Shown here one piece after another: positions 1 to 28,824 of a stretch of DNA of 28,824 nucleotides. The DNA comes from a virus. Taxonomy: Duplodnaviria > Caudoviricetes. The stretch covers positions 1 to 28,824 of IMG/VR virus record IMGVR_UViG_3300029169_000024; one strand, 5' to 3'. Numbering within the stretch: position 1 is the stretch's first letter; each line of letters opens with the position of its first letter. Made by a program: the position numbers and the translations under genes. The notes beneath the pieces are model-generated. The model was not told the origin of the DNA. It saw only the letters and a list, made by a program, of their open reading frames with translations, and did not search any database.

Positions 1-1
1 G

Positions 2-3000
2 TTTCCCAGTCACGATCCCACTGGCCGTTCTAAGCAAATTAGCTGCTTCATTCCCAGTTAATCCAGTTTGGCCAAATCCAAGATCTCCTCTAGCCTGTAT
101 AGAAGAAACCAGTTGTTCAAATATAGACTGAGGTATATTTGTCAAATTATTGGTTAGTAAATTAGAATCAGGATTATCAACTAATTGTTGCAACAGCTCA
201 GTCGGACTAGAAATATTGTTAGATGATATATTTTGAAAAAACTCTGCAAACTGTCTACTGGCCTGTCCTTGAAACAAGGAATTGTTTAATCTAGTCCCTA
301 AGTCTGTTCCACCTTGTGTTTGAAGCGATCCAATAATTCCATTGACTCTATTTTGTAATTGTTGGTATTCTTGTGTTAAAAGATTTAATCTTAAAGAAGA
401 TTTTTGCAATGCATTATTAAAATCATTAGTAAAACCGTTCAAAGATATAATACTATTGCTCAATGCTAACGAATTGCTTTCTGAAGGATCTGCTTCAAAA
501 TTTCTAAGACTTTGTTGTGCAGACAATCTAGATTGTGCAATATTTCGTGCAGACTGTCCAAGTCCAAATCTAGGAGTTATTTCATCAGCAAGAGATCGAA
601 AATTTCCTGCCGATTCTAGACCATTGATACTGCCCGAAGAAAGATTAAAAGCATTTATTCTAGACCGAATTCCAACTAGAGATCCTAGTTCTTGTGTTAT
701 CGAATTATTAGAATTTAATATAGCATCTTGTCTAGATAATCTTCTTTGAAATTCAGACGATCTTTTTTCATCTTCTGAATTTATAGAAGACGTAATTAAT
801 TGATCAATTCCGGTCGATCTTATTGCCTTTACTATAGACTCTTCTAATCCTGTACCTATTATAGAAGATGGATTGTTTTGTACACTAGTAGTTAACGATT
901 GTCTCAAAAATGATAAAAATCTTTCTCGCTCAGCTTGACCTTCTGATGTATTAAATCGTTCTTGTGGCAACGCATTAGTTAAATCTTCTATAAAGCTTGT
1001 TACTAATGCCTGCCCTTGTCCTTCAGCCAAATTGCTTGGATTAATTCTAGAAGTTTTAATTTGAAAATCTCTTGAAACAGAACCTGCCACAGAAGATAAC
1101 GTTGAGAGATCTTGAAGTAAACTTTTATTAGAAGAGCTTAAATTTAGCGAACTTACAATTCCAGAGGTATCGGATCCTGCCAACGATTCAGATCTAAGTT
1201 GTTCAGATATTAATAACGATCTATTTTTAGATATCTGACTAGAAAATGGATCAAAATTTGAATTGCCTGATATAAAAGAAGAACTGGCTGAATTTATTAT
1301 TTGTCTATTAGACGATAATGCAGATTGAATACTGTTTGATCTTACAGTATCTTGTATATCTTGAGACAGAGATCTAAAACTACTTGTTGTTATATCTAGT
1401 GCAGATCTTAAATGATCAACATCTTGTTGAAAATTTTCAAAATTGCTACGTTGTGCAACCAATGTTTCAATCAATAGTTTTCTTGCAACAATCTCTTCAT
1501 CAGTAAAGTTTTTAATTGCATTCTGTGCATTAAACTCATCTCTAAGATTCTGTATTGCATCGTCAAAAGATAGAGATGGATCAGAAGATAGTTCGTTTCT
1601 AACATTTGCTCGTGCTCGTTCGGAAAAAGCTCTAAATCCGTTAGATTGTTTCAACTGTTCTCTAAAATCGTTTTCAACTCTTTGATTGACATCATCAACA
1701 GACGGTCGATCGCTAATAGAATCAAGAAGAGATAGATATCCAGATACTTGTGGTATCTTATTTAAAAAACTACTTTCAATAATTCCACCTTGGGCAAAAA
1801 GTGCATCTAATGTACGAGGAACAGATCTTGCAACACTATTGTCGAATTCCAGTTGTTCTCTAGCTGAATCGGATATATTGTTAAAAAAAGAATCTACTAT
1901 TTTTTTATTATCCTCTTCAAAAGAGCTTATAATAAAAGCACTGTCTATTTCATTTTCAGCTATAATTGAATTTTGTCTAATTCTACCAACTTGATCTCCA
2001 ATAAATGCTCCAGCTCCCGCTCCAACCGCAGTTCCTAATACAGGACTGGCAAACGATCCAGCCACACCTCCAATAAAAGCTCCTGTTGCAGCAGACTGAG
2101 ATCTAGCTTTAGAGGCGGCCACTAGTGCATTAGATCTAGATATCTCTCCTGCATTACTAACTAACTGGCCAGTTTGAGGATCGATTAACGAAGATTGTTT
2201 CTTAGAGTTGGCTGATGCGGTAAGTGCTGATGCTATGGCCAATGGAATCCCTATACTAGCAGCGATTCCAGCTCCTGATTTTATACTAGATGAAAATCTA
2301 GAGCTTGCAATACTTTGAACTCCCGATCTTAAAGTTCCTCTAAAGCCCAATGATTTAGATGCAGCAACTTCATTTTTTCTTGCAGCAATTAATTGCTGTT
2401 CAACTTGACGAAGCTGACTCTCTATGGCAATACGTTTTTTACTGTTTTGAATGTCTAAAGAAGCTAGTGATGACAACTCTTTTCTTCTGACAGATAGTTG
2501 TTGAAGAATCTTACTGGAAGACGCTATAATAGATTTGTTTCTGGCAATTTCGCCAGGTCTATCCGCAGCTGCAATATTTCCTCTTCCAGAAGCAAATGCT
2601 ATATTAGTCTGAGCACCTCGAATTATATTTTTTTGTAACTGTCGTTTTGCTGCAAATTCTGCAGCCAAACTAGCCTTTTGACTATTAAACTGATTTCTAT
2701 CTAAAAGTGGAACCTGTGACAAGCTGGTAGAAATTCCGGCTCTTTGAACATTTAATCTAGCACGTTGTCTTTGAAAATGAGAAAGTGCAACCTTTTTAGC
2801 ATTAATGCGTGAATCAAAACGACCTCTTATACCCGATCTTTCTTGTCTACTAAAGAATGACGGATCTGTAGCTGTATCAGAAATACTTTGTCCCGAACTA
2901 AGAGAAGCGTTTCTAGTATGTAAAAGAGGATTTCTTGAACCTCCTGCTCCTAATATAGATATTCCATCTGCACCACCATGTTTAAATGGTCCGGGATTAT

Positions 3001-4810
3001 TGTTTCTTGTTCCTCCTATAAACCCAGGAATTCCTCTGGCAACACCAAAGGCTAATTTAATAGCTCCTAGTTTAATCAATAATGGCAGCAAAGGAGCAGA
3101 AACTTCTAAAACATCTCCTAGTGAATCTGCTAAACTAGCAACATCCTTGACCAATTGTTTTATATTTTCATCATTAGCTAAAGATCCAAACACTTGTTCA
3201 AATCTAGCACTAATTTTTCCTAATTGAACATCTATTCTATCTTGTCCAATAAAAGCGTCTCTAGCCAAAGAACCTGGTGCAGATTTTTGCAATTCTATTG
3301 CCTTTAAAAATCTACTGTTGTCTCCACCCTTTGCTATATCCTCAAGTAAAGGAATAAGAGCCTTACCTTGTCGAACACCAGAAAGGTTTTGAACTATTTC
3401 ACCTATTTCATCTTTATTAAATTCATTAAATCTTGACCCAACATTTCTCAAAATGTCGGTAACACTTTTTAATTGACCCTGGTCATCTCTAACATCAAAG
3501 CCACCTTTAAAAGTCTCTAAAAACTCAACTACATCTGGACGAATAAGTCTTAATGATATGGTGTTTAATGAAGTACCAACTGTTGCAGCTGACAATCTAG
3601 TTATATCTCTAACGGCTGCAACTGTAGCGGCAAATTCTTCAAATCCTCCTCCAGCAACAGAAAATGCTGCACCACCAGATTTAACAGCAGTAAAAAGGTT
3701 TTCCGCTTCGAATGCAAAGTTTTTAGATAAAATATTTGCAGAATCTAATACCCTAACAGCATCTGTTCCTGCCAAACTAAACTGGTTAAGAGTAGCAATT
3801 GTACCTTCTAGCACATTACTAATGTCACCAAATGTCGCTGCCAATTGAGTTTGTGCCAGCCCTTCAACAACATCTAATATTGCATTGTTGTCACTAAACT
3901 TTTCACCAGATTGAGCCAAAAGTACCGATACGTTCAATAGTTCTCTACCAGACTGTCCGTACTGTCTTGATATTTCAAGTATATCTCTAGAAACAGATCT
4001 GGCCTTGCTTGCATTTCCATTAAAAACCTGAGTAAGTCTATTGATGTCTCTATTTATATCAATTATCGCACTACTTGCAAATCTAGCAGCTCTAGCTATT
4101 TGGAAAAACGCCGAAGCAGGAACTAAATATGCCAACAATCTAGCACTTGTAAATCCAAGTCTTTCACCAAATTCAAATTGATGTGCAGAAGCCTGTTTAA
4201 CTAATTTATTGTGAACCTGAAGTTGTTTATTTGTTTTATCAAGTCCTCCAGAAACAGAAGAAACTGGCTTATTAGAAGCTGTAGAAACAATTCCTTGATT
4301 AACAGACTTTTTTATATTGGATGCCACTGTATTGTTAGGCAGGACCAATTGAGTCTTGATCATTATTGGATTAGCACTAAAGAAAGCCTTTGCTTCTTTT
4401 CGGTACTGCTGTCCATTTCCCTTATTAAATTTTAGCGATCCTAAACTTTTATTTAAATTGCTAATTTCTTTATGAAGATCTTTAAATCCAGATTTCTTAG
4501 GATTGACTGTAATATTGTTCAATCTCTTTTGAAGCTGATCTACTACAACCTTTGTGGAACCTAATTTTATTCCAATCTCAAATTTATTTTTTAATACCTT
4601 ATTAACTTCGGATGCTAAAAATTTTGAATTAACTCCAAGCTTTACTTTGGGGTTAACTTTTGTAACTATATCGCTACGCATTTCTTTAAAAGAACTTTTA
4701 GCAATACGTACTTTTACATCTTTTAGTGAAGCTTCAATACTTTTTCTAAAACTAGAAACATTTCCTGGTATTAAATCAACTTTTAACTGAGGGTTGGAAT
4801 TTGATGGCAT
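2..4810 (-). CDS. Tail tape measure protein (3' end outside window, at least 1603 aa)
   Basis: Absent from the ORF track because there is no stop in the window. Manual translation from ATG 4810 (TAATG overlap with the upstream stop) is open to the window edge: MPSNSNPQLKVDLIPG... It has a TP901-type TMP core (LAQTQLAATFGD...VRVLDSANILSKNFAFEAENLFTAVKSGGAAF...VGTSLNTISLRL...GFDVRDDQGQLKSVTDIL...LSGVRQ) and Gly/Ala hydrophobic segments (GAFIGGVAGSFASPVLGTAVGAGAGAFIG). It follows the tail tube and chaperone genes. Confidence 0.93.
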   Translation of the reverse strand, partial: MPSNSNPQLKVDLIPGNVSSFRKSIEASLKDVKVRIAKSSFKEMRSDIVTKVNPKVKLGVNSKFLASEVNKVLKNKFEIGIKLGSTKVVVDQLQKRLNNITVNPKKSGFKDLHKEISNLNKSLGSLKFNKGNGQQYRKEAKAFFSANPIMIKTQLVLPNNTVASNIKKSVNQGIVSTASNKPVSSVSGGLDKTNKQLQVHNKLVKQASAHQFEFGERLGFTSARLLAYLVPASAFFQIARAARFASSAIIDINRDINRLTQVFNGNASKARSVSRDILEISRQYGQSGRELLNVSVLLAQSGEKFSDNNAILDVVEGLAQTQLAATFGDISNVLEGTIATLNQFSLAGTDAVRVLDSANILSKNFAFEAENLFTAVKSGGAAFSVAGGGFEEFAATVAAVRDITRLSAATVGTSLNTISLRLIRPDVVEFLETFKGGFDVRDDQGQLKSVTDILRNVGSRFNEFNKDEIGEIVQNLSGVRQGKALIPLLEDIAKGGDNSRFLKAIELQKSAPGSLARDAFIGQDRIDVQLGKISARFEQVFGSLANDENIKQLVKDVASLADSLGDVLEVSAPLLPLLIKLGAIKLAFGVARGIPGFIGGTRNNNPGPFKHGGADGISILGAGGSRNPLLHTRNASLSSGQSISDTATDPSFFSRQERSGIRGRFDSRINAKKVALSHFQRQRARLNVQRAGISTSLSQVPLLDRNQFNSQKASLAAEFAAKRQLQKNIIRGAQTNIAFASGRGNIAAADRPGEIARNKSIIASSSKILQQLSVRRKELSSLASLDIQNSKKRIAIESQLRQVEQQLIAARKNEVAASKSLGFRGTLRSGVQSIASSRFSSSIKSGAGIAASIGIPLAIASALTASANSKKQSSLIDPQTGQLVSNAGEISRSNALVAASKARSQSAATGAFIGGVAGSFASPVLGTAVGAGAGAFIGDQVGRIRQNSIIAENEIDSAFIISSFEEDNKKIVDSFFNNISDSAREQLEFDNSVARSVPRTLDALFAQGGIIESSFLNKIPQVSGYLSLLDSISDRPSVDDVNQRVENDFREQLKQSNGFRAFSERARANVRNELSSDPSLSFDDAIQNLRDEFNAQNAIKNFTDEEIVARKLLIETLVAQRSNFENFQQDVDHLRSALDITTSSFRSLSQDIQDTVRSNSIQSALSSNRQIINSASSSFISGNSNFDPFSSQISKNRSLLISEQLRSESLAGSDTSGIVSSLNLSSSNKSLLQDLSTLSSVAGSVSRDFQIKTSRINPSNLAEGQGQALVTSFIEDLTNALPQERFNTSEGQAERERFLSFLRQSLTTSVQNNPSSIIGTGLEESIVKAIRSTGIDQLITSSINSEDEKRSSEFQRRLSRQDAILNSNNSITQELGSLVGIRSRINAFNLSSGSINGLESAGNFRSLADEITPRFGLGQSARNIAQSRLSAQQSLRNFEADPSESNSLALSNSIISLNGFTNDFNNALQKSSLRLNLLTQEYQQLQNRVNGIIGSLQTQGGTDLGTRLNNSLFQGQASRQFAEFFQNISSNNISSPTELLQQLVDNPDSNLLTNNLTNIPQSIFEQLVSSIQARGDLGFGQTGLTGNEAANLLRTASGIVTGK

Positions 4811-5676
4811 TAGGATTTAACTTTGGCTTTGGTTGTGGATTTCTTCTTAACAGATTTACTGCGTTTGGTTGTCCTCTTCTTTTTTTCTTGATCTACTGGC
4901 AATCCAGTTTCATCATCAATAAATGGAGATTCTTCTTCTATTTCTCCAACTATTGATTGTAATTTTTCAAGCAATTCGTCTTGAACCTGTTCAATAGGAG
5001 TGCCATCTCTATCCACAAACTTTCCAGTTACCCTATCTACAAATGATAAATTTTCATCTATATACTTGTATTTCTTAAGCCATTTGTTTTCAGGAAGATT
5101 TTTTTCAAAATCCGAGTCTATACCATATAATACAGACATTGAGATTGACATGGCCTTCTTATAAGAATCTGAGTCTTTATTGGCCTTCATTTCAGAAAAT
5201 GACTCCCAGTGTCTATCTCCAGTAATAGAGTTTCTAGTACATGCATATATAAAATAGTCAGTTTTTTCATTATCGGCTATAGATTCTATAGTAGAGTCGT
5301 CGAAAGACTGTCTTTTTTGCATTAGTTGAACTAACTTTTGTCGTTTATCAGTAATGGCAATTGCAATTTTTCTCCCTTCACTTAGTTTAATGCCACCAGA
5401 TCTAAGTTGGTTTAGTAAGTTATTAATTTCACCATTTATAGAATCTAGCAAATTTTGGTCTTTTTGTGACCACATTCCATTTTCTCTTAAAAAAGAATCA
5501 AGTTCCGATCTTAATAAAGGTCTATTTTTTTTACTTAGTCTTATCAACTCAGCTATTTTGGCAGCATGAACTATATCAGCCTGTTCCATATCTTCCATTT
5601 CAGGCGTTGAAAAAATCAATACAACTTTTTCGCCCAAATTATCTACAATTGTAAATTCCTTAATTTCCATTTCCAT
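4810..5676 (-). CDS. Putative tail assembly chaperone with Lys-rich C-terminal tail
   Basis: 288 aa, helical-looking, immediately before the TMP. GGAG SD upstream. Shares spaced motifs with 5984..7039. Function inferred from position only. Confidence 0.55.
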   Translation of the reverse strand: MEMEIKEFTIVDNLGEKVVLIFSTPEMEDMEQADIVHAAKIAELIRLSKKNRPLLRSELDSFLRENGMWSQKDQNLLDSINGEINNLLNQLRSGGIKLSEGRKIAIAITDKRQKLVQLMQKRQSFDDSTIESIADNEKTDYFIYACTRNSITGDRHWESFSEMKANKDSDSYKKAMSISMSVLYGIDSDFEKNLPENKWLKKYKYIDENLSFVDRVTGKFVDRDGTPIEQVQDELLEKLQSIVGEIEEESPFIDDETGLPVDQEKKKRTTKRSKSVKKKSTTKAKVKS

Positions 5677-5677
5677 A

Positions 5678-5983
5678 TTATCTATCTCCTGTTAAAAATA
5701 CTGTTTCAAATCTTTTTCTGCAAATGTCATGTTCGTCTAGTTCTCTAGATGCATTTCGTAATTGTTGATTTCCAATATTTAAAATATTGGTTCTACATTC
5801 TTCCCACTTCGCTGCTAAAACTTTCTCGTCGCCTGTCAATTCATTTTCATTTTTTCCATGTCCCCACATATGTCCAAAAGCAGCTTCAAATTGGCTTAGT
5901 GGATATATCATAGTTGTATTGATTTTTATGCCTATGATTTTTTTAAGTCTTTCTCTATATTGATCGTTTGGTGTATTTTTCAT
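5678..5983 (-). CDS. Hypothetical protein in tail-chaperone region
   Basis: 101 aa ORF abutting both neighbours (TAA directly followed by ATG at 5984/5983). No recognisable motif. Confidence 0.6.
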   Translation of the reverse strand: MKNTPNDQYRERLKKIIGIKINTTMIYPLSQFEAAFGHMWGHGKNENELTGDEKVLAAKWEECRTNILNIGNQQLRNASRELDEHDICRKRFETVFLTGDR

Positions 5984-7039
5984 TTATACTCTTTCCCTTG
6001 TGTCTTTAGACATTTGTCTATTTTTTTCCATTATAACTCTTTGTTTAACATCGGGCAAGTCAAATTCAGCAACCCTTCCTTTTGTATCTATAGTTTCAGA
6101 TCGTTTTTTAAGCTTAGATAGTGTTTGTTTATCATTTAATTCGTACACATCTTTTGAACCTAATCTATCTGCAGGTACAAACACTTCAGAAGAACCCGAC
6201 GTGTCATTGTATTTATTATTAAGTTGACCTTTCTTGCTTTCTTCTTTTATTGATCTAATCTCATCTTCATACCATTTATCAAATTCACTATCATCGTCTA
6301 TAACAGAGTCATCAGGGGGATTAGAACTATTATAAGCAAAATCATATATTCTGGACCATAATATTAGTGCGTGTTGAAGCTCGGTCATATTTGTTGCACT
6401 ATTATTAAACAGTTCCATATTAGTTTCTTTAGCAGAAAGCCAAAACAGTCTCCACGGATCACAGCGAGCTACCTCTCTAACGATTTCTACATTAGGACAA
6501 AAATCAGTATAGTACTGAACAGTTAGATGGTTGATAAACGATGAATTATTTAGCAAACCAGTACAAGATATATATGCAATACTATTTAATATAATATATT
6601 TTCGTTTTATACATTCTGCAGTATATTCGGCTGTCACAGGTTGGTATTTAGATTTTATAATACTTAAATCATTTTTTTGCTTTTTTAATTCAGCAATAGC
6701 TGAAGCAACTTGTTTAAAATTAGTTTTTTTATATTTAAGTGAAGGTAGAGAGTTTTTTAGTGTTTGTATTTCACTGTTAATTCTAGATAGCTCTATGTCA
6801 TGTTGACTACTCCACAATCCTTCTGTAATCAACAATTCCATTGATTCTTCATGTGTCATTAGGCCATTGCTTATAGCATTTTTATACGACTTTTCATATT
6901 GAAAATCAGCATCATACAATAGAGACTGATCTGGATCATTAATTTCTACTTGATATGTATTACAATTAAAATCAATATTGGCTTTGATTTTACCAAAAGA
7001 TATGCGTCTAATTATTTTAGATCGTTCCTTATAATCCAT
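5984..7039 (-). CDS. Putative tail assembly chaperone (paralog of 4810..5676)
   Basis: Start moved from TTG 7072 to ATG 7039 (MDYKERS; AGGA SD), since 7072 lies in the terminator tail/promoter motif. Directly downstream of the tail tube gene. C-terminal NPPDDSVIDDDSEFDKW resembles T-like chaperone segments (recalled, not searched). Confidence 0.55.
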   Translation of the reverse strand: MDYKERSKIIRRISFGKIKANIDFNCNTYQVEINDPDQSLLYDADFQYEKSYKNAISNGLMTHEESMELLITEGLWSSQHDIELSRINSEIQTLKNSLPSLKYKKTNFKQVASAIAELKKQKNDLSIIKSKYQPVTAEYTAECIKRKYIILNSIAYISCTGLLNNSSFINHLTVQYYTDFCPNVEIVREVARCDPWRLFWLSAKETNMELFNNSATNMTELQHALILWSRIYDFAYNSSNPPDDSVIDDDSEFDKWYEDEIRSIKEESKKGQLNNKYNDTSGSSEVFVPADRLGSKDVYELNDKQTLSKLKKRSETIDTKGRVAEFDLPDVKQRVIMEKNRQMSKDTRERV

Positions 7040-7065
7040 GTTAGTTCCTAATATTCCTATAGTTA

Positions 7066-7071
7066 TATACA
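7066..7071 (-). promoter_or_regulatory. Putative late promoter motif TGTATA
   Basis: TTGTATATAA on the minus strand, about 27 nt upstream of ATG 7039, immediately after a terminator. The same motif occurs in five other gaps. Confidence 0.55.
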
Positions 7072-7095
7072 ATAAAAGCCCGTAAATAACGGGCT
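7071..7095 (-). terminator. Rho-independent terminator after tail tube gene
   Basis: Stem AGCCCGT (7077-7083) / ACGGGCT (7089-7095), 5-nt loop, followed on the minus strand by TTTATT. Confidence 0.8.
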
Positions 7096-7121
7096 ATAAA
7101 TTGATTATTTTCTATAAGATT

Positions 7122-8129
7122 TTACAGACCTTCAGGATCATGATCGGCTGTAATAGTTAAGAAGTTAAAGTTTTGATAATTATAAGTAGTAACAACAACT
7201 CCACCACCAGTATCTCCACCAGAATATGTTATACTCTGAAGTTTATTTTTAGTGCCCAAGTTGAATATAGTACTATCGGTTAGCTTAACTATAATTTCTT
7301 GATCGGAAATATTTGCAATTTCAGCTAATGCAGAAACTCCATCGCTAGGATCTGTTCCGGCATTAATGACATTGATACTACAATCTACTGATAAAGGATA
7401 ATTTGCAAATCTGTAGTATGGTCTACGACGACCTATCTCAAACAGATCTTCTCGTCCAAGACTAGTTGATATAGATACATCCTGAATATGTGCAGCAAAC
7501 TGTCCATTAGATTCAATGTTGAATCCAGACCCGCCAACATCGGTTATACCGGGTATTTCACTTGGCCAGACACTATGTCCTGATCCCATTATAACGTTTT
7601 CTCTACGTTGTATACCACTAGTTGCAGCAGGACTGTCGGTGCCATCAAAGTGTCCATTGAATGAAGCAGACGATAACCACTCTTTATCATTTCCAACCAA
7701 GGTAACAGATTCGGTAGCATTGCCCTGAACAGGAAGGCTATAATTCATTGAGTTGATATACATGCCTGAACAATAAACCTGTTTAACTGGAACACCAGAA
7801 GAGTTTTCTTGATCATCATCAAAAATTGAAATATACGCATCTACTCTTTGATTACTTCTATTAAGTAAGCTACTAGCAGTTGCCCCTCTGGTAGACATAT
7901 GATATAAAAGAGGATATCCATCTAAAACTTTTTCAGCTTGAATTTCGATATCAGGCAGATTTTCAATATTTTCATAAGTATCTAGCTGACCTAATTCAAA
8001 TACATTTTCTAGATTAAAAGTTGTGTTCATTGACATGGACTGTAAACCATGAATACCAGATGCAGTACCAGTTTGATATGCTCCTAGGGCTAGTTCATGA
8101 AGTGGGTAAAATACTCTAAAGTTAGACAT
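7122..8129 (-). CDS. Major tail (tube) protein with internally duplicated tube domain
   Basis: 335 aa, Ser/Thr/Gly-rich beta protein. Tube-like motif QSMSMNTTFNLENVFELG recurs as QDVSISTSLGREDLFEIG. Strong AGGAG SD, own promoter motif and terminator. Lies between terminator-like gene and chaperones/TMP. Confidence 0.8.
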   Translation of the reverse strand: MSNFRVFYPLHELALGAYQTGTASGIHGLQSMSMNTTFNLENVFELGQLDTYENIENLPDIEIQAEKVLDGYPLLYHMSTRGATASSLLNRSNQRVDAYISIFDDDQENSSGVPVKQVYCSGMYINSMNYSLPVQGNATESVTLVGNDKEWLSSASFNGHFDGTDSPAATSGIQRRENVIMGSGHSVWPSEIPGITDVGGSGFNIESNGQFAAHIQDVSISTSLGREDLFEIGRRRPYYRFANYPLSVDCSINVINAGTDPSDGVSALAEIANISDQEIIVKLTDSTIFNLGTKNKLQSITYSGGDTGGGVVVTTYNYQNFNFLTITADHDPEGL

Positions 8130-8163
8130 ATGTGTCTCCTATTAATTGCTTTCTTCTAATAAT

Positions 8164-8169
8164 TATACA
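8164..8169 (-). promoter_or_regulatory. Putative late promoter motif TGTATA
   Basis: CTGTATAATT about 35 nt upstream of the tail tube ATG. Confidence 0.55.
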
Positions 8170-8178
8170 GTTAAAACG

Positions 8179-9114
8179 TTAGTACAGACTAGGATATCGT
8201 ATAACTGATATTTGCTGAACTACTTCGGACCTATATATATCGCTAAAGGTATTGCGTTTTCCACCTCTAGACGATTCTATTCTGGCTTTTGACCAAAAAT
8301 AAGGGCTATCTTGTCGAGCCAACTGATTATATTGCAAAGCTCCACTGGCTAGTGATCCATTAAATTCTAAAGGAAAAGGAGCGTTATTAATGTTGTACAA
8401 GAATAAAGATGTAGACTCTTGGTTATTTACTATATCTGATATTTTTGTAGCTTGAAATCCATTATTAGCAAATATATGGTAAAACACTGCATAGTCATGA
8501 ATTTCTCCTCCTCCAAGTTGAAATGGCTCATTAGTTCGATCTTGAATATCTACAACCATACATGGAGTCCATATTCTATTTTCTTTTAATCTAGAGGCAA
8601 TTCCTGATGGTGATAAATTTCCTACTGAATCAAATGAGTCCATATATGAATTTATAATAGATTTCCACTGATCTGAATCAGAAGAATATATCGCCACTTC
8701 AGGAAATGAATATTCCATTTTTATAGTATTTGAACTAAAGTCACTATTTGTAACAACCCTTCCGAATTCGTAGTCTATATAAAACCCACTAGCTCCAGTT
8801 GTTCCATTTGGAACAAATGTATTATCTATATATATACCAGACACAGCTATAGGATTGTCATATGAAAACGCATTAACCAATCCACTTTCCCAAACTATCG
8901 AAGGACCGTACGATTCAAATACAGTTCCATCAGTATGTCTATTATCTTTAACTAGTTGCAGTTCTGCTAATCCAGAATTTGAACCATTTAAAGTGACATT
9001 TGAATAAGCTGACTTTTCTAGTAATCCATATTTAAACATTGCTTTAATATTATACGACAGTATATCCGTAGAATCGAAAGAATAAAATTCTGTTGTTCCT
9101 TTTAAAGTTGCCAT
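8179..9114 (-). CDS. Putative tail terminator / tail completion protein
   Basis: 311 aa directly upstream of the tube gene. C-terminal PCMVVDI...PFQLGGGE...VFYHIFA...ISDIV pattern fits a gpU/gp17-like alpha-beta fold. Extra N-terminal beta domain with YIDYEFGRVV. Confidence 0.55.
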   Translation of the reverse strand: MATLKGTTEFYSFDSTDILSYNIKAMFKYGLLEKSAYSNVTLNGSNSGLAELQLVKDNRHTDGTVFESYGPSIVWESGLVNAFSYDNPIAVSGIYIDNTFVPNGTTGASGFYIDYEFGRVVTNSDFSSNTIKMEYSFPEVAIYSSDSDQWKSIINSYMDSFDSVGNLSPSGIASRLKENRIWTPCMVVDIQDRTNEPFQLGGGEIHDYAVFYHIFANNGFQATKISDIVNNQESTSLFLYNINNAPFPLEFNGSLASGALQYNQLARQDSPYFWSKARIESSRGGKRNTFSDIYRSEVVQQISVIRYPSLY

Positions 9115-9115
9115 A

Positions 9116-9913
9116 TTAAGTCCCCATCTCCCTTTGTACTACATCAGCAACTATCTGTCGAACTTGTGACGTAAAGGATCTGCTATTGACTATATCATCA
9201 ATAAAATTAATAGAATTTCTTCCGGTTGGTATTACTATTTTAGGTATTGTGTATGGAAAATTTTTAGGATTATGTCGAAGTTTCATGGTAGCAAGTCCTG
9301 ATCTACTAAAACTTCTGCCAACTAAATCTCCATCTTTATTCTGTATTGTAAAATCTCCTTTAACCAATTCGTATTTACGCCCGTCTTCGGCAGTCGTATT
9401 TACATCAGGAAAATAGCTATCTATTAATCGAGGCCTAGGATTAACTACTATTCTCATCCATCTAATCCTTCTTTGTTTAGAGTTCTTTCCAGTTCCAGTT
9501 GATATATATTCAAATGGCTCTTGATCAATATCTAATTTCTCTAATAAATCAAATGACTCTAGTCCTACTATAGAAATTTCAACCTTTGACGTTGTTCCTA
9601 TTTTTTTTTCAATAATGCTTGCTGTAGGAACTTGAGATATTTTTTCAACAATGAGCTTGGATGCACTAGCAGCCATGTCATCAGTTAATCCAAATTCGGC
9701 CTGTAATGAATTTGAACCACCCAACCCTCTTATCGATCTGATAATAGGATGTTTTTTAAGGTGGTTTTTTAACACCGTCCTAATTCGTCTTTTAATACTA
9801 TTTCTCATTCTGTCTTTTCGTCTTCTAGATTCTTTTAATAATATATCAGACAAAGCTGACTCTAGGCCAGCATTATCAAATCTAGCAGTAACCTTACCTA
9901 TTATTTCAGCCAT
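9116..9913 (-). CDS. Putative neck / tail completion protein (HK97 gp10-like position)
   Basis: 265 aa basic protein between the stopper-like and terminator-like genes. Assignment by synteny. Confidence 0.45.
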   Translation of the reverse strand: MAEIIGKVTARFDNAGLESALSDILLKESRRRKDRMRNSIKRRIRTVLKNHLKKHPIIRSIRGLGGSNSLQAEFGLTDDMAASASKLIVEKISQVPTASIIEKKIGTTSKVEISIVGLESFDLLEKLDIDQEPFEYISTGTGKNSKQRRIRWMRIVVNPRPRLIDSYFPDVNTTAEDGRKYELVKGDFTIQNKDGDLVGRSFSRSGLATMKLRHNPKNFPYTIPKIVIPTGRNSINFIDDIVNSRSFTSQVRQIVADVVQREMGT

Positions 9914-10379
9914 TATGTATTTGCTTCCAGTAAGAGACTATGTATCGATCTTCTTTCAATCCTCTAGGATTAATTTGTTTTAATAACCTATATTTTACTT
10001 CTACATGATTGGACGAATCAATATTGGGTATCATATGATCACATCTTAATATTTTATTGGCATTGGTTAAATAAGTTTTTAATTTAATAATTGATCTAGG
10101 TTCATCTGCTCTTATATTTAATTCTTGACTTACCTTTGGATCCCACTCTACTAAACATCTTATAATTTCCGAATTATTACTTTTTAATGGAGCCGAACTA
10201 GATTCGGTTCTCTGATGATCCGGACGCATTACACCTCTAGGTCTAGAAGAATCAATAAATCTATCGTTAACATTTGTTATTGTTGAATCATAAATAAATT
10301 TACAATCTTTTCCTAAATTATCTATTAGTTCATCAATTTTATTTTGATATATATCTTTTAATTTATTGTAATCAACCAT
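9906..10379 (-). CDS. Putative head closure (stopper) protein
   Basis: 157 aa. C-terminal beta pattern (VKYRLLKQINPRGLKEDRYIVSYWK) typical of SPP1 gp16-like stoppers. Follows the adaptor gene with a TAATG overlap. Confidence 0.55.
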   Translation of the reverse strand: MVDYNKLKDIYQNKIDELIDNLGKDCKFIYDSTITNVNDRFIDSSRPRGVMRPDHQRTESSSAPLKSNNSEIIRCLVEWDPKVSQELNIRADEPRSIIKLKTYLTNANKILRCDHMIPNIDSSNHVEVKYRLLKQINPRGLKEDRYIVSYWKQIHNG

Positions 10380-10912
10380 TAAAATAGTCCCATAAATTCA
10401 TCAAAGAAAGATCGTCCTAATCCATTTGATGATCTATTAATATTGTCAACATGAGTTGAAGGAGTTACTATGGCCTTCCCTAGTCCCATAGATTTATCGG
10501 CTTCAATCTTTTTTAACATTTCCGTATATGCTGCACACGTCCCCATTTTTATTATATCTAAATATCCTCTAAAAGCTTCTTTAGTATCAATTATACTATT
10601 CTCATCTCTAACAATTATTCCTACACAATCGGCATTATCTTGATATCTATTCATATCTAACATACATGCAGCTTTTAAAGTAATAAGAGCAATCGCTTGA
10701 TTATCTAATATATTGGCATCCAAAGGATCAGGAGTTATATTGGGAGTAGTTAAGTCGAAAACATAGTCATTAGCAAATTCAAATACTTGACTAGTTAACA
10801 AACCAGCTATTGTAATAGACGTTTCAATACGACTATCTGCATATCTTTCAGTTGATCCCAAATCGCTTATTAAGTGTCTTACCATTAATGTAAGAGATGT
10901 ATTTATTGACAT
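10379..10912 (-). CDS. Putative head-tail adaptor (connector) protein
   Basis: 177 aa helical protein starting MVRHLISDLGSTERYADSRI (VRxLIxD...Y.D..I, typical of gp15/gp6-like adaptors). First gene of the neck block. Confidence 0.6.
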   Translation of the reverse strand: MSINTSLTLMVRHLISDLGSTERYADSRIETSITIAGLLTSQVFEFANDYVFDLTTPNITPDPLDANILDNQAIALITLKAACMLDMNRYQDNADCVGIIVRDENSIIDTKEAFRGYLDIIKMGTCAAYTEMLKKIEADKSMGLGKAIVTPSTHVDNINRSSNGLGRSFFDEFMGLF

Positions 10913-10925
10913 ATTTTATTCCTAT

Positions 10926-12737
10926 TTATTGTCTTAGCCAATCTATAAAGTCTTTAGGGTTTATTGTATTATCATATATGTTGTTGTTGCCAATATATTG
11001 AATCAAAGATTTATCAATAATGTTTTGTTCAATAAAATTATTATTAATAGTAACATTGTCTTTATCTTTATTTTCTTTATTAATCAATGGTTCTTCCGCA
11101 GGCCATCTTTCAATAATATTTTTAGTAACACTAATGTTTCCATTGGATACATTGGGTTTTATTTCAACAGCATACCAATTGGTATCAGCGGTTTTATCTA
11201 TAAAGATATTGTTATTAATATAAACCTCGTCAGCTTGTCTAATTGATACAGAAGTCCCTAGTATTACATCGTTAGGAAGAGGTCCTCCGTGATGTGTAAA
11301 TACATTATTCTCAACACGAACTCTATTGTGCAAAATCGAATCTGGATCTCCATTGTTTGGATCTCCTCCGATTGCAAATCCAGATAGGTTTCCAACAAAG
11401 ACATTTTCTTTTACTTCAATATCAGTAGAAAAACCTGGCTTGTCACATCTAATTTTTATTCCAAGGTTGGATCCACGAGAAATTACATTATTTTCAATAG
11501 ATACATTTCTACACCAAGTAATATACATATTATGATTAAATCCAGTACGTTCAGCTCCATCTACTTGTTCATTCCATCCATTGTGATCAAAAATACAGTC
11601 TTTAATGATTAGATTTTTTATTAATTTAGCATAGATTCCTTGACTATGTCCGTTGTTTTTAGGAGAATATGCATTTCGCAAGTCACACTTATTAACCTCT
11701 ATATCTATAATATCGTCTCCAACTCTTTCTCCTAGTCCAACATTGTATGCATAAAATTCTAAAGTTATATTTTCAAACTTTATATCTTCTCCTGCTGCAC
11801 TCCATCTGATTCCAAATTCTCTGGATTGTCCTCCATCAAAGTCGGAAGAATCAGGATCTCGATTGTTGGCATATCCATGCAGATCACGAAACCTAATATG
11901 TCTAATAGGGTCATCTCCATATGAACGAACAAGTCCGGTATCTTCTGCATTAGTTAAAAATTTTGGAAGAGGTAACGACAAATCTCCATAAGAACCAATT
12001 GTCGTCGGATTGTTTTTGGATATTCCAGAAATTTTCCATCTTCCTAATCCTGTATTAAATACAGCACCCCTTTGAAACAAGATCGTTCCTCCTGGTTTTA
12101 GTTCAGATATTTTTGCACGAACATCGTCTCCATGTTTAACTAAAATAGCATCAGATGAAGGAGGGTCAATATCTGGAATTATAATTACTTCTGATTCTTT
12201 AATTAAAATTTCATGATCTATTTGTTTATAACTTTGTGAATCCTTTCTGTTCAATAGTTGTAAAACAATTCTACCCAAAGGAAGGGTGTCTAATTTTGTA
12301 TTTAAAATTAAAAGATCGCTACCTTTTGATATAGTATGTGTAAATTCTTGCACAACCGAACTATTGTCAATAGACCACGCCATAACTAGAACGTCGTGCC
12401 TATCTTTTAGCTCTAGATCTCTTTTTAATTCAATATTTTTATTAGAGCCGATAGAATATTCTATTGCAACATCATTACTAAAAGATGTTATAGGATTTAT
12501 TTCTTCTGGTACATCTGGAATGTCTGGAACATCTGGATCAGAACTATCTTCATTATTTTTTTCAACCAAGTTTTGATATTCTCGTGCAGATACAAGAGTT
12601 TGTGCAATTTTTAATTTTAACAGCCAGGCTTTCCAATTTTCTGTGTCATTATCTGCAAAAGCTTCTGCTCTATGATCATCATAGGCATCTCTTAATTTTC
12701 TTTCTAATTCTTCTATTTCATTTTTAGTCAATGACAT
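10926..12737 (-). CDS. Right-handed parallel beta-helix (pectin-lyase-like) protein, putative depolymerase
   Basis: 603 aa: N-terminal helical segment, PDVPDIPDVP linker, beta-sandwich, PDIDPP linker, then LKPGGTILFQRG and repeated I-x-N-N-x-I/F strands (NVSIENNVI, IEVKENVF, VRVENNVF, VYINNNIF) with GHSQGIY, FDHNGWN, FNHNMYI. Confidence 0.8.
   Translation of the reverse strand: MSLTKNEIEELERKLRDAYDDHRAEAFADNDTENWKAWLLKLKIAQTLVSAREYQNLVEKNNEDSSDPDVPDIPDVPEEINPITSFSNDVAIEYSIGSNKNIELKRDLELKDRHDVLVMAWSIDNSSVVQEFTHTISKGSDLLILNTKLDTLPLGRIVLQLLNRKDSQSYKQIDHEILIKESEVIIIPDIDPPSSDAILVKHGDDVRAKISELKPGGTILFQRGAVFNTGLGRWKISGISKNNPTTIGSYGDLSLPLPKFLTNAEDTGLVRSYGDDPIRHIRFRDLHGYANNRDPDSSDFDGGQSREFGIRWSAAGEDIKFENITLEFYAYNVGLGERVGDDIIDIEVNKCDLRNAYSPKNNGHSQGIYAKLIKNLIIKDCIFDHNGWNEQVDGAERTGFNHNMYITWCRNVSIENNVISRGSNLGIKIRCDKPGFSTDIEVKENVFVGNLSGFAIGGDPNNGDPDSILHNRVRVENNVFTHHGGPLPNDVILGTSVSIRQADEVYINNNIFIDKTADTNWYAVEIKPNVSNGNISVTKNIIERWPAEEPLINKENKDKDNVTINNNFIEQNIIDKSLIQYIGNNNIYDNTINPKDFIDWLRQ
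12511..12537. repeat. 3 x 9-bp tandem repeat encoding Pro-Asp-Val/Ile linker
   Basis: acatctgga-atgtctgga-acatctgga on the + strand, inside the beta-helix gene (PDVPDIPDV). Confidence 0.7.
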
Positions 12738-12747
12738 ATCGCATTCC

Positions 12748-13614
12748 TTATTTTAACTTACCAAAACGATTTATATAAATATTTAATGTTTCAACTGCTT
12801 GAGGATCAGAAAAAGTGTCTCCTGAATTAGACCAAATACCAATTTTTTTAATATTTAAATTTTGAAAAATATCACACAATATTGTTGCTTGCTCTGGACT
12901 AGCAGGAATTACATTACTTTTATTTCCATGGTCTTGTGTCATATGCCAAACCCATGGAATAAATGGCTTTCCACTATCTTCAGCCATTTTCATCAATTGA
13001 GGAATCCAATCTTCAAATAGATGCCATCTCTCTGGAGTGTCAGGCCATTTAGTTGGACCATTTAGAGATTCATAACATACAGGAGCTAGTGTATGAGTAA
13101 CATCTTCTATTCCAATTTTATTGGTTGGACCACGATTTATTTGCTGTAACATTGATGTATAATTTGCCCTCATTATTTTTATATTTTCAATTTTCTTTAT
13201 TGAACGATTGATTCCTTCTTTAATTCTCTTCTCGTGTGTAAAGATATATGGATTACTATATGGCATCCCCCACATAATTCGCTGTATATGCCAGTACTTT
13301 GGATGTTCTTCAAGCTTTGTAAAAAAGTAAACCACAGCATTACGCCATGCAATTGCACCTTTTACTGTACCTCCATGCATCTCTATATCACAAACAATGG
13401 GTTTGTTATTTTGTTCTGCATCATCTAGTGCATTTAATAATCTTCTACGAGGATCAAATCCTTCAATAAAAGCATTGTCTATCTCTTTATTTGATGGAGT
13501 CTCATTTTCTCTATTGTGTGCTTGAAATTCATTAGGAAATATCATACGAACCATGCGAATATCTGCATTAGAATATAAAGCTGCAAGGTTATGATTGTGT
13601 GTCAAAATAGGCAT
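12748..13614 (-). CDS. Putative TIM-barrel glycoside hydrolase (GH56/hyaluronidase-like motifs)
   Basis: Start moved to ATG 13614 (AGGAG SD; removes the overlap with the upstream gene), 288 aa. Ordered motifs IVCDIE (DxE), LAPVCY, KPFIPW, IGIWS parallel the GH56 IDWE / LYPSIY / PVxxY / GIVIWG series. Confidence 0.5.
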   Translation of the reverse strand: MPILTHNHNLAALYSNADIRMVRMIFPNEFQAHNRENETPSNKEIDNAFIEGFDPRRRLLNALDDAEQNNKPIVCDIEMHGGTVKGAIAWRNAVVYFFTKLEEHPKYWHIQRIMWGMPYSNPYIFTHEKRIKEGINRSIKKIENIKIMRANYTSMLQQINRGPTNKIGIEDVTHTLAPVCYESLNGPTKWPDTPERWHLFEDWIPQLMKMAEDSGKPFIPWVWHMTQDHGNKSNVIPASPEQATILCDIFQNLNIKKIGIWSNSGDTFSDPQAVETLNIYINRFGKLK

Positions 13615-13654
13615 ATTTACAAAACTCCTAAATAATTTATAATTACATTTTATA

Positions 13655-15166
13655 TTAAAAAAGTATGCCAGTAGGAATATATAATCTAACATCTATAGCA
13701 AAATGAATTAGCTCTGCTAGTTTAACATTTCCTGCATTAGAAAGATGAATACCATCTCCAGAATCATAAATAGCAGGAAGAGTGTCTTCAGTTGTATCTC
13801 TCATTGCTGATTCAGTTTCAATAATTCTAATTCCGTTAGATGAACACCACGTTCTAGTCCACCCTCTCATGTCTTGTGCTTTTGTTTTTTGTCCAGAATC
13901 TCTACCTTCCAAAGGAGTTCCAGTAGTTAAAATAAGCACAGCTCCTATTGAGTCTGTATGAACTTTTAGGTCATCTAAGTATCCTGAATATGTAACTTCA
14001 TTCCATGATTTTTTACAATCATTTGCTAAAGTGTTAAAAACTACAATATCTGGCCTTGCTACTAAAAGAACTTCAGTTTCTTCACTATCTCCTCCAGTAG
14101 TAATTCTAAATATAGATTCTCCAACCCAGTCTTCTATATCTTTACCTGAAACTCCTAAAGAAATCACGTCCTGTCCAACTAATAAACCAATATCATTAGC
14201 CAAAGTCCAAGAGTAGTTGTCAGAATTAGGCCATGATTGTAAGCCTCCATAAATAAGGGATGCAGGATTGCTTCCAGCCATTATAGAGTCTCCTACTAAT
14301 GCAATTCTAGCAGAAGAGGACATTATAGGAACTATATTTAAAATAGAAGATTCATGCACTTCATCAAACGATGATGAAAAATTAAACGGCCCGTCACCTG
14401 ATAAATCAGACGAAGATCTTATTAATCTCACACCATGGTCTGGCTGAGTCCTTCCGATTGACCAAGTGTATCCACTCGAATTTGCTGCAAACGCAGAATT
14501 AACAGTTAATGAAATTTCACTATCAACAGAAGTTATTTCATGATATCCATAAACAGAATTATCTCCACCACTATAAATTATAAGCCACATGTTTGATGTG
14601 ACACCATCTGAAATAAAAGTTGAAGAGGCATCAGAAAAAATAGAAGAAGATGTAACACCAGATGTGCCACTTGATTTCTCTCCTATCATAGCAATAGATA
14701 GCTGAGAAATATTTATGTCAGAATCGTTAGTTTCCTGAAGATACATTCCTGTTTGATCTCCTCTATTAACAGATACAGCAGATGAAAATAATAAGTCAAG
14801 ATAATTATTATCAGGTTCCCATCTAGAAGCTACTATTTGTTCTGATCGTCCTCTTACATTTTTAGAATTTATATTATCATCACCCTTTAGCCAAATAAAA
14901 CGTATGTCTCTTAGTGTTTCAGAAGTTACATCATAAGGAGAATATATTCTAACTCCAATAACACTGCCATCATAAGGAATTCGAAACTTATCTCCTAATT
15001 GTAAATATAGCCTATCTCTATTATCATCAACTCTAATAACAGAAATATGATCAATAATAGATCTAGCTAAATGGGCAGGCATTGTTGGTATGCCAGAAAT
15101 TCCATTAAGTTCACTATCCAAGGGTACTGAATTTCCATATATGGAAATAAGAACTGCTTCGCTCAT
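13655..15166 (-). CDS. SGNH/GDSL hydrolase (putative carbohydrate esterase) with N-terminal beta domains
   Basis: 503 aa. Block I ALVGDSI, block II LGVSG, block III LAND, block V DGIHLS (DxxH). GAGGT SD. Confidence 0.85.
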   Translation of the reverse strand: MSEAVLISIYGNSVPLDSELNGISGIPTMPAHLARSIIDHISVIRVDDNRDRLYLQLGDKFRIPYDGSVIGVRIYSPYDVTSETLRDIRFIWLKGDDNINSKNVRGRSEQIVASRWEPDNNYLDLLFSSAVSVNRGDQTGMYLQETNDSDINISQLSIAMIGEKSSGTSGVTSSSIFSDASSTFISDGVTSNMWLIIYSGGDNSVYGYHEITSVDSEISLTVNSAFAANSSGYTWSIGRTQPDHGVRLIRSSSDLSGDGPFNFSSSFDEVHESSILNIVPIMSSSARIALVGDSIMAGSNPASLIYGGLQSWPNSDNYSWTLANDIGLLVGQDVISLGVSGKDIEDWVGESIFRITTGGDSEETEVLLVARPDIVVFNTLANDCKKSWNEVTYSGYLDDLKVHTDSIGAVLILTTGTPLEGRDSGQKTKAQDMRGWTRTWCSSNGIRIIETESAMRDTTEDTLPAIYDSGDGIHLSNAGNVKLAELIHFAIDVRLYIPTGILF

Positions 15167-15179
15167 AAAAAAACCTCAC

Positions 15180-15959
15180 TTAATTAAATATTCTTCCAGA
15201 ACCATAAACTACAGAACCTATTCTCCACAGAGTAACAATAAGAATATCGCTACTAGCTGCTGGTGTAACTGGAGGTATTCCTCCGTCCCACTTATCTACA
15301 TCAGACCATGTTATAGTTCTCTGTGCTGAGCCATCATAAGATAAAACAAGCATTATGGCTAACCCATCAGATTCATTGCTGTGTGTAATGGTAGTATCTT
15401 GATCTAATATGCCTGTATGTCTTGATCCTAAAATCCAATTTATCGTTCTGGACGCTCCTAGGTTTCCTATATCAGCAACATCTGATGATTGTATCGTTGC
15501 ATTTAATTTTATTATTCCTGTTCCATTAGGGTCTAAAACTATATCTCCATTTGAATTAGATATTATATCATTTCCATTAACATCTAAATCTCCTCCGAGT
15601 TGCGGAGTAGTATCTTCAACAATATCGGACATCCCTCCTCCAGAAGAAAGATTGGACCAAACAGCACTTCCTGCTGAAGAGTCTAAGCAAACATAGTACA
15701 CATTATTGTGATTATCATGCCATTTAGACCATTGACTAAATGACTGGCCTAGTGCTGCCGTATCATTTTCATCATTATTAACACTTGGTGCAGTTCCAGA
15801 AACTGAGTAAACACTTCCGGTTCTTTTTGACAATTCAATAAAGTTTTCTTGTATAGACTGTCCGCCTATTCCTTCTAAAATAGATAAAGGTACAGACTCT
15901 CCAGGGTTTGCCAATACTTTTATTCCACTTAAATTTAATATATCAAAATATGAACTCAT
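15180..15959 (-). CDS. Putative virion fibre / adaptor protein
   Basis: 259 aa with modules familiar from phage fibres: APSVNND...SKW...YVCLDSSAGSAVW, DTTPQLGGDLDVNG, and C-terminal RTITWSDVDKWDGGIPPVT...DILIVTL. Confidence 0.65.
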   Translation of the reverse strand: MSSYFDILNLSGIKVLANPGESVPLSILEGIGGQSIQENFIELSKRTGSVYSVSGTAPSVNNDENDTAALGQSFSQWSKWHDNHNNVYYVCLDSSAGSAVWSNLSSGGGMSDIVEDTTPQLGGDLDVNGNDIISNSNGDIVLDPNGTGIIKLNATIQSSDVADIGNLGASRTINWILGSRHTGILDQDTTITHSNESDGLAIMLVLSYDGSAQRTITWSDVDKWDGGIPPVTPAASSDILIVTLWRIGSVVYGSGRIFN

Positions 15960-15999
15960 ATAATACTTTCTTATTTAATAAAACCGTCGCTCATTATAT

Positions 16000-16018
16000 T
16001 ATACAAGTTTATTGTATA
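16000..16018. promoter_or_regulatory. TGTATA motif present on both strands as an inverted repeat
   Basis: TATACAA-gttta-TTGTATA. The minus-strand copy (16000-16005) is about 41 nt upstream of ATG 15959. Confidence 0.5.
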
Positions 16019-16047
16019 TACTGATTAAATTAATATTATACTATATA

Positions 16048-16072
16048 TAAAAAGACCTGCATAAGCAGGTCT
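16048..16072 (-). terminator. Rho-independent terminator after major capsid gene
   Basis: Stem AGACCTGC (16053-16060) / GCAGGTCT (16065-16072), 4-nt loop, followed by a T-run on the minus strand. Confidence 0.8.
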
Positions 16073-16106
16073 ATAATTATTAAATAATTTACTAACACCA
16101 AATTTA

Positions 16107-17135
16107 TTACATAGAAGCTAATAGAACTCTTGAGTTGTTAAGAACACCAAAGCCCAATCCAGCCCAAGCATAGAAGCCCATTTTGCGACTACGATGCAAT
16201 GACTCATCAGTGTAAACCTGTAGCTCTTCACGAACTGGCATAACAAACGAATCATTTTTGGAAAGGTCTAAGCCAACGGCAATCTCAACGTCTCCAGAAG
16301 CCATACCTGTTCCTGATGTAACAATAGTATTTTCGTAATAATCTTGATATTCTTGGTTATCGCCAAGTTCATCTAGGTCAATAAGATTGACATTAAATAT
16401 ATTTTGGAAAGTACCATCGTTGGCAACGTACAGTTCTCTACGAGTTACTTCGTCAACTTGGTCAACGCCCCAGTTGCGAATATCTTCAATTGCTTCAGGA
16501 GAAACAGCTAGGTGAGTTAGTCGTCCACGATTTTGTGAAGTACTATTTCCTCCAGCATTTCTACGCATAACAAGCTTCATTAGAGAAACAAGTTTCTTGG
16601 TAAACTGACCAGCAGTTGCATCGGTATCATTAACTAGGATACCTCGGTCGTAACCAGAAGCCAAGATGGTGTGCCAACCATCGTCGTTCATCTTCTTTAC
16701 AAAACCATTTTCTAGAACTTCAAGTGCTCTAGAGACAACGTCCCATCTAGCTTCACGAGCATATCGAAGAAGCATGTCAATGCCAGCACCAATGTCATAA
16801 GTAGGAACACGAACATAGTCGCCTTCAACCTGACGCTGTGGTATCTTGCCTTGATTAGGAATGGTATAAGCAGTAAATTCACCTGCATTATCGGGACGGT
16901 AAAAATCAATTGGATATTCAATAGGTGCAGCAGGATCAAATACCTCTGAGGCAAAGATGTTGCTTATAATATCACCAGTTGTAATACCTTGTCTAAGAGG
17001 AACAGTAAGTGCAGATGCAAATGCTGTTTGAGCCTCCATAGCCTGTGCCTTATCGGCAGAGCCAGTTTTTTTCAACAGATCTGTTAGTGCAGCCTTTTCT
17101 TCTGTTGACATTTCATCATTTAGTATATCGGGCAT
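16107..17135 (-). CDS. Major capsid protein (HK97 fold)
   Basis: 342 aa, AGGAG SD, downstream terminator. Follows portal, protease/scaffold and decoration genes. E-loop-like GKIPQRQVEGDYVRVPTYDI, spine helix (RALEVLENGFVKKMNDDGW), C-terminal GFYAWAGLGFGVLNNSRV. Confidence 0.88.
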   Translation of the reverse strand: MPDILNDEMSTEEKAALTDLLKKTGSADKAQAMEAQTAFASALTVPLRQGITTGDIISNIFASEVFDPAAPIEYPIDFYRPDNAGEFTAYTIPNQGKIPQRQVEGDYVRVPTYDIGAGIDMLLRYAREARWDVVSRALEVLENGFVKKMNDDGWHTILASGYDRGILVNDTDATAGQFTKKLVSLMKLVMRRNAGGNSTSQNRGRLTHLAVSPEAIEDIRNWGVDQVDEVTRRELYVANDGTFQNIFNVNLIDLDELGDNQEYQDYYENTIVTSGTGMASGDVEIAVGLDLSKNDSFVMPVREELQVYTDESLHRSRKMGFYAWAGLGFGVLNNSRVLLASM

Positions 17136-17183
17136 TTTGTTCTCCTGTATATTTTATCCAAATACTTTTATTTTATTTCTATA

Positions 17184-17651
17184 TTAAAGATCGATGTAAA
17201 GCTTAGCAAAGCCAGCCTGATCCTTACTTGTTCTAAATCTACCAACAGTAGGGTTAACTTCTTCGTCGTGACCTGAAGCAGCCTTATTTGTAACTGCACC
17301 ACTAGAAGCTAATACAGCTTCTTCACCTGCGGTACAAGTTCCAAAAGTTTGATCAGTTACAAACCATCCTTTAGTAAAGATAGTAACTTTGTCTCCCTTT
17401 TGTGCTTGGTCTTTATGCCAGTTAACATTGGTACGAGTAAGATCAAGATTTACAACATCCTGACCCAAGATACCTAGTGGCTTAGCACCTGAAGAGTTTG
17501 CAGCAACAGTTGCAATACTTAAAGTATCTTCCATTGCAATACCGCTTGCACCGTGAGATGGTGCACTAACAACAACACCGCGTGATGCTGTTTCATTTAA
17601 AAAATAACCTAGTTCTACTGCGTCTACTTGACGGTCCATTTTTAGTGACAT
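17184..17651 (-). CDS. Putative capsid decoration/cement protein
   Basis: 155 aa Gly/Ala-rich beta protein (KPLGIL...KGDKVTI..KG...VGRF) between scaffold and MCP. AAGGAG SD. Confidence 0.65.
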   Translation of the reverse strand: MSLKMDRQVDAVELGYFLNETASRGVVVSAPSHGASGIAMEDTLSIATVAANSSGAKPLGILGQDVVNLDLTRTNVNWHKDQAQKGDKVTIFTKGWFVTDQTFGTCTAGEEAVLASSGAVTNKAASGHDEEVNPTVGRFRTSKDQAGFAKLYIDL

Positions 17652-17679
17652 TTATAATCTCCTTGATCTTTCTAAAATT

Positions 17680-17685
17680 TATACA
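17680..17685 (-). promoter_or_regulatory. Putative late promoter motif TGTATA
   Basis: TTGTATAAAT about 29 nt upstream of ATG 17651. Contains TATAAAT, similar to the T4 late -10 element TATAAATA. Confidence 0.55.
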
Positions 17686-17707
17686 AACAAAGTTTTAAAT
17701 TACTTAT

Positions 17708-18364
17708 TTATGACGTTCTTTTAGCCTTTGCTCTCAGAACTTTAACCAAACTAGCGGCCACCTTGGTGTCCCCTAGGTCTTCATCTGAATCTCCGCCATC
17801 GACAATTTCATTATCTAAATCAACATTTGCATTGTCTAGGTCATCAACACTTGCATTTGAAGAATCTTCATTATCACTAGTGTCATTGGTTTGATCGGAT
17901 TTACGAATCGACTTTATCCAAGTTAAAGTACTGGCATATACTTCGTCTGACATATTTTTTAAGTCGTCAACTTTATCTTCGCCAACAGTGTAACCAAGAC
18001 CCTCTAGTTCAGAGACTCTATTAGCTAATACTTGGGCAGATTCAAATTCTTGAACCTTGCTTGTTGCTTCGGCTAACTCTTGCTCTTTACTTTCAGCTTC
18101 ACTGGTTTTAGCTTCAACTGTTTCATTAAGTTGAACTATTTCTTGTTCTGCAACACTGACTTTTTGCTTTTCAGCTTCAAGTTCGCTCTTAATAGATTCT
18201 AGTTCAGCTTGAGCTGAATCTTTTTCAGCAGTTACGTCAACCACTGATTGCTCAAGTGTTGACTTTTCATTTTTTACTGATTCTAGATCTGTTGCGATTG
18301 TTTGCTTTTCATCTTCTAGACTCTGTATTTTCTCTAGTGCCTGATCTAAGTTTTCAATTTTCAT
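17708..18364 (-). CDS. Probable nested in-frame scaffolding protein (218 aa)
   Basis: Internal AAAGGT-6 nt-ATG at Met285, exactly where the coiled coil begins. Confidence 0.55.
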   Translation of the reverse strand: MKIENLDQALEKIQSLEDEKQTIATDLESVKNEKSTLEQSVVDVTAEKDSAQAELESIKSELEAEKQKVSVAEQEIVQLNETVEAKTSEAESKEQELAEATSKVQEFESAQVLANRVSELEGLGYTVGEDKVDDLKNMSDEVYASTLTWIKSIRKSDQTNDTSDNEDSSNASVDDLDNANVDLDNEIVDGGDSDEDLGDTKVAASLVKVLRAKAKRTS

Positions 18365-19216
18365 TACGTTACCTTTCGCTGTTATTAATAAACATTCCTT
18401 ATTATCTAAGTTATTTTGATTTTCAGATTCAATAATATCTGTGTTATCTTTAGATTCATACAATGACTTTTCTTTTTCTGCCAAAACTTTAAACTGTGTA
18501 AATTTACTGTCTGGATTAGCAGGCTCATCAACACTTCCCATTCCAACAAATCTAATATCTTTTAAAACTCGTCCTAGTCTTTTATTTTCATATTTTCCTG
18601 ATCCTCCAAAACGTCTTAAATGCTTGGTTAAGAAAGATGTAGATTCGTTTCTTTCTACAACCGATATGTTTCCTTCTTCATCTACCAGTCCATAATCGAA
18701 GTTTCCAAGTATGCATTCCATAGATACAAATTGTTTGTCAACAGAAGCCAAAGTTACTATCTTAGAAGCTAAATCAGGATGTATAAACTTATAAATTACA
18801 AATCCAACTTCTATATTAAACAGTTGATCAGGCAATACTGATTCTAAGACTGTTCCATCTTTATCGACGACTTTAGATGATATGATATGTCCAATTATGT
18901 CCGAAGATTCATGTTCGACATTAAAAGGAGTATTTATAGGAGTATCTTTAGCAGCAAACGTTTCTTCGGGAAGAAAAATATCATCATTGTGGTTCATATT
19001 AGTAGAAACTAATATAGACGATCCATATAACAGGTCTGGATGCATATTATCTGGTAAGTCAATAGAAGATATTTTATCAGTTATATCATCTAAGATAGAT
19101 GAAACACATAATTCTTCTGGTTTTTCGGTTCTTAAATTAAGTTTAACTGACATACAACTTTTGTTAGATGCTAGTATAACTTTTTCTAATTCTTTTTCAG
19201 ATTTATATATATGCAT
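17708..19216 (-). CDS. Prohead protease fused to scaffolding domain
   Basis: 502 aa. N-terminal half has HK97/assemblin-type motifs (NHNDDIF, PFNVEHESSDIIGHI, FVSMEC, FVGMGSVDEPA). C-terminal half is an acidic coiled coil ending in a basic helix. Confidence 0.8.
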   Translation of the reverse strand: MHIYKSEKELEKVILASNKSCMSVKLNLRTEKPEELCVSSILDDITDKISSIDLPDNMHPDLLYGSSILVSTNMNHNDDIFLPEETFAAKDTPINTPFNVEHESSDIIGHIISSKVVDKDGTVLESVLPDQLFNIEVGFVIYKFIHPDLASKIVTLASVDKQFVSMECILGNFDYGLVDEEGNISVVERNESTSFLTKHLRRFGGSGKYENKRLGRVLKDIRFVGMGSVDEPANPDSKFTQFKVLAEKEKSLYESKDNTDIIESENQNNLDNKECLLITAKGNVMKIENLDQALEKIQSLEDEKQTIATDLESVKNEKSTLEQSVVDVTAEKDSAQAELESIKSELEAEKQKVSVAEQEIVQLNETVEAKTSEAESKEQELAEATSKVQEFESAQVLANRVSELEGLGYTVGEDKVDDLKNMSDEVYASTLTWIKSIRKSDQTNDTSDNEDSSNASVDDLDNANVDLDNEIVDGGDSDEDLGDTKVAASLVKVLRAKAKRTS

Positions 19217-19232
19217 AGTGTTCTATTATAGA

Positions 19233-19238
19233 TATACA
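19233..19238 (-). promoter_or_regulatory. Putative late promoter motif TGTATA
   Basis: CTGTATATCT in the 23-nt gap upstream of the protease gene. No obvious SD follows. Confidence 0.45.
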
Positions 19239-19239
19239 G

Positions 19240-19560
19240 TTACTTCTTAAAACCAAGCTTTTTCATAAGCTTTTGAGATGCTAGAGATACCATCTTAGTA
19301 AATCTAGTTCTTTCCACTTCTTTATTCTTACTGTCCCAATAAAAACTTTCTCTAATCATATCGCTATAATCTTCTGATTGGACTTCATAGCTAACAGAAT
19401 ACGAATGAATAATTTCATCACTATCTTCTTCATCACAGCAAGAACAATCTTTATATGTGTATTTTGATATCGTAAGTCCATCAAAATCAATATCAATACC
19501 GTTCACCTTGGATGAACATGTTAGGTTGTCGGTATCGATTTCTATACTAAAAATTGGCAT
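19240..19560 (-). CDS. Small acidic hypothetical protein (head module)
   Basis: 106 aa, GGAG SD, CSCC cluster, basic C-terminal helix. Lies between portal and protease. Confidence 0.65.
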   Translation of the reverse strand: MPIFSIEIDTDNLTCSSKVNGIDIDFDGLTISKYTYKDCSCCDEEDSDEIIHSYSVSYEVQSEDYSDMIRESFYWDSKNKEVERTRFTKMVSLASQKLMKKLGFKK

Positions 19561-19571
19561 TTTCTATCTCC

Positions 19572-21587
19572 TTAATTGTATTTTGACCAAATATTAGCTT
19601 TTATCATCTTGGACTGCATTATAGTTGGACTATCTCCATTGTCAATCCTAAACTTATCTAAAGCTTTATTATATTCATAAACCATTTTGTCATTAAAGTT
19701 TTTTATATCCGTACATTTAATATATACAAGATCTTTAGTTACATTATCATTCATTGAAAAGCAAGATAATGCTGACATTCTTATTTCATCTATTTTTTTC
19801 TTCTGATCTGCATTGAGCTTTCTAGCATTAGAAACTCCATAGTCTTCCATAACGTCTCTAATTACAGTATTTTCCAAAATATCTAATATATCCATGGCCC
19901 TAGCTTGCGAATTGATATTAAAGCCACTAGCAGTTCTTGGCTTAGCCTGTCTGTCTTTTCTATTGTTATCTTCAGTAGAGTCAGGAGGTCTTCCATTTCC
20001 ACCATCGTCTATTTCTTCTTTTTGATCAAACGGACTTTTTATTTCTATTCCAGCTTCTTCTAAAACCTTGTTTTGTCTTTTAATTTTTTCTACCTGAATT
20101 GGAAAGTCTTCATCATAAGCTTCAAGCACAGCTTCAGTACTTATCACTCCTCTATCAAGAAGTCCAACTATCAATTTCTTGGTAATATTCTCATCTTGTA
20201 GATTCATTTTCTTAAATTTAACCAAAGCAGGTTGGTCAAAAGACATAGCACTAGCTACCATCTTAACTTCATCTTGAAGCCAAGATATTATCTTTGATCT
20301 AATATATTGCAGTTTTTCTATAATAGTTTTTAACTGAATCCATGAATTAGAAAAGTTCGCTCCTTGTCCACCTAAAAGAACTTCAGGAATTCCTAGGCTA
20401 AAAAGTATATCTCTATTAACTTGCGTATATTTTTCAGGACCAAGAATCTTTTCAACTGGAGGATAGTACTCTTCCATAGAAATCATAGAATCCCATACAA
20501 TATCCATTGCCCCACCACCGGTATTTGTTTCCAAAACTTCATGAAGTCTCTCTATCACAGCAGCATTGGGATAGATACCTTCGGTATGATCTCCTAGTTT
20601 CCATAAACGAATAACATTTATAACTCCATCTAAAGCGGCTCTATCAGCTAATCTAAGCTTATCTTTAAATTGAATATTCTCAATTACTCCTGATAAATAT
20701 GGAGTAGCCCAGTTATCCCAAGAATCTTTCTTATAGTGACAAACAAATAGCTTTGACATATCTAATGGTATTTCAACATTAGATTTGTTTATATTTTGAT
20801 TAGATAAAATGTGTTTTCTAATATCGGCAGGAAGCTGACTTACCATTTCAGGATGGCTTTTCATAGCCTCTTTAACTTGTTGAACAAATTTATTATTAAG
20901 TTCTATACATAATTTTTTCGATCCCACCATTTTTTCAAATTCATCTTGTTTCCAAGATAGATTTAAAATATCTAAAAATAAGTACCTCAAGGGAATTTCT
21001 CTAGACTGTGGTTTATTTTTATCTGTTTTCAAAGGGGGAACATCTGGACTAGCTTTTAAAAACTCTTTTTCAACCGGCTTAGATATCTTTCCAGTCAATC
21101 TTTTTAAAACACTGTTTCCATCAATAAGAAGGTGACGAGCCATTTCTTCCACAATGTCAGGAACCATGGCTTTTTTAGCCCAAGCCTTATAAAATATCTC
21201 TATTTCTGGATCAGGATGTATAATTTGCAAATCTTCAACAGTAAAGTCTACCATAAGATTTACTACATTTCTGACTACTCCGTTGGTTTCATAAATAAAT
21301 CTACAAGCTTTTACTACATTCTTAAATTTAGTAGGAGTTTTTTCTCCCGGTCTATAATAGTTATAGTCCGATCTATTAAAAGGAGTTCTAGTTGTGACCG
21401 TGTCATTTGTTATTTCAAAAAACGAAGAAGACGCACTTGCACGTTTTATTCCATCAAATGCCTTGGGTCCATCATAATCGTCTGGCATAGACGAAGATTT
21501 ATTAGAGAGATAAAAACTTTTATCTTTATTAGAAACAGTTTCAATATTTCCTTGTGACTTATCTTGTTCGTTATTGTTTTTTTCCAT
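19572..21587 (-). CDS. Portal protein
   Basis: Directly after TerL. Motifs YETNGVVRNVVNLMVDF, WATPYL, ILFSLGIPEVLLGG.GANFS, LLDRGVISTE are portal-like. ATG 21587 preferred over TTG 21596. Confidence 0.85.
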   Translation of the reverse strand: MEKNNNEQDKSQGNIETVSNKDKSFYLSNKSSSMPDDYDGPKAFDGIKRASASSSFFEITNDTVTTRTPFNRSDYNYYRPGEKTPTKFKNVVKACRFIYETNGVVRNVVNLMVDFTVEDLQIIHPDPEIEIFYKAWAKKAMVPDIVEEMARHLLIDGNSVLKRLTGKISKPVEKEFLKASPDVPPLKTDKNKPQSREIPLRYLFLDILNLSWKQDEFEKMVGSKKLCIELNNKFVQQVKEAMKSHPEMVSQLPADIRKHILSNQNINKSNVEIPLDMSKLFVCHYKKDSWDNWATPYLSGVIENIQFKDKLRLADRAALDGVINVIRLWKLGDHTEGIYPNAAVIERLHEVLETNTGGGAMDIVWDSMISMEEYYPPVEKILGPEKYTQVNRDILFSLGIPEVLLGGQGANFSNSWIQLKTIIEKLQYIRSKIISWLQDEVKMVASAMSFDQPALVKFKKMNLQDENITKKLIVGLLDRGVISTEAVLEAYDEDFPIQVEKIKRQNKVLEEAGIEIKSPFDQKEEIDDGGNGRPPDSTEDNNRKDRQAKPRTASGFNINSQARAMDILDILENTVIRDVMEDYGVSNARKLNADQKKKIDEIRMSALSCFSMNDNVTKDLVYIKCTDIKNFNDKMVYEYNKALDKFRIDNGDSPTIMQSKMIKANIWSKYN

Positions 21588-21621
21588 ATTAATCAAACCA
21601 TAATTAAAACGTATATATAAA

Positions 21622-21627
21622 TATACA
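21622..21627 (-). promoter_or_regulatory. Putative late promoter motif TGTATA
   Basis: TTGTATATTT about 35 nt upstream of the portal ATG. Confidence 0.5.
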
Positions 21628-21631
21628 ATAC

Positions 21632-23713
21632 TTAGTTGCGTTTCTTAGGAACATTTCCTAATATCCAGTCAGATCCTTGTGATATTTTCAACATTCCTGG
21701 ACCAGAATATAATGAAGAAGTTTTATTTTCACTTGACTTCTTGGTAACAATATCTTTTGTGCCACCAACAGGAATATATTTAATTTTAGGAATTTCATCC
21801 TTACCAATATCTCGACAATATCCATTGACATATAGCAATGCAGAATATCGGTCTTTTCTTAATCGACCTTTCTTCTGATTAGGAAGCTTTATTTCAGGAG
21901 TGTCAAAAACCTCTCGTCCTAATATAGAACTAGGTCTACATTCAACAGTACATATTTCATTTTTTAATTCTTCAATTTCTAAAACTAAATCTTCATATGT
22001 ATCATATACTATTTCATTTAACTCGTCAATTTGTTGTGCCTTAGCCATTTCTACAACATCAAACATAGGAAAGATAAGCTGTTTATCTTGTAAATCTTTC
22101 AACATTCCGTGATTATATTCACTATTCAATTCGCTAGTTGGCTTTACTAGTTCTAATATGTGGATTCCATCTTCAATATCACTCATTTTAGGGTCGTCTG
22201 GATCTATAACTGTAAACACAGGAAGTTCTCCATTGGTACAACTGTTAACCGAACCTAGTGCTTCGGATATAGCAGTTCCTCCTCCGTTTTTATCCATTAA
22301 TATTCTAACAATATTAAATGAAGACATAATTTTTCTAATCTGCTTAGCAACATAAAGATAGTAATCATCTTCTAGTTTTATTCCAGAACTCTTCATATGT
22401 TTTCTTAATGCATCATATTTTTTCTTATTAGTTGTCCAGCAATGAACTATTCGTCTATGGTCGTTATGAGATTCTACAACAACTATAGCTGCATTATCTT
22501 TATCTGCAGCTGGGTCAATTCCCATATAATAAGCTCTATCTTCTTTGCCCTGTCTTAAGGCTGAAAATTGAACTTTTTTATTTCCAGCTATTGATATTGG
22601 TCTATTAGTAGTAGCCGATTCTATGACAGACCTCTTAAAGAATCCATCGCTATCAGAAGGAAATACTGCACCATATTCCATTAAAAATTCACTTCTATGC
22701 ATTGAAGCTTTACCCTGAGCCACAATTTGTGAATCAAGCAGTCCTTCGGGAACATGGGTATATGGAATTCTAATTACTGAATAATCTTTCCACGAAAATC
22801 CTTCTGGAACATTCCCATCTTCAAATACATTTCTTATTTTATCATAGTCTCCTTTAGATGAAACTATGCTTTTCCATTGTTGGAATAATTTATAAAAATG
22901 ATTAAATGAATAATATGCTGTTCCACTATAAACAATTTGGTTTCCTGATAAAGAACCTGAAGACAACTTAGTCATTTCAGGAGTCCACAATCCTTGTTCT
23001 TTTAATTTGTTTATCCTAGCAGCCATTTTGATTTTCTGGATTGGCTCAAATGCACTTGCACCAAATCCTCTAACAACTACATCAAAAATATTTTGTGGAA
23101 TTGAAGCTGTTTCATCTGCTAAAATATAGTTAGCTCTAAGTCCTCTTATCTTCTCTCCTGTACCCAGTGGAATTGCATAACATACGCCTCCGGCAAGTCT
23201 AAATTCACATCTATCCACTTCTCTCTTGGGTCCAGTTCGTTTATCTGCCCCTCCGGCTATATCTCTTAATATAGGAGAGTCATCCCAAAATTTAATCATA
23301 TAATCAAATATTTGACGAGATTGACGAAACGCTGCTCCAACCAAAACAACCTTGCACCCAGGATTTAAAACCAACCGCAATAATGCATATACTGCAAGCA
23401 AAAAGCTTTTTCCTGCCCCTCTTGATGCTATAAGCATGGGGAATCGAGTTGTCCAAAACTGTTCTAGAATTAAAGCTTGAAATGGATGTATCTCTATATT
23501 TAATATATATTTACAAACCATTGGTAAATAATTAGAGTCAATACACAGGTTACAAAAAGATGTCATTATATCAATGTCTGTATCCAAATCAAATGGATTG
23601 GATAGACTATCAATATATTGAGGAGTAACATCTATGTCCAACCATTCATAAGAGTCGTCCTCAGGTATATCAAAAAATGGAGTAAAGTCAGGTTTTACTA
23701 TTTTTTTATTCAT
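21632..23713 (-). CDS. terL: Terminase large subunit
   Basis: 693 aa. Q-motif HPFQ, Walker A ASRGAGKS, IRGLRA plus Walker B YILADE, motif III YSGTA, RNase H-like YMGIDPA, LMDKNGGG, KDRYSAL. Confidence 0.95.
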   Translation of the reverse strand: MNKKIVKPDFTPFFDIPEDDSYEWLDIDVTPQYIDSLSNPFDLDTDIDIMTSFCNLCIDSNYLPMVCKYILNIEIHPFQALILEQFWTTRFPMLIASRGAGKSFLLAVYALLRLVLNPGCKVVLVGAAFRQSRQIFDYMIKFWDDSPILRDIAGGADKRTGPKREVDRCEFRLAGGVCYAIPLGTGEKIRGLRANYILADETASIPQNIFDVVVRGFGASAFEPIQKIKMAARINKLKEQGLWTPEMTKLSSGSLSGNQIVYSGTAYYSFNHFYKLFQQWKSIVSSKGDYDKIRNVFEDGNVPEGFSWKDYSVIRIPYTHVPEGLLDSQIVAQGKASMHRSEFLMEYGAVFPSDSDGFFKRSVIESATTNRPISIAGNKKVQFSALRQGKEDRAYYMGIDPAADKDNAAIVVVESHNDHRRIVHCWTTNKKKYDALRKHMKSSGIKLEDDYYLYVAKQIRKIMSSFNIVRILMDKNGGGTAISEALGSVNSCTNGELPVFTVIDPDDPKMSDIEDGIHILELVKPTSELNSEYNHGMLKDLQDKQLIFPMFDVVEMAKAQQIDELNEIVYDTYEDLVLEIEELKNEICTVECRPSSILGREVFDTPEIKLPNQKKGRLRKDRYSALLYVNGYCRDIGKDEIPKIKYIPVGGTKDIVTKKSSENKTSSLYSGPGMLKISQGSDWILGNVPKKRN

Positions 23714-24203
23714 ATTTATACATTCTTAATATATTTTCAAATATGGACTTAGCCACTATCTTTCCACAATCTCCAGCAAAAATGACATTTACATCATATT
23801 TTAATTCTAACTCATGAAGCCACTTTAATACCTTTTTTCCTGGAGGTCCATTTCTCATTTGCGGGGGACACATTCCAAGTACATCTTTATTTATATTTCC
23901 TTCTACCACTATATACTTATGTTTAACGTTTTGCATCCTTTCCATCTCTCGATGAAATCTTTCCTTACTAGACTTTGGGGTCATGTTTCCAAATAATTCA
24001 GAGAATCCATTTTTTCTTTCGATAGTTATGATATGTTCCATTCCTTTTATAGAATAGTCTCCACAATCTAGTTTGCACAGTTCAGTATCACTAAAGTTAA
24101 TTTTGCCAGCTTTACATTCGGTATCTTGAAACATCCAGCCTTGATCAGGCTTTTCTCTGGTGTCTCGAATTATAACTACATTTTTCGGAAGTCTAGTTGC
24201 CAT
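23706..24203 (-). CDS. ERCC4/XPF-Mus81-family structure-specific nuclease
   Basis: IIRDTRE, LDCGDYS, ITIERK..SEL, ERFHREMER match the ERCC4 signature DxRE...GDY...ERK. Confidence 0.88.
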   Translation of the reverse strand: MATRLPKNVVIIRDTREKPDQGWMFQDTECKAGKINFSDTELCKLDCGDYSIKGMEHIITIERKNGFSELFGNMTPKSSKERFHREMERMQNVKHKYIVVEGNINKDVLGMCPPQMRNGPPGKKVLKWLHELELKYDVNVIFAGDCGKIVAKSIFENILRMYKYE

Positions 24204-24855
24204 ATTCTTGTTTCATCTTTTTATAATAGTATTTAAATGTTTGTCTAAAAGGTTTTGCAGTAACTAATGGTTTCTTTAATTTAAACTCTTCTCTAATTTC
24301 TTTTAAAGATCCAGTGCACATATATGCATGAATTTCATCATACATACAACTTCTTCCGTATCCCCATTCTTTTAATGTACTTATGACTTGGTCTTTAATT
24401 GAAGAATCCATATTTCTAATATTTTTTCTCATCTCATTTTGATATTCTTTATTTAAATGCCACATACCATGTGCGATCTCATGTTTTAAATATATGTCTT
24501 CATGCAAGGCTATTAAGTAAAAATCTCTATCTCGCCAGTCAGATATTTTTTTATCTAACAGTTCTAACAGCTTCAACTCTTTATTACTTAAATCGTCATG
24601 GTAGTGAAAAAGCTCATAAAATTCTTGTATAGAATATCCTTTAATATTAAATCCGCCCCAATCAGAGAGATAAGTAAAGTTGCCATGGTTTTTAGCATAC
24701 GTATCCATTAACTTTTCCAAAGTAAAATATTTACCTTTCATGTTTATACTTTTACTTTCATAAAATTCTTCCATACGCATCATGGTTGAAGCACATTCAT
24801 ATTGACTCTTAAATCGAACCAAATATAGATTTTCCATTATTTCACGCAGACGCAT
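24193..24855 (-). CDS. Putative zincin-like metalloprotein
   Basis: 220 aa with HEIAH (HExxH) and a downstream DEIHAY that could supply the third (Glu) ligand. Confidence 0.6.
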   Translation of the reverse strand: MRLREIMENLYLVRFKSQYECASTMMRMEEFYESKSINMKGKYFTLEKLMDTYAKNHGNFTYLSDWGGFNIKGYSIQEFYELFHYHDDLSNKELKLLELLDKKISDWRDRDFYLIALHEDIYLKHEIAHGMWHLNKEYQNEMRKNIRNMDSSIKDQVISTLKEWGYGRSCMYDEIHAYMCTGSLKEIREEFKLKKPLVTAKPFRQTFKYYYKKMKQEYGN

Positions 24856-24856
24856 A

Positions 24857-25234
24857 TTAGTACCTCAATCTAGGATTCTTTGGCTTCCATTTTTGTCTTA
24901 TCTTTTTAATAATATTTTTAGACTTAGTTGTTTTGTCTTTTTGTCCTTTTTTCTTATGATACTTTATAGTATTTTCTTCTACTATTTTTTTAAAGCGAGC
25001 TTGAAACTGATCTTCTATTCCATTTATTTCTTCATGGACTTTTTTAGAAAGAGTTATTCCATTGCTAACAACATATCTCAAATGAGGAGCGTCTGCCCAT
25101 CTTACTATATGATGAGCTTCAAGTTCTCCACCTTTCATTCCAGTATGACAACATGTAAAACCATCTCTTGAAAACACTGCCCATCGCCAAGCTTTATATT
25201 CTTTGCTATTGTAATCTTCTCGATCAGGAGACAT
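24857..25234 (-). CDS. HNH endonuclease
   Basis: WRWAVFSRDGFTC...LEAHHI...NGITLSKKVH. 125 aa with basic tail. Confidence 0.85.
   Translation of the reverse strand: MSPDREDYNSKEYKAWRWAVFSRDGFTCCHTGMKGGELEAHHIVRWADAPHLRYVVSNGITLSKKVHEEINGIEDQFQARFKKIVEENTIKYHKKKGQKDKTTKSKNIIKKIRQKWKPKNPRLRY
25038..25057. repeat. 20-bp direct repeat, copy 1 (copy 2 at 26405-26424)
   Basis: acttttttagaaagagttat is identical in both HNH genes (encodes ITLSKKV). Confidence 0.8.
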
Positions 25235-26315
25235 TTGTGCCTACGCTTTCTAGTATCCCACAATCATAACGAACCATGGTTTCTACTAAGTCGTAAAAAC
25301 TGTAATTAGGAATCCATCCAAGTTCTTTATTAGCTAATGATGGATCTCCAAGCAATAGATTTACTTCAGCTGGTCGATAAAATTTAGGGTCTATTTCTAC
25401 AAACTCTGACCAATCTTCAATGCCTATTACCGAAAAAGCTTTATCTAAAAACTCTCTAATACTTCTTGTTTGTCCAGATGCAAGCACATAGTCTTTGGGA
25501 TCAGTTCTCTGTAACATCATCCACATACCACGAACCATGTCTCTAGCGTCACTCCAATCTCGCTTAGAATCTAAGTTTCCTAATTTTAAAGTGCTGATAA
25601 GACCAAGGTCAAGAGCTTGTTTAAAACCTAAGTCGGTAGGAACTAGACTGTTTAATCCATCTTCAAACATAGTATCAATATTTTTTTCTACTATTTTAAA
25701 AGACTCTCCAATATAATTAGTTATTTTTCTAGTTACAAATTGTTTAGATCTTCTAATTCCTTCATGATTGAAGAGACGGCCAAAACAAGCATATAGTCCA
25801 TATGACTGTCTATAAACCTTTACTAAATCTTCTGAAGCACATTTTGACGCGGCATAAGGGCTAACAGGATTAGTAGGAGTTTTTTCTGTCTGCGGTGTTT
25901 CTAAAACTTCTCCATAAACTTCTGAAGTAGAAGCTTGATAAAACTTACAATCTGGAACAAACTGTCTTATAGATTCTAAAAAGTTTAAAGTTCCTAAACT
26001 ATTAATCTCAAAAGTAGCGATAGGCTGAGTCCAAGAGGCTGAAACAAAAGACTGAGCAGCTAAATTATATATTTCATCAGGCTTATACTTTCTTACCACT
26101 CTGGATATACTTGCCATATCTACTATATCGGCCTCTTCAATTACAAAATCATCATACGTTTTACATTTAGATAAATTTTGATAATCAGGAGAACTACTTC
26201 TTCTTTCTAGTCCAATAACAAAATAATCTTTTTCTAATAATAACTCTGCTAACCAACTAGCATCTTGTCCTTTGATTCCAGAAATTATAGCTGTTTTTTT
26301 ATTACGCACTTTCAT
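25224..26315 (-). CDS. gmd: GDP-mannose 4,6-dehydratase
   Basis: Start moved to ATG 26315 (AAGGA SD). Motifs ISGIKGQDASWLAELLL, PDEIYNLAAQS.V, FYQASTSE, SPYAASK, LFNHE, FVTRKIT, LGNLDSKRDW, YRPAEVNLLLGD. Confidence 0.95.
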   Translation of the reverse strand: MKVRNKKTAIISGIKGQDASWLAELLLEKDYFVIGLERRSSSPDYQNLSKCKTYDDFVIEEADIVDMASISRVVRKYKPDEIYNLAAQSFVSASWTQPIATFEINSLGTLNFLESIRQFVPDCKFYQASTSEVYGEVLETPQTEKTPTNPVSPYAASKCASEDLVKVYRQSYGLYACFGRLFNHEGIRRSKQFVTRKITNYIGESFKIVEKNIDTMFEDGLNSLVPTDLGFKQALDLGLISTLKLGNLDSKRDWSDARDMVRGMWMMLQRTDPKDYVLASGQTRSIREFLDKAFSVIGIEDWSEFVEIDPKFYRPAEVNLLLGDPSLANKELGWIPNYSFYDLVETMVRYDCGILESVGTNVS

Positions 26316-26316
26316 A

Positions 26317-26925
26317 TTAATCCTTTCTATACTTTTCCTTAAGTATTTCCTTTGCTTCTTCAAAACTATGTCCCGAACTAACTAGTTGATGTAGTTCAGT
26401 ATGTACTTTTTTAGAAAGAGTTATGCCGTTGGTCACATCGAATGCATATTCAGGATTCATATTTTCAGCCTTATGCATTATATGGTGAGCTTCTAGTTCG
26501 TCAGAAAGTCCCGATATCGTACATTTATAACCATCTCTATGCAGAACTTCTTCTCTCCATTCTTTATATTGAGTTTGACTAGTCACCCAATTAGAAAATG
26601 TACTAATAGACTCTCCCTTTTTCCATGAAGGGTGTTTCGATCCTTTAAAATATGCAAACTTGCACAATTCAGAACAAAAACTATTTTTAGTTCTATCTAC
26701 TTTACTTTTAGATCTTCTAAAGAATGCACTACAGTTTGTACACATACATGTTATTCCTGTAACTTCAATTCCGTTACGAGGAAACTGATGATTATACATC
26801 TTAGCTAATTTTCTTATATATGGACGACTAAGTCCAGTAAGTCTTTCAATTTCTCTTTGAGAAATTCCATTCATCATTAATTCATATGCTTCTTGTTTTT
26901 CAGGCTCAGATACTATTCTAGGCAT
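26317..26925 (-). CDS. HNH endonuclease with N-terminal HTH and Cys4 zinc finger
   Basis: GISQREIERLTGLSRPYIRK (HTH); CTNC...FCSELC; HPSWKKG; RDGYKC...LEAHHI...NGITLSKKVHTELH. Confidence 0.85.
   Translation of the reverse strand: MPRIVSEPEKQEAYELMMNGISQREIERLTGLSRPYIRKLAKMYNHQFPRNGIEVTGITCMCTNCSAFFRRSKSKVDRTKNSFCSELCKFAYFKGSKHPSWKKGESISTFSNWVTSQTQYKEWREEVLHRDGYKCTISGLSDELEAHHIMHKAENMNPEYAFDVTNGITLSKKVHTELHQLVSSGHSFEEAKEILKEKYRKD
26405..26424. repeat. 20-bp direct repeat, copy 2 (copy 1 at 25038-25057)
   Basis: Identical 20-mer in the second HNH gene. Confidence 0.8.
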
Positions 26926-28213
26926 TGTTGTCTCCTAACATTTCGTTCACTAGTTCCCATTTACACTTATTGGTTTCAATATATCCTAGTATAACATTTT
27001 CAATTTGTTTGTTTAAAAAATCTTCATCTGACAAGATTATCCCTTTACATTTAAAGAACAATCCATTATCTATTATAATTCTACATGCATCTAAAGTGTC
27101 TCTGTCATCATCTAGATCATAAGCAAGTATTACATAATTATATTCATCTGTTATATTGACCGTATTTAATTTTTTTAAAGTATTAAAGTAATTTACTGTA
27201 TGATTGTCTTTACATGCATCTTTGAGCTTACTGGGTAAACTAAATTCTTCTGAAGCAATAACAGCTATTTTCTTTTTATGTGGAGAATTAATAATTTCAG
27301 TTATAAAATCAATAGAATTTACTTCACTAGAAACAGTATTTACATCAGCTATTTCTGAGTTCTCATCTAATAGAACACAATCTTTAGAACCATCAGGGAA
27401 CAAAGCGGGCTTACGCCATTTTTCTTTTTTACTATTCTTAGACTCTTTTAGTAGTTCAAGATACTTACCCTGATCTTCTTTAGTGGTTTTATCATTTAAG
27501 GCTTTAATCATATCAATAAAACTAATTCCACTCTTTTGTATTTGATCTATTCTATCTCTTCTTCTAGCATTAAGATTATCTAAAAGTTTATTACGAGACT
27601 CTTGATTTTTTCCATAATCATTAACCATTCCTTGAGATTGAGAAGATAATGTTCTAATTAATGTTAGTAATTCTCCATCTCTATCTTGAGCATCTTCATC
27701 AGATTCCATATCTTTAACTTTTCTTAATAGCTCAACTTCTTCTTGAATATCTAATATAGAGTCTTCAGTTATCTTTATATTTCTTAGAATTCTATTTCCT
27801 ATGATCTCAGCCTTAATTAGTTCATCTATTTGTCTTCGTTCAGTAGTTACAATATCTTCAAATTGTAAACATAGGGCGGCCCATTCTTCTAAATAGAAGT
27901 CTAATTCTTCTTTAGTAAACTGAAGTTTTAAATTTTCATAAAAAAGACTGTTCTGCAACTCTCGCTTAAAAAACTGCTTTCTATCTTTTTCGTTTAGTTT
28001 TCTATTAATAATTTTATTATCAGCTATATCAGATAAATCAATTTTCTTAATATTGCCAGCACCACCTTTGATGATTCCAGCTTTTACTCGATATTTTTTT
28101 ACTGTACGAACATCTCTACCTAAATGTTCAGATATTTGTCTATCTGACATATCAGCAGCATGTTGTATAATATATTGATATTCTTCATCGCTAATATTAG
28201 TATTTTTTGTCAT
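26918..28213 (-). CDS. HTH + coiled-coil protein with C-terminal degenerate receiver-like domain; candidate terminase small subunit
   Basis: MSDRQISEHLGRDVRTVKKYR (HTH), long helical middle, C-terminal beta-alpha repeats (KIAVIA...YVILAYDL...GIILSD). TerS role inferred from architecture and position only. Confidence 0.5.
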   Translation of the reverse strand: MTKNTNISDEEYQYIIQHAADMSDRQISEHLGRDVRTVKKYRVKAGIIKGGAGNIKKIDLSDIADNKIINRKLNEKDRKQFFKRELQNSLFYENLKLQFTKEELDFYLEEWAALCLQFEDIVTTERRQIDELIKAEIIGNRILRNIKITEDSILDIQEEVELLRKVKDMESDEDAQDRDGELLTLIRTLSSQSQGMVNDYGKNQESRNKLLDNLNARRRDRIDQIQKSGISFIDMIKALNDKTTKEDQGKYLELLKESKNSKKEKWRKPALFPDGSKDCVLLDENSEIADVNTVSSEVNSIDFITEIINSPHKKKIAVIASEEFSLPSKLKDACKDNHTVNYFNTLKKLNTVNITDEYNYVILAYDLDDDRDTLDACRIIIDNGLFFKCKGIILSDEDFLNKQIENVILGYIETNKCKWELVNEMLGDNNA

Positions 28214-28823
28214 CTTTACTGCTTATCGTTACCTGTATAAAACCACTTGGTTTATGATCAAACATATCTGAATCATAGGATATTAAAAGTTTTTTAAGTT
28301 CACTATATAGCCGTATCTTTCTTTGCTTAGAAACTTTATTTCCATTCATGATATTGACAAGGTCTTTATATAAACGAGGAACTAATCCACTTTCTGCAAG
28401 CTCGATTAGTTCTCTACCCATCGCATTGTTAATAATGCAACTTTCATTTTCGCGATCAATTTGCTCTTCCATGGCATTTAGAAGACTGTTTCTACTTTCA
28501 ACAGATAGTATATAATTTCGCCATTTGCTACACTTATGGCGATCATTACCATATTCTTTACAATCAGATGGACTATTGCCGGGATCGTAGAAAGGACACC
28601 TAGGACATGGTGGTCGTACAGATTTAGTAATATCTTTGAACTTATTGATCATCCTGTTCTTAACTAATACTCTTAAATAATTTTCTAAATTACCCTTAGA
28701 AATATCATAAGTATCAATTTTTTCTAAACAGATGACCCATATCTCATTTTTTAGATCTTCTTTATCTAAATACCCAAAGACCTTATTAGAGTGTTCATTG
28801 GCTATTTTTTCAATTAATTTAAA
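28197..28823 (-). CDS. Phage-encoded ECF-like sigma factor (5' end outside window)
   Basis: The tracked ORF (28197..28652) extends in frame to the window edge. The extension adds FKLIEKIANEHSNKVFGYLDKEDLKNEIWVICLEKIDTYDISKGNLENYLRVLVKNR before MINKFK, matching the sigma-70 region 2 pattern (D.EDL.QE......E....YD...G.F..YL.....NR.I...). Confidence 0.75.
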   Translation of the reverse strand, partial: FKLIEKIANEHSNKVFGYLDKEDLKNEIWVICLEKIDTYDISKGNLENYLRVLVKNRMINKFKDITKSVRPPCPRCPFYDPGNSPSDCKEYGNDRHKCSKWRNYILSVESRNSLLNAMEEQIDRENESCIINNAMGRELIELAESGLVPRLYKDLVNIMNGNKVSKQRKIRLYSELKKLLISYDSDMFDHKPSGFIQVTISSKDDKKY

Positions 28824-28824
28824 T

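Follow-up and report, generated by a model that had tools for sequence, protein, structure and literature searches.

Tape measure proteins (TMPs) of the TP901 family, among them that of the lactococcal phage TP901-1, are long proteins rich in Ala, Ser, Leu and Gln which set the length of the tail and contain no Cys and little His, and their genes follow those of the tube and of chaperone-like proteins. The TMP of TP901-1 carries Trp/Phe repeats of 11 or 18 residues, and such repeats occur in about 5% of TMPs according to the available text of PMC5099701. For T5-like tails, the accessible part of PMC10713586 describes the TMP of DT57C as a three-stranded coiled coil, in which no obvious regular contact with the tube wall is seen and whose N-terminus contacts the DNA, the protein being ejected along with it; the T5-like TMP is likewise described there as a three-chain coiled coil that lies loose in the tube lumen and leaves before the DNA.

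The TMP considered here is encoded by a 28,824-nucleotide stretch of viral DNA, below called the window, and it resembles TP901-1 and other TP901-family TMPs in its length, in being rich in Ala, Ser, Leu and Gln with no Cys and little His, in the place of its gene, and in a core that scores over both cut-offs given in the table. It differs from the TP901-1 protein, which has 27 Trp and 31 Met in 937 residues, in having no Trp and three Met although it is twice as long. Repeats of the TP901-1 kind were likewise not found, since there is no Trp in the window TMP and the Phe spacing histogram is flat in the 13 most extreme TMPs of its family; as only a minority of TMPs have them, they are no requirement for membership. 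The depletion is real, strong, specific to the TMP and family-wide, while its cause is something we infer.

The tape measure gene and its surroundings

The ORF at 2..4810 on the minus strand has 1603 codons and is open at its 3' end, as the contig stops before any stop codon. A contig of the sequencing run X1 matches window bases 21-6000 with zero differences and has different letters ahead of base 21, and the first 20 or so bases of the window are non-phage sequence, probably a leftover random-amplification primer. The database copy P0002 is identical to the window TMP at 1597 of 1598 aligned residues and has a full length of 1775 residues with W0 C0 M5 Y5 H8; P0002 and X1 may both represent the source of the window itself and are hence not independent of it. 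The product is a TP901-family TMP, which also matches two PHROG TMP families, and its TIGR01760 core is devoid of Met, Trp and Cys and has a single Tyr. The basic N-terminus fits the DNA-contacting N-terminus of DT57C, and by this analogy it probably faces the DNA.

Table 1. Features of the window discussed in the text, with coordinates and strand.
Feature	Position	Strand	Remarks
Non-phage contig end	1..20		X1 contig diverges before base 21
TMP gene, 5' part	21..4810	-	about 1596 codons are phage sequence, the full protein having 1775 aa; W0 C0 M3 Y5 H7
Six antisense shadow ORFs	342..4790	+	frame without TAA/TAG; not genes
Glycine-zipper-like stretch	1982..2104	-	residues 903-943; under Pfam cut-off; possibly a membrane-inserting segment
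TIGR01760 tape_meas_TP901 core	3062..4075	-	residues 246-583; 87.5 bits (scored on P0002, not the window copy) vs 28.8 cut-off
PF10145 PhageMin_Tail domain	3383..3982	-	residues 277-476; 75.5 bits vs 33.2 cut-off
Basic N-terminal 250 TMP residues	4061..4810	-	K33, R9, net +28; contains all three Met
Three ORFs (288, 101, 362 aa) between tube and TMP	4810..7072	-	likely tail-assembly chaperones, judged from position; W+C+M+Y+H 7.3-11.9%, normal
Major tail tube protein	7122..8129	-	predicted two-domain fold of T5 pb6 / DT57C / P74-26; normal composition

The tube protein was modelled from an 81-sequence alignment with a pLDDT of 89.4 (an earlier model built from three sequences reached 34.7 and was unusable), and the top nine Foldseek matches of the model are tail proteins of SH-Ab15497, T5, DT57C and P74-26, with E values from 3e-11 to 1.4e-8. 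The tails of T5 (pb6/pb2), DT57C and P74-26 thus share the two-domain tube fold predicted for the window at only 8-14% tube identity, and indeed a search of the tube profile against the PDB gave no sequence match. From this predicted fold, a pseudo-hexameric trimer, the tail is T5-like and non-contractile. Capsid and terminase genes lie upstream, and the order from tube through three ORFs to TMP is the same in the related loci L001 and L002.

The window is a linear virus record estimated as 18% complete, complete relatives measuring 143-180 kb, and the sequencing runs that contain this DNA are labelled aquatic metagenome; one run, X3, contains only a small share of it and is not counted as habitat evidence. 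Searching 50,697 phage records by tblastn with the TMP core and the capsid protein gave no match to a cultured relative, sister-group TMPs matched only distant TMPs, a scan of IMG/VR with a single protein gave no match, and the capsid protein was not found in the assembly that contains L002. Relatives have been assigned to metagenome-assembled genomes labelled Promethearchaeota, Clostridia and Balneolaceae, a conflict that suggests mis-binning.

Residue depletion in the window protein and its family

The counts of the first-pass annotation are borne out, the 1603 codons specifying no Trp, no Cys, three Met (residues 1, 44 and 150), five Tyr (residues 136, 228, 284, 1025 and 1482) and seven His beside 85 Phe, and so is its statement that neighbouring genes are normal: W, C, M, Y and H together make up 0.94% of the TMP versus 5.3-21.4% of the 25 other ORFs, with binomial p values against these of 2e-19 for Tyr, 4e-13 for Met, 5e-10 for Trp, 2e-8 for Cys and 7e-6 for His. 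The proper yardstick is however other TMPs and not the neighbouring genes. Our main panel comprises 18 TMPs of cultured phages, to which six were added to give 24; it is a small set chosen by hand among search hits, the Microcystis MaeS ORF in it is taken as annotated although its match starts upstream of the annotated ORF, and a stretch of HRTV-4 without a TMP was left out. W+C+M+Y+H amounts to 2.3-8.3% (mean 6.7) in the 18 panel TMPs and to 4.8-9.0% in a further outside comparison of 11 distant hits (P0030-P0040). Cys is absent from 15 of the 18 and, as all six additions lack it, from 21 of the 24, and His averages 0.58% in the 18. Measured against these 18, the window TMP has 2 Met where 47.7 are expected (p 1e-18, start Met excluded), 0 Trp where 20.2 are expected (p 1e-9), 5 Tyr where 29.2 are expected (p 4e-8) and 79 Lys where 105 are expected (p 0.004), while His (7 vs 9.4, p 0.28) and Cys (0 vs 0.7, p 0.49) do not depart from expectation. 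In this protein Met, Trp and Tyr are therefore abnormal, and its Cys and His contents are those of an ordinary TMP, so that the objection that typical TP901-family TMPs might be equally depleted holds for Cys and His and fails for Met, Trp and Tyr. M+Y+W is 0.47% in the window TMP versus 4.5-7.9% in 23 of the 24 cultured TMPs, the sole one below 4.5% being that of Roseobacter phage RDJL Phi 2 with 2.2%. Lys also declines along the protein, which the first-pass annotation missed: residues 1-250 contain 33 Lys, and each 250 residues beyond residue 1000 contain 3-6, while Arg stays steady at 17-20 per 250 where Lys falls, in a gene of 35% GC.

Homologue and locus searches yielded 153 TMP sequences, of which 24 under 1200 residues were dropped, leaving 129, and removal of 31 near-duplicates left 98. 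M+Y+W over the first 1500 residues is below 1% in 20 of these 98, a number that includes L149, L155 and L156, which are TMPs by position only, lack a TMP-family hit and stand outside the tree. The window TMP ranks 13th. More extreme members are the TMPs of L002 (1649 aa; W0 C0 M1 Y5 H1 K39 R163) and P0006 (1736 aa; W0 C0 M2 Y1 H0) and the protein of L156 (2173 aa; W2 C0 M1 Y2 H0 K28 R234), a TMP by position only, and in their best-aligned stretches the extreme members are 24-50% identical to the window TMP. In nearly the whole family, lake members included, W+M+Y makes up mostly 0-2% of the conserved core, compared with 6.3-8.9% for TMPs of the distant outgroup. A tree of 95 core sequences has 17 tips with an extreme composition over the next 900 residues, and these require 10 changes versus 15.8 +/- 1.0 when shuffled; the extreme composition is accordingly clustered on the tree yet repeatedly gained or lost, and the close relatives P0013 and P0015 indeed have 64 and 51 Met. 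The depletion is a graded family trait and not special to the window genome, whose TMP is an ordinary member with several relatives more extreme, and sister-group relatives are encoded in 568 IMG/VR stretches.

Proteins of 1600-2200 residues retain no Met but the first one and hardly any Trp, Tyr, His and Cys, while even their best-aligned parts have diverged to 25-50% identity, and near-total loss despite such divergence argues that the cost is tied to the side chain wherever it is located. When the 13 most extreme TMPs (24,821 residues), picked on M+Y+W alone, are compared with the 18-phage panel, the ratios are 0 for Cys, 0.02 for Trp, 0.06 for Met, 0.09 for Tyr, 0.17 for His and 0.63 for Lys, all other residues standing at 0.78 or above with Phe at 1.31, Gln at 1.33 and Arg at 2.0; compared with 52 less-biased family members, His stands at 0.26 and Lys at 0.58. 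In these 13 proteins the depletion is limited to W, Y, H, M and C plus Lys, and the inert look-alikes are raised. Met of the relatives corresponds in the extreme proteins to Leu (34%), Ile (19%) or Phe (14%), Trp to Phe (66%), Tyr to Tyr (32%) or Phe (31%), and Lys to Lys (25%), Arg (19%) or Gln (12%). The Y-to-F, W-to-F and M-to-L/I exchanges that had been forecast are thus seen, but these are also the default conservative changes. Independent contrasts over 95 TMPs give modest correlations (Y-H 0.32, H-K 0.30, Y-W 0.26, Y-K 0.23, M-W 0.22, M-Y 0.17 with p 0.09, W-H -0.01 and K-R -0.44), calculated on a FastTree tree with an ad hoc tip-noise term and with p values uncorrected for multiple tests.

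The trait is confined to the TMP. On the L002 contig (104 kb, 103 ORFs) W+C+M+Y+H is 0.36% in the TMP, 4.6% in the next lowest ORF and 12.0% in the median, and neighbours of 1737 and 1331 residues contain 144 and 84 Tyr; in G005 (167 kb, 114 ORFs) the corresponding values are 0.32%, 2.4% (a 205-aa ORF) and 11.6%, and no other ejected protein with the same bias was seen among the ORFs of either. Across 73 loci and the window, M+Y+W is 5.7 vs 6.1% in tube, 9.5 vs 9.2% in terminator-like and 7.6 vs 7.2% in capsid proteins, none of which tracks the depletion of the TMP. Long tail proteins are also of normal composition. Among other genes of these loci a few correlations with the TMP trait appear that are of small sample or opposite sign.

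Selection on the protein and its possible causes

The depletion acts in frame. Out-of-frame TGG, TGY, TAY and CAY occur at or near shuffle levels in four of four genes, and so does out-of-frame ATG in three of the four, being low in L002 (31 vs 46); triplets missing in frame only indicate that selection acts on the protein. M, W, Y, C or H would result from 13% of single-base amino-acid changes, and they make up 3 of 319 lineage-specific core residues in seven extreme proteins versus 42 of 733 in 11 others, a contrast that is partly circular in that the groups were defined by composition. The strong selection on the TMP proposed by the first-pass annotation is therefore supported, and is both protein-level and TMP-specific. 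Its antisense ORFs do occupy one plus-strand frame with 0 TAA, 0 TAG and 44 TGA as described, but since TAA and TAG there need a sense codon beginning with TA they restate the lack of Tyr, and are a by-product of missing Tyr codons and not the independent evidence they were taken for. Recoding was rejected on the grounds that neighbours use all codons, and size exclusion on the grounds that Phe and Arg are raised. Halophilic and thermophilic adaptation leave known patterns in composition, and both were rejected by the composition found, Asp being unchanged, Glu 1.2-fold and Gln and Asn up.

The reading we prefer, with somewhat less than even confidence, is that Met, Trp and Tyr are kept out of the TMP along its entire length by selection against oxidative damage to a part of the ejection machinery that fails at a single hit. 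Photo-oxidants or reactive halogens would strike side chains as the virion waits in the environment, and the roughly three very long TMP chains, having no spare copies, would constitute a single-hit target, in which one cross-link, or a few oxidised residues or a patch of them, could jam sliding during ejection or spoil membrane insertion. Capsid and tube subunits, being numerous and in need of buried aromatics for folding, would not be purged, whereas a TMP that tolerates substitution could shed its reactive residues cheaply, and Lys, a target of hypohalous acid and the usual cross-linking partner, would yield to Arg. TP901-1 indeed stays infective when an aromatic repeat is swapped for alanines, according to the available text of PMC5099701. 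Furthermore, as the accessible part of the review PMC7064263 has it, the oxidants that photochemistry generates in surface waters attack proteins mainly at W, Y, H, M and C, and in saline water or seawater halogen radicals concentrate damage on electron-rich groups; hydroxyl radical favours Arg, Lys, Pro and Thr in the same source, and since Arg is raised in the extreme TMPs the hydroxyl-radical route is not the one.

It speaks for oxidation that His and Lys, unused in picking the extreme set, also drop, and that most of the contrasts between these residues are positive, modest as they are. The oxidative cause put forward in the first-pass annotation fits the residue ranking of the family, His and Lys included, but in the window TMP taken by itself Cys and His are ordinary. 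It counts against oxidation that in animal proteomes under oxidative load only Cys is avoided and Met rises, as far as the available text of PMC10967345 goes, and that the trait is lacking in the remaining virion proteins, although these are the more exposed ones. A wider proposal, possible though on balance doubtful, is that a redox-inert TMP with a 15-letter alphabet has repeatedly evolved in a large uncultured family of aquatic siphoviruses because, in mats, salt pans and sediments, a single oxidative hit on the ejection chain would kill the virion. Were oxidation the cause, a molecular target of environmental phage decay would have been identified for a widespread family, and the composition of the TMP would serve as a marker of waiting time and oxidant load outside the host. 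The trait points to a hitherto unrecognised weak spot, either in the long-tailed virion or in ejection itself.

The habitats are in part of the kind in question. Among extreme or near-extreme relatives, L002 belongs to an assembly made from the uppermost centimetre of a hypersaline surface mat (available part of PMC6737245), the dataset of L156 appears in a list of metagenomes from mats and halite of Namib salt pans (accessible part of bioRxiv 2022.02.18.481119), and L114, with 0.58% in a partial 856 residues, stems from wetland sediment (available part of PMC6461988). Intermediate values of 2.0-4.4% W+C+M+Y+H were obtained for L014, L048 and L083, whose dataset is from a clear-water lake (accessible part of bioRxiv 392027). 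Habitat was resolved in this way for 3 of 18 hand-picked dataset ids in addition to L002, and the accessible parts of PMC7449369 and PMC9802188, where the ids were sought as well, give none. Normal TMPs are found in Nitrincola phage 1M3-16, whose origin is an alkaline hypersaline lake (M+Y+W 6.3%), in two Microcystis phages (6.4 and 7.8%) and in two Dinoroseobacter phages (4.5 and 5.6%), and since these are unrelated phages from sunlit or saline habitats, habitat alone is insufficient and lineage or host matters.

A rival reading, which we regard as rather unlikely, is that in the tail and host envelope of this family the TMP is a non-stick slider, avoiding Trp, Tyr, Met and His as residues that stick to glycans, membrane interfaces or the tube wall, with a coiled-coil core of Leu, Ile and Phe and no damage chemistry at all. 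Such a slider would agree with an effect seen in the TMP only and with the low W+M+Y of the family core relative to the outgroup, by which the trait is partly ancient and lineage-bound, and the aromatic repeat markers of TP901-1 are dispensable in the available text of PMC5099701. It is however in poor agreement with the rise of Phe and Arg, which are both bulky and sticky, with the missing Phe periodicity, and with the 3-4% Met of close relatives whose tube is 57% identical (P0013/L001), and packing could hardly clear 1600-2200 variable residues of nearly all their Met, down to the start Met in L002 and L156.

A cause on the host side is unlikely as well. The ejected TMP would here meet an oxidising or halogenating envelope, by way of a haloperoxidase or a photosynthetic membrane, or else a sensor or protease that reads the side chains, and the trait would follow host lineage instead of habitat. 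The TMP does enter the envelope and is alone affected, its patchy gains and losses (10 changes, 17 extreme tips) could be host switches, habitat alone does not predict the trait, and the host of RDJL Phi 2 is Roseobacter denitrificans, an aerobic anoxygenic phototroph; if host chemistry or a sensor were the cause, the trait would be a clue to the hosts of the family. On the other hand the 50,697 phage records hold no cultured relative, the host labels of metagenome-assembled genomes conflict, and phages of other phototrophs have normal TMPs. We furthermore know of no protease or sensor that reads M, W, Y, H and K yet spares F, L and R, and the protease or sensor variant suggested by the first-pass annotation fits badly with raised Phe, Leu and Arg.

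That the cause is neutral, be it mutation bias, avoidance of a DNA motif, the spread of a repeat unit poor in these residues, a lack of tRNAs or the need to keep out internal starts, seems very improbable. A proxy for AT-richness does correlate with the trait in 98 TMPs (rho -0.40), but Phe and Ile, which enter this proxy, are also among the replacing residues, the missing triplets are near shuffle levels out of frame apart from ATG in L002, TTG starts are not avoided in the TMP genes, a search of the TMPs for tandem or internal repeats found none, extremes occur in loci of 35-45% GC, and the equally long Tyr-rich neighbours on the L002 contig (1737 and 1331 aa) are untouched. Biosynthetic economy or sulfur saving, by which costly or sulfur-bearing residues would be dropped from a long exported protein, is hardly credible, for although the mean cost per residue is 20.0-21.4 in extreme TMPs versus a panel mean of 21.8 and correlates with M+Y+W at rho 0.46, Phe, which ranks second in cost, is raised along with Arg, some 4,000 units would be saved compared with about 7 million for the capsid (about 0.05%, assumed copy numbers), the window capsid protein retains 11 Met, 13 Tyr and 4 Trp, and the normal composition of capsid and tube largely refutes it.

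Comparison with known composition-biased proteins

TMPs free of Met, Trp and Tyr were not found described in the full-text literature searched, most subscription journals and all supplements lying outside it, and the depleted composition is apparently an undescribed variant of the known TP901-family TMP. The nearest cultured counterpart is a milder copy of the trait in the marine Xiamenvirus RDJL Phi 2, whose TMP (1029 aa; W0 C0 H0 M16 Y8 K11 R69) shares with the family extremes a low Tyr content and the replacement of Lys by Arg, but is unrelated to the window TMP beyond the TP901 core, comes from a genome of 58% GC and retains its 16 Met. This milder trait makes the oxidation reading testable in a cultured phage.

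Other proteins stripped of particular residues include flagellins free of Cys and Trp, sulfur-stripped phycobiliproteins and cheap extracellular proteins. Cost selection has likewise been described in gene transfer agents (available part of PMC9765227). With the window TMP these proteins have in common that residue types were selectively lost from one protein class, but they are explained by export or cost, whereas in the extreme TMPs Phe and Arg rise and the loss takes in five to six residue types at once, with the proteins of high copy number left as they were.

Depletion outside the family core

The TMP-position ORFs of three loci (L149, L155 and L156) scarcely match the family core and none has a match to PF10145, the PhageMin_Tail domain, but despite this the same residues are extreme in them as in the family TMPs. 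The TMP of Dinoroseobacter phage R5C combines low Lys and His with normal Met and Trp, which shows that Lys can be lost without the other residues. In the 167-kb relative genome G005, a 205-aa ORF has the second-lowest content of W+C+M+Y+H.

Relatives and their genomes

The sister-group TMPs in six loci (L024, L036, L042, L050, L078 and L084) span 4,200 to >5,700 aa in phages of 100-230 kb, a size from which either very long tails or additional domains would follow. The phage contig holding L002, the TMP locus of an extreme relative, lies in a Promethearchaeota (Asgard) MAG, into which it was probably mis-binned, or alternatively the phage may have an archaeal host. Many of the genes on this contig are sugar-modifying, and it also encodes two tRNAs, one for Arg and one for Gln.

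Accessory genes and contig end of the window

The accessory genes of the window encode a 603-aa repeat-rich protein, a 314-aa unknown protein, a 503-aa GDSL/SGNH esterase-like protein and a 259-aa fibre-connector-like protein, and the equivalent slot of L002 is filled by other genes. The gmd gene, flanked by two HNH nucleases and with a gmd-like counterpart in G005, possibly serves virion or DNA glycosylation. Positions 1-20 are a non-phage contig end, likely a random-amplification primer, which changes the final ~7 residues of the translated TMP ORF; 14 of these bases recur at 5035 in sequencing run X2, again as a loose end.

Coordinates of the features discussed
Feature	Position	Remarks
Accessory genes (three to four)	window 10926-15959	slot between head-tail adaptors and capsid
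GDP-mannose 4,6-dehydratase (gmd)	window 25224-26363	among packaging genes
TMP, Roseobacter phage RDJL Phi 2	L102:5318-8407	W0 C0 H0 M16 Y8 K11 R69
TMP-position ORFs	L149:13504-21114; L155:13499-20158; L156:13459-19977	2170-2540 aa
104-kb family phage contig	G001:C5:1-104353	includes L002, L007-L012
TMP, Dinoroseobacter phage R5C	L203:3492-6548	Lys 1.9%, His 1; Met and Trp normal
205-aa ORF	L196:7330-7944 = G005:C1:157330-157944	2.4% W+C+M+Y+H; overlaps tRNA-Leu call region

A cultured counterpart

A milder form of the syndrome is seen in the TMP of the unrelated, cultured marine Roseobacter phage RDJL Phi 2, which offers an experimental model of TMP depletion that is ready to use.
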